DNA from: an uncultured Acidobacteriota bacterium
GTDB lineage: Bacteria; Acidobacteriota; Thermoanaerobaculia; Gp7-AA8
Length of the DNA: 64,000 bases
Reading direction: 5' to 3'
Assembly: GCA_963793695.1 (NCBI GenBank)
Contig: CAWCBB010000016.1
Span: 268,603-332,602 of the forward strand
Shown here: piece by piece, positions 1 through 64,000 of the stretch
Numbering within the stretch: position 1 is the first letter of the stretch
How the letters are laid out: each line of letters starts with the position of its first letter
Translations under genes and position numbers: made by a program
The notes under the pieces: generated by a model
The model's database searches: none
What the model was told of the DNA's origin: nothing
What the model saw: the letters and a program-made list of their open reading frames with translations, nothing else

Positions 1-276
1 GCGCCGGCGCGGGGTCCCGCGCCGCGAGGCGCTCGTCGAAGCGGGCCTCGCCGCATGCGGCCCATCCTGATGACGTCTCTGACGACCATTCTCGGGCTCG
101 TGCCGATGGCCCTCGGGCTCGGCGAGGGCGCCGAGCTGCGCGCGCCGCTCGCGATCACCGTCATCGGGGGGCTTTCGGTCGCGACGCTCCTGACGCTGAT
201 CGTGATTCCCGGTCGTGTACGAGCTGCTCGACCGGAACGAGAGGCGTTCCCGCCGCGGCCGCCGCACCGGCGATGA
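1..276 (+). CDS. RND efflux permease (AcrB/AcrD/AcrF family), C-terminal fragment; window-truncated, true 3' end uncertain (frameshift near 210)
   Basis: [39 protein letters not shown] is the typical RND TM11-12 motif. Confidence 0.9.
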
Positions 277-316
277 CGGTTCCGCCCGATGGTGCACTCG
301 GATCCGAGGTGACGCC

Positions 317-3300
317 GTGAAGCTCTCCAGCTTTTCCGTCAGCCGGCCCGTGACGATGATCATGTTGCTCCTGAGCATCATGATCATCGGAGGGATCGCG
401 ATCACGCGGATCCCGCTCGCGTTCCTTCCGGAGATCGACGCGCCGTTCATCGGCGTCCAGATCGCCTATCCGAACTCGAACCCATGGCAGGTCGAGCGCG
501 AGATCGTGAAACCGGTCGAGGAACTGCTCGCGACGCTGCCGAACGTCCGGAAGCTCCGCTCGACGGCGAACGCGGACTCGGCCGAGTTCCAGATGGAGTT
601 CGACTGGGGCTTCGACGTCGACATCATCCGGATGCAGGTGAGCGAGAAGATGGACCAGATCCGGCCGAGCCTCTCCGGTGGGGATCGGCCAGATCCTGAT
701 CTACTCGTTCAACACGAACGACATTCCGGTGGTCGACGCGCGCGTCGCATCCGAGGGCGTGGATCTGTCGCGGAATTACGACGTGATCGAGGCGCGGATC
801 CTCAATCGGCTGCGCCGTGTCCCCGGCGTGGCGCGCGTGGACCTGAACGGGGTCGCGCCCCCGGAGATCAACGTCGATCTGATCATCGACAAGGTGAAGG
901 AGCACAACGTCGACATCGGCGGGTTGATTCAGAAGCTGCAGGGCGCGTCGTCGAATCTCGTCCTCGGCCAGGTGGACGAAAAGGGGATGCGCTACACCGT
1001 CCGCGCGGTGGGCGCGTTCGAGTCCGTCGACGCGATCAAGCGACATGATCATCGACGCGCGCGGGCTCCGGATCTCCGACATCGCGCAGGTGACCTACGA
1101 GGAGCCGCCGATCGACTTCGGGCGGCATCTCGACGGCAAGTACGCCGTCGCGCTCAACGTCTACAAGGAGTCGACCGCGAACACCGTCGACGTGGTTCGC
1201 GCCGTCATGAAGGTCATCAACGGCGACATCAAGAACGACCCGCTGCTCCAGGGCATCCGGGTGTTCACGTGGGACGATCAGGCGGACCAGATCGTCGGTG
1301 GCCTCCAGGGGCTGACGTCGTCCGGCCTGCAGGGCGGCCTGCTCGCGATCGTCGTCCTCTACTTCTTCCTGAGGCGGTTTTCCTCGACGCTCATCGTCTC
1401 TCTCTCGATTCCCTTCTCGATCATCGCCGCGACAGGGATCATGTACTTCCTCGGGATGTCGCTCAACGTCCTGTCGATGATGGGGCTGATGCTCGGCGTC
1501 GGGATGCTCGTCGACAATGCGATCGTGGTTCTCGAGTCCATCGACCGCCGGCAGAGAGTGGAACGCGAATGCGCGCAAGGCGGCGACCGAGGGAGCCGCG
1601 GCGGTGGCGATCGCGGTGATCGCCTCGACGTTGACGTCGCTCATCGTCTTCCTTCCGCTGATCGTCGGAGGCAAGACGGAGTTGACCGTCTGGCTCGGCG
1701 AGGTCGGCATGGCGATTTCCCTCGCTCTCGCCTGCTCGCTGTTCGCGTCGCTCACGATGATTCCACTGATGTCGGCGCACTGGCTGAAGCTCAGGGAGCC
1801 GAAGCGGAACCGGTTCGTCGAATGGCTCGAGGAGAAGTACGTCGGCGTGCTCCGGTGGACGCTGCATCACCGCATCAAGACGTTCTTCGCCATCCTGGCG
1901 GTCGCGGCGCTGACGGTCATACCGTTCGCGGCCAAGTGGGTCAAGACGGGGATGTTCACCGCGGCGAAGAACGAGAGGATCCGCGTCGCGTACGAGTTCG
2001 CCGACTTCGCGTACGAGTCGGATTCCGAGCGCGCCGTGACGCAGGTCGAGAAGTTCCTGACCGCGAACGGGAAAGAGTTCATGGTGGCGGGCCTCTACAG
2101 CTGGTACGCCGAAAACGAGGCGTCGACCTCGATCACGCTCACGCGCGAAGACCTGTCGGACGACGAAGTGCGCGACCTGCGCAAGAGGATCCGGGCGAAG
2201 CTCCCTCAGATCGCGGGCGTCCGCGTCTTCTTCGACGAAGATCCCGAGGAAGGAGGAAACTCGCGGCGGTTCGCCGTGAAGTTCTTCGGCCAGGACTCCG
2301 GCGTCCTCCAGGGGCTCGCCGACGAGGCGGAGCGGCGGCTCGACACGCTCGAAGGGGATCGAGGATCTCAACACGGGCCTCAATCGCGGCCGCAACGAGA
2401 TCCAGGTCGTGATCGACCGCGCGAAAGCGGCTCAGCTCGGGCCTCACGGCGCAGGATCTCTCCGACATCTTCTCGTTCACCCTCGGCGGCGTGCGCCTGC
2501 GCCGTTTCAACGCGGGCAACAAGGAAGTCGAGAGCTGGCTCGCCCTCCGCGATGAGGACCGGGAGAACCTCGCGGATCTGCGGAACCTCCAGATGCGGAC
2601 ACCGTCCGGGACCGACGTGCTCCTCGGCGACGTCGCGCATTTCGAGGTCATCAGGAAAGCGAACGCGATCCGGCGCGAGGACCGGAAGGTCCGCGTCGCG
2701 GTGAACGGCAGCTACGAAGGCGAGAAGTGGGACGAGCCGGCGCAAGGAGATCGAGGCGCTCATGAATCAGTTCGAGCTTCCCGCCGGCTACTCCTGGTCG
2801 TGGGACGATCGGATCCTCGAGCAGGATACTCAGGGGAAGGAGATGGGCATCAACTACCTGCTCGCGCTGATGCTCGTCTACCTGGTGATGGCGTCTCTGT
2901 TCGAGTCGCTCGCCCAGCCGTTCTCGATCCTCTTTTCGATTCCGTTCGCGGTCCCGGGAGCGGTCTGGTTGCTCGCGGCGACGCGCACGCCGTTCAACCT
3001 GATGGCGCAGATCGGGCTGCTGATCCTCATGGGGATCGTCGTCAACAACGGCATCGTCCTGCTCGATCACATGAACCAGCTCCGGCGCGCGGGCATGGGC
3101 CGCGAAGAGGCGGTTCTCCAGGCAGGGAGGGACCGGCTTCGCGCGATTCTGATGACCGCGGCGACGACCGTCATCGGACTCCTCCCGCTCGCGATCGGCG
3201 GATCGAACGTGGGCGGCCTCTTCTACTTCCCGCTGGCGCGAACCGTCATGGGCGGCCTGATCTCCTCGACGTTCCTCACGCTGATCGTCCTCCCCTACAT

Positions 3301-3400
3301 CGACATGGGCGTGGAAGGGGCGGCGGGGTGGTTCGGGCGGCTGTGGAAGAGCTCGGCGCGGAAGGAAACGGCGCCGGAAGTGGCGGCTGTAGAGGTGTAA
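317..3400 (+). CDS. RND efflux permease (AcrB family), second of a tandem pair; several frameshifts
   Basis: GTG start KLSSFSVSRPVT; LPEIDAP, LGVGMLVDNAIVVLESI, GIVVNNGIVLLD and RDRLRAILMT motifs spread over ORFs 215, 678, 1045, 1517 and 2762. Confidence 0.9.
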
Positions 3401-3515
3401 ACGCCTCGCTGCATTCTGCAGTCGTCTTTTGATCGCCTCTCACTGGGACACGTGACCGCGGTCCTCCCGCCCCGCCCCTTCCGCTGACATCTTTCCTGCA
3501 GGAAGGGGGCGCGCC

Positions 3516-4853
3516 ATGCCTCGATTCGAGTGGTGGAACTGGTGGCAGGAGCGGAAGCAGAAGTACCTGCTCACCGACGAGCCCTTCAGCGACTACGACC
3601 GCTTCGCCTCCCTCTGTGTCGGAACCGGCCTGCCGGCGATCGAGCAGAGGAGCATGTTCGCTTTCCGGAGCGCGCGCGACGGCGCGGATCGTTTCATCGG
3701 AAAGTCGCAGTATGGCGAGAAACCCTTCGCGCGCATCTACACGCGTCTGGGCAATCCGACCACCGAATATCTCGAGCGCGTCCTGTTCCGGCTCGAATGC
3801 CAGCACATGATCGATCGCGCGCTCGACGCGGACGAGACGGAGCCGACGGTCGGCAGCATGGTCGTCGCCTCCGGTATGGCGGCGATCTCGACGACCCTGC
3901 TCGCCCTTCTCCGCACCGGCGACGGCGTCGTCGCGGGAAACGTCTACGGCTGCACCGACTCGCTCCTCCGGATCCTCACGGACCGCTTCCGCATCGACCA
4001 TCACTTCGTCGACACCACGGACCCCGACGAGATCGATCGCTGCCTTACGGACCACCCGAACGTGTCGGTCGTTTTCCTCGAGACGCCCGAAAACCCCAAC
4101 CTCGGCATGGCCGACATCCGGGAGGTCTCCCGGGTCACGACGCGCCACGGCGCGCTCCTGATCGTCGACAACACGTTCTGCAGCGCCTGGCTCCAGCAGC
4201 CCTTTCGCCTCGGCGCCGACATCGTCGTCCAGAGCCTGACCAAATACGTCAACGGCCACTCGACCTCGGTCGGAGGAAACACGCTCGGTCCGTTCCCGTT
4301 CATGTCCGGCCCCTTCTTCGAGATGGCCAAGGACCTCGGTCCGACGCCCAGCCCGATGGACAGCTGGCTCAATTCCGTCTGCGTTCAGACGCTCCCGCAG
4401 CGGATCGATGCGGCGTGCGCCACGGCGCAGAAGCTCGCGGAATGGCTCTCGGCCCATCCCGCCGTCGATCGGATCTGGTATCCCGGGCTGCCGTCGCATC
4501 CGCAGCACCATCTCATCGGAAAACAGATGAGGAGCGGCGGCTCGATCCTCGCCTTCGAGCTCAAGGGCGGCTACGATCCCGGCGTCCGGCTCATGAACTA
4601 TTTCGCCCGCCACGACACGCCGATGGAGCTCGCCGTCAGCCTCGGGAGCGTCATCAGCTACATCCAGCACCCCGCGAGCATGACCCACAGCGCCGTCCCC
4701 CCGGCGGACCGCGCGAAACGCGGCATCACCGAAGGATTGATCCGCCTGAGCGTCGGGCTGGAGGGATTCACGATCCTGCGCGATGCATTCGAAGAGGGGC
4801 TCGCGCTGGCGGCGCAGTCGCCGGAGGACGTGCCCGTGGGGGCGTTCGTGTAG
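3516..4853 (+). CDS. PLP-dependent trans-sulfuration enzyme (methionine gamma-lyase / cystathionine gamma-synthase family)
   Basis: YTRLGNPT, ASGMAAI, ETPENP, VDNTF, PLP lysine in QSLTKYVNGH, AVSLG, LIRLSVGLE. Confidence 0.9.
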   Translation: MPRFEWWNWWQERKQKYLLTDEPFSDYDRFASLCVGTGLPAIEQRSMFAFRSARDGADRFIGKSQYGEKPFARIYTRLGNPTTEYLERVLFRLECQHMIDRALDADETEPTVGSMVVASGMAAISTTLLALLRTGDGVVAGNVYGCTDSLLRILTDRFRIDHHFVDTTDPDEIDRCLTDHPNVSVVFLETPENPNLGMADIREVSRVTTRHGALLIVDNTFCSAWLQQPFRLGADIVVQSLTKYVNGHSTSVGGNTLGPFPFMSGPFFEMAKDLGPTPSPMDSWLNSVCVQTLPQRIDAACATAQKLAEWLSAHPAVDRIWYPGLPSHPQHHLIGKQMRSGGSILAFELKGGYDPGVRLMNYFARHDTPMELAVSLGSVISYIQHPASMTHSAVPPADRAKRGITEGLIRLSVGLEGFTILRDAFEEGLALAAQSPEDVPVGAFV

Positions 4854-4925
4854 GGGCGCCCTGCGGGCGCCCGGGATTTCGTGATGCGCCGGACGCGATT
4901 ACGGGCGCGCGCGGCGAGCCCCTAC
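4850..4925. repeat. GTAG-type REP doublet (REPIN-like) between convergent stop codons
   Basis: GTAGGGGCGCCCTGCGGGCGCCC ... GGGCGCGCGCGGCGAGCCCCTAC; both GTAG feet contain the TAG stop of the flanking gene. Confidence 0.75.
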
Positions 4926-6037
4926 GCCGGCTGATCCGCGGTCCTCCGCAGGACGGCCACCGACACGTCGTCCTCGATGAAGCCCCCCGCGAACGACTCC
5001 CACTCCGCGAAGATGCGCTGCGCCGCGTCGGGGGTCGCCGCGTGGCGCGCGCACGTGGCTTCGAGCCGGTCGTAGCCGAAGACCTCGTCCGCGGCGTTGC
5101 GCGACTCCGGGATGCCGTCCGAGCAGAACACGAGCGAGTCTCCCGCGGCGAGGACGCCGGATTCCTGCTGCCACCGAGCCGGGGTCTTGATGCCGAGAGG
5201 GTAGGAGCCGCAGCCGAGGCGACGGAGGAGGGTGGCGGAGGAGTCGAAGTGGAGCACCGGAGGATGTCCGGCGACGATCGCCGTGTAATGACCGCCCGGC
5301 TCGAGCAGGAGGTAGCAGGCGGAGAAGAAGGAGCGGGGCCCCCCCGTGCGGCAGAGGAGGCGGTTGAGGATCGAGATCAGGGCGTCGGGATCGGCCGAGA
5401 CGTCGAGCTGCGTCCGGAACGCCGCCTGTGCGACCGCCATGACCAGGCCCGCAGCCATCCCGTGCCCCGACGCGTCGCCGAACAGCATCGCGAGGCGGCC
5501 GTCGGGAAGCACGACGAAGTCGTAGAGATCGCCGCCCACGGTGTTCGCGATCCGGTTGAACGCGGAGATCTCCATGTCCGGAACCGAGGGCATCTCGTTG
5601 GGGATGAGGCTCGCCTGGAGCTCGCGCGCCAGCTCCAGCTCGTCGCGAAAGTGGATTTTGTCGATCAGCTCGAGCGAGAGGAGGAAGACCATGATCCCGA
5701 ACGAGATGAACAGACCGACGATCCCTTGGCCGGAGCTCGATTCGCGCGCGGCGCCCGCGAGGTTGAGGAGGGACACGAGGCCGAGGGCGAGGGCGATGAG
5801 GAAGAGGAGGCGGCGCGCCGGCGCGAGGCGTGCCGTGAGGCCATACCCGAGCGCGCTCGCCGTTCGCCCCCATCGTTTCCAGCGTTTCGGCTCCCGCTCG
5901 ATCGCGTCGAGGTGGTCTTCGAGGAGTTTGTGGCGGACGGCCGGCCATTCCCGCTCGTAGAGGTCGGCGACGCCCCGGGATCCCACCGAGCGGATCGTGG
6001 TGCCAGTCAGTTCGACCCAATCATGGAAACGAGCCAT
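4922..6037 (-). CDS. PP2C/SpoIIE-family (RsbU-like) serine phosphatase with N-terminal membrane region
   Basis: ARELQASLIP, VGGDLYDF, GDASGHG, SDGIPE and DDVS metal-binding motifs; two hydrophobic segments upstream. Confidence 0.9.
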   Translation of the reverse strand: MARFHDWVELTGTTIRSVGSRGVADLYEREWPAVRHKLLEDHLDAIEREPKRWKRWGRTASALGYGLTARLAPARRLLFLIALALGLVSLLNLAGAARESSSGQGIVGLFISFGIMVFLLSLELIDKIHFRDELELARELQASLIPNEMPSVPDMEISAFNRIANTVGGDLYDFVVLPDGRLAMLFGDASGHGMAAGLVMAVAQAAFRTQLDVSADPDALISILNRLLCRTGGPRSFFSACYLLLEPGGHYTAIVAGHPPVLHFDSSATLLRRLGCGSYPLGIKTPARWQQESGVLAAGDSLVFCSDGIPESRNAADEVFGYDRLEATCARHAATPDAAQRIFAEWESFAGGFIEDDVSVAVLRRTADQPA

Positions 6038-6183
6038 TCCTCAGCTCCCCGTGAGGGGATACTAGAGTGTACGGTCCGGGAGATCGAGGGTTTTCGGCCG
6101 GAGTCCCGATCCCGGCGGAGCTCGGTGGCACCGATGGAAGCCGACCGGCTGTCCACGCAACTGACCGTCGCCGCGCCTGCGCC

Positions 6184-6206
6184 GTAGGCCGGCGCGGCGC
6201 CCGGCC
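6184..6206. repeat. Single GTAG-type REP-like palindrome
   Basis: GTAGGCCGGCGCGGCGCCCGGCC. Confidence 0.4.
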
Positions 6207-6228
6207 ATTCCCTCCGCCGCGGTGAGCT

Positions 6229-6255
6229 CTCCGCGCGATAGACTTTCGCGCGGAG
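6229..6255 (+). promoter_or_regulatory. Perfect 10-bp inverted repeat bracketing a TAGACT -10-like hexamer and overlapping the RBS of the next gene
   Basis: CTCCGCGCGA-tagactt-TCGCGCGGAG, ending 6 nt before ATG 6262. Confidence 0.45.
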
Positions 6256-6261
6256 GCTCCG

Positions 6262-7419
6262 ATGGCGCAGCGGATCGACACGAAACTCATTCACGCCGGG
6301 GAACCCGACCCTCGTCCCGGAGGATCGATCTCCATTCCGATCTTCCAGTCGTCGACCTTCGAGACGACGGGGACGGAGGAGGGATACCACGAGATCCGCT
6401 ACGCGCGGCTGAGCAACACGCCGAACCACCTCGCGCTCCACGCGAAGCTCGCGGCTCTCGAGAACGCCGAGGCCGCGCTCGTGACGGCGAGCGGGATGGC
6501 GGCCATCACGACGGCTCTGCTCACGATCCTCGGCGCGGGCGATCACATCCTCTTTCACCGGGTCCTCTACGGCGGGACGCGCAGCTTCGCCGACCACGAC
6601 TTCCCGTCCCTCGGCCTCTCCTTCACCACGATCGACGCGACGGACCCCTCGGGCTGGAACGCGGCGCTTCGGCCGAATACCCGGGCGATCTACGTCGAGA
6701 CGATCACGAACCCGACGATGGAGGTCGCCGATCACGACGCGGTCGTCCGGTTCGCGAAGGAGCATGGCCTCGTCTCGATCACCGACAACACCTTCGCCTC
6801 GCCGGTGAACTTCCGCCCCGCCGAGCACGGATACGATTTGTCGGTCCACAGCGCGACCAAATACCTGAACGGGCACACCGACCTGATCGCGGGCGCGGTG
6901 ATCGGGCGGCGCGATCTCGTCCGCCGCATCGCGATGAAGCTCGACCATCTCGGGGGCTCTCTCGATCCTCACGCGTGCTTTCTGCTCCACCGGGGCCTCA
7001 AGACTCTCGCCCTCCGCGTCCGCCAGCAGAACGCGAGCGCCCAGCGGCTCGCCGAGATGCTCGAGGCGCATCCCGCCGTCGAGCGCGTGAACTACCCCGG
7101 CCTCGTGGGGTCGCCCTCTCACGCCCGCGCGCTCGCGTTGCTCGACGGGTTCGGAGGGATGCTCAGCATCGTGCTCCGGGGCGGACTCCCCGCCGCGCGG
7201 CGTTTCTGCGGCGCGCTCCGGCTCGCGATCGTCGCTCCCAGCCTCGGCGGGGTCGAGACGCTCGTCACCCGGCCCGCCGAGACCTCGCACGTCTCGATGG
7301 CGCGCGAGGAGCGGGAGGCGATCGGCATCCCGGACGGCCTCGTGCGCATCTCCGTCGGGATCGAGCACGTCGAGGACCTGGCGGAGGACTTCGCGGAAGC
7401 GTTGGAGAAGAGCGCTTAA
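6262..7419 (+). CDS. PLP-dependent trans-sulfuration enzyme (cystathionine gamma-lyase/synthase family)
   Basis: IHAGE, PIFQSSTF, YARLSNTP, DNTFASP, HSATKYLNGH, SLGGVE, RISVGIE. Confidence 0.92.
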   Translation: MAQRIDTKLIHAGEPDPRPGGSISIPIFQSSTFETTGTEEGYHEIRYARLSNTPNHLALHAKLAALENAEAALVTASGMAAITTALLTILGAGDHILFHRVLYGGTRSFADHDFPSLGLSFTTIDATDPSGWNAALRPNTRAIYVETITNPTMEVADHDAVVRFAKEHGLVSITDNTFASPVNFRPAEHGYDLSVHSATKYLNGHTDLIAGAVIGRRDLVRRIAMKLDHLGGSLDPHACFLLHRGLKTLALRVRQQNASAQRLAEMLEAHPAVERVNYPGLVGSPSHARALALLDGFGGMLSIVLRGGLPAARRFCGALRLAIVAPSLGGVETLVTRPAETSHVSMAREEREAIGIPDGLVRISVGIEHVEDLAEDFAEALEKSA

Positions 7420-7429
7420 CGCAGGGGGC

Positions 7430-7510
<81 letters not shown>

Positions 7511-7518
7511 AGTTCGAG

Positions 7519-7935
7519 CTAATCCAGAGGGCGGAGGTCCCGGCGCGCCTTGCGCTTCGGCGCCGCCTCCTCCTGCTTCCTTGCCTGCCGCGAGAGATAG
7601 CGAATCAACCCGTTCAAGAGTTGCCCCACGCGAGCAGCATCGTCATCGAGTCGCTTGGCGGATGCTGGCTCGATGAACCTGAGCCGTCGCGCCATTTCGA
7701 GCTGTGTTTCTAACTCGAGCAGAGAACCTCGAGCACGAAAGACGAACTGCCGCTGGTCCCGGTACGAAAATCGCCCCATCGCTTCGGCGACATTCGACGG
7801 GATCGAGACGGCGGCTGACCTCATCTGATCCGAGAGGGCACGCGCCTCGCGATTCGGGAAAGACCGGACGGTCTCGAAGACGCAAATCGAGAAATCGATG
7901 GCTGCCTGCCAAGCTTTCAAGTCTCGGTAGTTCAT
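7519..7935 (-). CDS. Four helix bundle protein (23S rRNA IVS protein / Avd-like family)
   Basis: MNYRDLKAWQAA, LSDQMRSAAVSIPSNVAEAMGR, ARGSLLELETQLE match the family consensus; start taken at MNY rather than 8022. Confidence 0.92.
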   Translation of the reverse strand: MNYRDLKAWQAAIDFSICVFETVRSFPNREARALSDQMRSAAVSIPSNVAEAMGRFSYRDQRQFVFRARGSLLELETQLEMARRLRFIEPASAKRLDDDAARVGQLLNGLIRYLSRQARKQEEAAPKRKARRDLRPLD

Positions 7936-8026
7936 TATCTGTCGATGCCGAGGCAAGCGACCGACAGCATTCGGGTGGGGCCATGGATTGTACCTCGGCT
8001 TGCGACCTACTCGTGACAGCAAACGC

Positions 8027-8112
8027 GGAGAACGGAGAACGGAGAACGCAGAACGCAGAACGCAAAACGGGGAACGGAGAAACGGGGAACGAGAACGGAG
8101 ACGGAGAACGGC
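8027..8112. repeat. Tandem heptamer array (GGAGAAC)n, right inverted arm of the cassette
   Basis: GGAGAAC/GCAGAAC/GGGGAAC units, reverse complement of the left arm; ends at the stop codon at 8113. Confidence 0.9.
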
Positions 8113-9273
8113 CTACGTCTCCTTCCTCTCCGCATGCTCGAACTCCATCCTCAGCGAGAGGAACTTGACCAGATCGCTCAGCGTGACGATCCCTTCGAGG
8201 CGTCCCTCGCGCGTGACGATGAGGCGCGAGCGGCGGCCGCGGCTCATGCGCGCCAGCGCCTCGACCGCCTCTTCGTCCGGCGAGATCGTGTTCTCGGGAG
8301 CGCACGGCTCGGCGATCGCTCCGACGGTCTGTCGGGCCCATTCCTCGGCCGGAAGGTCGCGGATCGCCTGCGTGGTCACGCAGCCGACGAGGCGGTCCTC
8401 CTCCATCACCGGGTAGAGCTTGTGGTGGTATTTGAAGACGTACGTCTCGACGAGCTCCTTGACGGAGATGACCCGCGGGACCGTGACGGGGTTCGTCGTC
8501 ATGAACGCTCGAACCGGCTCGCCCGCGAGCGTTTCGCGAATGAAGAGCTGGTGATACGAAACCTGCCCCGCGCTCCGGATGAAAAATCCGATCAGGATCC
8601 ACCAGAAGCCGATGATGAAGTGCCCCATGACGAGCGCGAGGACGCCGATCGCCATGAGAAGCATCCCGAGGACGTTTCCGGACGCGGCCGAAGCCTTCGT
8701 GGCCGAGCGAACGTTGCCCGAGCGCTTCCAGAGCCACCCGCGAAGAAGGCGGCCGCCGTCGAGCGGAAAGGCGGGAAGCATGTTGAAGAGGAAGAGCGCG
8801 CCGTTCATCCAGCCGAGGTATCCGACGAGCGTCCAGAGGGGACCGGCGAGGCCGCTGGCGCGCCCGGCGGCGCCGACGAGCAGGAGGACCACCGCGAGCG
8901 CGAGGCTCATCGCAGGGCCGGCGAGCGCCATCCTCATCTCGGCGCGCGGGTGGGGAGGTTCCTCCCGCAGATCGGCGACGCCGCCGAAGATGAAAAGCGT
9001 GATCGACCGGACCTGGAGACCGTAGCGCCGCGCGACCTTCGCATGGGCCAGCTCGTGAAGGAGGATCGAGAGGAAGAGCGCCGCCGCGCCCGCGAGGCCC
9101 ATCGACCAGTACGCGGTGTGCGAGAGCCCCGGATATGCGCCCGGAAAGGCTCCGGACGCGAGCGACCAGACGATGAGCGCGAAGAGGATCAGCCACGTCA
9201 GGTCGACGCGGACCTCAAAGCCGGCGAGGCGGAAGAGCGTGAGAGTGTTTCCGAACATACCGTGGTCGGCCAT
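8113..9273 (-). CDS. Site-2 protease (M50 zinc metalloprotease) with C-terminal CBS pair
   Basis: HELAH, NMLPAFPLDGG, CBS-like FMTTNPVTV and LEGIVTLSDL; C-terminal part of the 1528-aa shadow ORF; start 9273 or 9258. Confidence 0.92.
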   Translation of the reverse strand: MADHGMFGNTLTLFRLAGFEVRVDLTWLILFALIVWSLASGAFPGAYPGLSHTAYWSMGLAGAAALFLSILLHELAHAKVARRYGLQVRSITLFIFGGVADLREEPPHPRAEMRMALAGPAMSLALAVVLLLVGAAGRASGLAGPLWTLVGYLGWMNGALFLFNMLPAFPLDGGRLLRGWLWKRSGNVRSATKASAASGNVLGMLLMAIGVLALVMGHFIIGFWWILIGFFIRSAGQVSYHQLFIRETLAGEPVRAFMTTNPVTVPRVISVKELVETYVFKYHHKLYPVMEEDRLVGCVTTQAIRDLPAEEWARQTVGAIAEPCAPENTISPDEEAVEALARMSRGRRSRLIVTREGRLEGIVTLSDLVKFLSLRMEFEHAERKET

Positions 9274-9447
9274 CCATCGACGGCCCCATCGCGTTCCGGG
9301 CCGCCCGCGAGGGCAGCAGTAGACGGCAGTTGAGGAGTAAGTAGCAAGGGGGTAACTCGCAGGGAGCCGGCCCTCTGGCCAAAAACCCGCATCCTGCAGA
9401 GCCTGGATGGACGTCGCCGGAATTCGCCCGGCGGTATGATTCGCCCC

Positions 9448-11772
9448 ATGAGATACGCGAGCCATGTCGTCCGGTCCTCCGTCGCCCTGCTTCTCGTTCT
9501 CCTCGTTTCCGCGTGCGCGACCGTGCGGCCCGTCACCGGGAAGCTCGATCGCCCGTCGCTGGACGCGATCGATGCCGCCATCGAGCGCGCGATCGCCGCC
9601 GGAAACACCATCGGAGGCGTCTTCTTCATGGAGAGCGGCGGGGAACGCTACGGCCGCACCTTCGGGCTCGGCGCCGTCGAGCCGCGGCGCGAGCCGGTTC
9701 GCTACGACAACATTTACGACATGGCCTCGGTGACCAAAGTCGCCGCGACCGCGCCCTCGATCATGATCCTCGTCGAGCGGGGAAAGATCGCGATCGACGC
9801 GCCCGTCAGGACGTACATCCCGGAGATGGCGGATCCCGACATCACGATCCGCCATCTGCTGACTCATACCTCGGGGCTGAAGGCAGGACTTTCCCTCGCC
9901 GATCCCTGGTCCGGGTACGACGAAGGGATCCGGCGCGCGGCCGCCGAGATCCCGACGAACCGTCCCGGATACATCTTCCGCTACAGCGACATCAACTTCA
10001 TTCTCCTCGGCGAAGTCGTTCGCAGGGTCTCGGGCATACCGCTCAACGAGTTCGCGCGGACGGAGATCTACGGGCCGCTCAGGATGAAAGACACCGGCTT
10101 TCTCCCTCCGCGCGCGAAGCTCGCCAGGATCGCGCCGACCGAGCGGTCCGAAAAAGAGGGGATGCTCCACGGCGTCGTGCACGATCCGACGTCCCGCCGG
10201 ATGGGCGGCGTCGCCGGCCATGCGGGCCTCTTCTCCACCGTCGACGACCTTCGCAGGTACGTCGGGATGATCCTCGGCGGGGGAGAGCTCGACGGCGTTC
10301 GAGTCATGCGCCCCGAGACCGTCCAGCTCATGACCAGCGACGGGTCGCCCGCCAACGTGGCGCCGCGCCGCAGCCTCGGGTGGGACATGGAGACGATGTA
10401 CTCCCGGCTGCGCGGCGATTTTCCATTCGGCTCGTTCGGACATACGGGGTACACGGGTCCGACCCTCTGGATCGATCCCGCCTCGCGGACGTTCTACATG
10501 TTCCTGACCAACCGGGTGCATCCCGATGGGAAGGGGAACATCAACGAGCTGCGGGCGGAGATGGGACGCCTCGCTTCGCACGCGGTCATCGGCGCGGATT
10601 ATGGGGAGGACACGCGGCCCAAACGGATCGTGCCCATGGGCGGCGGGTCCGCGAGGAACGGCATCGACGTCGTCATGGCGGAGGACTACCGCCTGTTGAA
10701 GGGAAAGAGGATCGGGCTCATCACCAACCACACCGGACGGGACGGGAACGGCAATCTGACGATCGACATTCTCCGGAGCGCGCCGGGGATCGATTTGGTC
10801 GCGCTCTTCAGTCCCGAGCACGGGATTCGCGGCGAACAGGACGAGAAGATCTCCGACACGACCGACGCGGTCAGTGGGCTTCCGGTTTACAGCCTCTACG
10901 GGGAGCGGCGGGCGCCTTCGCCCGAGCAGCTGCGCGGGCTCGATGCGCTCGTCTTCGACATTCAGGACATCGGCGCCCGCTTCTACACGTACACCTCGAC
11001 GATGGGGCTCTCGATGGACGCCGCCGCGAAGGCGGGGGTGAAATTCATCGTGCTCGATCGGGTCAATCCGATCGGCGGCGCTCTCGTCGAAGGTCCGGCC
11101 GACGTCACGGATGAGAGCTTCACGGCGTGGCATCCGATCGCGATCCGCCACGGGATGACCGAGGGAGAGCTGGCGCGGATGTTCAACGACGAGCGGAAGA
11201 TCGGAGCGGATCTCGAGGTCGTGCAGGTGCGCAACTGGACTCGCGAGCGCTGGTACGACCAGACCGGGCTTCCCTGGGTGAACACCTCGCCGAACATCCG
11301 GAACCTGACGGCCGCGACGCTCTATCCGGGCGTGTGCATTCTCGAGCGGACGAAACTCTCGATGGGGCGGGGGACCCCGATCCCCTTCGAATGGGTCGGC
11401 GCGCCGTGGATCGACGGAGAGGTGCTCGCGCGCGAGCTGAACGCCGCGGCTCCCGGCGGCGTGCGGTTCCATCCGATGGCGCAGACGCCGAACGCCAGCC
11501 TCTATACGGGCGAGAGCTGCGGCGGCGTGAGGATCGAGCTCCTCGACCGCGACCGGCTCAACGCGCTCGAGCTCGGCGCCGTTCTCGCGACGACGCTCTA
11601 CCGCCTCTATCCGGCGCAGCTCGAGGTCGAGAAGATCAATGTCCTCCTCCAGCATCCGGCGACGATCGACGCGATCAAACGGGGCGATCCCGCCGAAGCG
11701 ATCCAGCGCCTCTGGGCGCCGTCGCTCGAGAGCTTCCTCGAACGGAGGGCGAAGTACCTGATCTACGAGTGA
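9448..11772 (+). CDS. Lipoprotein: serine hydrolase (beta-lactamase fold) fused to DUF1343 exo-beta-N-acetylmuramidase (NamZ-like)
   Basis: Lipobox LVSAC; SxxK (ASVTK), LLTHTSGL, YSD, GHTGYTG; then NGID, GLITNHTG, FSPEHG, FDIQDIGARFYTY. Start set at 9448 because TATGAT overlaps the 9436 ATG. Confidence 0.88.
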   Translation: MRYASHVVRSSVALLLVLLVSACATVRPVTGKLDRPSLDAIDAAIERAIAAGNTIGGVFFMESGGERYGRTFGLGAVEPRREPVRYDNIYDMASVTKVAATAPSIMILVERGKIAIDAPVRTYIPEMADPDITIRHLLTHTSGLKAGLSLADPWSGYDEGIRRAAAEIPTNRPGYIFRYSDINFILLGEVVRRVSGIPLNEFARTEIYGPLRMKDTGFLPPRAKLARIAPTERSEKEGMLHGVVHDPTSRRMGGVAGHAGLFSTVDDLRRYVGMILGGGELDGVRVMRPETVQLMTSDGSPANVAPRRSLGWDMETMYSRLRGDFPFGSFGHTGYTGPTLWIDPASRTFYMFLTNRVHPDGKGNINELRAEMGRLASHAVIGADYGEDTRPKRIVPMGGGSARNGIDVVMAEDYRLLKGKRIGLITNHTGRDGNGNLTIDILRSAPGIDLVALFSPEHGIRGEQDEKISDTTDAVSGLPVYSLYGERRAPSPEQLRGLDALVFDIQDIGARFYTYTSTMGLSMDAAAKAGVKFIVLDRVNPIGGALVEGPADVTDESFTAWHPIAIRHGMTEGELARMFNDERKIGADLEVVQVRNWTRERWYDQTGLPWVNTSPNIRNLTAATLYPGVCILERTKLSMGRGTPIPFEWVGAPWIDGEVLARELNAAAPGGVRFHPMAQTPNASLYTGESCGGVRIELLDRDRLNALELGAVLATTLYRLYPAQLEVEKINVLLQHPATIDAIKRGDPAEAIQRLWAPSLESFLERRAKYLIYE

Positions 11773-11775
11773 GGC

Positions 11776-11882
11776 GCGTCTGCGCGTCTCGCGCGTCCGC
11801 AGCGTGTGAGCGCCTGTCGATCCAATGCGTCGGCGCCTCGAGCGCCCAAGACGCCCCAGACGCTCAAGACGCCCCAGACGCT
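11776..11882. repeat. Inverted pair of 8/9-mer arrays (GCGTCTG-like and CAGACGC-like) including a perfect 18-mer duplication
   Basis: gcgtctgc gcgtctcgc gcgtccgca at 11776-11801; (CAAGACGCCCCAGACGCT)x2 at 11847-11882. Confidence 0.6.
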
Positions 11883-11883
11883 T

Positions 11884-12672
11884 ATGTGCGTGATCTATCT
11901 CGCGTTCCTCTCCCACTCTCGGTACCGCCTCATCGTGGCGGCGAACCGCGACGAGTTTCATGACCGGCCGACGGCGGCGATGGAGGAGTGGGAGGACGAG
12001 CCAGGCCTCATCGGCGGGCGCGATCTGTGGGGCGGCGGCACGTGGATGGGCGTGCACGCGAGCGGCCGTTTCGCCGCGCTGACGAATTTCAGGGAGCCCC
12101 TGCCGCTCGTGCCGGATGCGCCAAGCCGCGGGAGCCTCGTCGCCTCCTATCTCGCCCAGGGAGGGGAGCCGCGCCGCTGGCTCGACTCGCTCGCGCCCGG
12201 CGCCGCGATGTTCGCCGGATTCAGCCTCTTCGTGAGCGACTTCCGGCAGGTGGGACATTATTCGAACCGGGGCGGGCACGTCTCGCTCCTCGAGCCGGGG
12301 ATCTACGGGATCAGCAATGGTCTGATGGGCGATCCATGGCCGAAGGTGGTGCGGGGACGCGAACGGTTCGCGAGCGCGGTCGCCGCCGGCCCGCGCGCGG
12401 ACCTCGTCGCGCCCCTGCTGGAGGTCCTCTCCGATTCGAAATCGGCCGACGACGACGCGCTCCCCACGACCGGCATCGGCATCGAGCGGGAGCGGATGCT
12501 CTCGCCGATCTTCATCCGGGGAGAGGACTACGGAACCCGCTCCTCGTCGGTGATTCTCATCGGGGACGCCGGAGAGTGCGTTTTCGTGGAGCGGTCGTTC
12601 GGCCCGGGCGGGGTGGAGCGGGAGACCCGGGAGAAACGCTTCGAGCTCGTCGACGCAGGCGGAAGGAAGTAG
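11884..12672 (+). CDS. NRDE/TANGO2 family protein
   Basis: N-terminal MC, ANRDEFHDRPT, GGTWMG, ALTN, SRG, YGTRSS. Confidence 0.92.
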   Translation: MCVIYLAFLSHSRYRLIVAANRDEFHDRPTAAMEEWEDEPGLIGGRDLWGGGTWMGVHASGRFAALTNFREPLPLVPDAPSRGSLVASYLAQGGEPRRWLDSLAPGAAMFAGFSLFVSDFRQVGHYSNRGGHVSLLEPGIYGISNGLMGDPWPKVVRGRERFASAVAAGPRADLVAPLLEVLSDSKSADDDALPTTGIGIERERMLSPIFIRGEDYGTRSSSVILIGDAGECVFVERSFGPGGVERETREKRFELVDAGGRK

Positions 12673-12755
12673 CGTTCGATCTCGTCCTTCGCGCGACACG
12701 GGCGCATCATGGAAGCCGCAGCACCTGCCCCGGCCTGATCATCGCGTTCTGTTCG

Positions 12756-12792
12756 AAAAAAAGAGCCCCGAGGTCCTTCGCACCTCGGGGCC
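12756..12792 (-). terminator. Rho-independent terminator on the minus strand
   Basis: Minus strand GGCCCCGAGGT-gcgaagg-ACCTCGGGGC-TCTTTTTTT. Confidence 0.8.
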
Positions 12793-12958
12793 ATTCTCGG
12801 TTCGTTAACATCCGCGAAGGAGCATCCGAACCGCCTCTCCGTCGGAGCCATCGCCTCACGACGTTTTCGCCGGACGGTTGGCAGCGCGCGATGGCGCATT
12901 CCATCCAAGCGACGATCAATCTAGGTTCGCTCCTCTCGTTCGGCAAGGGGAGGTCCGC
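12756..12958 (-). ncRNA. Candidate structured ncRNA of about 200 nt, possibly 6S RNA
   Basis: TATGAT -10 box (12964-12969, minus strand), long irregular hairpin, own terminator, no credible ORF. Confidence 0.45.
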
Positions 12959-13140
12959 AACTCATCATAGTTTCATCGCGGTTACAGGGTTTCGGGTGGA
13001 AAACACGGCGTGCCCCGAGGCGCGGACCGGGCTTCCGCGACGGACGACACGGGAGCCGGAGAAACGGCTGTGATAGCCTCGACCGAGGCAGCGCCGGCTC
13101 GTCACAGAATGCCCCGGAGCCGGGCCCAGGAGGTAGTTGC

Positions 13141-14338
13141 GTGGCTGTCAAGGGAACCATCGCCATCCTCACCGGTGGCGGCGACGTGCCGGGACTCAAT
13201 CCGGCGATCCGCTCGATCACGATCCGCGCGGTGCGCGAAGGATATCGCGTGCTCGGGATCCGCCGCGGCTGGGCGGGCCTCGTCGACCTGCTGCCGGAGA
13301 AGGACGCCGACAACAGCGAGAACATTCAGGTGCTCAGCGAAGACATCGTCAATCGTGCCGGCCGGACCGGCGGCACGTTTCTCCACACCTCGCGCACCCG
13401 GCCGAGCCATCTGCCGAAGGCGGTCGTTCCGCTCCATCTTCGCGACAAGTACGAAAACGACATCAACGACATCACTCCCGACGTGCTCGGCAACATCGAA
13501 CGCCTCGGAATCGACTATCTGATCCCGATCGGCGGGGACGACACGCTCAGCTACGGCGCGCGGCTCCACAAGGAAGGGGTCAAGGTCATCGCCATTCCGA
13601 AGACGATGGACAACGACGTCCCCGGGACGGACTACTGCATCGGCTTCAGCACGTGCGTCACCCGCACGATCGAGCTCGCGCATCGCCTGCGCACGACGGC
13701 GGGATCGCACGAGCGCTTTCTCGTGATCGAGGTGTTCGGCCGCTACGCAGGGTTCACCGCGCTCCTGCCGACCATGGCCGGCGCCGCCGACCGTTGCGTG
13801 ATTCCCGAGCACGCGTTCGACATCGAGCAGCTGACCGAGCTCCTCATCTACGACCGCAACCGCCATCCGAGCCGGTACAGCGTCGTCCTCGTTTCCGAGG
13901 GCGCCCGGATGATCGATCAGACGGAGCTGTCGTACGAAGGAGGAGAGTCGGATCAGTACGGCCACCGGAAGCTCGGCGGGATCGGCGACAAGATCGCCGA
14001 ACGGCTCAAGGATCTCTCAGCGAAGTTCAACGGCGGCCGCCGCGTCAACGTCGTCAACCAGCGGCTCGGATACATGGTGCGCTCCGGGGAGCCCGACGCT
14101 CTCGACTCCATCGTCCCGATGGCGTACGGCAACCTCGCGCTCGACCTCGTCATGAAGGGGGTGACCGGGCAGGCTCGTCAACGTCCGCAACGGCGTCTAC
14201 GACAACGTTCCGATCGACGTCGTCGCCGGGAGCCGCAAGAAGGTCGTCGACGTCTCGCAGCACTACAACACCGAGCGGCTCCGGCCGATCTACAACTTCC
14301 ACCGCCAGCCGATCTTCATCATGACGAGCGACGTGTAA
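13141..14338 (+). CDS. pfkA: 6-phosphofructokinase, PPi-dependent signature; frameshift near 14175
   Basis: TGGGDVPGLN, GGTFLHTSR, GGDDT, PKTMDND, EVFGRYAG; C-terminus NVRNGVYDNVP...FIMTSDV in a shifted frame. Confidence 0.9.
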
Positions 14339-15580
14339 TAAAGGGTGATTCCTGCGTTTCTTCAGAAATGCGTCCACCGCGATCGCGGCGAGAAGGAGCA
14401 GGACCGGCTCGAGGGACGCGGTTCGGAAGCGGCTCACGACCTGGAAGGGGACGTGCGCGAGCCAGAACGTCGCGATCCACGCGACGAGCAGCAGCGAGGT
14501 GGAGCGGTCGGATCTCCATAGCACAGCGATCCCGCCGAGCGCGAGCGCGTAGAGGGCGACGTTGAATGCCGCGCTCCCCCAGACCACCTTCGGCGGGTAC
14601 TCGAACCGGTTGAGCGACGGCTGCCAGAAGTCCGCGGCCTTCCAGACCGTGTAGCGCGCGAAGAGTCCCGGGTCGGAGCGGGCGAGTCCGATCGCGCGCC
14701 GTCTCCACTCCGCGCTCCTCTTCATCGGCGTGCGCGCGGCCGATTCGACCGACGCCGCTTCCCGCGGCGAGATCTCGAGCTCGAACTCGAGGCTGCGCGC
14801 GCGGTACTCCTCTAGGCTCTCCGTGGTGAGAGCCCCGTAGAGCGCCGGGTGCGAGCCTCGCCAGAGGTTGTAGCCGCCCGCGTCGTTCACCAGGATCAGC
14901 TCTCCATGTTTCCGCGCCATGAACGCCGTCCACGGAGCGAGGGCGGCGGCCGCTCCGGCTGCGACGAGCAGGGCCGCGGCGAGCCTCCGGCGGAACGGCA
15001 GGCGCCGCGCGAGCGACGCGGCCGCGAAGAACGCGATCGCGACGAGACCCACCGGCCGGATCAGAGCCGCCATCGCCGCGGCCGCGCCCGCGGCGAAGAA
15101 GAGCGAGTCGCGAGCGGCGCGCCGTGCGAGCACGAATGAGGCGAGCGACGCGGTCAGCATGACCGTGAAGAGCGGCTCGGATCGGATGTCGGTCGTCTGG
15201 TAGATGAGCCCGGGATGGAGGGCGGCCGCGAGGGCCGCCAGGAGCGCGACGGACGGACGGCCCGTCACGGCGAGAGCGAGGCTGAAGACCAGAAGCGGCA
15301 GGAGCGAGTCCACGAGCGCAATCGCGAGCTTTGCTCTCAGGACCCGTTCGGGCCGGCACCCCGTCGCGATCGCGAGGAACGACGGCAGGCCCGGCGCGCG
15401 GAAGAACGGAAGGTTGCCCCGGCTCGGGTAATCCCCCTCCGTGCAGATCGTCCTCGCGGCCGCCAGGTAGTCGGGCGCGTCGCCGAAACCGATCTCGCCA
15501 CCCCCCGTCACGAGAATGGCCACGGCCCGCAGGAGGAACGCGACCATGAAAATCGCCGCCAGGATCGTGGGACGTCTCAA
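14150..15580 (-). CDS. ArnT/PMT-like (GT-C, GT39/83-type) membrane glycosyltransferase; 3' end uncertain
   Basis: Polytopic; GDAPDYL, FRAPGLP, IRSEPLF, LIRP, PWTAFM, SRFR motifs; TTG start 7 nt after TACAAT. Confidence 0.75.
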   Translation of the reverse strand: MRRPTILAAIFMVAFLLRAVAILVTGGGEIGFGDAPDYLAAARTICTEGDYPSRGNLPFFRAPGLPSFLAIATGCRPERVLRAKLAIALVDSLLPLLVFSLALAVTGRPSVALLAALAAALHPGLIYQTTDIRSEPLFTVMLTASLASFVLARRAARDSLFFAAGAAAAMAALIRPVGLVAIAFFAAASLARRLPFRRRLAAALLVAAGAAAALAPWTAFMARKHGELILVNDAGGYNLWRGSHPALYGALTTESLEEYRARSLEFELEISPREAASVESAARTPMKRSAEWRRRAIGLARSDPGLFARYTVWKAADFWQPSLNRFEYPPKVVWGSAAFNVALYALALGGIAVLWRSDRSTSLLLVAWIATFWLAHVPFQVVSRFRTASLEPVLLLLAAIAVDAFLKKRRNHPLLHVARHDEDRLAVEVVDRPEPLGVVVLRDVDDLLAAPGDDVDRNVVVDAVADVDEPARSPPS

Positions 15581-15610
15581 GGCTCCGATTGTATCCGCGC
15601 GCGCGGCGCC

Positions 15611-18600
15611 CTACGGCATGAGAAGCCCGATCTCCCTCTTCCGCACCGCTTCGCGATAGGCGGGCAGCTCATCCGCGAAGAATCGATCCACCTCCGCCAC
15701 CGCCCGATCGAGGATCTGCTCGGCCTCGGCCAGGTACTGGAGCTGCGCCGGTGTCGGGGCGTCCCACGACGAGCCGAGGGACGAGAGGACGCGCGAGATC
15801 CGGGAGAGCGCGACGCTCGAGTCGTCCACGATCCCCGCCGTCTTCGGAGGAATCCAGAGCATGCGCTCGATCGTCTCGAGCTTCTTCTTCAGCTCCCCGC
15901 TCTGGCGGGCGAGCGGATCGGGCTCCTTCGGCGCGTCTCCCGCCTTCCGCGCCTGCTCCTCGTCCGCGCGGATGCGCGCCGCGATCGCGTCGAGGTCGTT
16001 CTTCGCGCGCGTCACCCTGGCGATCGCCGCGGTCGCCCGCTCCTGCAGCGCCCCCGCGCGCATCGTGGTCGCCTGTTTCTCGAGCCGCGCTTCGATCGGG
16101 ATCGAGAAGCGGGGGTCGGAGACCACGCGCACCGTGCGCGAAGCCTGCTGGTCCTTGTATTTCACCGTGACCGTGTACGTTCCCGGGAGGACCTCCGGGC
16201 CCGACCGCTCGCCGCGGAACGCGTCCCGCTCGCGCGGCGGCTCCTTGAACGGGTCGCGGCGGAGGTTCCAGGCGGCGCGGTTGATGCCGCGCACCGCGGG
16301 CGCCTTGAACGTCCGGATGATCGCGCCCGATTCGTCCGTGACGGTGATGTCGACCTGGGGTCCTTTCTCCGCCTCGCCGGCACGCCCGGCCCCGTCCGAC
16401 GGCGGCTGCGCCTTTTCCCCCTCGGGTCCCTTCGGGAGCGTTTCGATCTCCTGCGGGACTCCCTCGCTGGTGACCGGCAGGGCCTTCTGTTCGGCCTGGC
16501 GGAGCTTTTCCTTCCGCTCCCGCTCCTTCTCCTCGATCGGGTGCGGAAGGTCGTCGAAGGCGAGCGCGTAGGTCAGCAGCGCGCCGTAGGGGCGGTTCTC
16601 GCCGCGGAACTCCTGTCGCCCGGCGAAGCGCTCGCCGCCGGTCTGCGCGACGCGGTACTGCTGCGCGTCGGCGATCTCGAAGAGATGCAGCGGCCTGGCC
16701 GAGAACGTCGCGCGGTGAGATCCCGCAGCGGCCGGACGTCGTCGATGATGTACGCGGCGCGCCCGTGCGTGCCGATCGACGAGGTCGTGATCGCGCGGAT
16801 GGACCGTCAGAGCCATCGACCGAGACCGTCGGGAAGCCGTGACGGAAGCGGAGCCACTGCTTCCCGCCGTCGAGCGAGATCCAGAGGCCGAACTCGGTGC
16901 CGAGGAAGAGGAGGTCGGGATCGACGGGGTCCTGCTCGATCGCGAGGGCGTAGCCGCGAACGTCCTTCGTCGCGAGGCTCGTCCAGCGTGCTGGCCGAAG
17001 TCGTCGGTGCGGTAGACGTAGGGCGTCCAGTTCGAGCGGCGGTGGTCGTCGAAGACGGCGAAGGCTGTCGCCGCGTCGAACTTCGAGGGCTCGATGTGCG
17101 GGACCCAGGTGTTCTTCGGAAGACCCTTGATGTTCGCTTCGACGCGACGTCCACTGCGCGCCGCCGTCGCGCGTGACGTGGACGCGCCCGTCGTCCGTGC
17201 CGGCCCAGATCACGCCCTTCTCGACGGCGCTCGGCGCGATCGTGATGATCGTCGTGTAGTTCTCGGCGCCCGTCACGTCGAGCGTGAGGCCGCCGCTCTT
17301 CGCCTGCTTCTGCCACGCGGGGTTGTTCGTCGTCAGGTCGGGGCTGATGATCGTCCAGGTCTCGCCGCGGTCGGTCGAGCGGTGGACGAACTGGCTGCCG
17401 TAGTAGACGGTGCCGGGGTCGAACGGGTCGAGCGCGATCGCGGCGTTCCAGTTGAAGCGGAGCGGAGCTCCCGACGGGCCGGCGCGGGCGGACGTCCTTC
17501 CGCTCGCCGGTCGCGACGGTTCCAGCGCATGAGGTTTCCCTCCTGGCTCATCGAGTAACCCGGTCGTCCGGTCTCGTCGGATCGCGAGCGGTCGCGAATC
17601 CGTCGCCGAAGCCGACCTCCTGCCAGTGGTGGTTGCGGATGCCGCCGTTCTCCCACACCGCGCACGGGCCGCGCCACGAGCCGTTGTCCTGCATGCCGCC
17701 GTAGACGTTGTACGGCGTCTCCATGTCGACCGCGACGTGGTAGTACTGCCCGAGCGGAAGGTTGCCGACGAAGCGCCAGTCGCGCCGCGGTCGCGGCTGA
17801 TCGCAACGCCGCCGTCGTTCCCTTCGAGGATCGTGCGCGGATCGTTCGGGTCGATCCACATCGCGTGGTGGTCGGGGTGGATCTTGTTGTACGGGATCAG
17901 CGTCCGGAAGCGTCTTGCCGCCGTCCTCGGAGACCGCACGATCGTCGCGAGGCTGTAGACGCGGTTCGGGTCCTGCGGGTCGACGCGGATGTCGGCGTAG
18001 TAGAACGGGCGCGGAGTCGACGTCGTTCTCGGCGTTCATCGTCTTCCAGCTCCTGGCCGCCGTCCTCCGAGCGGAGCAGCGCGCTCTTCTCCGCCTCGAC
18101 GAGCGCGTAGACGATCGACGGGTCGGAACGGAGCGAACGCGACGCCGATGCGTCCGAGCTCCCTTTCGGCAGCCCGTCCTCCTCGGTGAGGCGCTTCCAG
18201 CTCGCCGCCGCCGTCGTGCGTGATGAAGAGGCCCGACCCGGGGCCGCCGGAGCGGAAGAACCACGGCCAGCGCCGGTAGTCCCACATCGCCGCGAGGAGC
18301 TTGTTCGGGTTCGACGGGTCGAGCGCGAGGTCGGCGGCGCCGGTGCGCTCGTCGACGTAGAGGACTTTCTTCCAGCTCTTTCCGCCGTCCGTCGGTCCGG
18401 AAGACGCCGCGCTCGGCGTTCTCGCCCCACGCCGCGGCCCAGCGCGGCGACCCACGCCGTGTTCGGGTCGCGGGGATGGAGGAGGATCCGGTGGATCCGC
18501 TCCGTCCCGTCGAGGCCCGACGTGCGTCCAGGTGCGCCCGCCGTCGATCGAGCGGTAGACGCCGTTGCCGACCGAGGCGCTGTTGCGGACGTTCCCTTCG

Positions 18601-18918
18601 CCCGTGCCGACCCAGACGATGTCGGGGTTCTGCTGGTCGATCGCGATCGCGCCGATCGCGGCGACCGGCTGGTCGTCGAAGACCGGCTCCAGGTGAGCCC
18701 GCCGTCGACGGACTTCCAGACGCCGCCCGTGGCCGCGCCGACATAGATGACGTCGGGATCCGACGCGACGGCGTCGATCGCGGCGACGCGGCCGCTCATC
18801 GTCGCCGGCCCGATCGAGCGGGCCTTCAGCCCCGCGAGCAGGTCGGGGTCGATCTGCGCGAAAGAGAGGAGGAGAGGCGAGAAGGAGAAGCCGCGGCGCG
18901 CGCGAGCGTACGCTTCAT
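15611..18918 (-). CDS. Secreted BNR/Asp-box (VPS10/sortilin-like) beta-propeller protein, putative glycosyl hydrolase; heavily frameshifted
   Basis: RSIGPATMSGRV, GAATGGVWKSVDGGLTW, HRSTDRGETW, SLDGGKQW, GNDGG, YGGMQDNGSW pieces in alternating frames. Confidence 0.8.
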
Positions 18919-18970
18919 CGAAGAATCCCCCGTCGAGCAGACCGAATGGAACGGCCTGCAGCGGAGGATT

Positions 18971-19000
18971 GTAGCGTCTGGGGCGTCCGGGGCGTCGCGT
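18971..19000. repeat. Short 9-mer array after GTAG, same family as the 11.8-kb repeat
   Basis: gtagcgtctggggcgtccggggcgtcgcgtc, reverse complement of GACGCCCCAGACGCT units. Confidence 0.45.
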
Positions 19001-19045
19001 CAAAGAAGAAAGGCGCAGGAGGTGTCGATGCCCCCTGCGCCCCTG

Positions 19046-19084
19046 ACTACTTCCCTCCTACTTCCTACTTCCTACTTACAACTG
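19046..19084. repeat. Heptamer array (CTACTTC)n directly after the CsgG-like gene stop
   Basis: actacttc cctc ctacttc ctacttc ctactta. Confidence 0.65.
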
Positions 19085-19798
19085 TCAGTCCAGCTTGACG
19101 GCCTTCTTGGTCTTCGCGCGGCGGCTCGAGTCCTTCGCGCGGTACTCGCTCATGCAGTCGTCCTGGACGACCATCGCGCACGTGAGGTAGTCGACGATCT
19201 CGAGCGTCACGGCGCGGATCGCCTTTCCCGCCGGAGTGTTCTTGTATTTGTCGAACCCGGCGGCGACGCCGTTCTTCCAGACGCCGACGGCGACGCCGTA
19301 TCCACCCGCCCGCGCTTCGACGGTGCGGGCGTACTCGATCTCGCCGGTGGTCGTGTCGATGACCCGCAGGTCGATCGCGATGTAGGCGTCGTCCTTCTTG
19401 CCTCCGAGGGAGATGCCGCGGTAGCCGATTCCGCCGCCGGATCCCTGCGACTTCTCTTCATACGAGGTGACGGTGGAGACGATCAGGTACTGCGCTCCGG
19501 TGAGCTTTCCGATCTTCGCGCCGGTCGCGGGGGCGACGCGGCCGCTCTCGGCCAGGTCCTGCTCGTCGAGGACGGCGCCGAGCTTCTTCCGCTCGACCAC
19601 CTTGAACTCGCCGGTCGAGGCCAGCTCGCTGGCGAGCATGTCGGCGAGATCTCTCTCGACCCCGCTGTACCACCATCCTGCGGAGGATGTGTTGTTTCGG
19701 AACTCGTTGACGGCTACGACGGGTCTGTCGGCCGCGGCAGCGATCATCGCGGCGGAGAGGCACATCAGCACCAGGATCAGAAGAGTGCGGGATTTCAT
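19085..19798 (-). CDS. CsgG/HfaB-family protein
   Basis: Signal peptide; VAVNEF, FKVVER..L..VLDEQDL, KIGKLTGAQYLI, IDLRVIDTTTGEI. Confidence 0.85.
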   Translation of the reverse strand: MKSRTLLILVLMCLSAAMIAAAADRPVVAVNEFRNNTSSAGWWYSGVERDLADMLASELASTGEFKVVERKKLGAVLDEQDLAESGRVAPATGAKIGKLTGAQYLIVSTVTSYEEKSQGSGGGIGYRGISLGGKKDDAYIAIDLRVIDTTTGEIEYARTVEARAGGYGVAVGVWKNGVAAGFDKYKNTPAGKAIRAVTLEIVDYLTCAMVVQDDCMSEYRAKDSSRRAKTKKAVKLD

Positions 19799-19937
19799 CG
19801 CGGACACCTCGATTCGCAATTTGTGGGGATTGGCCGCGGGCAGTTTACCCCATTCGTGCGCAGGGGCCCGTCACTTCCGGAAAACCATGGGACGCGCCGC
19901 GCGCGCCGCGCCTTTCGTTTAGTGAGAAAATCGCCCC

Positions 19938-20456
19938 ATGAGCGAGCCCGTCGTCCGCCCCGAGCAGCCCGCGGATTTCGATCGGATCCGCGCCGTCTAC
20001 CGAGCCGCGTTTCCGCTGGGGAAAGAGGCGGATGTCGTCGAACAACTCCGCCGCTCGGGCCGCGGCTACGCCGGGTTCGTCGCCGTGGTGGATGGCGAAG
20101 TCGCGGGACAGGTGGTCCTCACGCAGGTCGACCTCGCGACGCGGCGCGGCGAGGACGCGCGCGGGATCGGCATGGCCCCGCTCGCCGTGGCCCCCGAGTT
20201 CCGCGGAAGAGGAATCGGCGGGGCCCTGGTCCGCGAGTCGATCGCCGAGGCCAGGCGGCGCAACGAGGACTTCGTCGTCGTCCTCGGCGACCCTGCGTAT
20301 TACCTCCGTTTCGGGTTCCGGCGCGGCGCGCCCACGCTCCGGTGGCGCAGCGAATCGTACGATCCCTACTTCATGGTCTATCCGATCCGGGAAGAGATCC
20401 TCACCGAGCTCGAGGCGATGGTCACCTACCACCCGGCGATCGAGACGCTCGAGTAG
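19938..20456 (+). CDS. GNAT N-acetyltransferase (YhbS-like)
   Basis: MAPLAVAPEFRGRGIG, VLGDPAYYLRFGF. Confidence 0.9.
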   Translation: MSEPVVRPEQPADFDRIRAVYRAAFPLGKEADVVEQLRRSGRGYAGFVAVVDGEVAGQVVLTQVDLATRRGEDARGIGMAPLAVAPEFRGRGIGGALVRESIAEARRRNEDFVVVLGDPAYYLRFGFRRGAPTLRWRSESYDPYFMVYPIREEILTELEAMVTYHPAIETLE

Positions 20457-20459
20457 GCC

Positions 20460-20948
20460 GTGAAGATCCGTCTCATGGAATCGGCGGACTGGCCGTCGGT
20501 CGCGGCGATCTATCTCGAGGGGATCGAGGGCGGGGAGGCGACGTTCGAGACGTCCGTCCCCCCATGGGACGCGTGGGACGGCGGGCATCTGACTCATTCG
20601 CGGCTCCTCGCCGTCGACGGAGATGCGATCCTCGGATGGGCCGCGCTCTCGCCCGTCTCTCGGCGCGCCGTCTATGCGGGCGTCGCGGAGGCGAGCGTCT
20701 ACGTTCGCGGAGAGTCGCGCCGCGCCGGAGTCGGCCGCACGCTCCTCGAAGCGCTGATCGCGTCGTCCGAAGAATACGGAATCTGGACGCTCCAGGCGTC
20801 GATCTTCCCGGAGAACGCCGCGAGCGTCGCGCTCTGCGAACGGCGCGGCTTCCGCGTCGTCGGACGGCGCGAGCGGATCGCGCGGCAGCACGGGGTCTGG
20901 CGGGACACCGTGATTCTCGAGCGGAGGAGCGGGCGGGTGGGCGGGTAA
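20460..20948 (+). CDS. GNAT N-acetyltransferase (phosphinothricin/methionine sulfoximine acetyltransferase family)
   Basis: ATFET, AYAG-like VYAGVAEASVYV, IFPENAAS, GFRVVG, GVWRD. Confidence 0.9.
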   Translation: MKIRLMESADWPSVAAIYLEGIEGGEATFETSVPPWDAWDGGHLTHSRLLAVDGDAILGWAALSPVSRRAVYAGVAEASVYVRGESRRAGVGRTLLEALIASSEEYGIWTLQASIFPENAASVALCERRGFRVVGRRERIARQHGVWRDTVILERRSGRVGG

Positions 20949-21009
20949 TTCGGCATTCACCATTCAACAGTCGCACGAGAAGCGTGAAGCCCTGAATGTT
21001 GTTTGAATT

Positions 21010-21107
21010 TGGCGGAGGCGTGTTGGAATCGAACCAACCTTTCGACACTTCCGTGCCGAAACAACGGTTTTGAAGACCGCGGGGGCCGCCAGACCCCATT
21101 CGCCTCC
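21010..21107 (-). tRNA. selC: tRNA-Sec (anticodon UCA)
   Basis: 98 nt: GGAGGCGAATGGGGTCTGG...CTTCAAA...long variable arm...GGTTCGATTCC...CGCCTCCGCCA. Confidence 0.93.
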
Positions 21108-21177
21108 CTGGTTTCCGCGCCCGAGCCCGAGCCCGAGAATCTAGCCCCATATCACGCTCCGCGCTAGACCACAGAAC

Positions 21178-21200
21178 GGCCGCGCGCCGCGCGGCCCTAC
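21178..21200. repeat. Single GTAG-type REP overlapping the ExbD stop codon
   Basis: Minus strand GTAGGGCCGCGCGGCGCGCGGCC. Confidence 0.55.
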
Positions 21201-21635
21201 TGTCCTCCGACCTGTTCGGTGAGGAACCCGATCTTCCGGGCGCCCGCGGCGTGCGCGGTGTCCATCGCTCGCACCGCCTGCTCGAAGGCGACGGCGTCGG
21301 ACGCGTTGATGAAGACGACCCGCTCCTCGGTTCCGCGCGAGACCATCAACGGGGCGAGGCGGTCGCGCAGGCGTCGTGAGCTCGCGGTCGGTCAGGGCGC
21401 CGACCTTCTCCTGGTTCAGCCAGAACCCGTCGGGGCGGACGTCGATGACGAGCTGGGTCGCCAGCGGCTCGGGCGGCGGCTCGGTGACCTCCACCTTCGG
21501 CGGCACTTCGACGTCGAGCCCCATCTGGAGGACCGGCGTGGTCACCATGAAGATGATGAGAAGGACGAGGACCACGTCGACGAGGGGCGTGATGTTGATG
21601 TCGCCGCGAATTCCGGTGCTGCTTCCCATCGCCAT
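21197..21635 (-). CDS. exbD: Biopolymer transporter ExbD/TolR; frameshift near 21370
   Basis: DINITPLVDVVLVLLIIFMVTTP; C-terminus VVFINASDAVAFEQAV...ARKIGFLTEQVGGQ* in a shifted frame. Confidence 0.88.
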
Positions 21636-21642
21636 CGCGGGG

Positions 21643-22059
21643 TCACCTCGCCTGCGCGTTCTCGGTCAGGATCGCGACCTGCCGGAAGTCCGCCTCGGTC
21701 GCCTTCTTCATGACCTCGCGCACCTTCCCGAACCGGAGGCGCGCGTCACCCTTGAGCATCACGGTCCGCCCCGGCTCCTTCTCGTGCTCGGCCCGGAGGT
21801 AGCGGACGAGGTCCTGATCCGGGATCCAGCTCTGGCCGACGAACACCGAGCCGTCGTCCCGGATCGAGATGACGAGGTCGTCCTTGTCGCCCGGCTTTTT
21901 TTCCGCGTGCGGGCCCTGCGGCAGGAGGACGTCGACGCCCTGCTGGAGCATCGGCGTGACGACCATGAAGATGATCAGCAGCACGAGGCAGACGTCGACG
22001 AGCGGGGTGACGTTGATGTCCCCCTTGACGTCCATCCCGTTGCCGCCGCCGAACGCCAT
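21643..22059 (-). CDS. exbD: Biopolymer transporter ExbD/TolR
   Basis: DINVTPLVDVCLVLLIIFMVVTP, LKGDARL. Confidence 0.92.
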   Translation of the reverse strand: MAFGGGNGMDVKGDINVTPLVDVCLVLLIIFMVVTPMLQQGVDVLLPQGPHAEKKPGDKDDLVISIRDDGSVFVGQSWIPDQDLVRYLRAEHEKEPGRTVMLKGDARLRFGKVREVMKKATEADFRQVAILTENAQAR

Positions 22060-22063
22060 CGCC

Positions 22064-22750
22064 TCAGACCCTCTTCGTCTTCGCGTAGTAGTCGAGGAGC
22101 TCCGAGGAGGCGTTGGTCATCTCGACATTGAAGCGCTCGATCTTGTTGACGAAGTGGTTGTAGAGCCAGACGGCGGGGATCGCGACGGCGAGCCCGAGCG
22201 CGGTGGCGAAGAGCGCTTCCGCGATCCCCTCCGAGACGGCGCCGAGACCTCCCGATCCCGACGCGGCCATCCCGCGGAACGAGTTGATGATGCCGACGAC
22301 CGTTCCGAAGAGGCCGATGAAGGGCGCGGTGGTCGAGATCGTCGCCAGGTTGCCGATGCCCTTCTTCAGGTCCGCCGCCGTCATCAGCGCTTCGCGCTCG
22401 ATCGCGCGGCGCGAGGACTCGATCGGATCGTAGTCGGAGGGAACCTCGTTGCTCGTTCCCCAGCGAAACTCCTCGAGGCCGGCGCGCAGCACCCGCGCGA
22501 CGTGGCTGTTGTGAAAGCGGCGCTCGCCTGCGACCGAGACCGCCTCTGCGTACTGCCTCTTCTGCAGCAGCGGCCCGACGATGGAGGCGACCTGGAGCGA
22601 TTCCTTCCGCGCCTTGTGAAAGCGCCAGAACCGGTCGATCGCGATCGCCAGAGACCACATCGACATGATGGCGAGGATGATGACGACGACCCTCGCAGTC
22701 GGCCCCAGCGAGGCCCACATTCCTGCGATGGTGAACTGAGTCGAGTCCAT
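22064..22750 (-). CDS. exbB: MotA/TolQ/ExbB proton channel protein
   Basis: LATISTTAPFIGLFGTVVGII, GIAEALFATALGLAVAIPA. Confidence 0.93.
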   Translation of the reverse strand: MDSTQFTIAGMWASLGPTARVVVIILAIMSMWSLAIAIDRFWRFHKARKESLQVASIVGPLLQKRQYAEAVSVAGERRFHNSHVARVLRAGLEEFRWGTSNEVPSDYDPIESSRRAIEREALMTAADLKKGIGNLATISTTAPFIGLFGTVVGIINSFRGMAASGSGGLGAVSEGIAEALFATALGLAVAIPAVWLYNHFVNKIERFNVEMTNASSELLDYYAKTKRV

Positions 22751-22835
22751 ACGGCTACAACCTCCTCGTGCGCTCGCGCGCCGCTACATCACGCCCGGAC
22801 GAACCGCTTCACGACAGGCTCCATTCCGAACGGCT

Positions 22836-23634
22836 TCATTGCAGGCGGAAGCGGACCATCAGGTCGAAGATGACCGGCACCGGTCTGCCTTCGAGCGTCC
22901 CGGGGCGGAACTTCCACTGGCGGACGGCCACCAGCGCCGAGGTGTCCAGCCCTCCGGCCAGGCCCTTGAGCACGCGCGCTTCCGTGACGTTTCCTTCGAT
23001 GTCGATGATCGCTTCGATGATGACGATTCCCTGGAGGCGGGACTTGCGGGCCTCCTCGGTGTAATCCGGTTCCACACGGTAGACGACTTGGGGGGGCTTG
23101 ACGTTTCCGCCGACGCGGCGCGGCCCGGTTCCCGTCCCCGTGCCGCCGAGGGTGCCGCCGAGAACTCCCCCGGGGGTCCCGCCGACGACGCCGCCGATCA
23201 CGCCCCCGATCACGCCTCCCACGACGCCCCCTTCGACGCCTCCCTCCGCGCCGCCCGCCATCCCGCCGTCGGCGTCTTCAGCGGACTGCGGAAGACTCGC
23301 CTTCGGGACTTCGCGCGGGACTTCCCTCGGCGCGACGAACGTGTCGTCGGTCGGCGTGGGCTCCGGCTCGGCGGTCTCGGTGAGCGGGACGGACGGGCCG
23401 GCGGAGGCTCCGGGAGGTGGAGGGGGCGGGGGCGGTGGGGGGGCGGGATCGCCTCCGCCCACCATGAACGCCCGGATCGGTTCGGTCACGGCCTGCGGAG
23501 CCGCTCCCGAGAGGAACGCGAGCATCACGCCGCCGACGAAGAGAACGTGCAGAACGGCCGACACGAGCGCCGGCACGGCGCGCTCGGCGCTCGCGCTTCT
23601 GCTTCGCCGACTCGATGAGGATCCGGTCGAACAT
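22836..23634 (-). CDS. tonB: Energy transducer TonB; frameshift near the N-terminus
   Basis: ATG 23634 with GGAG RBS, TM helix with SxxxH, poly-Pro linker, GGV repeats, YTEEARKSRLQGIVI...WKFRPG TonB_C. Confidence 0.88.
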
Positions 23635-23729
23635 CTCCGCAAACGCGAACGAGGAGAGCCGCCTGAAAACTCCGTTCCCGATCGCGCGGGGCGGCGGCAT
23701 GCGCGAGGACTGTCACGGAGCGGACACGG

Positions 23730-23763
23730 AAAAAGAAAGCCGATCCTCGCGGATCGGCTTTCT
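23730..23763 (-). terminator. Rho-independent terminator after tRNA-Ala
   Basis: Minus strand AGAAAGCCGATCC-gcga-GGATCGGCTTTCTTTTT. Confidence 0.85.
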
Positions 23764-23779
23764 GGGATGGTCACGGATT

Positions 23780-23855
23780 TGGTGGAGCCGATGAGGATCG
23801 AACTCACGACCTCCTGAATGCCATTCAGGCGCTCTCCCAGCTGAGCTACGGCCCC
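23780..23855 (-). tRNA. tRNA-Ala (anticodon GGC)
   Basis: 76 nt GGGGCCGTAGCTCAGCTGGGAGAGCG...ATGGCAT loop...GTTCGATCC...CTCCACCA; G3:U70 identity pair. Confidence 0.96.
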
Positions 23856-23962
23856 GAAACCTTGACGCCCCGGAGGGCGCGCGAACGCTAACACTCCGGC
23901 TGCGGCAGGGTCAAGAACGGGAGGGGGAGAGGGGAAATTTCGGCTGCGCGTGAATCGGAGCC

Positions 23963-24907
23963 CTACCGTTTCGGCGGCGTCATGTTGTAGTAGAAGGCCG
24001 CCGTCACTCGTTCGTTCGGCTCGGGAAAATCCTTCGGCAGGGGCGAGAGAGGGGACGCGAGCTCGATCGCCTTGGCCGCCGCGAAGTCGAACGGCGGCAC
24101 GCCCGAGCTCTGGAGCGTGGTCACATCGGTGATCCGCCCGTCGCGCTGAATCGTGAATCGGATCACGACGACGCCCTTGAGCCCGAGGCGGATGACTTCG
24201 GGCATGTTCTCGTACCAGTGAAGGCGGATCTTCGCGACCATCGCCGCGGCGTAGGGTCCCCAGTCGTACCACTGCGTCTCGAAGGAGATCGGACCGCTCT
24301 CGGCGAACCCCTGCTCGCCTCCGATCCGTCCGCCGTCTCCGGCCGGTTGCGCGCGGGCGGCGTCGCGGATCGCGGAGTTCCAGTCGATCGGCGGCGCGAC
24401 GGTCGATGCGGACCCCCTTCGCTCTCGCGATTCGACCCGGTACGCGAAGCGGTCGTCCGACACGGCTGCGCCGCTCTCCTCGCTTCTCGCGGCGCCGGTC
24501 GCGGGCGGCTGCGGCCGCGCGGCCTCGGCGCCCGGCGCGGAGGCCGAAGCGCCCGGGATGTGGAGCCCTCCCGAGCCGTCGCCCGGCCGGGCGGTGCGCT
24601 CGGCGCCCGTGGAGCTCGGCGCCGCAGCGCGGCGGTTCGCATCCGAAAGGGACGCGGCGGGGGATGGCGCCTGCTCGAGCGGGGCGCCCGGCGCCTCCAC
24701 GAAATTGCGCGGAGGGGACGAGGGGGCCGAACGCTGGGGGACGAGCTGCACGTAGCGGAGCGGCTCTTTCTTTTCCTGAGCCGCTTCGCGCATGCCGAAG
24801 AAGAGGACCAGGAGCACCGCGACGTGGAGCGTCAGAGACACGCCGATGCCGAGGGCGGTTCCCTCCGGTTCGGCAGCCTGCTCGAGGTACTGAAAAGGTC
24901 GATCCAA
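23963..24907 (-). CDS. TonB/TolA-like protein (TM anchor, low-complexity linker, TonB C-terminal domain)
   Basis: SLTLHVAVLL; YDWGPY...KIRLHW, VVIRFTIQRDGRI, SSGVPPFD.AA..AI..ASPL.PLP. Confidence 0.85.
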   Translation of the reverse strand: MDRPFQYLEQAAEPEGTALGIGVSLTLHVAVLLVLFFGMREAAQEKKEPLRYVQLVPQRSAPSSPPRNFVEAPGAPLEQAPSPAASLSDANRRAAAPSSTGAERTARPGDGSGGLHIPGASASAPGAEAARPQPPATGAARSEESGAAVSDDRFAYRVESRERRGSASTVAPPIDWNSAIRDAARAQPAGDGGRIGGEQGFAESGPISFETQWYDWGPYAAAMVAKIRLHWYENMPEVIRLGLKGVVVIRFTIQRDGRITDVTTLQSSGVPPFDFAAAKAIELASPLSPLPKDFPEPNERVTAAFYYNMTPPKR

Positions 24908-24974
24908 CGGCTTTCTCTTGAGGTTGACGGCCTCGCCGGGAAAAAGGATGCGGGAGCGACGTTTGTTCCATCTC

Positions 24975-25344
24975 GACCTCAGACCTCAGACCTCAGACCT
25001 CAGGCCTCAGACCTCAGGCCTCAGGCTACGCAGGCAATGCAGAATGCAGAATGCAGAATGAAATCGCCTTCATGTCGGTGGCGACCGGAGCGGAGAGCGG
25101 CGCTTCGCACCGCACTCCAAAGAGGCGAATCTCGCGGCTGTACCGCTGGCAAGGACGTGATGAGCCGAGAGGCGCTGCCCTCAGTACGAGCGTGCGCCTG
25201 GCGTTTTGGAGTGCGGCGCCCGCAGGCGCCGCTTTCATGTTCCGGGCTTTCTGCTTCGATTCAACATCCGAGGCCTGAGGCCTGAGGCCTGAGGCCTGGG
25301 GCCTGGGGTCTGGGGTCTGGGGTCTGGAGTCTGCGGTCTGGGCT
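24975..25344. repeat. Composite intergenic element: (GACCTCA)n arm, (AATGCAG)n array, TTTGGAGTGCG-type REP doublet, inverted (TGAGGCC/TGGGGTC)n arm
   Basis: Arms at 24975-25026 and 25270-25344; AATGCAG x3 at about 25036-25059; REPs AGAGCGGCG..CCGCACTCCAAA (25094-25121) and TTTGGAGTGCGGCG..CGCCGCTTT (25205-25235). Confidence 0.85.
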
Positions 25345-25398
25345 CCGGGGCGAGAACTGCCCGGCGATCTGAACGTACAATCCATCAGGAGGCCTTCC

Positions 25399-26124
25399 GT
25401 GACCGACTATCCCGCTCCACCGACTGCCGCTCCGCCACCCTCGGCTCCCGCGCGGCGGACGATCGATTTCGGGCGCCCGTTCACGTTCGTCTTCGACGAT
25501 CCGGACTGGATCCGGAAAGTCCTCGTGGGCGGGCTGATGTACCTGCTCTCGTTCCTGCTGATCGGGATCTTCTTCGTGTTCGGCTACTGCGCGCGCCTCG
25601 CGCGGAACGTCGCGGCGGGCGCCGCGCGCCCGCTGCCCGAGTGGGACCAGTGGGGAGAGGACTTCGTGGAAGGGCTCAAGCTCTTCGTGATCGTCCTCAT
25701 CTACTACATCCCCGTCATGGCGCTCGTCGTCCTCGGCCTGGGCGGGACCGCGATCCTCGGCGCTCTCGCGGACGATACGGGCGCCGACGCCCTCGCGGCC
25801 CTCTCCGGGGGGATGTTCAGCATCGGGATGTGCCTGATCTATATCCTCGCGCTCGCGATCGCGGTGATCCTTCCCGCCGCGCTGACGCTCGCCGTGATGC
25901 GCCGCAGCTTCAGCGCCGCGTTCGACCTGAGCGCGGTGTTCGCCTACATCGGGCAAAACGGGGCGAACTACGTGCTCGCGATCGCCGTCCACTTCATCGC
26001 CGGCTTCCTCGCGCAGTTCGGCTTCTTCCTCCTGTGCGTCGGCCTCCTCTTCACGGCCTTCTGGGCGCAGCTCGCGACCACCCACGCTTTCGGTGAGGCG
26101 TACCGCTACTCTCCGGTTCGATGA
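25399..26124 (+). CDS. DUF4013-type membrane protein
   Basis: F.RPFTFVFDDPDW..KVLVGG, GY, PLPEWD.WG..F..G pattern; multiple TM segments. Confidence 0.8.
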   Translation: MTDYPAPPTAAPPPSAPARRTIDFGRPFTFVFDDPDWIRKVLVGGLMYLLSFLLIGIFFVFGYCARLARNVAAGAARPLPEWDQWGEDFVEGLKLFVIVLIYYIPVMALVVLGLGGTAILGALADDTGADALAALSGGMFSIGMCLIYILALAIAVILPAALTLAVMRRSFSAAFDLSAVFAYIGQNGANYVLAIAVHFIAGFLAQFGFFLLCVGLLFTAFWAQLATTHAFGEAYRYSPVR

Positions 26125-26594
26125 CCACGACCGCACGGCTCACCGCGGCGCTTCTGGCGTTCGCCGTCGGGATCGTCCCGGCGGCGGCGCTCGCGGTGAT
26201 GGCCGCGCGTCTGGCCGGCGCACCCGCCTGGCTCGACCTCCCGTTCCGGCTCGTCTGTCACGGGATCGACTCGCGCTCGCTTTCGATCGCGGGGGTCGCG
26301 ATGCCGATCTGCGCCCGCTGTTTCGCGATCTACGTCGGAGCCCTCGCCGGAATCGGCCTTTTCTTCGTCCTGGGGCTCTGGTCCCGGGCGCCGATTCATC
26401 TCGGATGGCTCCTGATCTCCCTCGTCCCGATGGCGATCGACGGCCTGTCGCAGGCGAGCGGCCTCCGCGAGAGCTCGAACCTGCTCCGGTTCCTCACGGG
26501 ATTTCCCGCAGGGGCCGTCGCTCTCGTGTGGCTCCTGTCGCGGGTTTCGGCGGCAGGCCCTTCGGGGGAGGACGCAGCAGCAAGGAGCAAGTAG
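26121..26594 (+). CDS. DUF2085-type membrane protein
   Basis: VCHG...RS, PICARC..IY.G, PMAIDG, SN..RFLTG. Confidence 0.82.
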   Translation: MTTTARLTAALLAFAVGIVPAAALAVMAARLAGAPAWLDLPFRLVCHGIDSRSLSIAGVAMPICARCFAIYVGALAGIGLFFVLGLWSRAPIHLGWLLISLVPMAIDGLSQASGLRESSNLLRFLTGFPAGAVALVWLLSRVSAAGPSGEDAAARSK

Positions 26595-26760
26595 CACCCA
26601 GGCCGCCTTCGCGACCCACGACGTGCGGCGCCCTGTGCGGCTTGAACTGATCCTGCCGATGCGCTACGCTGTATCGCCTCCGAACACTTCGGCGGAAATC
26701 GTTACAAATCAGCTAGATCGGAGGAATTCGCATCCCTTTCCGATCCGCGCCCGGAGCAGA

Positions 26761-27633
26761 ATGGCATTCCAAGGTTCGCTCAAGGAGCTGCCCCTCCCCG
26801 ACATCATTCAGCTCATGAGCGTCGGCGGGAAAACCGGCAGATTCACGCTGAGCCGGGAGGGGGAGGAGGGGGTCATCTTCCTCCGGAACGGCAAGATCGT
26901 TCACGCGCACGTGGGCGAGCTGGTCGGCGAGGAAGCGATCTACGCGCTGGCGATCTGGAACGAAGGGGAGTTCCTCTTCGTCCCTGCCGAGGAGACCACC
27001 GAGCAGACGGTCAAACGGTCGAACACGAACCTGCTGATGGAGGCGGCGCGCCGCCTCGACGAGTGGAAAGTCCTCTCGCGCAAGATCGCATCGGTCGACA
27101 TGGTGCCGGCGCTCGACGCGCGTCCGACCCGGCACGACCAGATCACGCTGAATCCCCAGGAATGGATGCTCGTCACCAAGATCGACGGGCGAAGGTCGAT
27201 CGCCGAGATCGCGCCGCTGCTCGAGATCTCCCCCTTCGAAGTGGCGAAGATCCTCTACGGATTGCTGACGGCGGAGCTGGCGGTCCTCGGGAAGGAGGCG
27301 CCGCGGCCGGAGCCGGCCGCCGAGCCCTCCCGCCCGGCAGCCCCCTCGCAGCCTGCGGCGCCGCCCGTCACGGACGACACCGAAGTCGCGGCGATGGTCG
27401 ATCTCGCGGGGCGGATCCGGCTTCTCGCGGAGAAACACATCGGAGCGGGGGGATCGAAATCGGTCCAGCGACAGTTCGAGGTGGCGGTGGACTCGATCCG
27501 CGCGGGCGGGGGAGCGGGCGCGATCCGCGAGATGATCCGGGAGCTCGAGAAGACCACCTCGCTCCTTCGCGGTTCCGCCGTGGCCGAGCAACTCCGCGCC
27601 GACATCGCCCAGCATCTGCGCGCGGCGGGATAG
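26761..27633 (+). CDS. DUF4388 domain protein
   Basis: MAFQGSLKELPLPDIIQL..GGKTG, G.IFLRNGKIVHA, NLLMEAARRLDEW. Confidence 0.88.
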   Translation: MAFQGSLKELPLPDIIQLMSVGGKTGRFTLSREGEEGVIFLRNGKIVHAHVGELVGEEAIYALAIWNEGEFLFVPAEETTEQTVKRSNTNLLMEAARRLDEWKVLSRKIASVDMVPALDARPTRHDQITLNPQEWMLVTKIDGRRSIAEIAPLLEISPFEVAKILYGLLTAELAVLGKEAPRPEPAAEPSRPAAPSQPAAPPVTDDTEVAAMVDLAGRIRLLAEKHIGAGGSKSVQRQFEVAVDSIRAGGGAGAIREMIRELEKTTSLLRGSAVAEQLRADIAQHLRAAG

Positions 27634-27637
27634 GCGA

Positions 27638-27710
27638 CGATCGCAGATCGCAGATCGCGGATTGCAGATTGCAGATTGAAAGTCCGGAATTGAGCTGCGA
27701 TCCGCAATCG
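27638..27710. repeat. Heptamer array (GATCGCA/GATTGCA)n with a short inverted partner
   Basis: gatcgca gatcgca gatcgcg gattgca gattgca gattg ... tgcgatccgcaatc. Confidence 0.7.
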
Positions 27711-27713
27711 ACG

Positions 27714-28466
27714 ATGACCGGCTGGAACGTAGTCACCACGCCCGAGGTCGGCCGGATCCTTCTCGCGCCCGAGGTGCCGGAAGGCTTCGGCCTCTTCTAC
27801 ACCACGCTCGATTTCCAGGGCCGGCTCGCGGGCGAGGAGCTCGACGCTCTCACGGCGCTCATCGATCGCCGGTGGGGACCTCGGATCGGTCTGATCACGT
27901 GCACGCAGGTGCACGGGACCGATGTCGTCTTCGCGCAGAGCCCTCGGCGGAATGGCGGGTGGCCGGCGAGTGCGACGCGATCTGGAGCGACCGGCCGAAG
28001 GTGGCGATCGGGATCAAGGTCGCCGATTGCCTTCCGGTGACCATCATCGACGCCGCGCACGGGGCGATGGCGAACATTCACTCGGGATGGCGCGGCGCCT
28101 CCGGGGCGATCGTTCGCCGGACGATCGAAGCGATGCAGCGCGTCTCGAGCTTTTCGATCGCGAGCGCGCGCGTCTGGCTCGGCCCCTCGATCCGGGCCTG
28201 CTGTTTCGAGGTCGGAGAAGAAGTCGTCGACGCGTTCCGGGCCCGTTACGGAGACGTGACGGAGTGCGTCGTCCCCGGCGCAGGGAGTGCGCCCGCACTT
28301 CGACCTGGTACGCCTGACGGCGCGCCTCCTCGCGGAGGCGGGCCTCCCTTCCGGCTCGGTCGTCGATTCGGGGCTCTGTACCCGGTGCGACGGGTCGGTC
28401 TTCCATTCCTGGCGGCGCGACCGGAACGCCTCCGGCCGGGTGCTCGCGGTGGTCATTCAGGCATGA
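27714..28466 (+). CDS. pgeF: PgeF/YfiH purine nucleoside phosphorylase / laccase-domain protein; frameshifted
   Basis: QVHG, IKVADCLPV, IHSGWRG, GPSIRACCFEVG, LCTRC..F.SWRRD...GR..AV. Confidence 0.88.
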
Positions 28467-28493
28467 ATTTCGGATAGAGGGGCAGGGAAACCC

Positions 28494-31090
28494 ATGCCCA
28501 ATTCATTCCGCAGTCGCCCGAGCCGTGGGACCGTCTTTCGAGTCCTGACGGTCGGCACGGTCGTTCTCCTCGTTCTCGTCATCGCGGTCGGCGCCTGGCT
28601 CTACATCGAGTCGATCCGCACCTTCGAGGTGCGTCGCGTTTCCCTTCCGACGCGGATCTACACCGACATCACGCCGCTCGAGGCGGGGGCGCCGCTCACG
28701 GCGGACGCGCTCAGCGAGAAGCTCGATCGGCTCGGCTACCACGAATCCAAGAGTCTCGAGGCAGCCCGGGACCTACAGAAAGGTCGGCGGCGCGTGGGAA
28801 ATCCATCTTCGCGCCTTCCGTCATCCGACGGGGGACCGGGAACCCGCGGTCGTGCGCCTGTCCGTGGACCAAGACCGCGTTGCGTCCGCCGACGTCACCG
28901 CCGGCGAGACGGCGGCGCCCGCGCTCGAACCGGAGCTGCTCGCCTCCCTCATGGGGGAGCGGCTGGAGAACCGGAGCCCCGTGAAGCTCGACGCGGTCCC
29001 GCAGCACCTCGATCGACGCGGTCGTCGTCGCGGAGGACGCGCGCTTCTTGCAGCATCCGGGAGTCGACCCGATCGGCATCTTCCGCGCGCTCTTTCGGAA
29101 CATCCGCGCCGGGGGCGACGGCCGGAGGGTGGGTCGACGCTCACCCAGCAGCTGGTGAAGAACTACTACCTGACGAACGAGAGGACGCTCCGGCGGAAGA
29201 TGATCGAGGCGTTCATGGCGGTCATCCTCGACGCCAAGTACTCGAAGAACGAGATCATCGAGGCGTACCTCAACGACATCTATCTCGGACGGAACCGGTC
29301 GATCTCGATCCTGGGAGTCGGCGAGGCGTCGCGCTTCTATTTCGGCAAGCCCGTTTCGGAGATCTCGATCGCGGAAGCCGCGCTGCTCGCGGCGATGATC
29401 CGTCGCCGAACAATTACTCGCCGTTCGTCGACGCGGCCAGGGCGAAGGCGCGGCGCGACACCGTCCTGCGCCAGATGGAGGCGCGCAAGAAGATCACGAC
29501 CGAGCTGCGCCGGCGGCGATCGCGCCGAACCGCTTCCGGAGAAGCCGTTCCGGGAGCGGAGCGGGCTCGGCTCGATTCCGTACTACGTCGATCGCGTCCT
29601 TCAGGAGATCCGGCGCGACTACGGCGTCGAAGACGCGCAGGGCCGCGGCCTCAAGATCTACACCGCGATCGATCTCGACTGGCAGGACGCCGCGACACGG
29701 GAGCTCGAGCGCGGGCCTCGCAGGCTCGAGAAGTCGAGCCGCAGGCTGCGCCGGAAAGACGATCCGCTCCAGGGGGCGATCATCGCCGTCGACGTCCAGA
29801 CCGGCGAGATCCGCGCGCTCGTCGGCGGGCGCAATTACGACCGGAGCCAGTTCAACCGCGTCCTCAGCGCGCGGCGTCAGGTCGGCTCGCTCTTCAAGCC
29901 GTTCGTCTATCTCGCCGCGTTCGAGCCGCAGCTCTCGCACCAGAACATCACGCCGGCGACGCTCGTCAACGACACGCGGTTCGTCCTCGAGCGGCGGTTC
30001 TCGAAGGACTGGTCGCCGCGCAACTACGAAGGGCGCTACCACGGCGTCGTCACGGTGCGGCAGGCGCTCGAGCAGTCGCTGAACGCCGCGTCGGTGCGCC
30101 TCGGCCTCGCGACCGGAGTCGAATCGATCATCAGGACGGCGAACGTCGCTCGGCGTCGACACGAAGCTCGAACCGAATCCCGGCGCTCATCCTCGGCGCC
30201 GTCGACGTCTCTCCGATCGAGATGGCCGAGGCGTACACGACGCTCGCGCGCCTCGGGTCGCGCATGCCCCTGCGCGCCATCCGCTACGTCACCGACGACG
30301 ACGGGGACCTCGATCTCCCAGTCCGAGATCCAGCCCGTGCAGGTCTTTCCCCCGCGCGACGTCTTCCTCACGGTCCACCTCATGGAGGGCGTGGTGAATC
30401 GTGGGACCGCCGCGCGCCTCGCGGGACCTCGGTTTCCGCAAGCCGGCCGCGGGAAAGACCGGAACGACGAACGACAAGCGGGACGCGTGGTTCATCGGGT
30501 TCACCCCCAGGACGCTGGCTCTCACCTGGGTCGGGTTCGACGACAACGAGCCGATGGGCATCTCCGGTTCCGACGGCGCGGTTCCGATCTGGGCCCGCTA
30601 CATGAACGCGATTACGGCAGACAGCGAGGGCGCCGAGTTCCCCGTTCCGGGGGGGATCGTGTTCGTCGAAACGGACGTCGCGACCGGCGGCCTGGCGACC
30701 CCCCAATGCCCGAGACGGCAGCGTGGTGCAGGAAGCCTTCAAGGCAGGGACCGAGCCGCGCATGCCGTGCCCGATTCATCAGGCACGCCCCCCGATGATG
30801 GTCGACGCGTATGGGAATCCGATCGTCGTCGGCCCGGACGGTTTGCCGCTGCCCGCGGGAGAGATGCCTGCGACCACGGACAGCGTCGTTCCCTCCGAAC
30901 CCGGGCCGCCGATCTCGACCGCCCTGCCGGATCGTCCAAAGCCCGTGCTGGGAGGGGGAGCCTTCCCTGATCGGCAAACGCCGCCGACGACGACGAATCC
31001 CCCCGTGACGTTGCCGACGCCCCTCCCGGAGGAACCGCGCGAAGAGCCGCCGCCGACCACGACAGCACGCCGACCACGACGACGCCGTAG
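28494..31090 (+). CDS. mrcB: Class A penicillin-binding protein (PBP1B-like) with a Pro/Thr-rich C-tail; several frameshifts
   Basis: TM anchor, GGSTLTQQLVKN, RK..EA, YLN.IYLG, RQVGSLFKP (SxxK), SLN, AGKTGT, AWFIGF. Confidence 0.88.
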
Positions 31091-31163
31091 GGAAGCGCTG
31101 CGCGCGCCGGGATCTTCGGTTTCGGCGGGATCGAGATTCCGGGCGGCCGCAGGCCGCCCCTAC
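31087..31163. repeat. GTAG-type REP doublet between convergent stops (PBP1B and fabF)
   Basis: GTAGGGAAGCGCTGCGCGCGCC ... GGGCGGCCGCAGGCCGCCCCTAC. Confidence 0.75.
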
Positions 31164-32410
31164 GATTCGTGCTGGCTGAACGCGAGGGTGGCGTTCGTGC
31201 CGCCGAAGCCGAAGGAGTTCGACAGGGCGTGGCGGACGTGCGCGCGCCGCGCCTGATTCGGCACGTAGTCGAGATCGCACTCCGGGTCCGGGTTCTCGTA
31301 GTTGATCGTCGGCGGGAGCGACCCGGTGTGGAGGACGAGCGCCGTGATCGCCGCCTCGAGTCCGCCGGCGGCGCCGAGGAGGTGGCCGGTCATGGACTTG
31401 GTCGAGCTGATCGCGAGCTTGCGCGCGTGCTCGCCGAAGACGCTGCTGATCGCGGCGGTCTCCGCGCGATCGCCGACCGGCGTCGACGTGCCGTGCGCGT
31501 TGATGTAGTCGATCTCGTCGGGCGCGAGCCCGGCGTCCTTGAGGGCGGCGCGCATCACGCGCTTCATGCCGTCGCCGTCTTCCGACGGCGCCGTGATGTG
31601 GTACGCGTCGGACGTCATCCCGTAGCCGGTCAGCTCGCAGTAGATGCGCGCCCCGCGCCGGATCGCGTGCTCGCGCTCCTCGAGGATGACGATGCCCGAG
31701 CCCTCGCCCATCACGAAGCCGTCGCGCTCCGCGTCCAACGGGCGGGAGGCGCGCTGCGGCTCGTCGTTGCGCGTCGAGAGCGCCTTCATCGCCGCGAACC
31801 CGCCGAGCGCGAGAGGGGTGATCACCGCCTCCGTGCCGCCGCAGATCATCGCGTCCGCGTCGCCGCGCTGGATGATCTCGAGCGAATCGCCGATCGCGTG
31901 GGCGCCCGTCGCGCACGCCGTGGCGGGCGCCGAGTTCGGCCCTTTCGCGCCGAAGCGGATGGACACCTGCCCCGCGGCGAGGTTCACGATCAGGCTCGGG
32001 ATGAAGAAGGGCGAGACGCGCCCCGGCCCGCGATCGAGCAGCTTCTTGTGCGTCTCCTCGATCGCGGGGAGCCCGCCGATCCCGGAGCCGATGACGACCC
32101 CGATCCGCTCGGGGGCGTACCCCGCTCCCGCGAGGGAGGCGTCGTCCCACGCGAGCTGCGACGCCGCGATCGCGTATTGAATGAAGGTGTCCGACTTCTT
32201 CAGCTCCTTCTTCTCGATCCACTCTTCCGGACGGAAGTCGGGGACTTCGCCGGCGATGCGGCAGTCGTAGGCGCTGACGTCGAACTTGGTGATCGGGCCG
32301 ACTCCCGACTTTCCCGCAAGAAGTCCGTCCCAGGTGACGGCGTTTCCTGTCCCCAGGGGCGAGATCATTCCGATGCCGGTGATGACGACCCTTCGTTTTT
32401 CCAAAATCAT
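31160..32410 (-). CDS. fabF: 3-oxoacyl-ACP synthase II
   Basis: RRVVITGIG, TACATG (catalytic Cys), NAHGTST, TKSMTGHLLGAAG, SNSFGFGGTN. Confidence 0.97.
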   Translation of the reverse strand: MILEKRRVVITGIGMISPLGTGNAVTWDGLLAGKSGVGPITKFDVSAYDCRIAGEVPDFRPEEWIEKKELKKSDTFIQYAIAASQLAWDDASLAGAGYAPERIGVVIGSGIGGLPAIEETHKKLLDRGPGRVSPFFIPSLIVNLAAGQVSIRFGAKGPNSAPATACATGAHAIGDSLEIIQRGDADAMICGGTEAVITPLALGGFAAMKALSTRNDEPQRASRPLDAERDGFVMGEGSGIVILEEREHAIRRGARIYCELTGYGMTSDAYHITAPSEDGDGMKRVMRAALKDAGLAPDEIDYINAHGTSTPVGDRAETAAISSVFGEHARKLAISSTKSMTGHLLGAAGGLEAAITALVLHTGSLPPTINYENPDPECDLDYVPNQARRAHVRHALSNSFGFGGTNATLAFSQHES

Positions 32411-32440
32411 CCTCTAGGCGGATTGGGAGTGGGGGGAGCA

Positions 32441-32460
32441 ATCGGGTCGGCCGACCCGAT
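32441..32460. other. Perfect 20-bp palindrome between acpP and fabF
   Basis: ATCGGGTCGG|CCGACCCGAT. Confidence 0.7.
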
Positions 32461-32484
32461 CAGGTGCGGTCGCTGCTGGATTCG

Positions 32485-32724
32485 TTATTGCGCTTTGGCG
32501 TGGCTGTCGATGTACTCGACGGCATCCTTGACGCGCTTGATCTTCTCGGCTTCCTCATCGGAAATCTCGACGCCGAACTCTTCTTCGAACGCCATGATCA
32601 ACTCGACCGTGTCGAGCGAATCGGCACCGAGGTCTTCCACGAAGGAAGCTTCAGCCGTGACTTCCTCGGCGTCGACTCCGAGCTGCTCCACGATGATCGA
32701 TTTGACTCTCTCCTCAACGGACAT
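32485..32724 (-). CDS. acpP: Acyl carrier protein
   Basis: [20 protein letters not shown]. Confidence 0.98.
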
Positions 32725-32856
32725 TCCGTGACTCCTTTTCCAGTACTCAGCTGGACTCGTGAATTCGACCTTTTAGCATAAGCCCGGCGGATCGTCTATC
32801 TTAGAACCCTCGCCTCGGTTCGCAATTCCCGCACCGCCGGCGAGGGGGGAGAGGGG

Positions 32857-33564
32857 ATGGGACGAGCGTTTCTCGCGATCGTATTTCTCGTGGCCGTCGC
32901 GGCCGCCGTCTGGTTCGGGGTCCGATGGCTGGCCGGCCGGGACGATCTCGAGGCGACGATCATATTCGACAACGCGGATGAGCTCGCAGCGGGGGCGCCC
33001 GTCGTCTCCAAATCGCTCGTCATCGGCGAGGTCGCGAAAGTGACGCAGGTCCAGGCGCGAGACGCCGTCAGCGTCCGGATCGAAGCGGCGCACCGGGAGG
33101 AGTTTCTCGTCGACTCGCGCTTCTCGATCGAAGGCGAGGGCGCCGGGGCGATCCTTCGCGTCTCCTCGATGCTCGCGTTCGGACGCCCTGTCGAAGAGGG
33201 GGAGATCCTCTATGCCCGTCCCTCGCGGATCGCGCGATGGCTCGAGGCCGCGGGCGCGCCGATCGTCGGCCGCGTCCGCGAAGAAGCGGCGCGCTGGACC
33301 GGAAGGGAGGACGCGATGCGGCGGCTCGAGGAGTGGAAGCGCGAGCTGCCGTCGTGGGAACGCGCGGGCGACGGCGTCGTCGCGACCAACCTCGAGGAGA
33401 TCGGCCGCCGCGTCGACGAGCTGGAGACCAGGCTCCGGAAGTCCGGGAAGGAGCTGGACGCGCGCAAGCTGAGGCGCGACTTCGACGCCTGGGTGGCCGA
33501 GGTGAAGGCGAACTGGGACGGCGGAAAGGAACAGGAGTCCCCTCAGGCCGAAACCGTGCGGTAG
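32857..33564 (+). CDS. MlaD/MCE-family protein
   Basis: N-terminal TM, FDNADELAAGAPV...L.IGEV..V. Confidence 0.7.
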   Translation: MGRAFLAIVFLVAVAAAVWFGVRWLAGRDDLEATIIFDNADELAAGAPVVSKSLVIGEVAKVTQVQARDAVSVRIEAAHREEFLVDSRFSIEGEGAGAILRVSSMLAFGRPVEEGEILYARPSRIARWLEAAGAPIVGRVREEAARWTGREDAMRRLEEWKRELPSWERAGDGVVATNLEEIGRRVDELETRLRKSGKELDARKLRRDFDAWVAEVKANWDGGKEQESPQAETVR

Positions 33565-33578
33565 GATCTCCCCTCCCG

Positions 33579-33923
33579 ATGCCGACCCCGAAAATGATCT
33601 TCACGTACGAAGAGGCCCTCGCGAGCCTCCCCGAAGTTCAGCGAATCACCGCCGAGGCAGCCGGGAAACTCGACGAGCTGCTGGCGATCGACACCGCGGT
33701 CGAGGAAGAGGTCGAGATCCCGCCGGAGCTCGCCGCCGAGTACGAGCGGATTGTCTCCGATTGGGCCGAGCGGATTCTCGCCCTCGGCGTCGAGATCAAG
33801 GGCCTCTGGCTCGTCGACTTCGACAGCGGCGCCGGCTACTACTGCTGGCGCCATCCGGAGAAGACGCTCGAGTATTTTCACGGCTACGAGGAAGGATACC
33901 GGGGCAGGATCAAGCTGAATTGA
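33579..33923 (+). CDS. DUF2203 family protein
   Basis: FTYEEA.A.LP, LGVEIKG..LVDF, YYCW..PE..L.YFH.YEEGY.GR. Confidence 0.85.
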   Translation: MPTPKMIFTYEEALASLPEVQRITAEAAGKLDELLAIDTAVEEEVEIPPELAAEYERIVSDWAERILALGVEIKGLWLVDFDSGAGYYCWRHPEKTLEYFHGYEEGYRGRIKLN

Positions 33924-33925
33924 AA

Positions 33926-34381
33926 ATGCTCGCTCACTTCCATCGCCTCTTCGTCTTCGACCACTGGGCGAACCGGGAGATCGGCCGCGCGCTGGGCTCC
34001 GGGGGGCCCGAGGGAGCGAGCCGTCTTCTCGCGCACATCGTCGCGGCTGAATGGCTCTGGCTCCGGCGGCTCGGACGCCCCGGCCGCGAGCTCCCCGTCT
34101 GGCCGGACTTCAGCGCCGCCGAATGCACCGACGAGCTCGAGCCCCTTCGCGAGGAGTGGGGGCGGCTCCTGGCGGAAGGGGATGGCGTTCTGGCTGGGAC
34201 GATCTCCTACACGAACACGAAAGGCGAGCCGTGGACGAGCCCCGTCGCCGACGTGCTCACGCACGTGTTCGCCCACGGGGTGCATCACCGCGCACAGATT
34301 GCGACGCTGTTCCGGGCCGCGGGGGTCACGCCTCCGTACGTGGACTTCATCGAAGCCTCGCGGAGGGGCTTTCTCGACTGA
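33926..34381 (+). CDS. DinB/YfiT family protein
   Basis: FDHWAN, L.HI..AE..WL.R, HV..HG.HHRAQI. Confidence 0.88.
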   Translation: MLAHFHRLFVFDHWANREIGRALGSGGPEGASRLLAHIVAAEWLWLRRLGRPGRELPVWPDFSAAECTDELEPLREEWGRLLAEGDGVLAGTISYTNTKGEPWTSPVADVLTHVFAHGVHHRAQIATLFRAAGVTPPYVDFIEASRRGFLD

Positions 34382-34434
34382 TCGGCTCGTATGAGCTTCG
34401 TCATGGCACCGCGCGAGGCCGCGCGGTACGTTCC

Positions 34435-35274
34435 ATGGTGGTGAGCACGATCTTCGCCCCCGAGCGGCGCTCGCGGCTCGCCGCGATCTTCCCGCCGAAC
34501 GTCTCGATCCGGAAGCTCGTGATGCCCGTCGAGCACGGCGGATGGGGGATCCTTCTCGAGCCGATCGTCCTGGGGCTCGTCGCCGCGCCGTCCCGCGGCG
34601 GCTTTCTCGTTGCGCTCGCGGCCGTGGCGGCGTTCTTCGCCCGCCAGCCGCTCAAGATCGCGCTCGTGGATCGGACGCGCGGGAAGAGCTACCCGCGAAC
34701 GCGCGTGGCTCTGGCGACGGCGCTTCTCATCGCGCTCGCGGGCGCCGCCGCGTTCGCCCTCGCCGTCGCGGTGGCCGGGTGGGCGCTCGCGATTCCCCTC
34801 GCCGTCGCGGCCCCCCTCGCCCTCGTTCAGATCGTCTACGACGCGCGCAATGACAGTCGGAGGCTCCTGCCCGAGCTCTCGGGAGCGATCGCGATGAGCG
34901 GCGTGGTCGCGAGCATCGCGCTCGCGGACGGCGCTGCGCTCGCGGCCGCCGCGGCGCTCTGGGCGGTCATGCTCGGCCGCGCGATTCCCGCGATCCTCTA
35001 CATCCGCGCGCGCGTTCTCGGCGAGAGGACCGGAGCGGCGTTCGGCCCGTGGCCGGTCGCCTCCCACCTCGTCGCGCTCGGCGGCGGGATCGCCCTCTAC
35101 GCATCCGGGATCGCTCCTCTCGTGGTCCCGATCGCCTTCGCGGTTCTGCTCGCGCGCTGCGCGGTCGGCGTCTCCCCCTTGCGGAAGGCCGCGTCCGCGC
35201 GCCGCGTCGGCTTCACCGAGATCGGGTACGGGACAGCGACCATCCTCGCGATCGCGATCGCGCACGCGGCGTAA
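34435..35274 (+). CDS. YwiC-like membrane protein
   Basis: PVEHGGWG, RQPL, C-terminal G..EIGY; very hydrophobic; start uncertain. Confidence 0.72.
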   Translation: MVVSTIFAPERRSRLAAIFPPNVSIRKLVMPVEHGGWGILLEPIVLGLVAAPSRGGFLVALAAVAAFFARQPLKIALVDRTRGKSYPRTRVALATALLIALAGAAAFALAVAVAGWALAIPLAVAAPLALVQIVYDARNDSRRLLPELSGAIAMSGVVASIALADGAALAAAAALWAVMLGRAIPAILYIRARVLGERTGAAFGPWPVASHLVALGGGIALYASGIAPLVVPIAFAVLLARCAVGVSPLRKAASARRVGFTEIGYGTATILAIAIAHAA

Positions 35275-35437
35275 CCGTTCTCCGCTCTCCGTTTGCCGTT
35301 CTCCGTTCTCCCGTTCGCTTCGCCTTCTCACGGTCCCATGTACATGCTGGACGAATAGCGGTTTCTCGGCAAGGGAACGGCGGCCAGAACGGAGAACGGA
35401 GAACGGACGAACGGACAACGGAGAACGCTGCGCGCCG
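35275..35437. repeat. Inverted heptamer arrays (GTTCTCC)n...(GGAGAAC)n around a non-coding core of about 60 nt between convergent stops
   Basis: ccgttctccgctctccgtttgccgttctccgttctcc ... cagaacggagaacggagaacggacgaacggacaacggagaacg; same unit as 7430-8112. Confidence 0.85.
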
Positions 35438-36689
35438 CTACTCGTATCGCACGGCTTCGGCGGGGGAGATCCGTGCGGCGCGGGCCGAGGGAAGGAGCGT
35501 CGAGAGGAACGAGACGCCGACGGCGAAGAGTCCGACGATCAGGACGTCGCGCCACCGCGTCACGAACGGAATCGACGAGACGAAATAGACCTCGGCGATC
35601 TCCGGTCCGAACGAGACCAGCTCGTAGCGGGTGATCACCCAGTTCGTCACGACGCCGAGGAGGATGCCCAGCGCCGGTGCCGAAAAGGCCGACGAGCGTG
35701 CCGTAGTAGACGAAGATGCGGCGGATGAGCCCGCGGTCGCTCCCCATCGAGAGGAGGATGCCGATCTCCTTCCGCTTCTCGTGAACCGTCATGATGAGCG
35801 TGGACACGATGTTGAACGTCGAGACGAAGACGATCAGGCCGATGACGATGAAGAGGACGAGCTGCTGGATTTTCAGGAGACGGAAGAGCTGCTCGTTCAT
35901 CTCGCGCCAGTCGGTGACGGCGAATTCGCTGCCGGCCTTCCGGCGGATGAGCGACACCATCTCGGCAATGCGATCGGGGGTGTCGATCTTGATCTCGATC
36001 AGGTTCGATTTCCCCTCGGTCTGAAGGAGCTCCTGGGCCGCCGGGAGCGACATGAAGACCCAGCGGGAGTCGAACTCGAAAAAGCCGGTGTCGAAAACGT
36101 TCGTCACCACGAACGAGGACGAGCGCGGGAGCAGAGTCCCCTCTTCCTGAGAGGGGACGGTGAGGATCACCGGCGAACCGACCGAAACCTGCAGCTTCTT
36201 CGCGAGCCAGCTGCCGACGGCCACGCCGGCGGCGCCGTCGCCCGTCGCGAACGCCGCCTTCCCCGCGATCTTCGCGATCATCGCCGACTCGCGCGCTCGA
36301 GTCGGCTCGATCCCCTTGAGCATGATCTGCTCGCCGGTCGCGTGGAGCTCCGAGGTGATGAGCGCCTGCTGGAAGACGACCGGGGACGCGTCGACGACGC
36401 CGGGGATCCGCCCGAGCTCCGCCGCGAGCTCCGGCGTGTCGCGGATGCTCCCGCCGAGCGAGTAGACGAAGATCTCCGCGTTTCCTCCGAGGAGCTTCTC
36501 CTGGAGGTCTTCGCGGTATCCGGTCATGAGCGCCATCGAGATGACGAGGGCCATGACGCCGATGACGAGGCCGAGGACCGATACGAGGCCGACGGCCGAT
36601 ATGAGCCTGTCGGCGGGGCGCTTGAGGTAGCGCCAGGCGATTTCGAGCGGCAGATTCACGATGCGGCCGGTCCCGGGCGACGCGCTCAT
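35438..36689 (-). CDS. LolC/E (FtsX-like) ABC transporter permease; frameshift near 35685
   Basis: IAWRYL, LVISMALMTGY, VSTFNIVSTLIMTV.EK.KEIGIL.SMG, PSARAARISPAEAVRYE. Confidence 0.9.
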
Positions 36690-37783
36690 CCCTGGCGCCC
36701 GGACCGCTCCTCGATCATCCGGAGAAACTCGGAGAACACGTGAAACGAGTCGTGCGGCCCCGGCGCTGCTTCCGGATGATACTGCACGGCGATCAGCGGG
36801 TCCTTCCGGGAGCGGAAGCCTTCGACGGTCCCATCGTTGAGGTTCACGTGCGTGAACTCGATGTCCGAGGAGGGAAGGGTGTCGCCGTCGACGGAGAAGC
36901 CGTGGTTCTGGGCGGTGATCTCGACCTTGCCGCTGTCGATCTCCCGGACCGGATGGTTCCCGCCGTGGTGGCCGAACTTCAGCTTGTAGGTCCTGCCTCC
37001 CAGAGCGATGCCGAGGAGCTGATGCCCCAGACAGATCCCGAGGATCGGGGTGCGGCCGATCAGCTGGCGGATGTTTTCCTGCGCGTAGGTGACCGGCTCC
37101 GGATCCCCGGGACCATTCGAGAGAAGCACCCCGTCGAATTTCTTCGAGAGGAGGTCGGACGCGGGCGTCTTCGCGGGGAAGACGGTCACCTCGCATCCTT
37201 CGATCTGGAGGCGGCGGAGAATGTCGCGCTTGACGCCGAAATCGTAGACGGCGATCCGCCGCCGGGCGTTCCCTTCGGCGGGAATCGAATAGGGCTCCGA
37301 GGTCGTGACTTTCTGGACGAGATCCAGGCCGGCCATCGAGGGCGCCGCCTTGATCTCGCGGACGATCTCGTCGAGGGGGCGATCGTCGGTGGTGATCATG
37401 CCCATCATCGAGCCGTGCATGCGGAGCTTCCGCGTCACGGCGCGCGTGTCGATCCCGCGGATCGCCGGGACTCCGTGGCGGCCGAGATACTCGCCGAGCC
37501 CGACCGGCGCATCGGGATGGCTGACCGGAGCCGTCAGCTCGCGCACCGCGAAGCCCGCCACCTGAGGGCGTGCGCTCTGCTCGGCGAGCGCTTCCACGCC
37601 GTAGTTCCCCATGTGGGGATACGTCATGACTACGATCTGGAACCGGTACGAGGGATCGGTCGCGATCTCCTGGTATCCCGTCATCGACGTGTTGAAGACG
37701 ACTTCCCCGATCGCGGGACTGGACGAGCCGAACGACTCCCCTTCGAACAGGGAGCCGTCTTCGAGAATGAGGCGGGCGATCAT
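36686..37783 (-). CDS. carA: Carbamoyl-phosphate synthase small subunit
   Basis: LILEDG, GEVVFNTSMTGYQE..TDPSY, SNGPGDP, GICLGHQ, QNHG, QYHPEAAPGPHD. Confidence 0.97.
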   Translation of the reverse strand: MIARLILEDGSLFEGESFGSSSPAIGEVVFNTSMTGYQEIATDPSYRFQIVVMTYPHMGNYGVEALAEQSARPQVAGFAVRELTAPVSHPDAPVGLGEYLGRHGVPAIRGIDTRAVTRKLRMHGSMMGMITTDDRPLDEIVREIKAAPSMAGLDLVQKVTTSEPYSIPAEGNARRRIAVYDFGVKRDILRRLQIEGCEVTVFPAKTPASDLLSKKFDGVLLSNGPGDPEPVTYAQENIRQLIGRTPILGICLGHQLLGIALGGRTYKLKFGHHGGNHPVREIDSGKVEITAQNHGFSVDGDTLPSSDIEFTHVNLNDGTVEGFRSRKDPLIAVQYHPEAAPGPHDSFHVFSEFLRMIEERSGRQG

Positions 37784-37793
37784 GGCGGTCGCG

Positions 37794-37799
37794 ATTATA
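37794..37799 (-). promoter_or_regulatory. Consensus -10 box TATAAT 10 nt upstream of the carA ATG
   Basis: Minus strand cTATAATcgcgaccgccATG, no SD. Confidence 0.55.
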
Positions 37800-37818
37800 G
37801 AGGCACTCGGAGGCACTC

Positions 37819-38205
37819 TCACCGTTCCCCTTCCCTCCGCCGGTTCACCTCGTCGAACTCCTCCCCGCGTGGGCGCGCGCTGTGAGCCCCGGGGGTCGCG
37901 TGGCCCGGGTGATGGTGGTGAAAGGGAGCGTGCTCGTGGACCCACACGGTGACATCCAGGTTCGCCAGCTCATCGTCGATCCGGCCGAAGCCGAGTCGCC
38001 GCAGCCATCCGACGAAGCGGGGAAGGCGCCGCTCGAGCTTCTGGAGACCTTTTTCGGCCCGCGGATGGTTCGGGAAGAACATGAGCGCGGCGAGCAGGAA
38101 GAAGATCCATCCCTGGAGGACGGGAAGAAGAGCGCCCACGACGCCGAGCGCCAGAAAGACGACGCCCGCCACGAATCGGGCGGTTGTCTTGAAATGTCTC
38201 TTCAT
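37819..38205 (-). CDS. Small membrane protein (PGPGW/DUF454-like) with His-rich tail
   Basis: ALGVVGALLPVLQGWIFF; HHHHPGH. Confidence 0.6.
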   Translation of the reverse strand: MKRHFKTTARFVAGVVFLALGVVGALLPVLQGWIFFLLAALMFFPNHPRAEKGLQKLERRLPRFVGWLRRLGFGRIDDELANLDVTVWVHEHAPFHHHHPGHATPGAHSARPRGEEFDEVNRRREGER

Positions 38206-38208
38206 CCC

Positions 38209-39844
38209 TCAGAAAACCTGGTCCCGATGCGCGCCGAAAGTGTCCTTCAAGGTGCCGGTGATCTCTCCCACGGTGGCGTCGTTCCGGATGGCGTCGAGGA
38301 TGGGACTGAGCAAATTGCGGTCCGCTTTCGCGGCGGCGTCGAGCCGCGCGAGCGCTTCGCGATGCCCCCGCCGGCCTGCCGCGTCCGCTTCGCGGCGCCG
38401 GCGGAACTCCCCGAGCCGCCCGAGCTGGTCCCGTTCGACGGATTCGTCGATGACCAGGAGCGGGAGCGGGACGCCCGACTCCTCCACGAAGCGATTCACC
38501 CCGACGACGACGGAGCTCCCGTCCTCGAGGCTCCTCTGCGCCTTGTACGCGGAATCGCCGATCTCGTTCTGAATCCAGCCGCGCTCGATGGCGGCGAGCG
38601 CGCCTCCCATGGCGTCGATCGTCTCGATCAGCTCCGCGCGCGCGCCGCTCGATCTCGAGGGTGAGGGCCTCGACCGCGTACGATCCGGCGAGCGGGTCGG
38701 CGCTGTCGGCCACGCCCGTCTCGTGCGCGAGGATCTGCTGGGTGCGCAGCGCGATGTTCACCGACTCTTCGGTGGGGAGGGCGAGCGCCTCGTCGCGCGA
38801 GTTCGTGTGGAGGGACTGGCATCCGCCGAGGACCGCGGCCATCGCCTGGTAGGCGACGCGCACGACGTTGTTCTCCGGCTGCTGGGCGGTGAGCGTCGAC
38901 CCGGCCGTCTGCGCGTGGAAGCGGAGCGCGAGCGAGCGCGGGTCCTTCGCGCCGAAGCGCTCCGCCATCAGGCGCGCCCAGAGCTTCCGGGCGGCGCGGA
39001 ACTTCGCGACTTCCTCCAGAAAGTCGTTGTGCGCGTTGAAGAAGAACGAGAGGCGCGGCGCGAATCGGTCGACCTCGAGCCCGCGGGCGACCGCGTGCTT
39101 CACGTATTCGATCCCGTTCGCGAGCGTGAACGCGACTTCCTGGACGGCCGTCGATCCCGCCTCGCGGATGTGGTAGCCGGAGATCGAGATCGTGTTCCAC
39201 CGCGGCACGCTGCTGCGCGCAGAACTCGAACACGTCCGTGACGAGCCGCAGCGGACGGCTTCGGCGGAAAGATGTACGTGCCGCGCGCCGCGTACTCCTT
39301 GAGGATGTCGTTCTGAATCGTGCCGCTGAGCGACTCCCACGGAATCCCGCGGCGCTCGGCCACGACGAGCACGAAGCCCGAGAAGGATCGCCGCCGGAGC
39401 GTTGATCGTCATCGAGATCGAGACCTTCTCGAGCGGGATGCCTCGTCGAGGAGCGTCTCCATGTCCTCGATCGAGTCGATCGCGACGCCGACCTTGCCGA
39501 CCTCGCCGCGGGCGAGAGGATCGTCGGAGTCCATGCCGATCTGCGTCGGGAGGTCGAACGCCACCGACAGGCCGGTCGGTGCCGCGCTCGAGAAGATATC
39601 GGTACCGACGGTTCGACTCGGTCGCCGTCGAGTAGCCGGCGTACTGGCGCATCGTCCAGAGCTTCCCCCGGTACATGTTCGCCTGCGGCCCCCGCGTGAA
39701 GGGAAACTCGCCCGGGGTCCCGAGGTCCCGCTCGGGAGCGAACCCGCGGATCTCGAGGTCCCGTGCCGTCCACGCCGGAGGGATCGCGATGCCGGAGCTC
39801 GTCAGGCGGGAAGATTCGGCGGGCGCGTCCTTGGAAATTTTCAT
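38209..39844 (-). CDS. Methylmalonyl-CoA mutase family, substrate-binding subunit without B12 domain; frameshifted
   Basis: [57 protein letters not shown]. Confidence 0.93.
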
Positions 39845-39955
39845 CGGGACCTCTCGTGAGCTGCCGCCGAGTTTATACGAGTGGCCCCGCGGCGATCGCG
39901 CTTCAATCCTGGGCGGAAGTCTGTTACCTTCAGCCGCGCCGGCCCCCATTCGCTG

Positions 39956-41109
39956 ATGAGCCTTTCCGGACACCTCCACACCATGGCCGCGGGCCACCTC
40001 CTCCAGTGGCTCAGCTTCGGTCAGAAGACAGGCAAGCTGGTCGTCAGCAACCCGTCCGTGGAGAAGACGATTTTCGTTCAGAAGGGGAAGATCGTTTCCT
40101 CGGCCTCCACCGACCCCCGCGAGTACCTCGGCCAGTTCCTGATGAGCTACGGCTACATCGACGAGGACGAGCTCCGGAAGGCGATGGAAGTCCAGCAGCA
40201 GTCGAAGATCCTCCTCGGAAAGATCCTCGTCATCATCGAGGCGATCACCGAGGCCGATCTGAGGCGGCTGATGAAGATCAAGGCCGAGGAGGAGATCTAC
40301 GACGTCTTCCTCTGGGTCGACGGCGAGTTCCATTTCTACGACGACCAGCGCCCCGCGATGGAGTTCGTCCCGCTGAGCCTGGACGTGACGGGAATCATCA
40401 TGGAGGGCTCCCGCCGCGTGGACGAGTGGGAACGGATCCGCAAGGTGATCACGAGCGCTTCGCTCGTCCCCCTCGTGAAGAAGAAGGTGAAGATCTCCGG
40501 GCTGAACGAAGCGCAGCGGAAGATCGTCGAGCTGCGTCGACGGGCAGCGGACCATCGAGCAGATCGTGCTCGAGAGCCGCTCGTCCAACTTCGTGGTCTC
40601 CCGCACGATCGCGGAGCTGGTTGCCTCGGGGGCGATGGAGATCGCGGAGGGCGCCGGGCCCGCGGCTCCGGAAGTGCTCGAGCCGGAAGCCGCCGCCGCG
40701 CCCGTCGAGGAATTCCTCGGAAGCGAAGGGGAGATCGCCTCGCTGCTCACCCGGGCGCAAGCGGGGCTCCGCGAGGGAGACTTCGAGAAGTCCCTCCGCA
40801 TGCTGAAGGCCGCGCAGAACATCGAGCCGGACAGCCCGCGGGTGCGAAGCGCCCTGAAGGGTGCCGAGTCGCTGATCCTCGCGGAGCTGAAGAAGATCGG
40901 CATCGGCGACCAGAAGGTGCCCCACCTGCGCCGTCCGATCGAACAGCTCAGCGGGATGAATTTCTCGCCGAACGAAGGGTTCATCCTCTCGCGCATCAAC
41001 GGCCAGTGGGACGTCGAGCTCGATCGCCAAGATCAGCCCGATGCGGGAGATCGACGCGCTGCTGATCTTTCACAAGCTCGTGCGAGAGGAGATCGTGGAG
41101 CTGAGATGA
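39956..41109 (+). CDS. DUF4388 domain protein with TPR-like helix and C-terminal winged-helix-like segment; frameshifted
   Basis: MSLSGHL, QWL..GQKTG, LGQFL, IIMEG.RRVDEW, F..NEGFILSRING. Confidence 0.8.
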
Positions 41110-41222
41110 GGAGTCAGGGTGAAGGAGTCAGGGGAAAGGGAGGCACGGTGCTCGCCCGCGTCACTGTTTCGCGCCTCCCGGCTCCCGACCCTTCCCCCTG
41201 CCTGCGTCTCCCGTGACTGCTG

Positions 41223-41669
41223 ATGATCGCCGTCGACATCTCCGGCCCCGCGATTCCGCGCCTGACGCGCAAGGAGATCGAAGCCTTCGCGCGGAAGGTG
41301 CTGCGCGCGATCGAGCGCGAGCGGGGGACGACCTTCGTGCCGACCGACGTCTCGCTCGTCTTTCTGAACGATCGCGCGATGGCGGATCTCAACCGCCGCT
41401 ACCGCGGCAGACGGAGGACCACGGACGTCCTGACCTTCGCCGGCGAGGGCCTCGAGGACGTCCCCGGAGAGCGCCCTCTCGGGGACATCGCGATCTCGAT
41501 CGACCAGGCGAAGCGTCAGGCGAAGGCGGAAGGTCACGCGCTCGCGACCGAGGTGCGGTACCTGATCCTCCACGGCATGCTCCACGCGTTCGGCCACGAC
41601 CACGAGACCGACGCGGGAGAGATGAACGCGCTGGAGATGAAGGTCCGAGGCAGGGTCGGACTTCGCTGA
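41223..41669 (+). CDS. ybeY: rRNA maturation endoribonuclease YbeY
   Basis: LN..YRG....TDVLTF, LGDI.IS, HGMLHAFGHDH. Confidence 0.95.
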   Translation: MIAVDISGPAIPRLTRKEIEAFARKVLRAIERERGTTFVPTDVSLVFLNDRAMADLNRRYRGRRRTTDVLTFAGEGLEDVPGERPLGDIAISIDQAKRQAKAEGHALATEVRYLILHGMLHAFGHDHETDAGEMNALEMKVRGRVGLR

Positions 41670-41702
41670 CGGAGAACGGAGAACGGAGCACGGAGAACGG
41701 CC
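41670..41702. repeat. Single (GGAGAAC)n heptamer array filling the gap between convergent ybeY and phoH stops
   Basis: cggagaac ggagaac ggagcac ggagaac ggcc then CTA. Confidence 0.85.
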
Positions 41703-42662
41703 CTACGGCTTTGCGTCCTCGATCGCTTTCTCGTGCGCGTCGTAGGCGCGGACGATGCGGCCGACGAGCGGATGGCGGACGACGTCGCGCTCGGTGAACG
41801 CGAAGAACGAGACGCCCTCGACGTTCCGGAGGATCGCCGCCGCCTCCCGCAGCCCCGACTTCTTCCCTTCCGGGAGGTCGACCTGCGTGATGTCGCCGGT
41901 GATCACCGCCTTCGACCCGAACCCCAGCCGCGTGAGGAACATCTTCATCTGCTCGGGCGTCGTGTTCTGCGCCTCGTCCAGGATGATGAACGAGTCCGCG
42001 AGCGTGCGGCCGCGCATGAAGGCGAGCGGCGCGACTTCGATCACGCTCCGCTCCATCAGCTTCGCGACCTTCTCGAATCCCATCAGATCGTAGAGGGCGT
42101 CGTAGAGCGGCCGGAGGTACGGATTGATCTTTTCCGCGAGGTCGCCGGGAAGGAACCCGAGCTTCTCGCCGGCTTCCACGGCGGGACGGCAGAGGACGAT
42201 CCTCTTGATCTTCTTCTCGGCGAGCGCCGCCGCCGCGACGGCGACCGCGAGGAACGTCTTCCCCGTTCCGGCGGGGCCGATCGAGAACGTCATGTCGTGG
42301 TCCTGGATCGCCTGCAGGTACTCCTTCTGCCGGAGGTTCCGGGGCGTCACGATTTTCCGGAGGGATCCCTGCAGGCTCTCGTCGGTGAAGAAGTCGACGA
42401 GGTTCGCCTCGGGCGTCTCGCGCAGAACGCGGACCATCGTCTGCAGGTCCGCCTTCTTGATCGGGAACCCTCGCTCGATCAGCTCCTGCAACTCGAGCAG
42501 CACCTTCTCGGCGGCGGCGACGCTCTCCCCTTCGCCCTGCACCGAGATCTCGGAGCCGCGCGCGGTGATCCGCACCTTGAACGCGTCTTCGATGATCCGG
42601 AGGTTCTCGTCGTGAATCCCGAAGAGGGTGGTGACGTCCTGGTCCTTGACGGTGACATTCAT
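41703..42662 (-). CDS. phoH: PhoH family ATPase
   Basis: GPAGTGKT, RPAVEAGE.LGFLPGDL..K, APLAFMRGRTL, DEAQN, GDITQ.DL, VVRH.LV. Confidence 0.96.
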   Translation of the reverse strand: MNVTVKDQDVTTLFGIHDENLRIIEDAFKVRITARGSEISVQGEGESVAAAEKVLLELQELIERGFPIKKADLQTMVRVLRETPEANLVDFFTDESLQGSLRKIVTPRNLRQKEYLQAIQDHDMTFSIGPAGTGKTFLAVAVAAAALAEKKIKRIVLCRPAVEAGEKLGFLPGDLAEKINPYLRPLYDALYDLMGFEKVAKLMERSVIEVAPLAFMRGRTLADSFIILDEAQNTTPEQMKMFLTRLGFGSKAVITGDITQVDLPEGKKSGLREAAAILRNVEGVSFFAFTERDVVRHPLVGRIVRAYDAHEKAIEDAKP

Positions 42663-42746
42663 GGTTCGTTCGATTCTCCGGCCGCGGCCCCGGCCGCGGT
42701 CCCACCCTGAAACGGATCTCCGCGCCGCCCCATTTCGCCTCGCGGA

Positions 42747-43067
42747 TCAGTATCTCTTGAGCGAGCGGTCGATCTCGCCGGCCCAGCGGTCGATTCCGCC
42801 CTGAAGCGAGTATGCCTCGAATCCGGCCTGCCGCAGCGCGCGCGTCGCCAGGTACGAGCGGGAGCCGTGGTGACAGTAGACGACGACCGGCCGGTCGCGG
42901 TCGAGGTCCTGGACGCGCGCCGCGAGGGTGTGCAGAGGGATCAGCGTGTCTCCCTCGATCGCCGCGATCTCGTGCTCCCACGGATTCCGGACGTCCACGA
43001 GCTGAAGCGGCTCGCCCTTCTTTCTTCGTTCGTCGAGTTGTGCGGGTGTGATTTCGATCTCGTTCAT
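42747..43067 (-). CDS. Rhodanese-like domain protein
   Basis: LVDVR..WE, VYCHHGSRS, GGI..W. Confidence 0.9.
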   Translation of the reverse strand: MNEIEITPAQLDERRKKGEPLQLVDVRNPWEHEIAAIEGDTLIPLHTLAARVQDLDRDRPVVVYCHHGSRSYLATRALRQAGFEAYSLQGGIDRWAGEIDRSLKRY

Positions 43068-43624
43068 TTCTCTCTTCGGAAGTAGGTGATCGCGACGTTC
43101 CCGTAGCGGGAAGTCTTTTCGACGCGAAGGCGCGTGAGAGGCGGCGGGGTGAACGCTCCCTTGCCGGAGCGGTGCTCGATGGCGACGAGCGCATCCTCCG
43201 AGAGCGGAAGCTCCGCGTCGATCTGTTCGACCAGCTCGGCGTAGCGCGCATAGTCGTACGGAGGATCCGCGTAGACGAGATCGAATGCGCCTCCGCCTCG
43301 CGAGAGGCGGCGGATGGCGAGGAGCGCGTCGGAAAGCATCGTCGTGACCGGGAGGTTCCATTCACGTGCCAGACGCGACAGCAGCTCGAGGGACCGCTTC
43401 GCGTCGTCGACCGCGACGATGCGGGCCGCGCCTCGCGACGCGGCCTCGACCGAGAAGATCCCGCTTCCGCAGAAGAGATCCAGAAAGGCCGCGGCTTCGA
43501 TCCGGGGAGCGACGACGTTGAAATACGCCTCGCGCGCACGGCCGGAGGTGGGGCGGAGCTCGTACGGCGGAAGCGGAACGTTTCTTCCCCGGAGCGATCC
43601 CCCCGTCACGCGAACGGCGCCCAT
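43064..43624 (-). CDS. rsmD: 16S rRNA m2G966 methyltransferase
   Basis: RVTGG..RGR, LRPT..RAREA.FN, FLDLFCGSG, SRGA, DPPY, YG. Confidence 0.93.
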   Translation of the reverse strand: MGAVRVTGGSLRGRNVPLPPYELRPTSGRAREAYFNVVAPRIEAAAFLDLFCGSGIFSVEAASRGAARIVAVDDAKRSLELLSRLAREWNLPVTTMLSDALLAIRRLSRGGGAFDLVYADPPYDYARYAELVEQIDAELPLSEDALVAIEHRSGKGAFTPPPLTRLRVEKTSRYGNVAITYFRREK

Positions 43625-44370
43625 CAGCGATCGGTGACGGCGCCCACGAAGTAGAGGTGGAGGTCCTTGACCGGAACGAATCGGCGCACGGGCTCGCTCG
43701 TGCAGACCAGTTCCACGAACTCCCCCTTGAGGATCCGCACGACGCGATACCGTTTCTGGTCGCCTCCGAGGAGAGTGTCTCCCTCGCGCGGCTCCCAAAC
43801 GCTGATCGGATTGGTGACACCCTGATCTTCGGACAGCGCGCGGATCAGATCATCGAGGACGAGCCGCATCCGTTCGACGTTCTCCGGAATGAGGGCCGTC
43901 GCGGGGAATCGCTTTTCGACGATCTTGCCGTCGGCCGACGCGAGCCGGAGCGACACCTGATCGCCCTCCGCGCCCGGATCGATGGGGCGGAAGGAGCCGA
44001 GGTCGCAGGCAGCGAAGAATTCGCGGTACGAGGCCACCGCGTCCGGCGGCATGAGCACCTTCTTGTCGACCTGTCCCCCCACGCCGGAGAGATGGATGGC
44101 CACGACACCGTTCTCGAAGATCGACGCATGCTGGCGGACGGTGCCCAGCTGGGAGGCGTAATCGACGATCGCGGCGGGAAGCCTCCCGTCGACGAGAAGC
44201 GAGCCGTCGATCGGCATGGCGCCCGAGAGCTCCACGACGGCGTACCGGCGGAACTGGCGGGAGTCGAGGTTGGGGAGGGGCACGCTGATCGCGATCCCCT
44301 CCGACTGCGCGAGAGCCAGGGGGCTGAGCACGGCCGCAGCCAGAACGATCCACGCCGGAGCCACTCTCAT
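43624..44370 (-). CDS. Secreted hypothetical protein
   Basis: Signal peptide MRVAPAWIVLAAAVLSPLALA; stop overlaps the rsmD start; typical codon usage. Confidence 0.65.
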   Translation of the reverse strand: MRVAPAWIVLAAAVLSPLALAQSEGIAISVPLPNLDSRQFRRYAVVELSGAMPIDGSLLVDGRLPAAIVDYASQLGTVRQHASIFENGVVAIHLSGVGGQVDKKVLMPPDAVASYREFFAACDLGSFRPIDPGAEGDQVSLRLASADGKIVEKRFPATALIPENVERMRLVLDDLIRALSEDQGVTNPISVWEPREGDTLLGGDQKRYRVVRILKGEFVELVCTSEPVRRFVPVKDLHLYFVGAVTDR

Positions 44371-44374
44371 CGCG

Positions 44375-45595
44375 TCACACCCGCTCGCCCCGAAGATACT
44401 CCAACGCTCGCGCACGCGCAAAACCCAGCGCCTCCTCGATCGGGATCGTCCCGAGCGCGATCGCGCGGCGCGCGTCCCGCAGCGCGGCTCCGACGTGCGC
44501 ACCCGGCTCGACCGCGAGCTCGTCGCCGTGGAACGGGAGCGGCGTTTCCCGGTATCGCGCCTGATCGGCCGCGGCCTCGGCGGCTCGCCCGTCGAGCCGG
44601 AGCACGGCGAGCGTCTCGGCCGGTGCGTGATCGAGTTGCGCCATGCGCGCCTCGCGAAGCGGCTCGGCGGCGACTTTTTCCGCGAGCGCCTCCGCGCCGC
44701 GCAGCGAGCGGAGCGCCGCCTGACGATGCCCGGAGAGCCCCGATCCCGGAAGCACCTCCGCGCAACTGGCGCCGGGTCCGAGGAGCGCGTCGAGGAAGAG
44801 GATCTCGGCATCGAGCCCCGGCTCTTCGCGCAGCCGCTCCGCGAGGCGGAGGCGCGGCTCGCGTCCGCCCGCCCGGACCGATCCGAGAAGGTCATCGAGC
44901 GCATGCGCGGCAGCGAGCGCCTCGAGTGCCGCCGCGGCGCCTTCCTCACGCATCGCGAAGCGGAGCTCGCGCCAGAGGCGTTCCCGCGAAACGCTCGCCA
45001 GGGCGCCGGAGCCGATCGCATCGCGCAGCAGCACTCCGGTCGTCGTCTCGAGCTCGAACCCCAGGCGCGAAGCGAGGCGGAGCGCGCGGAAGATGCGTGT
45101 CGGATCGTCGAGAAAGCTCCGATCGTGGAGCACGCGCATGAGGCGCGCGCCGAGGTCGGCGCCCCCGCCGGCCGGATCGACGATCGCGCCGCTTTCCAGC
45201 TCGGACGCCATCGCATTGACGGAGAAATCGCGGCGCAGAAGATCGTCGTGGATCGTCCCCGGGCGGACGCGCGGCAGAGCGCCCGGGACGGGATACGACT
45301 CGCGTCGCGTCGTCACGACGTCGACGACCTCGCCGTCGTCGAGGAGCGCGGCGGCGGTCCGGAACTCCGCGTGCTCGACCGAGCGGCCGCCGAGGCGATC
45401 CGCCAGAGATTGCGCGAGATCGGCCGCACCGCGCTCGACGGCCAGGTCGACGTCCGTCGATGGACGGTCCAGCAGGGCGTCGCGAACCGGCCCTCCGACC
45501 AGCCACACCGGCTGGCGCCGCGCGCGTCCCCAGGATGCCGCCGCCTCCAGCACGCGGCGATGGCGCTCCGCAAACGAGCCCCGCTCCACGCTCAT
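44375..45595 (-). CDS. tRNA nucleotidyltransferase (class II, CCA or A-adding)
   Basis: VGGPVRD.LL, DVD, F.TA, DVVTTRRESY..PGALP.V, DL.RRDFSVNAMA, SF.DDPTRI.RA.R. Confidence 0.88.
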   Translation of the reverse strand: MSVERGSFAERHRRVLEAAASWGRARRQPVWLVGGPVRDALLDRPSTDVDLAVERGAADLAQSLADRLGGRSVEHAEFRTAAALLDDGEVVDVVTTRRESYPVPGALPRVRPGTIHDDLLRRDFSVNAMASELESGAIVDPAGGGADLGARLMRVLHDRSFLDDPTRIFRALRLASRLGFELETTTGVLLRDAIGSGALASVSRERLWRELRFAMREEGAAAALEALAAAHALDDLLGSVRAGGREPRLRLAERLREEPGLDAEILFLDALLGPGASCAEVLPGSGLSGHRQAALRSLRGAEALAEKVAAEPLREARMAQLDHAPAETLAVLRLDGRAAEAAADQARYRETPLPFHGDELAVEPGAHVGAALRDARRAIALGTIPIEEALGFARARALEYLRGERV

Positions 45596-46416
45596 GATCT
45601 GAGCCGATCGTAAATCGCGACGAGCCGCTCCGCGCGTCGCTCCGGCCGCCACGACTCCGCCTTCTGCCTCCCGCGCGCAATGCGCGCATCGCGCATCTCC
45701 GGCTTGAAGAGCGCCGCCAGCACCGCGTGCGCCGTCTCGTTGGGATCTCCGGGAGGAACGAGGAACCCCGCCGCTCCTCCCTCGAGCCGCTCGTGGTTCC
45801 CCGGCGATGCGACCGCCACCACGCCCCGGCCGGCCGCGAGCGCCTCCGGCACGCCGCTCTCGGCCGCGTCGTCGTCCTCCTCGGCGCCGACCCAGACATT
45901 CAGAAGGCTCATCTCCGCGGGAGCGGGCGTCCCTTCGAAGAACATCCACCGGATGTCGTCGCGGAAGCGCTCGATCCGGTGTTTCGTCCCTTCGGCGAGG
46001 GCGCGCGCGGCGCGGGACGCCGTGCAGCCGATCCGGAACGAGGTGGGCATCGCCCGCGCGGCGATCTCGAAGTAGCCGGGATCGACCGCCTCCGGCACCT
46101 CGGTCTCCGGGGTCGCGCCGAGGATCGCATCCGGCTGCCGCGTATGTCGCCACGGCAGAAAAGAGCGGCGCGCAGGCCCGGAAGAGACCACGGGAACCGC
46201 GACGGCGTCCATGACGAACGAGGGAAGGAGAGGGGGGCCGTAGACGTGGGCGACCTCCGCCCCGGAAGAGGCGACTGCGTCCCGCAGGGCCGCGAGCCCG
46301 CCGTGCGCGGGGATCGTGACGAGGTCGACCCGCGAGGCGAGGGCGGCGCGATCGAGCGCCTGCAGCCGCCGCTGCCGGGGCGCCGCGTCATCGAGCAGGA
46401 TCTGGGCGAGGCGCAT
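45592..46416 (-). CDS. Glycosyltransferase (GT-B/GT4-like, divergent)
   Basis: VPEAVDP, PEALAAG..VVA, G.LVPPGD...A.A...L. Confidence 0.7.
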   Translation of the reverse strand: MRLAQILLDDAAPRQRRLQALDRAALASRVDLVTIPAHGGLAALRDAVASSGAEVAHVYGPPLLPSFVMDAVAVPVVSSGPARRSFLPWRHTRQPDAILGATPETEVPEAVDPGYFEIAARAMPTSFRIGCTASRAARALAEGTKHRIERFRDDIRWMFFEGTPAPAEMSLLNVWVGAEEDDDAAESGVPEALAAGRGVVAVASPGNHERLEGGAAGFLVPPGDPNETAHAVLAALFKPEMRDARIARGRQKAESWRPERRAERLVAIYDRLRS

Positions 46417-46631
46417 CATTTCATTTCAATTGCAGATTGGCGATTGCATCGCGCGAAATCGAGGATGCCGTTTGACGGGGTCGTGACCTGCGACGGAGAG
46501 GGCGTCCCGCTCCGGCCCCGATCACCCAATTCCTCGATCTTCAATCTTCAATCTGCGATCAACGCGCCCCATTCTGCCATGGGACGTGGGGGCTTTCCGA
46601 TGGCGTACAATGACGTTCCTGTCCTTTTCCT

Positions 46632-47927
46632 ATGGAAACATGCGCAGTGGCAGTGGTCAGTCGACGCGAGGGTCTTCTCGAGATCCTCGAGGAACAGGGA
46701 CACGGGTTCGTATTCGGCGCGCCTGAGCTGGTGCCGGAGGCGACGATGCTGATCGCGGATCGCGATCAGCTCGCATTCCTTCCCCATCAGGGAAGTTTCG
46801 CCTGCCGGATCGTGCTCGACTCCGGCCGCGCGTTCGACGATCGCGAGGTCGGCGATCTGGTGGTCGATCCCGAAAGTTTTTCCGCGGATCCCCGGCCTGC
46901 GCTGCTGATCTGCCGGGATCTCGCGTCGTCGCGACGCCTCGTCTCGCAGCTCCTCGGGGAGCTCGAGTTCTCCCAGCACATTCAGGAGCTCGTCGCGATC
47001 GCGGACTTCGACTCGGTCTCCGAGCGGATCGTCCACACGGTCGCGCAGCTGGTCGACGCCCCCTGCGGGACGCTCCTGCTCCACGACCCCCGCATCGAGC
47101 GGTTCGTGATCGCCTTCAGCAACGATCCGGACTTTCGCGATACGGGAGAGTTCATGCCCGGAATCTCGAACGAGGTGCTCGAGGACTCTCTCGCCGCTCC
47201 GGACGGGTTCTGCGGCAGAGGAGGCGCCGTCCCGTCTCTGATCTTTCCGATTCGCACGGGACCGGATCTGATCGGCGTGTTCTGTCTGAGCGGGCGGGGG
47301 CGGCAGCAATTCGATCCTGCGCTCGCGCGGAAAGCCGTCCGCTACCTCGACGGGATCACGGTCATCCTGAGCAATCTGTTTCAGCTCACGCGCAGCAACG
47401 AGCTGGCGATGCGCGACGACCTGACCAAGGCGTACAACCGCCGCTTTTTCGAAGCCTATCTCGAGGAGGAGATCGAGCGCTCGCGGCGTTACGGGACCCT
47501 TTTCAGCATCATCTTTCTCGACCTCGACGAGCTGAAGCGGGTGAACAACATGTACGGCCATCTCGCCGGGTCCCGGACGCTCCAGGAGGTTGCGAAGCGG
47601 ATCCTCTCGGCGGTGCGCACGATCGACAAGGTCGTGCGGTTCGGGGGCGACGAGTTCTGCATCATCCTGCCCCAGACCGATCAGGAGCAGGCGCGCTCGG
47701 TCGCGAATCGCGTCCGGCGCTCCATCATCGAGGGCCCCTTCCGCATCGAGGCTGACGTGCAGGTCGAGATCACCGCGAGCTTCGGAATCGCCACTTTCCC
47801 CGTCCACGCGACGGGGAAAGAGGACCTGATCCGCCAGGCGGATGCGGCGATGTATCGCGTGAAGTCGACCACGAAGGATTCGGTGGGAATGGCGGAAATA
47901 CGCCAGCCGGGCCGCCGCCCCGCCTGA
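46632..47927 (+). CDS. Diguanylate cyclase (GAF-like plus GGDEF)
   Basis: DDLT..YNRR, D.D.LK.VN..YGH..G, RxxD I-site (RTID), RFGGDEF. Confidence 0.92.
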   Translation: METCAVAVVSRREGLLEILEEQGHGFVFGAPELVPEATMLIADRDQLAFLPHQGSFACRIVLDSGRAFDDREVGDLVVDPESFSADPRPALLICRDLASSRRLVSQLLGELEFSQHIQELVAIADFDSVSERIVHTVAQLVDAPCGTLLLHDPRIERFVIAFSNDPDFRDTGEFMPGISNEVLEDSLAAPDGFCGRGGAVPSLIFPIRTGPDLIGVFCLSGRGRQQFDPALARKAVRYLDGITVILSNLFQLTRSNELAMRDDLTKAYNRRFFEAYLEEEIERSRRYGTLFSIIFLDLDELKRVNNMYGHLAGSRTLQEVAKRILSAVRTIDKVVRFGGDEFCIILPQTDQEQARSVANRVRRSIIEGPFRIEADVQVEITASFGIATFPVHATGKEDLIRQADAAMYRVKSTTKDSVGMAEIRQPGRRPA

Positions 47928-47935
47928 CGAGCCGC

Positions 47936-49045
47936 ATGAGCGAGGACCTCACCATCCAGGGGACGCTCGCCGAAGCGACGATCCCGGACCTCTGCCGCTC
48001 GCTGATCCGGAGCGGGGAGACCGCGATCGTGGCACTCGAAGCGATCGGTCGGCACGACAGCATCTACTTCCGCGAGGGAAAGATCATCTACGCGGCGAGC
48101 TCCGATCCCGACCTGGGGCTCGCCGAGGTGCTTCTTCAACGGGGAGAGATCGGCGTCCAGGAGTACCGCCGCGCGATCGAGAGCGTCAGCGGCACGCAGC
48201 GCATCGGGTCGGTCCTCTGCGACCTCGGATATCTCAAGACGAGTGAGCTGATGCGCGCGATCGAGAGGCAGGTGTGCGACATCGTCACGCACGCCGTCTC
48301 GTTCCGGAGCGGCAGCTATCTCATCGAGTTCACGGGAGATTTCGATCGCGACGTCCCGACCCTGTCGATCCAGACCGAGCGCCTGCTCATGGACGCGATC
48401 GAGCGGATCGAGTACTGGTCCCTCATCTCCCGCGGGGTCGGATCGATGCAGCGGCTCGTCCGGAAGGAATCGACGGCGGACTCCCGCATGTACCACGTCG
48501 AGCTGACCGAGGAGGAAGCGTTTCTTCTCGACCTCCTCGCCGAGCCCCAGAGCGTCGGAGCGATCTGCGCCCGCAGCTACCTCTCGAACTTCCGGACCTG
48601 CCGTCTCATCTGGGCGCTCCTCGTCGCGAACCTCGTCGAGGATCAGGAGGGGGAGGAGCACGCAGCGCGCCGGACCGAGGTGCGCACGGAGATGGAGCTG
48701 GAATCGCTCGTCGAGAGCTACAACGCAGCGTTCCAGTCGATCTTCGCCGTCGTTTTCCAGAAGATCGGCGACGGCGCCTACGACTTCATCGACCGGGTCG
48801 TGGCCCACCTCTCGCCCGAAACCCTGCCCTACCTCATCGGGATCAACGTGACGAACGAAGGGCGCGTCGACTTCGACCAGTTGCTCAACAACCTGATCTC
48901 GTCCGGCGCCCGCGACCGCGGCGTGGTCGTCGACAACGTCCTCAACGAGCTCCTCTACGGCTGGATTTTCGAGACCCGCGCGGAGTTCGATTCCGATCTC
49001 GACGACGCGATCAATCCGATCGTCGCGGGGCTGAGGGGGAAGTAG
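47936..49045 (+). CDS. DUF4388 domain protein with extended C-terminal region
   Basis: IQGTLAEATIPDL, IYFREGKIIYA.S, LAEVLL..G.I, IG.VL..LG.L. Confidence 0.8.
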   Translation: MSEDLTIQGTLAEATIPDLCRSLIRSGETAIVALEAIGRHDSIYFREGKIIYAASSDPDLGLAEVLLQRGEIGVQEYRRAIESVSGTQRIGSVLCDLGYLKTSELMRAIERQVCDIVTHAVSFRSGSYLIEFTGDFDRDVPTLSIQTERLLMDAIERIEYWSLISRGVGSMQRLVRKESTADSRMYHVELTEEEAFLLDLLAEPQSVGAICARSYLSNFRTCRLIWALLVANLVEDQEGEEHAARRTEVRTEMELESLVESYNAAFQSIFAVVFQKIGDGAYDFIDRVVAHLSPETLPYLIGINVTNEGRVDFDQLLNNLISSGARDRGVVVDNVLNELLYGWIFETRAEFDSDLDDAINPIVAGLRGK

Positions 49046-49097
49046 GAAGGAGGAAGTGGGGGCTCGCCCCCCTGCTGCTTTACAATGCCCCCCGGCC

Positions 49098-49775
49098 ATG
49101 CCCCGCGCTCTCTTTCTCCTCATCGCCCTGGTCCTCGCCGCCTGCGCCACGACGGCGCCCGGACTCCCGGCGCAGCCGAACGAGCGGGAGTGGACCGCGC
49201 TCCAGAAAGAGTACGACGCGATCGCGGCGCTCCGGACCGCGCTCCCGCGGGCTCCCGCCGGGGCGAGCCGGAAGGCGATCCTCGAGCTCCACCTCGAGAA
49301 CCAGAAGCAGATCGAGCCGCGCCTCGAGCCGTTTCTCGGCCGGGCGCGCGAGTACCTCGACCGCACCGGCGACGCGCGCGCAGCGCGCCTCCTCGCGAAT
49401 GAGTGGATCCGCCTGGGCGACTCCTACATGATGGTCCTCGCGCGCCACGACCGTGCAGTCGAGCTCTACAGGCGCGCCGCCGAGATCGATCCGTCCAACT
49501 CGGCGGTCGCCGGACGCGTCGCCCTGGCCGAAAAACGACGCCACGTGTCGATGGACGACTTCGCCGCGATTCGCAGCGGCATGCGCGAAGCGGACGTCGA
49601 GCAGAAGATCGGCATCCCCCGCGAGGACTGGATCAAGCATCTGCGCGAGGGAGAGCGCTTCTTCTCGGTCTGGATCTATCTCCGTTCGGACGGCGGCGCG
49701 GCCGCGGTCTACTTCGAGAACGGGATCGTTTACCATACGAACTGGAACGCGGCGGCGCCCCAGGCGTCGCCCTGA
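49098..49775 (+). CDS. TPR-containing lipoprotein with BamE/SmpA-like C-terminus
   Basis: Lipobox LAAC, LGDSY...A..LY.RA.E.DP.N, IRSGM..ADV...IG.P. Confidence 0.7.
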   Translation: MPRALFLLIALVLAACATTAPGLPAQPNEREWTALQKEYDAIAALRTALPRAPAGASRKAILELHLENQKQIEPRLEPFLGRAREYLDRTGDARAARLLANEWIRLGDSYMMVLARHDRAVELYRRAAEIDPSNSAVAGRVALAEKRRHVSMDDFAAIRSGMREADVEQKIGIPREDWIKHLREGERFFSVWIYLRSDGGAAAVYFENGIVYHTNWNAAAPQASP

Positions 49776-49841
49776 CGAGAGGCCCCGCGCGGCGGAGGCC
49801 GGCGAGCGCTGGCGCGCGCTCGAGGTGAGGGAGGGGAAGTC

Positions 49842-50471
49842 ATGGACGAGCATCAGGTGCCTGACGACGCGTCACACTACGAGATTTCACTCACGCCGGG
49901 GCAGGCGTTCATCGCGTTCGTGCTGCTGCTCTGCTCGCTCGGAGCCGCGTTCGCCTTCGGGATCATGGTCGGCCGGGGTCAGCTCGACGAGCGCCTCGTC
50001 GTCCAGCGCGAGCCTTCGGTCGTCGGCGAAGGCACCACCAGCGAGGGGGGCCGCATCGTCGAGCTCGGCGTCGATCGCGACTTCGGCGCGACCGCGCCCG
50101 TCGCCCCCTCGACCGCGTTTCCGGAAGACCCGACCCTCGAGGAGATCGCGCCCGGGACGCCGCCCCAGGGCGACGCCCCCGCACCGGTGGTCGAGACCGC
50201 ATCGCCCGGCCAGCCGCAGCCTCCCGAAGGCGCGGAGGGCCCCGTCTTCGCTCAGCTGCTCTCGAGCTCGGAGGCGAAGCCGGCGGAAAATCTCGCGGCG
50301 AAGCTCATCGAAGCGGGATTCACGAGCGCGTACGTGGAGCGCGTCCCGGCGGATGGGTCGATGATTTATCGGGTCCGCGTCCGCTTTCCGAACGACGCGC
50401 AGGCGCGCGCCTCTGTCGACCGCCTCAAGGCTCTGGCAGGCGGCGGCGAGGTGTGGATCACCCGACAGTAG
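49842..50471 (+). CDS. SPOR domain protein (FtsN/DedD-like)
   Basis: Single TM, Pro-rich linker, AQL.S......AE.LAAKL...GF, YRVRV. Confidence 0.8.
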   Translation: MDEHQVPDDASHYEISLTPGQAFIAFVLLLCSLGAAFAFGIMVGRGQLDERLVVQREPSVVGEGTTSEGGRIVELGVDRDFGATAPVAPSTAFPEDPTLEEIAPGTPPQGDAPAPVVETASPGQPQPPEGAEGPVFAQLLSSSEAKPAENLAAKLIEAGFTSAYVERVPADGSMIYRVRVRFPNDAQARASVDRLKALAGGGEVWITRQ

Positions 50472-50562
50472 CGGCGCTCCGCGCGCGTTCTCCGACCTCG
50501 GTCTGGGAACCCGGGCGCTTCCCTCGACTCCCATCCTCCGGCTGGTATCATGGGCGGCCCTT

Positions 50563-51334
50563 ATGGCCGAGGATAAACGGACCACGACCCCGGAGATCGA
50601 AGCGCTCCGGAAACATCAGGAAAAAAAGCGCTCGTACACGGATCCGACGCGGGTTCTGGACAAGGCCGATCTACCAGCTCTGGGAGACGATCAACGACCT
50701 CGAACAGCTGCAGCCGGAGCAGGTGAAGCACTTCCGCGTCTCGATTTTCGGCAGCTCGCGAATCAAGAGGGGCGATCCGATCTACGACGAGGTCAAGAAG
50801 CTCAGCTACGAGCTGGCTCACCTCGGGATCGACATCGTCACCGGCGGCGGTCCGGGCCTGATGGAGGCCGCGAACTCGGGGGCGGTCGAAGGGCAGATCG
50901 ACAGCCGCTCGCGCTCGTTCGGCCTGCCGATCCATCTTCCGACCGAGGAGCAGGCGAACCCGTTCGTCGACCAGGTGTTCCGGCACCGCACCTTCTTTTC
51001 ACGCCTCCACCATTTCGTCCGCCTTTCGTCGGCCTTCATCGTGATGCCGGGCGGCATCGGCACGGGGCTGGAGACGTTCATGGTGTGGCAGCTCCTGCAG
51101 GTCAAGCACATCAAGAAACATCCGCTGATCCTCGTCGGCACCATGTGGGCCGGCCTGATCGAGTGGATGAACCTGACGATGGTCTCGCACGGGCTCGTCA
51201 GCCCGCCGGACATGGAGATCGCCAAGGTCGTCCCGTCCGGCGCGGAAGCCCTCCCGATCGTCATCGAGTCGTTCGAGCAGTTCAAGAAGGAAAAGGCGAA
51301 TGCTCAAGGAAGCGGAAATCATCGAAGCTCTTAA
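50563..51334 (+). CDS. LOG family protein; frameshift near 50665
   Basis: VSIFGSSR, TGGGPGLMEAAN.GA, EQ.NP.V, FF.R, PGGIGT..E. Confidence 0.9.
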
Positions 51335-52385
51335 GAGCGTGAAGTTCCCCGGTCTGTCCCGCGACATCGTTTCGTTCGGATTCGTGAAACACATCGAGAT
51401 CCGCGAAGGCCATGTCGACGTCCGGGTCGAGTTCCAGACGGAAAACCCGGCGATCGGGCCTCAGATCCAGAAGGAAGCCGAAGCGGCGGTCTCGAGGGTC
51501 GAGGGGGTGACGGACGTTCACGTCCACCTGGACGCGCAGACCCGGGGAGCGGGCGGCTCCACGCAGCCCGTCTCCGGCGGCCCGATCCGATCGATCGAGG
51601 GCGTCAAGTACAAGATCGCGGTCGCCTCCGGGAAGGGCGGCGTAGGAAAGTCGACCGTCGCGAACAATCTGGCCGTCGCGCTGCGGATGCAGGGGCAGAC
51701 GGTCGGCCTGCTCGACGCCGACATCTACGGTCCCTCCCAGCAGATGATGCTCGGGATCGAAGGGCGGCCGATGATCGACGAGCGGGACGAGAAGATCATC
51801 CCGATGGAGCGGCACGGCGTGAAGACGATGTCGCTCGGGCTGATCACCGACCCCGATACGCCCGTCATCTGGCGCGGCCCGATGGTCATGAAAGCCCTCG
51901 AGCAGTTCCTCGGCGACGTCCGCTGGGGCGAGCTCGACTACATGATCATCGACCTTCCTCCCGGAACCGGCGACGCGCAGCTCACGCTCACGCAGCGCGT
52001 CCCGCTCGACGGGGCGATCATCGTGACCACGCCTCAGGATGTGGCGCTCATCGACGCGCGCAAGGGCCTCGCGATGTTCCGCAAGGTCAATGTCCCCGTC
52101 CTCGGCATCGTCGAGAACATGAGCTACTTCATCTGCAACCATTGCGGGGAGCGGGAAGAGATCTTCGGCCACGGCGGCGGCCGCAAGACCGCCGAGATGC
52201 TCGGCGTGCCGTTCCTCGGAGAGATCCCGCTCGATCCGAAGGTCGTCGTCGGCGGCGACACCGGCGAGCCGATCGTCGTCTCCGAGCCCCACTCGGTCGC
52301 CGCCCACGCGTTCATCGACCTCGCGATTCACGTGAACCAGGCGATGAAACGCCGCGGCTTGCACGTCGTGCAACAGGAGCGGTAG
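51300..52385 (+). CDS. mrp: Mrp/NBP35 (ApbC) Fe-S cluster carrier ATPase
   Basis: N-terminal FeS assembly domain, SGKGGVGKST, DADIYGPS, WRGPM, DLPPGTGD, ENMSYF.C..C. Confidence 0.95.
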   Translation: MLKEAEIIEALKSVKFPGLSRDIVSFGFVKHIEIREGHVDVRVEFQTENPAIGPQIQKEAEAAVSRVEGVTDVHVHLDAQTRGAGGSTQPVSGGPIRSIEGVKYKIAVASGKGGVGKSTVANNLAVALRMQGQTVGLLDADIYGPSQQMMLGIEGRPMIDERDEKIIPMERHGVKTMSLGLITDPDTPVIWRGPMVMKALEQFLGDVRWGELDYMIIDLPPGTGDAQLTLTQRVPLDGAIIVTTPQDVALIDARKGLAMFRKVNVPVLGIVENMSYFICNHCGEREEIFGHGGGRKTAEMLGVPFLGEIPLDPKVVVGGDTGEPIVVSEPHSVAAHAFIDLAIHVNQAMKRRGLHVVQQER

Positions 52386-52401
52386 GATCCGGAGCCAGGG
52401 G

Positions 52402-52478
52402 CAGCCCCAGCCCCCAGCCCCAGCCCCCAGCCCCAGCCCCAGCCCAGCCCCCGCCCCCGCCCCAGCCCCCAGCCCCAG
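52402..52478. repeat. Hexamer-like C-rich array (CCCCAG)n
   Basis: cagccccagcccccagccccagcccccagccccagccccagcccagcccccgcccccgccccagcccccagccccag. Confidence 0.8.
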
Positions 52479-52488
52479 ACTCTAGCCC

Positions 52489-52738
52489 CAATGGCGTTAA
52501 CTTAAGCAATGGTTCGGGCGACGACGTCATCCCGAGCGTAGCGAGGGATCGGGCGGGAGTGGTGCGCGTGACGCCGCACCAAGCAGGGCACAGGCTCGAA
52601 ATTCGCTGGCGACCCCGAAGCGAATGCCGATCCTGCTGCCCTGCTCGGGCGCCGCGTTCTTGCGCAGCCCCCGCCCAGATCCCTCGCTACGCTCGGGATG
52701 ACAGCTCCGGGGCATCTCGCCTTAAGTTAACGCCATTG
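52489..52738. mobile_element. 250-bp MITE with 18-bp perfect TIRs and 12-bp target-site duplication (IS4-family-like ends)
   Basis: TIR CAATGGCGTTAACTTAAG at 52489-52506, exact reverse complement at 52721-52738; direct repeat AGACTCTAGCCC at 52477-52488 and 52739-52750; no transposase. Confidence 0.88.
52526..52702. repeat. CGTC-type REP doublet inside the MITE
   Basis: GTCATCCCGAGCGTAGCGAGGGATC at 52526-52550 and exact reverse complement at 52678-52702. Confidence 0.88.
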
Positions 52739-52743
52739 AGACT

Positions 52744-53741
52744 CTAGCCCCTCGTTCGCCACGCGAGCGCATCCGCGATCCCCGGGTCGTTCGCGTCCGA
52801 CTCCGCAACGGGCCCATCCGCGAGGACGACCGCGTTCCGGATCATCCCCGCCCGCCTCGCGCGCTTGATCGCGCTCCTGCGGAAGACCGCCGAGAAGCTC
52901 TCCTGAGGCATCCGCAGCAGATCCGAGATCGGCGTCGAGCGATAGATCTCGCGCGCACGGAAGGCGGGATGCCCCGGCGGCGCGGCGCCGTTCCAGGGAC
53001 AGACCTCCTGGCAGATGTCGCAGCCGAAGAGGTTCCCGGCGAGGCGCTCCTTCACCGAGTCGGGGATCGGGCCGCGCTGCTCGATCGTCGCGTGGCTGAT
53101 GCAGCGCGCCGCGTCGACGAGCCTCCCGGGCAGGATCGCATCCGTCGGACATGCGTCGAGGCAGCGCGTGCACTCGCCGCAGCGGTCGGCCACTTCCATC
53201 GGATCGATGTCGAGAGGAAGCGACGTGAGGAGGAGTCCGATGAAGAAGTACGACCCGTGGTCCGGATCGATCAGCATGCCGTTCTTGCCGATCCATCCGA
53301 GGCCGGCCTGGGCGGCCAGGGATCGATCGGAGAGCGGGCCCGTGTCGACGTAGCGCCACGTCTTCGCCTCGGGGTCCGCGGCGCCGACGATCCGTTCGAA
53401 GTCGCGAAGGATCTCGTCGAGCACGCCATGGTAGTCGTCGCCGAGAGCGTAGCGCGCGATGTGACGCGCGATCGTTCCTTCCGGCGCCGCCGGGCGCTCG
53501 GGCTCGTAGGGGACGGTGATCGCAATGACGGAGCGCGCCCACGGAAACCGCGCCGACCGGGTCCTTCCGGATCGCGAGGCTCTTCCGCAGATAGCCCATC
53601 GACGCCTCGCGCCCCGAAGCGAGCCACTCCTCGAACTTCGCCACGTGCGCGTCCTCGAGCGGACCCGCGCCGATGCGCAGAACGCCGTGCGCTCGTGCGG
53701 CCTGCTCGAGAAGGGGCCAGATCGTGGATCAGGGTGGTCAT
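52744..53741 (-). CDS. queG: Epoxyqueuosine reductase; frameshifted near the N-terminus
   Basis: MGYL, IARYA.G.DYH, YVDTGP..DR..A..AGLGWIGKN..LI, CG.C..C..ACPT, C.S..TIE, FGCDICQ.VCPWN. Confidence 0.93.
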
Positions 53742-53755
53742 GGCGTGTCGTGGCG

Positions 53756-53831
53756 GTAGGGGCACCCTGCGGGCGCCCGGAACCTGCGATTCGCACCGAC
53801 CAGAGTCCGGACGGCCGCAGGCCGCCCCTAC
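53756..53831. repeat. GTAG-type REP doublet upstream of queG
   Basis: GTAGGGGCACCCTGCGGGCGCCC ... GGACGGCCGCAGGCCGCCCCTAC. Confidence 0.78.
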
Positions 53832-53878
53832 AGTTCCCGCACGAGATCGAAAAAGAGGACGAAAAACGTCGCGATCAT
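53828..53878 (-). CDS. Possible 16-aa small ORF MIATFFVLFFDLVREL
   Basis: ATG overlaps the PHP gene TGA (ATGA); TAG coincides with the REP GTAG foot. Confidence 0.3.
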   Translation of the reverse strand: MIATFFVLFFDLVREL

Positions 53879-54708
53879 GTCGACCGCCGGCGCCGCCAGC
53901 GATCGACGATCGGCTCGACCAGCTCGAGAGGAACGGGAACGCTGCCGATCGTATCCCTCCCGTCGAATCCGTGATCGTCCGACCCTCCCGTCGTGAGGAT
54001 CCCGTGCTCGGCCGCGATTCTCCGGAACCGCTCGGCCTCCCCGGGAGGCACGTCGGGGTGGAGCACCTCGATCGCGTCGACGCCGTGCGGAATCATCTCC
54101 CGGACGATCCGCTCCGCGTCGGGATAGAGCGTCGGGTGCGCGATGGACGTCATCCCCCCCGCGTCGCGCACCAGCGCGATCGCTTCGTCGAGCTCGATCC
54201 GCTCCTTCTCGACCCAGCCCGGGCGGCCGGGGGAGAGATAGCGCTCGAAGGCCTCGTCGATCGAGGCGACGGCGCCGATCTCGACCAGGCATCGCGCGAC
54301 GTGCGGCCGCCCGACCGACCCGCCGCCGCAGATCTCGCGAAGGCGGTCGAGATCGATCGGCACCCCGATCTCGCGGAGCCGCACGGCCATCGTCCGGCCG
54401 CGTTCTTCGCGCGTGGCGCGGCAGCGCGCGAGCGTCTCGGCGAGCGCCGCGTCTTCCGGATCGAACGCGTAGGCGAGCAGGTGGACGTCGATCCCCTCCC
54501 ATGTGATCGAGAGCTCGACGGCGGGGATGAGGAGGATGCCGGCCTCCCGCGCGAGGGGCTCTGCTTCGGGAAAGGCCGCGAGCGAATCGTGATCGCTGAT
54601 CGCGATGACCGACAGGGAATGCTCGCCGGCGAGCCGCACGACCCCGGCGGGGGAGCGCACACCGTCCGAGTGGAACGTGTGGAGGTGGAGGTCGGCGAAA
54701 CCGGACAT
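53875..54708 (-). CDS. PHP-domain metal-dependent phosphoesterase (TrpH/YciV-like)
   Basis: DLHLHT..SDG, ISDHDS, VELS, VHLLAY, GRPHVAR.L, AHP, TGGSDDHG. Confidence 0.93.
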   Translation of the reverse strand: MSGFADLHLHTFHSDGVRSPAGVVRLAGEHSLSVIAISDHDSLAAFPEAEPLAREAGILLIPAVELSITWEGIDVHLLAYAFDPEDAALAETLARCRATREERGRTMAVRLREIGVPIDLDRLREICGGGSVGRPHVARCLVEIGAVASIDEAFERYLSPGRPGWVEKERIELDEAIALVRDAGGMTSIAHPTLYPDAERIVREMIPHGVDAIEVLHPDVPPGEAERFRRIAAEHGILTTGGSDDHGFDGRDTIGSVPVPLELVEPIVDRWRRRRST

Positions 54709-54772
54709 GCGGAAGAGGTGACGCCGCCGGCGCGGCGCCGGAATGGCGCCGCGGCCGGTGACGCGGAATCGG

Positions 54773-55152
54773 TTAGAGGGCTTTGGAGGCTTTCTTCAGC
54801 CCCTTCTTGAGGGCGCCGCGGGCCTCGCCGGCCTTCTTCGAGAGGGTTTCCTTGGCTTTGACCGCCATTCTCCCCCGCGACGACGGCCTTCGCCGTGGTC
54901 TTCGCGACGGCTTTCTTCGCGTCGCGGATCTTCGGCTTCGCCGCCTTCCTGATGTCCTTCATCGCCTTCCCGGCGGCCTTCTCCGCGTCCTTCGTCGAGC
55001 CTCTTCGCCTGCTTCTTCGCGCTCTTCACGAGCGGTTTCGCCTTCTTCTTGACCGTGTTCACCATCGAAGCCATCGCGTCTTCTCCTTTGTCGACCGCTT
55101 TGTATTTCAAATTCCGGACCGCCCGGCGGAGGCTCTTCTTCAGGGTCGCCAT
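54773..55152 (-). CDS. Small Lys/Ala-rich basic protein (histone-H1-like composition); frameshifted
   Basis: MATLKKSLRRAVRNLKYK...KKAKPLVKSAKKQAK...KAAKPKIRDAKKAVAK...KKGLKKASKAL*; GGAGG RBS; hairpin at 54727-54758. Confidence 0.65.
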
Positions 55153-55186
55153 GATTCTCCTCCCGAAGGATGTCGCGTATCGGCGA

Positions 55187-58106
55187 CTAGAGTACGACCG
55201 AACGGACGATTGCGGTAGGGGCGCGCTGCGCGCGCCCGGACTTTCGTTCCCGCGACTCGGAGGTGCGGGCGGCCGCAGGCCGCCCCTGACGCGCGTCTAT
55301 CACCGCGGGCAGCGCTTCCACCACGCCCTGGCACCGCGCGCAGAGCGCGTCCTCGGCCTCGACTTCCTCGCGATAGTGCCAGCAGCGAGTGCACTTGTTT
55401 CCGCGCGCGGGCTTCATGGCGATGCCGATCGTCCCGACTCCCTCGATCGCGAGCGCCCTCTCCCTCTTCGGGAAGGGAGGGGTCGAACTCAACGTGGGAG
55501 ACGATGAAGATCTTCGAGAGGTCGACGCTGAGCCCACCGGTGATCCGTTGCGGGACCGGCGATTCCCTTCAGGACGATGTCGGCCTCCAGCGACTGGCCG
55601 ATCTCGCGATTCCCTCGCGCCTTCTCGAGCACCTTCGACACCGCCTCGCGGACGTCGAAGATCCGCTTCCACGCGGCGGCGTCGACCTCGGCGCTCTCGA
55701 TCGTCGGGAACGTCGTGAGGTGGACGGACTGCTCGCGCGGTCCCGGCATCTGCTCGTAGATCTCCTCGGCCGTGAACGAGAGGATCGGCGCGAGCGTCGC
55801 GACCAGGCCGCGGAGGACCTCGTACATCGCCGTCTGCGCCGAGCGCCGGGTCTTCGAGGACGGGCCTTCCACGTAGAGCCGGTCCTTCACGATGTCGAGG
55901 TAGACGCGACGACAGATCGACCGTGCAGAGCTCGAGGGTCCGGTGGTAGACGACGTGGAACTCGAAGTCCTCGTACGCCTTTCGCGAGCGATCGAAGCTC
56001 TCGCGCGCCCGGCTCAGGATCCAGCGGTCGAGCGGTTCCATCTCCGCCACGCTCACCGCATCCGTCTTCGGGTCGAAGTCGCTGCAGGTTCGCGAGGAGG
56101 ATAGCGCGCCGTGTTCCGGATCTTCCGATACGCCTCGGCGATCCGCGAGAGGATCTCCGGACCGATCGCGATGTCGTCCGGTAGTCGATCATCGCCACCC
56201 AGAGGCGGAGGATGTCGCGCGCCATGCTGCTTGATCACGTCCTGCGGCGAGACGACGTTGCCGACCGACTTCGACATCTTCCGGCCCTTCTCGTCGACGA
56301 CGAACCCGCACGTGATCACGCGCTCGAACGGCGCTCCGCCCCGGATCGCGGTCCCGACCAGGAGCGAGGACTGGAACCAGCCGCGATGCTGATCGTGTCC
56401 CTCGAGATAGAGGGCGCACGGCCACGTCAGCTCGTCGCGCTCTCCTCGAGGACCGCGCAGGTGCGAGCAGCCGGAGTCGAACCAGACGTCGAGGATGTCG
56501 AACTCCTTCCGGAAGCTCGTTCCGCCGCAGCGGGGACAGGATCCTCCTTCCGGCAGGAAGTCCTCGGCCGGATGGTCGTACCACGCGTCGGCTCCCTCGG
56601 CGCGGAACAGCGCGACCACCTTCGCGAAGAACTCCGGGGTCGTGTACGGCTCGTTGCACCCTTCGCAGAAGAGGACCGTGATCGGAACGCCCCAGAGGCG
56701 CTGGCGCGAGATGCACCAGTCGGGGCGGTTCTCGACCATCCCCTTGATCCGTTCCTCCCCCCAGGAGGGAACCCAGTCGACCTCGCCGATCGCCCCGAGC
56801 GCCTTCTGCCGGAAGCCGCCCAGCTCCATGCCGATGAACCACTGCTCGGTCGCGCGGAAGATGATCGGGTTCTTGCACCGCCAGCAGTGCGGATAGGAGT
56901 GCTCGACCTTCTCATGGGCGAGCAGCGCCTTGCGCTTCTCGAGCGCATCGACGATGTCGGGATTCGCCTTCAGCACGTGCCGTGCCGGCCCACTCGACTT
57001 CGGCCGCGAACTCGCCCCGTTCGTTGACGGGCGTGTAGATCGGAAGCTCGTAGCGCATCCCGACGTGAAAGTCGTCCGCGCCGTGGCCGGGCGCCGTGTG
57101 GACGAGCCCCGTTCCCGCTTCGAGCGTGACGTGATCGCCGAGGACGAAGATCCCCGTGCGCGGGATGAATGCGTGCCGATACTCGAGCCGGTCGAACGCC
57201 TGCCCGCGGAACGTCTTCTGGACGCGCACATCGGTCCAGCCGAACTTCGCGGTGAGCCCGGCGAGCATCTCGCGCGCGACGATGAAGGCTTCATCGCCGA
57301 CGCGAACGACGTCGTACTCGTAATCGGGATGGAGCGCGATCGCGAGGTTGGCCGGGAGCGTCCATGGCGTCGTCGTCCAGATCACGGCGTAGTGGGGGAT
57401 CTCGACGGGGAGATCGAGCGCGCGGACCGCGTCATCGGTGAGCCGGAACTTCACGTACACCGAAGGCGAGGTGTGCTCCTCGTACTCGACCTCCGCCTCG
57501 GCGAGCGCCGTCTGGCAGTGCGTGCACCAGTGGACCGGCTTGAGCCCTTTGTAGACGAGCCCCTTCTGGAAGAACGCGCCGAGGGCCTCGGCGATCGTCG
57601 GCCTCGTAGTCGTGCGACATCGTCGAGTACGGATCGTCCCAGTCGCCGAACACGCCGAGCCGCTTGAAGTCCTCGCGCTGGATGTCGACGGAACTTGTCG
57701 GCGAACTCGCGGCAGGCGCGGCGGAACTCGGCCGGCGACATCTCGCGCTTCTTCGATCCGAGCTCCTTGTCGACCTGGTGCTCGATCGGGAGGCCGTGGC
57801 AGTCCCACCCGGGACGTACGGCGAGTCGAAGCCCATCATCGTCCGCGACTTCACGACGACGTCCTTGAGGATCTTGTTCAGCGCGTGGCCGATGTGGATG
57901 TGGCCGTTCGCGTACGGAGGGCCGTCGTGGAGGACGAACTTCGGCCGTCCGGACGAGACGTCGCGGATCTCGCTCGTAGATCCCCATCGCCGCCCACGTC
58001 TCGAGCCGCTTCGGCTCGTTCTGCGGGAGGTTCGCCTTCATCGCGAACTCCGTCTGCGGGAGGTTGAGCGTTTTCTTCCAGTCCTTCTTCTCGGCGCGTC
58101 GGCCAT
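55187..58106 (-). CDS. ileS: Isoleucine--tRNA ligase; many frameshifts; true stop may lie near 55300
   Basis: [78 protein letters not shown]-terminal CxxC..CxxC. Confidence 0.96.
55215..55290. repeat. GTAG-type REP doublet downstream of ileS
   Basis: GTAGGGGCGCGCTGCGCGCGCCC ... GGGCGGCCGCAGGCCGCCCCTGAC. Confidence 0.72.
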
Positions 58107-58179
58107 TCGGGATTCCTCGCGGTGGGGGAACCTAGCATCGGGGGGTGGAGATTTCAACGGGGAGGGCTGCGGGACGGAC

Positions 58180-59676
58180 TCAGGCGCGGACGATCGCGAG
58201 TCGGGAGCGGGGCGAGGCGAGCGTCGGAGATGCCGAGTCGGAGAAGACTCGGCGCTCCTCGGGTGAGCGGAGCACGGACTGAACGGCGACGGTCCCCGTT
58301 CCGCTGACTGCCTCAACCGCGCCATGACGCCGCGTCCCGCGGCCACCTTGAGCTGGTCGCCCGGGCGGATGACGGCATTCCTGGAAAGGTCGTTGATCTC
58401 CAGGAGCTCGGCGAGCGAGATGTCGTGGCGCTTCGCGATCGAGTAGAGCGTGTCGCCCCTGCGAGACGACGTAGGTCGTCTCGCTCCGGGCGCGCTCGAG
58501 TCGCGCCGAGAGCGTCGTCGTGCTCACCGGGAGGTAGATCTCGGTCTCCGGGCCTCGACCTTGTCCGAGCGGAGGGCGTTCATCCGAACGATCTCGTCCT
58601 TGTCGACTCCGATCGCTTTCGCGAGGCGGCCGATCGAGTCGCCGTCGCGGAGGGCGAAGCGCGTCACCGGAACGTCGGGATCCTCGCAGCCGCAGGCGAT
58701 CGCGCGAGCGACGCGAGCGTCGGCTTCGCCGAAGGGGGGACGCGCAGGTTGAAGGTCCCGGGAGGGACGAGGCCGCGCGTGAGGTGCGGGTTGAGCTCCT
58801 CGAGTTTCTGCGGGATCGACCCCTCCCTGCTCGGCGACGAAGCGGAGCGAGACCGGTCCCTCGATCGGCACTTCACGCGACTTCCGGCGCCGCGAGCTCG
58901 GTGAGCTCGAACCCGTGCGAGGCGGGATCGCTCACGATGAGAAGCGTCGCCCAGAACGTCGGGACATATCCGCGCGTCTCCTTCGGCAGCGCGCTCCGCT
59001 CGAGCAGCTCCCAGAAGCGTCGACGCGCTCTCGCGGTCGAGCGTCCGCTCGACGCGCCCGGGGCCGCAGTTGTACGCCGCGAGCGCGAGCGACCAGTCGC
59101 CGAACGTCCGGTGGAGGTCCTTGAGATAGCGCGCCGCCGCCCTCGTCGATTTCTCGGGATCGGCGCGCTCGTCGACCCACCAGTCCACGCGCAGGCCGTA
59201 CTCGCGCGCGGTCGGCGGCATGAACTGCCAGATCCCGCGCGCGCCGACGCGCGAGGTGAGCGTCGGGATGTAGGCGCTCTCGATGACCGGAAGCCATCCG
59301 AGGGCGCGGGGGAGGCCGTTCTCGTCGAGGACGCGCTCGATGCTCGCGCGGTACTTCGCCGAGCGCGTGAGCGATTCCTGGATGCTCGATCGTAAGGGAG
59401 GTCGAGAAGTAGCGGACCGCTCCGTCGATCGTCGGGTGAGACGGGAGCTCCATCGCGAGAACGCTCGCGTCGGCGATCGTGGTCGGGAGCGTCGCGCTCT
59501 CGCGCGCGACGATGTGATCCCAGGCTCCTTCGAGCGCGGCGCGATAGTCGCGCTGCGCCTGCCCGTCGGCGGAGAGCGGCTGCGGGGGCTCGCGGAACGG
59601 CCTGCGGCGCCACCGGAGCGGACGAGCTGCACGCCGCGGCCAGCAGAATGGCTCCAAGCGCGATCTGCGTTCTCAT
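58180..59676 (-). CDS. Lytic transglycosylase (MltD-like) lipoprotein with LysM domains; frameshifted, 3' end approximate
   Basis: Lipobox [30 protein letters not shown]...FGDW..ALAAYN.GPG, LP.ET..YV; Lys[12 protein letters not shown]. Confidence 0.88.
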
Positions 59677-59712
59677 CCCCACCCCCCCCTTTGCCTGTTC
59701 GGGTTCGGACCT

Positions 59713-61008
59713 TCAGCTGGACGAGTCGCTCCCGAGGTCGATCGTGAGCGTGCGAAGCCTCGTTTCTTCGTCGAGGTCGACCGTCCGGCTCTCCTTTTTT
59801 ACCACAGTCCCGCCCTCATCCTCGAAGGAAAGCTCCACGCGGACGCGGCGCGAGCGGGAGAGGGTCTCGTCGGCGACCTCGATCTCGACTTTGCGCGCCG
59901 CCTCTTTCGCGCGTCCGGTGAGTCTCGTGTTTTCGGACCGCGGACGTCTGTGTCGCCCGCTTCCGCAGCTGTTCGAGCTCCGCCATGATGTCGATCGACG
60001 AGCGGACCTTCAGACGACGGACTTCCGGGGCCGCCGCGGGCGCGGGCTCGAGATCGGGCTCGAGATCGGGCGGAACGAGCGGCGCCTCGATCCGCGGCTC
60101 GGGAGGTGAAGGGATCGGCGCCTCGGCGATCAGGTCGGCGTCGAGATCGGCCAGAGTCATGTGATCGACCATCGGCTCCGCCGGGCCGCGATTCCATCGG
60201 CTCCGGCTCGGCGAGCTCCGTCTCGACGCGCGTGGCCACCTCCGGCTCCGGATCTGCCGGCGCGAGCGCTTCGGGAAAGGGCTCCGGCCGCACGACCGGC
60301 GGAGCGGTCGGCGCCGGCGGCGGGATCGTCGCGTGCTGCCGCTGGTGAGGCACCTCGCGAACGTGGAACGCGCCGTGCCGCGCCGCCGGCGCCGCCGCGC
60401 GCGGCGCCTCGTCCCCCATCATCCGCTTCCGGAGCGTCCGGAGCGTGAGCTTCGAGATCACCTTCAGCGTCTCGAAGATGCCCTCGCCGGTCATCGCCGA
60501 CGCCAGGACGGCTTCGTACGTTCCCGCGGGGTCGATCCGGGAGGCGATCTCCGCCGCGTCGGCCACGTTCGGCAGATCGCGTTTGTTGAGCTGGATGACC
60601 AGAGGAATCTCGTCGAGCTCCAGGCCGATCTCCATGAGATTCTCGCGAAGGTTCTGAAAGCTGCTCGACGTCCGCGTCGACCATCGCGCGCTGCGAGTCG
60701 GCGACGAAGACGATCCCGTCGACGCCCTTGAGCACCAGCTTTCGGGTCGTGTTGTAGAAGACCTGCCCCGGGACGGTGTAGAGCTGGAGACGCGTCTTGA
60801 ACCCGCCGATCACGCCGACATCGAGAGGGAGGAGGTCGAAGAAGAGGGTCCGATCCGTCTCGGTCTCGAGGCTCACCATCTCGCCGCGGCTCTGCGGCGA
60901 GGTCTTCTCATAGATGTAGCGGAGATTGGTCGTCTTCCCGCAGAGGCCCGGACCGTAGTACACGATCTTCGCTGCCATCTGCATCGTCGCGTAATTGAAG
61001 AAGACCAT
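59713..61008 (-). CDS. MglA-type small GTPase with long Pro/Glu/Ala-rich linker and C-terminal domain; frameshifted
   Basis: [48 protein letters not shown]; C-tail ...[12 protein letters not shown]. Confidence 0.88.
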
Positions 61009-61119
61009 GTGAGGCAGCAGCTCCCGGGTGCCCGAGGGACGGATGAGACGTGGTCAGGCCGCGCGATGGTAGCACCGGCTTTTCCGGGGGGTCAAGAAAG
61101 GGGGGGCGTTCGCAGAAAG

Positions 61120-61932
61120 CTAATGATTTCTGTCAGTTCCGCAGACCCGACGCCATCCCTGCGAACCGCCTCTGCGATCTCCAGCCCCAGCCGCCGGTAG
61201 AGCTCCGCGCGGTCGGGATCCGCGGCGGCGAGAGCGTCGAGATGGCGCTGGATCGTCGCTTTCTCCGCCCGGAATACGGGGCCGGTGAACCGCTCGCGCG
61301 AGCTTTCCCAGTTGTCGACGGCCGATCGCGCGAGAGCGGCGAGCGGCCGCTTTCATCGACGCTCCCCGGAGGCCGCAGCGCCCGAAGAGATCCGCGGCGG
61401 CCTCCAGGAGCGCGGCGACTCCGTTCGATCCGAGGACCGCGCTCGCGTGATAGAGCGGCTTGGAGGCCGGGTCGATTTCGGCGAAGGCGCCTCCCAGGCA
61501 GCTCGCGATCTCCCGCGCCGGCTCGCGCGTGGACGGCGCCCCCTCGAAGACGAAGAGCGTTCCCGTCAGGTCGACCGGCTCGCCGAGGGGCGGCAGCGAG
61601 CGGAGGGGGTGGAGCGAGAATGCGCGAGCCCCTTCGCCGAAGACGGCGCTCGAGACGGAACCGCTGGGGTGAAAGAGGAGCGTGGCCGGTGCGGCCGCGG
61701 CGGCGATCCCGGATGCGAGCGCCTCGAGCGAGGCGTCGGGAAGCGCGAGCAGGAGGAGATCGGACGAGGCGATCAGCTCCTCCTGCGGGAGGGAGGGGAC
61801 GCCGAGCCGCGCCGGAAGATCGCTCGGCGATCCGGCGCGGAGGGTCACGCCGGCGAGCGGCCGTCCCGCTCTCCGCCAGCCGCTTCCAAACGCCCATGCG
61901 GCGCGCCCGCCGCCCACGATTCCGAGCTTCAT
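61120..61932 (-). CDS. Rossmann-like plus DUF2520 domain protein; C-terminus frameshifted
   Basis: GIVGGG, LPD, FHPSGS, SLHPL, KPLYHA.AV..SN, FTGP..RG in a shifted frame. Confidence 0.85.
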   Translation of the reverse strand: MKLGIVGGGRAAWAFGSGWRRAGRPLAGVTLRAGSPSDLPARLGVPSLPQEELIASSDLLLLALPDASLEALASGIAAAAAPATLLFHPSGSVSSAVFGEGARAFSLHPLRSLPPLGEPVDLTGTLFVFEGAPSTREPAREIASCLGGAFAEIDPASKPLYHASAVLGSNGVAALLEAAADLFGRCGLRGASMKAAARRSRAIGRRQLGKLARAVHRPRIPGGESDDPAPSRRSRRRGSRPRGALPAAGAGDRRGGSQGWRRVCGTDRNH

Positions 61933-61946
61933 CGACCCCAGGCCGC

Positions 61947-61953
61947 TATCATA
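61947..61953. promoter_or_regulatory. Overlapping back-to-back -10 hexamers (TATCAT on +, TATGAT on -) in a 26-bp divergent gap
   Basis: gcTATCATAgc; + ATG 6 nt downstream, - ATG 15 nt downstream; no SD. Confidence 0.55.
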
Positions 61954-61958
61954 GCTTC

Positions 61959-62322
61959 ATGCGTACCCTCGCGATCGTCCTCGCGGCCGCGGCGCTGGCG
62001 CTTCCGGCGGCGAGGGCCGCCGCCGCGCCGGCGGCGGTCTGCCGCGGGGACCTCGACCCGTACGGGGCGGCCTCTGCCACTATCTCCGGGGCGACCTCGA
62101 GGGGGCGCGCGCGGCTTCGAGGCGGTCGTCGCGGAGGACGAGCCTCGCCCGGAGACGTTGAAGGCGCGCTACTTTCTCGCGCGTTCGCTCATGAAACTGC
62201 GGCGATGGGAGGAGGCGTCGGGAGAGCTGATCAAAATTTATTCGCTCTCGCCGTCCTTCTATAAAGAGTGGAGCTGCGATTTTCTCCTCGGGGAAGCGCG
62301 GCGCGGGATGGGGTTGGAGTGA
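61959..62322 (+). CDS. Small secreted TPR-like protein; frameshifted
   Basis: Signal peptide MRTLAIVLAAAALALPAARA; ARYFLARSLMKL.RWEEA..EL. Confidence 0.65.
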
Positions 62323-62327
62323 GCCGA

Positions 62328-62432
62328 CATTGCAGATTGCAGAATGCAGATTGCAGATTGAGGGGAGAGTTCGTGCGCGGCGTTGCGGCCGCGCCGTGCC
62401 TTCAATCTGCAATCTGCGATCTGCAATCTGCA
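62328..62432. repeat. Inverted heptamer arrays (ATTGCAG)n...(CAATCTG)n around a GC hairpin core of about 40 nt
   Basis: cattgcagattgcagaatgcagattgcagattg ... caatctgcaatctgcgatctgcaatctgcattc. Confidence 0.88.
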
Positions 62433-62459
62433 TTCGGGGGCAAGGGGAGGATCACGCTG

Positions 62460-63998
62460 ATGCCATCCTCCTCCTTCGAACAGAAGCGCAAGCTCCTCCA
62501 GCTCGAGGCGCTCTACGACGTGGGCCGCGCGCTCAACACGCTGCGCCCGGAAGAGGACCTGCTCGAGGAGCTGCTGCTTCGGGCGATCGCCCTGGCCGAC
62601 GCTTCCTTCGGCTTCGCGGTCGCCGTCGATCAATCGCTGGCGATCCAGCACCTCTACACCGTCGGCGTCGAGCGGGAAGCGCTCGGGGAGCAGTTGATGG
62701 GGAACGAGCCGATGCGCCGCGCCCTCGCGATGCGGACGCCGGTCTCGTCCGAGGCGGGGCTGCTGGTCGCGGGGCAGGAGGGAACGGTCCTCATCGCCCC
62801 GATGCTCGCGGCGGAAACCGCGATCGGAGCCCTCGCCGTCGGCGGAAAAGAGCAGAGAGGGGCCAAGGCGGGATCCTTCGACGAAGACGACCTCCGCTTC
62901 CTCGGCTCGCTCGCCGCGATCGGCGCGGCGGCGATCGACAACACGCGCAATTTCCACCGGCTCGAGCTCGTCCGCGCCTCGCTCGAGGACGAGAACCGCT
63001 CGCTCAAGCAGCGGATGCTGCGCGAGTACAGCGACCGGCTCATGATCGGCGACTCCGCGGCGATGCAGCGCGTGATCGATCTCGTCGCCCGCGTCGCGGG
63101 AAGCCACGCGAACGTGATCATTCGCGGCGAGTCGGGCACCGGCAAGGAGATGGTCGCGCGGCTCATCCACGGCAACTCGCCGCGCCGCGACAAACCGTTC
63201 GTCGCGATCAACTGCGCCGCCCTCCCCGAGACTCTCCTCGAGTCCGAGCTGTTCGGCATCGAGCGCGGCGTCGCGACCGGGGTCGAAGCGCGCCCCGGCA
63301 AGTTCGAGATCGCCAGCGGCGGGACGGTCTTCCTCGACGAGATCGGCGACATCCCCGTCACGCTCCAGGCCAAGCTTCTCCGCGTCCTGCAGGAGCGCGA
63401 GATCGAGAAGCTCGGCGGCCGGCGCCGCATCCCCGTCGACGTCCGGATCCTCGCCGCCACCCACCGCCCGCTCGAGAAGATGATCGAGTCGGCCGAGTTC
63501 CGCCAGGACCTCTACTACCGCCTTCGGGTGGTCGAGATCTTCCTCCCGCCGCTCCGCGATCGGAAGGAGGACATTCCCAAGCTCGTCCGCTACTTCATCG
63601 AAAAATACGGGGCGCGGGAAGGGCTCGCCGGCGTCCGGATCTCCCAGCAGGCGCTCCAGAAGCTGATGCGCTACCCGTTTCCCGGGAACGTGCGGGAGCT
63701 CGAGAACCTCATCGAGGGCGCGCTCGCGGTGACGGTCGACCCGGTCATCGACGCGGACGAGCTCCTCCTCCCGGAAGGGGGGAAGGGAAAGGGAGGGGGC
63801 GACCTGGCGGCGGATTTTCCGGAGTTGCGGGAGCTCGAGCGGCGGTACATGACGCTCGTTCTCGAACAGACCGGGGGCAACATCACGGAAGCGGCCAGAA
63901 TTCTGGGGGTCGATCGAAAGACTCTCTATCGGAAGAAAGAGCTGTTGTCCCAGAATGCCACAGATGGCCCAAAATGGGATCATGGTGTAACTAACTAA
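62460..63998 (+). CDS. GAF plus sigma54-interaction AAA+ plus Fis-type HTH transcriptional regulator
   Basis: GESGTGKE, AINCAALPE.LLESELFG, FLDEIG, LQAKLLRVLQE, FRQDLYYRL, GNVRELEN, AAR.LG..R.TLYRK; GAFTGA replaced by GVATGV. Confidence 0.93.
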   Translation: MPSSSFEQKRKLLQLEALYDVGRALNTLRPEEDLLEELLLRAIALADASFGFAVAVDQSLAIQHLYTVGVEREALGEQLMGNEPMRRALAMRTPVSSEAGLLVAGQEGTVLIAPMLAAETAIGALAVGGKEQRGAKAGSFDEDDLRFLGSLAAIGAAAIDNTRNFHRLELVRASLEDENRSLKQRMLREYSDRLMIGDSAAMQRVIDLVARVAGSHANVIIRGESGTGKEMVARLIHGNSPRRDKPFVAINCAALPETLLESELFGIERGVATGVEARPGKFEIASGGTVFLDEIGDIPVTLQAKLLRVLQEREIEKLGGRRRIPVDVRILAATHRPLEKMIESAEFRQDLYYRLRVVEIFLPPLRDRKEDIPKLVRYFIEKYGAREGLAGVRISQQALQKLMRYPFPGNVRELENLIEGALAVTVDPVIDADELLLPEGGKGKGGGDLAADFPELRELERRYMTLVLEQTGGNITEAARILGVDRKTLYRKKELLSQNATDGPKWDHGVTN

Positions 63999-64000
63999 AT

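Follow-up and report, generated by a model that had tools for sequence, protein, structure and literature searches.

A gene-less hairpin of inverted heptamer arrays between convergent genes of an uncultured Acidobacteriota bacterium and its probable kinship with PF05635 cassettes

Positions 35275–35437 of the 64-kb window analysed here (the whole stretch C16:268603–332602 of the source genome, labelled G000; labels of the type L095 denote loci or contigs compared with it) form one hairpin, comprising approximately six copies of CCGTTCT, a 69-nt core and approximately six copies of AGAACGG. We consider it probable, if well short of certain, that this hairpin is a gene-less palindrome armed with (GTTCTCC)n arrays that belongs to one element lineage with cassettes carrying a PF05635 four-helix-bundle gene, and that it sits in a gap of fast turnover. 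The complete form of the element would hold the PF05635 gene in its loop, as at 7429–8111 of the same window. The copy at 35275–35437 would have been gained in the recent ancestry of this lineage, displacing a REP-like palindrome, and may have originated either as a cassette that later lost its whole gene or as an arm-plus-loop copy made without the gene. The hairpin may since have been kept as selfish or neutral DNA, with its arrays presumably growing and shrinking by slippage until they touch coding sequences.

The hairpin occupies the entire 163-base gap between the stop codons of two convergent genes. These are the TAA (35272–35274, plus strand) of a YwiC-like membrane protein gene (about 34435–35274; identified by translation and by Pfam PF14256, E = 1e-20) and the TAG (35438–35440, minus strand, CTA on the plus strand) of a LolC/E-like FtsX permease gene (35438–36689; identified by Pfam, translation and metagenome contigs). 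The array begins 1–3 nt past the YwiC-like stop. The left arm (35275–35316) holds 5.9 copies of CCGTTCT, equivalent to the GTTCTCC unit, by TRF, pattern search and folds, and base-pairs in predicted folds with the right arm (35386–35427), which holds 5.9 copies of AGAACGG, equivalent to the GGAGAAC unit, by TRF. An earlier note on this DNA had described inverted heptamer arms spanning the two convergent stops, and sequence, TRF, Pfam and folds all bear this out. It had also called the arms identical, which is correct for the unit but not for the arms as copies (80% matches on the left, 88% on the right). Similarly, its core of about 60 nt of non-coding sequence does lack any ORF or gene, but measures 69 nt between the TRF boundaries (35317–35385; delimited by sequence, core comparisons and folds). 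The outer portions of this core are decayed repeat units that still pair, and only its centre of about 30 nt, which includes the palindrome CATGTACATG at 35337–35346, is unique sequence; the core as a whole is unique within G000. A 10-nt linker, CTGCGCGCCG (35428–35437; defined by sequence and relatives' spacers), connects the right arm to the LolE stop. By the usual description of heptamer arrays (at least three units), the hairpin has 5.9 units in each arm, in inverted orientation, with a 69-nt spacer and an intergenic, dispersed occurrence. A double-heptamer pattern search returned 17 occurrences in the 64-kb window versus 0.04 expected, and the full spacer folds as a single hairpin (RNA, −86.7 kcal/mol, z = −7.5; DNA, z = −5.7). 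The sequencing runs found to contain this organism (X1–X9, from soil and permafrost) are all DNA metagenomes, and in their contigs the copy number of the right arm differs among strains by whole units: a contig of X1 carries a 7-nt insertion, GAACGGC, at 35422, and X9 has a shorter, variant right arm.

The LolC/E-like permease gene contains a 1-base frame error near 35673 (35660–35690) in the G000 assembly. Contigs of three other metagenomes lack the extra base, and the repaired 416-aa protein is 99% identical to a public full-length relative; the base is probably an assembly error, and its absence from the other contigs places the true permease stop at 35438. A minus-strand ORF through the right arm (35328–37196) was rejected as an artefact of the same frame error.

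A complete cassette lies 27 kb from the gene-less hairpin and shares its unit and polarity. Its left arm (7429–7509; 11.3 copies of CGTTCTC, TRF), of the same unit family as 35275–35437, and its right arm (8026–8111; 12.4 copies of CGGAGAA, TRF) enclose a minus-strand gene (7519–7935) whose 138-aa product matches the PF05635 and TIGR02436 four-helix-bundle families in Pfam and TIGR profile searches, confirming the four-helix-bundle cassette anticipated from the sequence. This gene is the sole cargo, and the cassette encodes no transposase. The nearest solved structure of its protein is 2GSC (XCC0516), an entry of five chains, and the protein also matches NF033474 (Avd) with E = 2e-4; we take Avd, one studied PF05635 relative, to be an accessory factor of a reverse transcriptase. 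The single-arm version likewise reported earlier was recovered by TRF and Pfam at 41669–41700, where 4.6 copies of ACGGAGA fill the 33-nt convergent gap between the ybeY TGA and the phoH TAG. Two further palindromes of other units occur in the window, at 24975–25342, with (GACCTCA)/(GAGGTCT-like) arms plus an AATGCAG array and a core of about 250 nt, and at 62329–62432, with (ATTGCAG)/(CAATCTG) arms and a 42-nt core.

The orthologous site of the cassette, between a Cys/Met-PLP enzyme gene and an M50-CBS protein gene, is represented in three further contigs (L308, L309 and L310) whose flank proteins are 77–86% identical to those of G000. The PF05635 gene is intact in G000. L308 carries a 266-nt hairpin with (CGTTCTT)4/(GAAGAAC)3 arms in which only the 3' third of the four-helix-bundle gene is left; its core encodes the last 42 residues of the cassette protein, in opposite orientation (BLASTP, 6e-13, 57% identity), and no target-site duplication was found there. 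L310 carries a gene-less, decayed hairpin of 97 nt, and in L309 a solo arm, (GAAGAAC)3, constitutes the 34-nt spacer. The identities of the flank proteins suggest the grouping (G000,(L308,(L309,L310))), under which the gene would most likely be ancestral at this site and have been removed by internal deletion. Through internal deletions, cassettes of this kind turn into hairpins with a truncated gene, into empty hairpins or into solo arms. The series of full, deleted and solo-arm forms proposed in the earlier note is therefore seen at the orthologous site of cassette 7429–8111, but not at 35275–35437.

Homology between short cores and four-helix-bundle genes, which the same proposal had led one to expect, did not materialise. 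The best four-helix-bundle HMM score of the core at 35317–35385 was 4.6 bits versus 13 bits in controls, a Smith–Waterman comparison of this core with the cassette interior gave z = −0.86, and HMM and DNA-level searches of 109 other short cores found no four-helix-bundle trace above control. Since the short core of L310 also lacks a remnant, a remnant-free core is no argument against cassette descent. One 273-nt core (C28:76197) gave a weak four-helix-bundle match with a local HMM (E = 0.003) that became noise with a broader HMM.

The association between PF05635 genes and inverted arrays extends well beyond this cassette. All seven PF05635 loci in G000 lie between inverted arrays, each of a different unit (period 6, 7 or 9), and their proteins are mutually 18–36% identical; array-enclosed genes number 6 of 3901 called and are mostly the PF05635 genes (Fisher, 1e-19). 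In samples of selected lineages, an inverted pair accompanies 43 of 60 PF05635 genes from 40 class relatives (one array or more lies beside 59 of the 60), 14 of 27 in a phylum-wide sample versus 0 of 49 control windows, and 33 of 75 across phyla (71 of 75 with any array). Protein and unit co-vary: identity of at least 60% is found in 14% of same-unit pairs versus 0.6% of different-unit pairs, and closely related proteins have units that are the same or one step different. Flanking genes are non-homologous in four of five closely related cassette pairs; the shared unit together with the unrelated flanks means that gene and arms move as one unit, being inherited and relocated together. The unit of one cassette, AAACCAG, occurs nowhere else in G000. 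At C2:400484–401350, a four-helix-bundle cassette with (GAAACCA) arms, a unit otherwise absent from the assembly, is partially duplicated in tandem, and at C9:6511–7072 and C9:10203–10852 there are decaying cassette copies with (GCTGATT)/(AATCAGC) arms and frameshifted four-helix-bundle genes.

Array density also follows the gene. PF05635 copy numbers of 0, 0, 0, 4, 7, 8 and 14 in seven genomes correspond to 0.3, 0, 0, 4.0, 7.3, 11.9 and 14.2 period-7 arrays per 100 kb (Spearman 0.97, p = 2e-4, n = 7, a statistic that ignores kinship). Within the class, genomes without PF05635 have virtually no heptamer arrays: 818 kb from three PF05635-free relatives yielded a single period-7 array and not one inverted pair. 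In three PF05635-positive relatives, 4–14 arrays per 100 kb were counted away from cassettes, and one PF05635-free genome belongs to the same family as one of the positive relatives. A full-text literature search found no publication linking the PF05635 family to gene-less arrays.

The G000 assembly (4.46 Mb, 67% GC, 68% complete), which the names of matching public proteins assign to the Thermoanaerobaculia, contains about 160–190 array-armed palindromes, with 187 inverted complementary pairs counted. Period-7 arrays predominate (374, versus 53 of period 6 and 82 of period 8) and fall into more than 20 unit families, of which (GTTCTCC)n is the largest with approximately 137 arrays. Core lengths of the 187 pairs have their mode at 25–100 nt and a second bump at 400–600 nt; this mode makes the empty form the common one. 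Polarity is fixed within each unit family (30/30 pairs for (GTTCTCC)n, and 21/21, 13/13 and 12/12 in others), and the termini past the arrays are conserved, as AGG/CGTTCTC...GAGAACG/CCT; in the AAAATGC family the inner arm ends are conserved. Fixed polarity and conserved termini favour copying by descent over independent origins. Most of the abundant families (AAAATGC, ACCTCAG, AAGTAGG and ACTCCTAG) have no cassette in this 68%-complete assembly, and the AACATTC cassette has the polarity opposite to that of the empty AACATTC hairpins.

Arms also enclose host genes, namely those for tRNA-Phe, tRNA-Gly, an RRM protein and a small membrane protein, and cassette decay alone does not account for these. 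The tRNA-Gly (C16:218948–219394) and tRNA-Phe (C1:369022–369414) genes are both flanked by inverted arrays of a single unit, (CGTTCTC)/(AACGGAG) for the former and an 8-mer for the latter, and such arms could form a helix about the tRNA precursor that resembles a processing stem. Paralogous small membrane-protein genes without a Pfam family lie inside inverted (CGGGCG)n hexamer arrays at C23:6188–6705 and C28:55006–55431; the same unit flanks a four-helix-bundle gene at C16:76656, and the membrane-protein genes are possibly a second type of cargo. A gene for a glycine-rich RRM_1 RNA-binding protein (C30:623925–624698) is located between inverted GC-rich hexamer arrays. No PDDEXK_3/GxxExxY cargo genes were found in G000. 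Rfam searches of 20 long cores identified two tRNAs and Acido-Lenti-1 motifs; matches to plant and animal miRNA families were dismissed as spurious products of long hairpins. Acido-Lenti-1 (RF01687, 35–39 bits, five copies) occurs in a cluster of tandem units of approximately 210 nt (L002, C16:131250–134100), each with a (CGTTCTC) array and the motif, bounded by long (AGAACGR) arrays.

Possibly, the hairpin at 35275–35437 is a true non-autonomous element, copied in trans by the product of the resident same-unit PF05635 cassette, with a four-helix-bundle oligomer reading the heptamer array as an IS transposase does for MITEs. The unit and polarity shared with the cassette 27 kb away, the lack of arrays in PF05635-free genomes, the covariation of protein and unit, private units such as AAACCAG, which imply that the arms travel with the gene, and the fixed polarity and conserved termini that point to copying by descent all agree with it. 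We nevertheless rate this alternative as rather unlikely: we know of no catalytic activity in PF05635, most array families have no cassette here, and co-occurrence is also expected if the hairpins came first and the gene only settled in them. Moreover, G000 has 11 Y1_Tnp and two reverse-transcriptase matches, none of which is flanked by an array pair; within 1.2 kb of three of the Y1_Tnp loci there is one short array of an unrelated kind, in no case paired. The flanks of the hairpin, GCGTAA/CC and CG/CTGCGCGCCG, share no repeat that would represent a target-site duplication, and cores are not common to the copies, with 89 of 123 unique, including that of 35275–35437. The comparison with IS and MITE made in the earlier note holds for form, in that full and internally deleted versions have common terminal inverted sequences and the short versions are far commoner; it fails for mechanics, since a transposase and a target-site duplication are both lacking and the interiors of short copies are not conserved.

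Turning to the history of the site, relatives of 85–99% identity found via protein clusters were compared at the gap between the YwiC-like and LolE genes, and seven lineages with LolE proteins 88–99% identical display seven different states. In L095 the spacer measures 28 nt and includes a small GTAG-tagged REP-like palindrome, in L097 it measures 38 nt, and L312 has a direct 10-mer array flanked by two REP-like palindromes. L096 (3222–3361) bears a nested double hairpin with (TCGTTGA)n outer arms, (TTGTCTG)n inner arms and a 16-nt loop, which shows that one array-armed palindrome can sit within another. L313 bears a (GTTCTCC)n arm of the same polarity as in G000, followed by at least 190 nt to the contig end, with no four-helix-bundle remnant in the interior up to that end; neither L096 nor L313 has a target-site duplication. 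L093 and L094 (Logan contigs of the closest strain, LolE 98.8% identical) keep the REP-like palindrome and lack the YwiC–DinB genes, a strain-level deletion or replacement bounded by repeats. G000 has the 163-nt hairpin in place of the REP-like palindrome, with the linker CTGCGCGCCG standing where relatives have the GTAG-tagged palindrome. On these comparisons, the gap is a hot spot of repeat turnover and the G000 hairpin copy is lineage-specific. Logan contigs break at arrays, and no full alternative allele is visible in them. In genus-level relatives, YwiC-like orthologues (41–48% identity) are not syntenic with lolE, and only one of them has a hairpin, of another unit. Within the L313 element, positions 2788–2890 hold a dispersed repeat of approximately 100 nt with twin hairpins (GGCACGCCGGAGGCGTGCCAGAGGG), of which G000 has many copies (C6:230146, C30:638342 and others) at 80–87% identity. 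In L093 (3234–3347) and L094, the GTAG-REP palindrome comes after LolE, then unrelated sequence and an (AAGTAGG)-type arm abutting a DUF2203 gene.

Such turnover could also be read as the product of events in situ, the hairpin being a spacer microsatellite raised by slippage and made palindromic via template switching, with neither ancestry in nor dependence on a four-helix-bundle cassette. Whole-unit differences in arm copy number between strains, the decay of the inner units, as old arrays should show, the occurrence of other units in several of the seven states, and arrays that abut gene ends as if expanding until halted by selection are all in keeping with this. What makes it improbable is that independent origins would give random units and polarities, whereas one unit with one polarity recurs through the approximately 137 arrays and 30/30 pairs of the (GTTCTCC)n family; additionally, the termini are conserved, arrays are virtually absent from the three PF05635-free relatives, and the arms and unique core centre of about 30 nt have no counterpart in the 28–38-nt spacers of relatives. 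Kinship with the PF05635 cassettes is the reading that we prefer.

The position of the hairpin exactly between two convergent stops, the high stability of its stem and its replacement of a small GC-rich palindrome that probably serves such a role in relatives would all suit a hairpin selected by the host as a bidirectional terminator or mRNA 3'-end stabiliser for the ywiC-like and lolE-like genes. Genome-wide data make this a poor candidate. Most arrays begin −2 to +5 nt from a neighbouring stop codon, but hairpins adjoin start codons as often as stops and occur in all gene-orientation contexts, divergent and tandem included, at approximately background proportions, with no preference for convergent pairs across the genome; the tie to convergent stops drawn in the earlier note is not supported. 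Unpaired arrays, too, are oriented as the gene-facing arm of a pair would be, start or stop alike; the idea that array polarity follows the direction of transcription was rejected, as polarity depends only on the side on which the neighbouring gene lies. Array scanning of the genome, as had been proposed, returned fixed polarity and arrays near stops, but neither an orientation preference nor core homology. At the site itself, no terminator-like sequence was detected within 35100–35600, no U-tract lies behind the stem, and the site is unconserved even at 99% protein identity. As a cassette-derived or cassette-related copy, the hairpin would give each of the two convergent transcripts a stem of approximately 45 bp at its 3' end. 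If the intervening sequences of 23S rRNA are a guide, RNase III would cut such a stem or the stem would form a barrier at the 3' end, and the hairpin would act at most as a long 3'-end stem of this kind. Among stop codons within 20 nt of arrays (n = 215), 95 are TGA, 83 TAG and 37 TAA, an enrichment of TAA and TAG relative to the whole genome (TGA 2491, TAG 1076, TAA 324; TAG 28%, TAA 8%).

A REP/REPIN variant mobilised by a RAYT (Y1 transposase), with the GTAG by the arm as its REP tag, is largely refuted and very improbable: the right arm does end at CTAC (minus-strand GTAG) in the three window cases reported (8113, 35438 and 41703), G000 has its Y1_Tnp matches, and relatives carry GTAG-tagged REP palindromes at the orthologous site, but G precedes TAG beside arrays no more often than in the background (48/83, 58%, versus 718/1076, 67%, genome-wide, where C precedes 17%), GTAG lies within 16 nt in only 20 of 278 outer array flanks, arrays flank no Y1_Tnp gene, and at 35275–35437 the arm displaces a REP rather than being one. 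REPs are single palindromes of 20–40 nt with a conserved tag, served by a Y1 transposase. The array-armed palindromes resemble REPs and REPINs as dispersed intergenic hairpin repeats that often touch stop codons, and relatives have a REP-like palindrome at the same site; unlike REPs, their stems are tandem arrays, with no tag and no RAYT association.

Among described systems, the intervening sequences (IVS) of 23S rRNA offer one of the closest parallels. They comprise ORF-bearing forms in Coxiella burnetii and Leptospira, where S23p corresponds to PF05635, and short ORF-less forms in Salmonella and Yersinia. Like the elements considered here, they have a long inverted-repeat stem around either a PF05635 ORF or a short loop, and full and ORF-less forms coexist. 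The Coxiella IVS has a PF05635 ORF, a 28-bp stem cleaved within by RNase III, and tandem GACAGAT heptamers that vary between strains (Warrier et al. 2016, PMC4990558). In contrast to IVS, the hairpin at 35275–35437 lies between protein-coding genes rather than in helix 9, 25 or 45 of 23S rRNA, both arms of the elements of the G000 type are whole arrays of 6–12 units, gene-less copies number in the hundreds per genome, and the stem is a predicted one, with RNase III cleavage known from the Coxiella IVS.

The GGGAATC arrays of Xanthomonas are likewise dispersed intergenic heptamers, often in inverted pairs and capable of forming stem-loops, with 70–75 convergent (inverted) pairs per genome in all gene-orientation classes (Rehm et al. 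2015, PMC4692102). That study treated the one G-rich unit as a G-quadruplex former and made no link to a gene family (PMC4692102), whereas G000 has more than 20 unit families, mostly unable to form G4 and tied to PF05635 cassettes. Xanthomonas campestris also encodes a PF05635 protein, XCC0516 (PDB 2GSC). Geobacter metallireducens has class 2 sites, TCTCCGTS[Y] in three copies with 21 opposite-strand pairs, and class 3 sites, MTYCTGA in five copies, and the authors explained its paired sites as targets bound by global regulators yet to be identified (Aklujkar et al. 2009, PMC2700814). The class 2 sites resemble the present arrays in forming opposite-strand pairs at variable distance, and TCTCCGT is a rotation of the unit at 35275–35437. 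They differ from those of G000 in having units of 8–9 nt in only three copies, with no cargo or decay series reported (PMC2700814). The cyanobacterial STRR heptanucleotide repeats of Calothrix and Nostoc, as cited in PMC4692102, include several tandem-heptamer families between the genes of one genome and are presented there as mainly direct arrays, with few pairs seen in Nostoc; unlike for the G000 elements, that account describes no decay series or cargo gene.

To our knowledge, tandem heptamer repeats have been recognised as over-represented in bacterial genomes since 2007 without an explanation, and where rRNA intervening sequences come from and what their small ORF does have been open questions for 30 years. 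We tentatively propose, as a possibility on which we would not yet rely, that PF05635 four-helix-bundle proteins form a single widespread system with tandem-heptamer arrays, each making up one half of it. Each cassette would bring its own unit of 6–9 nt, and the oligomeric protein would recognise the arrays and promote their copying or retention. Most of the excess heptamer repeats of Xanthomonas, cyanobacteria, Geobacter and Acidobacteriota may then be gene-less debris or satellites of cassettes, and 23S rRNA intervening sequences may be cassette copies that landed in rRNA. On a practical level, short-read assemblies break at these array hairpins, which also give rise to spurious ORFs and to frame errors where genes end. 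New here are a deletion series at one orthologous site, which ties a PF05635 cassette to empty hairpins and solo arms, and a contrast within one class, in which genomes without a PF05635 gene are also without arrays. Together, the series and the contrast make the partnership between protein and repeat directly testable.

Follow-up and report, generated by a model that had tools for sequence, protein, structure and literature searches.

The window analysed here, a 64,000-nt stretch of a soil Thermoanaerobaculia genome (assembly completeness 68%), carries at the stop codon of queG a non-coding element of 250 bp (52489-52738). We conclude with high confidence that this element is a MITE of the IS4 subgroup that would be moved in trans and carries, as a passenger, a CGTC/TGTC-tagged hairpin dimer that its lineage probably acquired once. 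One mobility or repeat system thus lies physically within another, the shell of a DDE transposon being outside and a hairpin dimer of the CGTC/Ssn type inside. For annotation, the stretch is an IS4-family MITE and queG is undamaged. It is a tidy example of an already known kind, and the general picture of MITEs is unchanged. That the element is moved in trans, how the steps of the capture followed each other and when the insertion took place are inferred.

Anatomy of the element and its locus

The features of the locus are the following (positions are those of the window):

51300-52385, plus strand: Mrp/ApbC-type Fe-S cluster carrier ATPase, convergent neighbour, assigned from orthologue domains
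52477-52488: left TSD copy, 12 bp, AGACTCTAGCCC, identical to 52739-52750
52489-52506, plus strand: left TIR, G-type, 18 bp, CAATGGCGTTAACTTAAG, identical to the ends of full-length IS4-family elements from metagenome contigs
52507-52524: linker of 18 nt from the left TIR to the tagged hairpin (end A)
52525-52553, plus strand: left hairpin repeat, CGTC tag facing outward, with the 25-nt core GTCATCCCGAGCGTAGCGAGGGATC at 52526-52550
52551-52677: self-complementary doublet core (core X), 127 nt
52675-52703, minus strand: right hairpin repeat, inverted, TGTC tag on the minus strand, with the 25-nt core at 52678-52702
52704-52720: linker of 17 nt from the hairpin to the right TIR (end B)
52721-52738, minus strand: right TIR, exact reverse complement of the left TIR
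52739-52750: right TSD copy, 12 bp, including the queG stop (CTA on the plus strand, 52744-52746)
52744-53796, minus strand: queG, tRNA epoxyqueuosine(34) reductase, stop certain, start uncertain

A preliminary description of this DNA, made from the letters of the sequence, had reported perfect 18-bp TIRs, a perfect 12-bp direct repeat and an exact 25-bp inverted pair of a CGTC-type REP inside the element. We located all of them exactly, the 25-nt core being exact in both arms of an inner inverted repeat of 28 nt with 96% complementarity (52526-52553 and 52675-52702). The base before the left arm is C, giving a CGTC tag, and that before the right arm is T, giving a TGTC tag. The whole 250 nt folds as a single long hairpin (-104.5 kcal/mol, z = -12.8). 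The repeat finder gave 13 nt for the TSD instead of 12, since the C that follows the repeat also opens the TIR; the true length is 12, as other copies of the G-type subfamily show.

The end of queG had also been described as preserved, and this is the case: the target already held the TAG, so that the stop codon of the gene is unchanged and now lies within the duplicated target. The nearest database proteins, 79-80% identical to QueG, are named tRNA epoxyqueuosine(34) reductase QueG. The start of the gene is uncertain because the QueG proteins of relatives measure 330-332 aa. For the convergent Mrp protein, an exact look-up returned no record; its orthologues in relatives have FeS_assembly_P and ParA domains.

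In the three closest relatives (Thermoanaerobaculia, Acidobacteriota), whose QueG is about 80% identical, queG is likewise followed by a convergent mrp, and the IS4 TIR is absent from the spacer between the two genes in all three. This spacer is 19 bp long in one of them and holds bare dimers in the other two (L185 and L190), in agreement with the insertion into this locus that had been proposed.

Copies in the host genome and partner transposases

The 18-bp TIR occurred 50 times in the genome at 3 mismatches or fewer and bounded at least 22 short copies, which formed two subfamilies with either G or C at TIR position 8. Such a number of occurrences, with 22 pairs bounding short elements that have their own duplications, means that the TIR/TSD arrangement is not due to chance. 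The duplications measured 12 bp for G-type ends (exact in five copies, with 1-2 mismatches in two) and 10 bp for C-type ends (exact in seven copies, with 1 mismatch in four). The suggestion that the insertion is a recent event stood only in part: the perfect TIR and TSD speak for it, but no identical sister copy was found in the genome, where the closest ones are 97-98% identical (best 98%), and the assembly lacks a transposase of the family. We also considered, and rejected as a cargo-bearing transposon, a putative composite transposon of 11.9 kb between two MITE ends (G000:C23:5271-17152), because this segment amounts to a long inverted duplication with identical flanks, which shares 94.6% identity with its reverse complement.

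Full-length partners with the same ends were recovered for both subfamilies. Those of the C-type, in genomes of the same family, are elements of 1.39-1.42 kb whose 18-bp TIR matches the position-8 C form with 0-2 mismatches, three of them with 10-bp duplications. Those of the G-type are elements of 1.39-1.45 kb with the exact TIR of the window, present in seven metagenome contigs (L114, L118, L123, L131, L147, L155 and L173), three of them with 12-bp duplications. Three C-type transposases from the same-family genomes matched NF033592 (IS4 family) with 212-229 bits for a cut-off of 115, Nterm_IS4 (PF13006) with 75-76 bits and DDE_Tnp_1 (PF01609) with 48-70 bits. The 407-aa G-type transposase of the metagenome contig L147 was 29% identical to Escherichia coli InsG over 380 aa (E = 7e-47). 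The Y-x2-R-x3-E-x6-K signature of the IS4 family sits downstream of the third catalytic residue; it is readable in the L147 transposase (LYARRWGIETAFSEVK) and in E. coli InsG (LYSHRWEIELGYREIK).

The expectation of a full-length partner was thus borne out in same-family genomes (C-type) and metagenome contigs (G-type) but not in the host assembly, of which only 68% is complete and where tblastn and a PF01609 search found no IS4-family transposase, even as a fragment; the three partner transposases gave no tblastn match in the genome at E <= 0.01. The only PF01609 transposase of the genome (C6:212254-213642) adjoins a MITE remnant; it carries 25-bp inverted repeats of its own (GGCCGCACAGCGAGGCTGTCTCAGA) and was rejected as a partner.

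The window element is short and without a transposase gene, its TIR is the same as that of the transposase-encoding elements of 1.39-1.45 kb, and its family occupies multiple unrelated sites with duplications of the lengths made by the full-length elements, as expected for a MITE. The likeness to these elements is confined to the 18-bp TIR: in the full-length elements sampled, the sub-terminal sequence resembled the MITE linkers no more than shuffled controls did. The duplications of 10 or 12 bp lie in the 10-13 bp range of the IS4 subgroup, and the 18-bp ends are related to those of IS4. In E. coli K-12, IS4 (insG) has the ends TAATGCCRRTCAGTTAAG and a copy with a 12-bp duplication, as has the MITE, and 13 of 18 positions are equal between the E. 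coli IS4 end TAATGCCGATCAGTTAAG and the MITE TIR. The IS4 end sequence and the 11-13 bp duplications that the preliminary description had given therefore held good. The partner transposases also resemble that of IS4 in their Nterm_IS4 plus DDE_Tnp_1 architecture and Y-R-E-K motif, although they are only distantly related to IS4 itself and come from lineages of Acidobacteriota and soil metagenomes. Unlike IS4 (1426 bp), the window element has 250 bp and no transposase gene.

The hairpin dimer and its relation to GIY-YIG genes

The interior of the MITE belongs to a dispersed family. The 25-nt hairpin core had 188 matches in the genome at 4 mismatches or fewer, and core X was present at about 41 loci, with and without IS4 ends. 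Among the 38 long dimers of the genome (175-183 bp), 12 were bordered by an IS4 end on one or both sides and two lay in MITE remnants, whereas the remaining ones (about 25) had unrelated flanks without IS4 ends or flanking duplication. The REP pair is thus present in other copies of the MITE, and the bare dimers are both more numerous and more diverse than the MITE-borne ones. In the dimer tree, 11 of the 12 IS4-ended dimers grouped with the two remnants in one clade (support 89/82) nested among the bare dimers. A single capture of a dimer by the MITE lineage therefore appears likely, in line with the view of a captured REP doublet put forward earlier.

Dimers lie on both sides of two small GIY-YIG genes (G000:C1:7272-7487 and 8062-8277), which supports the previously stated tie between CGTC-tagged REPs and such genes. 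Both single-domain ORFs encode 96 aa and matched PF01541 with 58-60 bits. The proteins had no match in NCBIfam, and the search against the PDB returned only the UPF0213 proteins 1zg2 and 1ywl. This arrangement is the Ssn/NTS architecture, the two genes encoding putative nucleases.

CGTC/TGTC-tagged repeats have been described as mostly inverted dimers, with a stem of about 8-9 bp, a short loop and no dedicated transposase, contained in some species within longer palindromes; one proposal ascribes their movement to other transposases (Di Nocera, De Gregorio and Rocco 2013, PMC3733652). The connection of these repeats with GIY-YIG ssDNA nucleases was reported only in 2025 (Chenal et al., PMC11893778). 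The repeat at 52525-52553 corresponds to the CGTC-tagged REP description, with a CGTC/TGTC tag, a stem whose first pairs are A-T and T-A, a short loop and a tail of 3 nt. The repeats of this genome share with those of PMC3733652 the tag, this stem start, the stem of about 8-9 bp and the inverted dimers, but differ from them by a tandem G.A mismatch in the stem and because part of the family resides in a shell with a nameable transposase family. Their order of parts, CGTCAT followed by stem, loop, stem and ATC, is that of the NTS CGTCATTCCCGCGMAVGCGGGAATCYRG (PMC11893778). Single-domain genes for putative GIY-YIG nucleases of 96 aa, with the repeat on both sides, are a further likeness to the SsnA system (PMC11893778). 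In contrast to the Ssn-related motifs of the same study, the published degenerate SRM pattern HGTCWYN(0-2)YYVSBRHN(0-5)WNVSBRGN(0-2)RNCYNB matched neither the element nor any of the related MITEs; the hairpin departs from it at one stem position, where the pattern requires B and the tandem G.A mismatch places its A.

Origin of the nested element

In the mechanism that we favour, an IS4-family transposase supplied in trans would bind both 18-bp ends and excise the element, which would be joined to target DNA cut with a 12-bp stagger; repair of this stagger would produce the duplication of AGACTCTAGCCC. The interior is a CGTC/TGTC-tagged hairpin dimer and not transposase debris. The MITE lineage would have taken up a dimer of this kind a single time before multiplying, with the dimer copied as a passenger of DDE transposition.

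The order of events could have been the reverse, an older and empty mini-MITE shell with two ends serving as the target into which a dimer inserted before the loaded shell was amplified. Bare dimers do reach new sites alone, those of L185 and L190 being different from each other at the same queG-mrp spacer. Furthermore, four enlarged MITE copies have another repeat, core Y, nested inside them, and one copy contains core Y alone, which means that shells do take in insertions. In relatives, MITEs bearing these ends also hold many unrelated palindromic interiors. However, no empty shell with only two IS4 ends was found in this genome, and both the end product and the present mode of spread would be the same as in the favoured mechanism; we regard the reversed order as possible but rather unlikely. 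The single long hairpin formed by the 250 nt could also suggest a REPIN-like, long palindromic REP dimer and nothing else, in which case the 18-bp repeats and the flanking repeat would belong to the palindrome or to the target. This hypothesis is hardly tenable: it is already contradicted by the identity of the 18-bp ends with those of the transposase-encoding 1.4-kb elements and by the duplications, which each copy has for itself with a length fixed at 12 or 10 bp by the type of end, whereas bare dimers have no such duplication. The dimer does resemble the REPINs associated with RAYTs in being an inverted doublet with a conserved spacer length that forms one long hairpin and has tens of dispersed copies. 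It is, however, tagged with CGTC/TGTC and not GTAG, and the gene flanked is a GIY-YIG gene and not a RAYT (an IS200/IS605-like Y1 transposase), so that the combination of GTAG-tagged doublets and a flanked RAYT which defines REPIN/RAYT systems is not found here; moreover, a third of the long doublets lie inside the shell of a DDE transposon.

A different question is whether the hairpin was kept between queG and mrp because it was co-opted as a two-way terminator or as a stabiliser of mRNA 3' ends. The element sits exactly between two convergent stop codons and its hairpin potential is very strong; a hairpin dimer occupies the same spacer in two of the three close relatives, and in 6 of the 22 copies of the genome the stop codon of a gene lies inside the duplication. 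On the other hand, no T-run follows the hairpin, a 19-bp spacer suffices in one relative, and Rfam returned far sub-threshold matches alone, all to plant microRNA hairpin models. The insertions at gene ends are explained by the preferred targets, which are sites centred on TA or small palindromes, in a genome with 67% G+C. We thus consider co-option improbable, though less so than the REPIN-like hypothesis.

The passenger interpretation has precedents among small mobile elements. MIC231 of IS231 is a mobile insertion cassette derived from an IS4-family element. BrickBuilt is a MITE of Porphyromonas gingivalis that carries a minisatellite (PMC4596501). Like both of them, the MITE described here is a short non-coding shell with IS ends only, an unrelated passenger, multiple copies and target duplications; unlike them, it has as its passenger a hairpin dimer from a dispersed family of its own, linked to GIY-YIG genes.

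One may wonder whether the shells of IS4-type MITEs genuinely and repeatedly serve as vehicles of hairpin dimers with CGTC/Ssn motifs, for which no transposase is known, a generalisation that we find doubtful and advance only tentatively. Shells or remnants hold about a third of the long dimers in this genome (14/38). CGTC-type hairpins other than this one are borne by at least two further shells bounded by the same ends (L077 from a genome of the same family, L166/L174 from metagenomes), and some elements of the IS group were found inserted in or beside the heads of these hairpins (L065, L073, L074, L082, L083, L156 and L158). If the generalisation were true, DDE transposition would be one of the ways in which CGTC repeats spread, a matter that was unsettled in 2013; sites of Ssn nucleases would lie inside a transposon, whose transfer or stability could be affected by ssDNA cleavage.

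Finally, the nucleotide at TIR position 8 (G or C) is tightly coupled to the TSD length (12 or 10 bp). The sister lineage with C at this position differs from IS4 in making 10-bp duplications, and the coupling offers a handle on the target stagger of the IS4 subgroup.

The insertion at queG and its copies in the genome

We recovered in the window sequence all the features reported in the preliminary description: 18-bp terminal inverted repeats (TIRs), a perfect direct repeat containing the queG TAG and an exact 25-nt inverted pair.

52477-52488 and 52739-52750, both sides of the element: flanking direct repeat AGACTCTAGCCC, sequence read
52489-52506, plus strand: left TIR CAATGGCGTTAACTTAAG, 18 bp, sequence read
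52721-52738, minus strand: right TIR, exact reverse complement of the left, sequence read
52744-53796, minus strand: queG ORF, its TAG stop within the right-hand direct repeat
51300-52385, convergent to queG: Mrp/ApbC-type ATPase gene (mrp)

The inner inverted repeat comprises 28 nt, 96% complementary, with a 25-nt core GTCATCCCGAGCGTAGCGAGGGATC exact in both arms. The queG product is 79-80% identical to its nearest database relatives, which are annotated as tRNA epoxyqueuosine(34) reductase QueG and come from Thermoanaerobaculia. Between the mrp stop and the MITE (52402-52490) lie about 14 tandem CAGCCC copies of period 6/13, which read (GGGGCT)n on the queG strand, a possible G-quadruplex tract; the MITE target sits on the edge of this tract, which is absent from the queG-mrp spacer of the closest relatives.

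The genome assembly (G000; 4.46 Mb, 30 contigs, 67% G+C, completeness estimate 68%), in which the window occupies C16:268603-332602, contains 98 places matching the window element, both strands counted, and 50 matches to the 18-mer TIR with at most three mismatches. Twenty-two TIR pairs delimit short elements of 250-568 bp. Copies with G at TIR position 8 (G-type, including the window copy) have 12-bp duplications (five exact, two with 1-2 mismatches) and those with C at this position (C-type) 10-bp duplications (seven exact, four with one mismatch). The C-type targets have a central TA (e.g., ggtgTAggcc, gatcTAgggg); most G-type targets are small palindromes (gggcTGAcgccc, cggcgTCAgccg), among which the window target agacTCTAgccc is atypical. 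The closest G-type copies, five in number, show 97-98% identity, which suggests a fairly recent burst that need not extend to current activity; the recent event proposed earlier is less well supported than the rest of that description.

The whole window element forms a single hairpin of -104.5 kcal/mol (-52.5 +/- 4.1 for shuffles), and an Rfam search of it returned nothing above threshold. Located between convergent genes, it could possibly serve queG and mrp as a terminator or RNA stabiliser, but such a role is superfluous for explaining its position. In 6 of the 22 bounded copies, a long, high-GC3 ORF has its stop codon within the duplication. Target preference in a G+C-rich genome thus repeatedly brings insertions to stop codons.

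The dimer centre (core X) is carried by 20 of the 22 bounded copies; one contains only another core, Y, and one degenerate copy has neither. Core Y is a second 175-bp G+C-rich palindromic repeat, present at C23:5321-5495 and about 20 other loci, and abuts one hairpin arm. It accompanies core X in complete form in three of the 20 copies and as a fragment in a fourth:

C4:388788-389240, C10:89720-90171 and C27:22034-22452: complete core Y nested in enlarged MITE copies
C16:414835-415395: core Y fragment in an enlarged MITE copy
C1:331924-332189: core Y as sole cargo

Relative to the two distinguishable MITE linkers, core orientation in C30:89966-90219 is opposite to that in C4:241244-241497 and C16:148317-148569, and it is also reversed between the G-type and C-type subfamilies. 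An 11.9-kb segment (C23:5271-17152), 94.6% identical to its own reverse complement, is bounded by identical junctions of flank and MITE end, and this junction occurs a third time at C28:54090; the segment represents either a genuine large inverted duplication or an error of the assembly.

Partner transposases

With at most one mismatch, the 18-mer TIR was found in 46 of 124 same-family genomes, corresponding to 17 of 40 genera; the reversed pattern, used as a control, had one match across all 124 genomes. TIR pairs 1.32-1.42 kb apart in these genomes enclose a single ORF of about 400 aa, whose products exceed the cut-off of 115 on NCBIfam NF033592 “IS4 family transposase”, with 212-229 bits, and combine the domains Nterm_IS4 and DDE_Tnp_1. 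A metagenome scan detected the exact window TIR in 72 contigs, in seven of which the element is complete (1.39-1.45 kb) and encodes a transposase of this kind, 330-417 aa long. The ends of the MITE are thus those of IS4-family elements, as first proposed. Full-length C-type elements are flanked by 10-bp duplications (ggtctgaccc, gctctgaccc, gggtcagacc) and three of the seven complete G-type elements by perfect 12-bp ones (cggctgaagccg twice, cgccttcaggcg once); MITEs and full-length elements thus obey the same correspondence between end type and duplication length. Past the 18-bp TIR, similarity between the MITE linkers (17-18 nt) and the termini of the full-length elements sampled was not significant.

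The ends and 11-13 bp duplications given for IS4 in the preliminary description agree with the E. coli K-12 copy (ends TAATGCCAGTCAGTTAAG and TAATGCCGATCAGTTAAG, 12-bp duplication ATCTTGGTTCTG), which shares 13 of 18 end positions with the MITE. Its transposase InsG is 29% identical over 380 residues (E = 7e-47) to that of the G-type metagenome element L147, and both contain the motif Y-x2-R-x3-E-x6-K. We class the window element as a MITE of IS4-subgroup origin.

The expected transposase with the same ends, recovered in same-family genomes and metagenomes, was absent from the G000 assembly (about 68% complete) in a PF01609 profile search and in tblastn with the partner proteins. The sole PF01609 match, C6:212254-213642, was rejected as a partner since the inverted repeats differ:

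C6:212187-213714 (L032:1688-3215): 1.5-kb insertion sequence, 25-bp inverted repeats, 462-aa DDE_Tnp_1 transposase

This insertion sequence adjoins a MITE left end (C6:211502) that has no right end. One small palindrome, CCCGGCTGAAGCCGGG, is the repeated insertion site of G-type IS4-family elements and MITEs at metagenome loci L114-L183; its entire stem-loop constitutes the 12-bp duplication, the loop being sometimes flipped between copies (L155, L173). This G-type IS targets a REP-like hairpin.

The queG-mrp locus in relatives

The MITE was absent from the 40 nearest species genomes, which have only the hairpin arms in common with it. The contigs encoding the three closest QueG proteins (79-80% identity; L185, L187 and L190) display the same gene order, PHP, metallophosphoesterase and queG, followed by convergent mrp, LOG and SPOR, and their QueG tails end within a few residues of that of the window. 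The queG-mrp spacer is 19 bp long in L187; those of L185 (3500-3751) and L190 (3366-3601) harbor a bare hairpin dimer, located 6 and 21 nt beyond the stop codon. These two dimers, unlike in position and core and both devoid of IS4 ends, are independent arrivals in the same spacer. All three relatives lack the TIR, and it follows that the IS4-bounded insertion is lineage-specific. The empty site sought in relatives was thus found at the locus level and not at the nucleotide level, since the spacers of genomes this distant cannot be aligned.

Work on Tn5 and Tn10 has established that IS4-family DDE transposases bind to the terminal repeats, cut out the element and insert it where the target has been cleaved with a stagger. 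Here, the transposase would have acted in trans; its source may have been the third of the genome missing from the assembly or a copy since lost. Repair of the stagger would have produced the flanking 12-bp duplication. The gene queG was left unchanged because the 12-bp target held its TAG.

Probable capture of the hairpin dimer

The 25-nt hairpin has 188 matches in the genome with at most four mismatches. It combines a CGTC or TGTC tag with A-T, T-A, a stem and a short loop, in that order, as do the CGTC-tagged palindromic repeats (Di Nocera et al., PMC3733652) and also the Neisseria NTS CGTCATTCCCGCGMAVGCGGGAATCYRG and Ssn-related motifs (PMC11893778). A tandem G.A mismatch in the stem prevents it from matching the published degenerate pattern for the latter. 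Two single-domain GIY-YIG ORFs of 96 aa (C1:7272-7487 and 8062-8277; PF01541 scores of 58-60 bits) are each flanked on both sides by dimers of this same hairpin, the arrangement that serves as the biological criterion for Ssn-related motifs (PMC11893778) and the association with GIY-YIG genes anticipated in the preliminary description. Architecture and gene association place the passenger among the CGTC-tagged/Ssn-related hairpin repeats, with a single tested departure from the search pattern. The only PDB relatives of the GIY-YIG protein are the UPF0213 proteins 1zg2 and 1ywl.

The two near-identical genes are in tandem (C1:7045-8722; L091), each between 177-bp dimers, and the hairpin encodes their last five codons (MSSRA); this locus is an NTS-ssnA-NTS-like module, itself duplicated. 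Downstream of a third small GIY-YIG gene (C16:121794-122108; L092:495-809) lie two copies of a different hairpin variant, CGTCATCCCGAGCCGAAGGCGAGGGAA, an arrangement that suggests separate nuclease-repeat pairs inside one genome. Short dimers of 101-106 bp (C8:4938-5040, C16:40801-40902, C16:189338-189438) have inverted arrays of a 7-nt unit (GATCGTT/AACGATC) on both sides.

An IS4 end adjoins 12 of the 38 long dimers (175-183 bp) on one or both sides, and two others (C30:223298 and C4:565695) kept the MITE linkers and lost the ends. The remaining ones have unrelated flanks and no flanking duplication, homology ending at the hairpin tags; their centers are far more diverse than MITE-borne ones, with conserved dimer ends. 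In the maximum-likelihood dimer tree, G-type and C-type MITE dimers formed two tight sister groups (99/93 each), united with the two remnants in a clade of 13 (89/82). This clade was included in a clade of 17 (95/89) together with C4:341801, which comes from a 305-bp variant element and is the sole IS4-ended dimer outside the 13. The clade of 17 was nested among bare dimers, including those beside GIY-YIG genes. The passenger thus exists independently of the MITE, as the idea of a captured REP doublet implied, and the dimer phylogeny fits a single acquisition in the MITE lineage and subsequent amplification; the shell may have been built around the dimer or the dimer may have entered an empty shell, the tree accommodating either order.

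Precedents are BrickBuilt, a shell with a foreign repeat inside (PMC4596501), and REP dimers that lie within longer palindromes (PMC3733652). In other genera, MITEs with these ends have many unrelated palindromic interiors and only one of ten (L077) carries a CGTC-type hairpin, as does a further shell in metagenome contigs L166/L174. That IS4-type shells are a general spreading route for transposase-less CGTC repeats appears rather unlikely. Several full-length and miniature copies of this IS group occur in or directly beside the tagged head of CGTC-type hairpins in genomes G074 and G082 (L065, L073, L074, L082, L083), and in metagenome contigs (L156, L158), with flanks such as CTGTCATCC followed by CAATGG; insertion at hairpin heads could be how a hairpin came to adjoin an IS end.

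Follow-up and report, generated by a model that had tools for sequence, protein, structure and literature searches.

A heptamer-armed intergenic hairpin in an uncultured Acidobacteriota bacterium, one of many convergent heptamer pairs in its genome

Heptamers are over-represented among the long simple-sequence repeats of bacteria, and to our knowledge both bacterial heptamer repeats and the intervening sequences of bacterial rRNA have stood without explanation for decades. Among the intergenic repeats that come closest in layout, the STRR sequences of cyanobacteria are tandem heptamers with several unit types per genome, while REP/BIME and REPIN sequences are abundant palindromes located behind stop codons, able to stabilise the upstream mRNA and arranged as doublets of fixed orientation. 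Convergent pairs of heptamer arrays have been recorded in Xanthomonas (GGGAATC) and Nostoc (GGGGAYT), where 70-75 pairs per genome, mostly of about four units, lie in spacers between aligned genes near stop or start codons, are transcribed and capable of forming stem-loops, and vary in unit between related species (Rehm et al., 2015; PMC4692102); the STRR heptamers of Calothrix are cited in the same work (PMC4692102). Similarly, paired sites in Geobacter metallireducens, built of TCTCCGTS[Y] (three units), MTYCTGA (five units) or GGGACCG (four units), were annotated as putative binding sites of global regulators (Aklujkar et al., 2009; PMC2700814). The intervening sequences (IVS) of 23S rRNA in Coxiella burnetii and Leptospira, finally, occur in PF05635-bearing and ORF-less forms; that of C. 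burnetii has an S23p ORF and an inverted-repeat stem that is cut by RNase III, and at the site of cleavage it carries tandem GACAGAT heptamers varying from strain to strain (PMC4990558).

The window analysed here is the whole stretch of 64,000 nt taken from the genome of an uncultured, soil-type Acidobacteriota bacterium (the focal genome), and the element flagged in it is a 105-base hairpin of which both arms are runs of a 7-base repeat. The locus is composed as follows.

61285-62322, + strand: upstream TPR-like gene, with weak TPR_16/ANAPC3 matches
62320-62322, + strand: TGA stop codon of the TPR-like gene; the stem starts 8-9 nt downstream
62329-62360, + strand: 5' arm, (ATTGCAG)x4.6 with 92% matches (TRF); units ATTGCAG ATTGCAG AATGCAG ATTGCAG ATTG(A)
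62361-62402, + strand: core or loop, 42 nt between the arms
62375-62394, + strand: inner GC hairpin within the core, GCGCGGC-GTTGCG-GCCGCGC
62403-62432, + strand: 3' arm, (CAATCTG)x4.3 with 91% matches (TRF); units (T)CAAT CTGCAAT CTGCGAT CTGCAAT CTGCATT
62331-62433, + strand: entire predicted stem-loop; stem of about 45 bp, interrupted by a single internal mismatch
62446-62462, + strand: GGAGG ribosome-binding site and ATG of the regulator
ATG at 62460, + strand: downstream regulator with GAF, sigma-54-interaction and HTH_8 profile domains

The original prediction had described reverse-complementary arms of four units each, enclosing some 40 nt with a hairpin of their own, between co-directional genes and upstream of a sigma54-type regulator, and TRF, the sequence itself and the profile domains of the flanking genes agree with it on every one of these points. 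The 3' arm is the reverse complement of the 5' arm but has variant units of its own; the 5' arm begins with A and ends in ATTG, as is typical of the ATTGCAG family. Four further pairs (CCGA/UCGG) beyond the arrays extend the predicted stem. Folding of the transcript, which had been suggested along with the prediction, gave a very stable stem on both strands of 62315-62445: -82.9 kcal/mol for the + strand (z = -9.2, with 0 of 200 shuffles as good) and -73.2 kcal/mol for the - strand (z = -9.8). The core, which folds at -21.8 kcal/mol, holds no ORF in its 42 nt and occurs once in the focal genome, with no second match. In the Rfam search, nothing at the locus reached the gathering threshold and no rRNA was found; the best hit, to a plant miRNA-precursor model whose gathering score of 137 compares with the 33 bits obtained, is merely a match to a generic long hairpin. 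A pattern scan for sigma-70 promoters had no hit at the hairpin. Neither strand has a T-run behind the stem, and a rho-independent terminator was rejected since the U-tract is lacking and the terminator scan had no hit there. The inner GC hairpin had been counted as part of a shared architecture, which is correct for this locus but not for the class, where cores are in general no more stable than their shuffled controls (median z -0.37; z below -2 in 16%). It was rejected as a general feature, and also as a pre-existing terminator, on the grounds that cores show no unusual structure and the spacers of the closest relatives measure only 15-22 nt.

Compared with the described systems, the focal locus is an ordinary member of a recorded kind of repeat, the convergent heptamer pairs. 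As in Xanthomonas and Nostoc, its class consists of tandem heptamers of about four units, in inverted pairs, dispersed as intergenic copies near gene ends. There, however, one G-rich unit dominates and has been read as a G-quadruplex former, whereas the focal genome has about 43 units, mostly without G-tracts; ATTGCAG has no G-runs and is incapable of forming a G-quadruplex, a feature that only the GGGNATC subclass possesses. Arrays in the focal genome are as a rule paired, unlike those in Xanthomonas and Nostoc. The description of those two genera lacks family-specific polarity, a fixed arm-end phase and a link to PF05635. Xanthomonas is the source both of the pentameric S23p crystal structure and of the 70-75 GGGAATC pairs per genome. 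The Geobacter sites likewise form families of three to five tandem 7-9-mers in opposite-strand pairs at variable distance, and their TCTCCGT is a rotation of CGTTCTC, the commonest unit in the focal genome; polarity, origin and gene cargo are absent from their description. With the 23S rRNA IVS the focal element shares terminal inverted repeats that form a long predicted stem, but the IVS sit in helix 25 or 45 and their excision by RNase III has been shown, whereas the focal element lies between protein genes, lacks an ORF and is a predicted substrate only. The comparison with STRR drawn in the original prediction is apt in that these, too, are intergenic heptamers of several types within one genome; they belong to another phylum and are mostly single arrays rather than obligatory inverted pairs. 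REPs differ in being unique palindromic units of 20-40 nt instead of tandem heptamers, and while a RAYT gene is flanked by its own REPs, the focal genome has no Y1 gene bracketed by arrays in such a manner. Membership among MITEs failed on unrelated cores and flanks and on the lack of a target-site duplication. The focal locus alone adds nothing new, but its class constrains any mechanism, and what the present analysis adds is the phasing of arm ends, the polarity of sister units, genome-private unit families and the history of one orthologous spacer.

The assembly of the focal genome comprises 4.46 Mb with 66.9% GC and is 68% complete. Both the excess of period 7 and the inverted pairing beyond chance, which had been proposed as checks, are evident in it. 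Under a strict criterion identical for every period, periods 6, 7, 8 and 9 accounted for 40, 298, 33 and 18 arrays, respectively, making period 7 some 7-9 times commoner than period 6 or 8; TRF returned 355 arrays of period 7, 194 of period 14 and 109 of period 21. The commonest units are AACGGAG (71 arrays), AATCTGC, the focal unit (32), AAAATGC (30) and AAGTAGG (24). Neighbouring arrays of the same family are inverted in 160 cases and direct in 27, and lone arms are numerous. Gene-less hairpins number 107, only four of them intragenic according to a crude gene caller, and the class occupies more than 100 spacers of the focal genome.

The remaining coordinates named in the original prediction were all verified. 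Together with two further loci, the arrays elsewhere in the 64-kb window are:

27639-27681, + strand: related arm, (GATCGCA)3(GATTGCA)3, its partner short and degenerate
46428-46449 with 46535-46560, + strand: degenerate ATTGCAG...CAATCTG pair around an 85-nt core
25034-25063, + strand: AATGCAG x4 array within a composite locus (24973-25342); sister family whose unit differs from ATTGCAG by one step
19052-19083: CCTACTT array
49037-49060: degenerate AAGTAGG array
35286-35410: hairpin without a gene, CGTTCTC family, flanked by convergent genes
7429-8111: gene-bearing form, (CGTTCTC)n, PF05635 gene (7609-7926, - strand), (CGGAGAA)n

Of some 61 loci of the ATTGCAG family, about 24 are paired, and every close pair reads 5'-(ATTGCAG)n ... 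(CTGCAAT)n-3', the reverse order never being found. Polarity is near-absolute in the other large families as well (35:0, 28:0, 15:0, 12:0, 9:0 and 7:0), the least strict being the AACATTC family with 10:2. Arm ends are equally regular: ATTGCAG arms start with A (or G-A) in 23/30 cases (p 6e-6) and stop at ATT(G) in 24/30 (p 1e-7), and the focal arms follow this phase. The CTCCGTT, AAAATGC and AATGCAG families are phased to the same degree, with p down to 2e-34; overall, four of the five families tested have a fixed arm-end phase, with p from 1e-4 to 2e-34. Yet the cores between such arms are mutually unrelated, the flanks have no common sequence, and no target-site duplication was found around the copies. 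The family is also confined in its distribution, with 82 pattern hits in the focal genome, six in one relative (G001) and none in 39 others, and has been amplified in the focal lineage only.

Arms of constant polarity with constant ends are reminiscent of terminal inverted repeats, and together with the lineage-specific amplification they recall a non-autonomous transposable element of the MITE or REPIN kind, mobilised whole by a RAYT or IS200-type Y1 enzyme that recognises the hairpin. Matches to the Y1 transposase family (PF01797) number 11 in the focal genome; none of them lies between arrays, a lone short array was seen close to just one of them, and the MITE-like module described below does not bracket any of them. 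Since, moreover, the copies share neither a core, nor terminal sequence beyond the repeat, nor a target-site duplication, and the two arms of a pair differ widely in unit number, we regard transposition of this kind as very improbable.

The relation between families is informative about how units change. Families one base apart in the focal genome always have the same polarity (8:0, where 0.9 neighbour pairs would be expected for random units), it being noted that the eight cases are not fully independent as some families co-detect mixed arrays. Such mixed arrays are common, for example AATGCAA with AATGCAG, and one-step sister units combined with mixed arrays are the signature of concerted evolution. 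We infer that the many heptamers descend, with divergence, from each other: once a unit has acquired a point change, this would spread along its array and across both arms, by slippage or conversion, with the consequence that the unit sequence drifts fast whereas the period of 7 nt and the layout pass on unchanged. Because slippage keeps the period, descent from heptamer-armed ancestors combined with concerted evolution is the simplest explanation of the conserved period. The original view that the heptamers are unrelated and that only the period is conserved holds for the shared architecture and the period-7 excess, but not for the units, which are related stepwise. A pattern of conserved period and unconserved sequence can come from inheritance and concerted evolution, and period alone is poor ground for inferring a measuring enzyme. 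An enzyme that measures 7 nt is not required, and occasional 8- to 10-mers among the members show that the period is able to shift.

Pure descent alone, on the other hand, does not explain one unit at about 60 loci with unrelated cores. As these loci share unit, polarity and arm grammar, a constraint or copying process acting across loci is implied. To this extent the earlier proposal of a common enzyme or templating process is upheld in that something does act across loci, while its 7-nt-measuring enzyme is unneeded and was not found. In its most explicit form, such a process would be an enzyme that repeatedly copies a short, genome-specific template, in the manner of telomerase, onto the two 3' ends left by a break, for instance a cleaved hairpin tip. 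After rejoining, this would yield 5'-(U)n ... (rcU)n-3', where U is the unit and rcU its reverse complement, with fixed polarity, independent arm lengths, no target duplication and filler cores. The common unit, polarity and end phase of about 60 loci with unrelated cores, the nearly uncorrelated lengths of left and right arms (rho 0.17), the lack of target-site duplications and the genome-specific unit vocabulary all agree with it. Repeated breakage of loops would also lead to layered palindromes, and nested layers of different families do exist: some cores contain nested arrays of different heptamers, and layered palindromes are present at C4:386905 and in the window at 24973-25342. Because of these layered palindromes, hairpin loops are suggested as preferred landing sites for new arrays. 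In addition, four-helix-bundle proteins of the Avd type, to which we return below, are cofactors of reverse transcriptases in diversity-generating retroelements, which is established knowledge. But a candidate enzyme was not found, neither of the two reverse-transcriptase-like genes of the focal genome lying near arrays or PF05635 genes; one-base sister families and mixed arrays fit mutation and homogenisation without any template; and some members are 8- to 10-mers, and many arms stand alone. We consider templated synthesis doubtful and distinctly unlikely.

Layered palindromes were also seen in the relative G001, at L229 (G001:C80:110-400) and L231 (G001:C130:21560-21800), each with outer arms (GAGGCTN)n...(AGCCTCT)n, inner arms (GAGAGAC)n...(GTCTCTC)n and a lone central array of the ATTGCAG type.

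The gene-bearing form in the window encloses a gene of PF05635, the S23p or '23S rRNA intervening-sequence protein' family, a small Avd-like four-helix bundle. In the focal genome, inverted heptamer arrays enclose five of the seven PF05635 loci from both sides, against a chance expectation of 0.4%, and every one of the five has its own unit (AGGGGCT, CGTTCTC, GAATGTT, AAACCAG and GCTGATT). All 26 genera of the bacterial family carry between one and eight PF05635 genes. When the 20 genes with the highest scores in 14 other genera were examined, 17 proved to be bracketed, 15 of them by heptamer arms, with units that are nearly all different. Across phyla (Planctomycetota, Alphaproteobacteria, Myxococcota, Gemmatimonadota, Chloroflexota, Verrucomicrobiota and others), 21/39 full-length PF05635 loci had a gene-spanning inverted repeat above the null maximum, and the best arm period was 7 in 20 of these 21; bracketing overall amounts to 38/60. 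Cassettes share units only where protein identity is at least 60% (mean unit distance 0.86), and below that level units are randomised (about 3.4); intermediate pairs of cassettes differ by one to three changes that are present in all units of both arms. A tight co-constraint of the unit with the protein clade was only weakly supported (rho -0.12, p 0.03) and was not adopted.

On this evidence we favour, though with clear reserve, the reading that the focal locus is a gene-less derivative of IVS-like PF05635 cassettes which would form an RNA stem and in which the period has been kept by descent and concerted evolution. An intact PF05635 gene with ATTGCAG arms was not found in the 68%-complete assembly. 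The nearest candidate is a frameshifted pseudogene between ATTGCTG arms. It occurs twice, at C9:6450-7200 and C9:10150-10900, the two copies mirroring each other as an inverted duplication, and in either copy three arrays flank one side and a single array the other. It is a decaying cassette, and its unit differs by one step from that of the ATTGCAG family.

The same proteins invite a different account, in which the arrays are protein-binding sites, either of a global regulator or of the homopentameric PF05635 protein with about one heptamer per subunit, so that recognition holds the unit constant and the footprint of the protein sets the period. The PF05635 protein of the window matches PDB 2GSC, that is Xanthomonas XCC0516 with five chains (E = 1e-15), whose structure is a pentameric toroid (PMC4990558). 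Most commonly a paired arm comprises 4-5 units (163/264), to be compared with four in Xanthomonas and three to five in Geobacter; about 60 loci retain their unit though the cores have diverged, and every cassette has a unit of its own. Protein similarity, however, predicts the unit only at 60% identity or above (rho -0.12), several abundant families have no cognate gene in the focal assembly, and the complementary second arm is unexplained by simple binding. We hold this account to be quite improbable. A bolder variant, which we think decidedly unlikely, combines binding with synthesis: gene-less hairpins would be the non-autonomous partners of PF05635 cassettes, and the Avd-like homopentamer would read runs of about five cognate heptamers, one per subunit, thereby setting the period, and would install or renew the arms with a host polymerase or nuclease, both at hairpin tips and behind stop codons. 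If true, this would account at once for the heptamer-repeat excess of many bacteria, for rRNA intervening sequences and for what a large orphan protein family does.

Whichever process is at work, it has to accommodate fixed polarity, defined arm ends, unrelated cores and the lack of target duplication, as well as stepwise unit change that keeps polarity, genome-private families, recurrent occupancy of a spacer and an association with PF05635 across phyla that is almost always at period 7.

The recurrent occupancy became apparent from the same spacer in related genomes (G, genomes; L, mgL or metagenome loci). The spacer is bare in G023, G011, G001 and L140, and the closest genera retain both genes; it measures 15 nt in G023, 22 nt in G011, 21 nt in G001 and about 70 nt in G010, where no repeat is present either. 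In eight of about 30 lineages (G014, G002, G015, G018, G009, L139, L141 and L142) it is occupied by different 7- or 8-mers:

G014: AAACCAG
G002: GGYATGA, with the stop codon within the first unit
G015: AACGCAG
G018: AGTGGTC
mgL142: AGGCAGA
G009 and mgL141: 8-mer TGGGTTRC
mgL139: 8-mer CGCGGGTT

At a genome-wide occupancy of about 4%, the probability of finding at least five of 26 other genomes occupied is 0.003. In a tree of the regulator, the focal genome groups with bare genera. G015 (GCAGAAC) and L142 (GCAGAAG), whose units are one step apart, fall in one well-supported clade that also holds G018, with a different unit, and G020, with none, while G009 and L141, both with the 8-mer, adjoin the bare L140. 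The suggested comparison of units at orthologous loci has thus revealed recurrent occupancy by differing 7- and 8-mers, with one clade in which units are a single step apart. Unit similarity at the site is marginal in statistical terms, with a mean rotation distance of 2.93 against 3.46 for random draws from the pool of observed units (P = 0.04). The right arm of G015 mixes two units, and a unit replacement is thus caught midway. The G009 element spans exactly from stop to start, and comparison of G009 (filled) with L140 (empty) disclosed no target duplication.

In our reading, the spacer is a preferred home for heptamer hairpins, and inheritance with in-place turnover of units, loss and fresh gain all happen there. 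That the closest genera are bare, with 15-22 nt, means that the hairpin was either gained in the focal lineage or lost in the bare ones; a lineage-specific gain is the simplest account because the unit family is private to the focal genome. Among metagenome contigs no closer relatives were found, the best full-length orthologues being only 61-65% identical.

The regulator proteins of L028 (G009), L141 and L140 are near-identical and their spacers very different: in L140 the TPR and regulator genes overlap (TAGTG), and the G009/L141 hairpin measures roughly 200 nt, (GTTGCTAG)~5 ... (YAACCCAG)~16, with unequal arms that are only 82% complementary.

As to what the hairpin may do, it occupies a 137-nt spacer between the co-directional TPR-like gene, whose product has a C-terminus (...GEARRGMGLE*) that aligns with orthologues, and the GAF/sigma-54 activator. 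If the TPR gene is transcribed, the arms would, as in rRNA intervening sequences, pair into an RNA stem of about 45 bp right after the stop codon. By the same analogy, this stem would be a good substrate of RNase III, the gene for which (rnc) was found in the focal genome, and it could also serve as a 3'-end stabiliser or insulator and as a barrier to 3' exonucleases. It would then part the upstream message from that of the sigma-54 activator; a ribosome-binding site belonging to the activator itself lies 13 nt past the stem. We therefore propose, still by analogy, that the focal RNA stem is probably an RNase III or stability element. A strand-asymmetry test for selection at the RNA level indicated a trend only, the sense strand being more stable in 26/43 loci (p = 0.22); G.U pairs numbered 169 in sense folds and 108 in antisense folds.

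The non-significant strand bias is compatible with the hairpins being a functionless by-product that is tolerated in spacers and has no role for the neighbouring genes. The closest genera would fit such a by-product too, in that they are bare at the site with both genes intact, and so would the finding that hairpins occur in every spacer type roughly in proportion to background. But the focal spacer is occupied far above the background of about 4%, arms are near-perfect while cores vary freely, and the hairpins lie tight behind stop codons, the distance to an inward-pointing stop codon having a median of 17 nt with 45% within 15 nt; it should be noted that these gene-context statistics are approximate, as they come from a crude gene caller with a coding fraction of 0.74 that missed the TPR gene itself. 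Absence of any function is in our opinion unlikely, and we retain the RNA stem derived from IVS-like cassettes as the preferred reading.

Some minor observations concern other repeats and folds in the window. A MITE-like repeat, which ends in ...TGTCATCCCGAGCGTAGCGAGGGATCTGGGCGG... and usually forms inverted pairs 110-150 nt apart, is present at 52526-52550 and 52668-52703 (C16:321128 and C16:321270), and has 199 hits at about 100 loci genome-wide. A module of about 50 nt that recurs in seven heptamer-hairpin cores is a copy of this repeat; as a shared-core sign of transposition it was rejected on the ground that it belongs to a separate repeat, and enrichment of the repeat near heptamer arrays was not seen (24/199). 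Beside one copy of the module lies a (CAGCCC)x14 hexamer/13-mer array (52402-52490). The composite locus at 24973-25342 is nested, with (GACCTCA)x7 and (AATGCAG)x4 on its left side and (GGCCTGG/GGTCTGG) arrays about 200 nt away on its right; it combines one palindrome with two families, the AATGCAG arm being unpartnered. Directly after the focal stem, finally, a second small hairpin is predicted within 62434-62480, in which the Shine-Dalgarno sequence GGAGGAU (62446-62452) pairs with codons 2-4 of the regulator, AUCCUCC (62466-62472), and the AUG is placed in the loop; according to this folding model, it could provide translational control of the sigma-54 activator.
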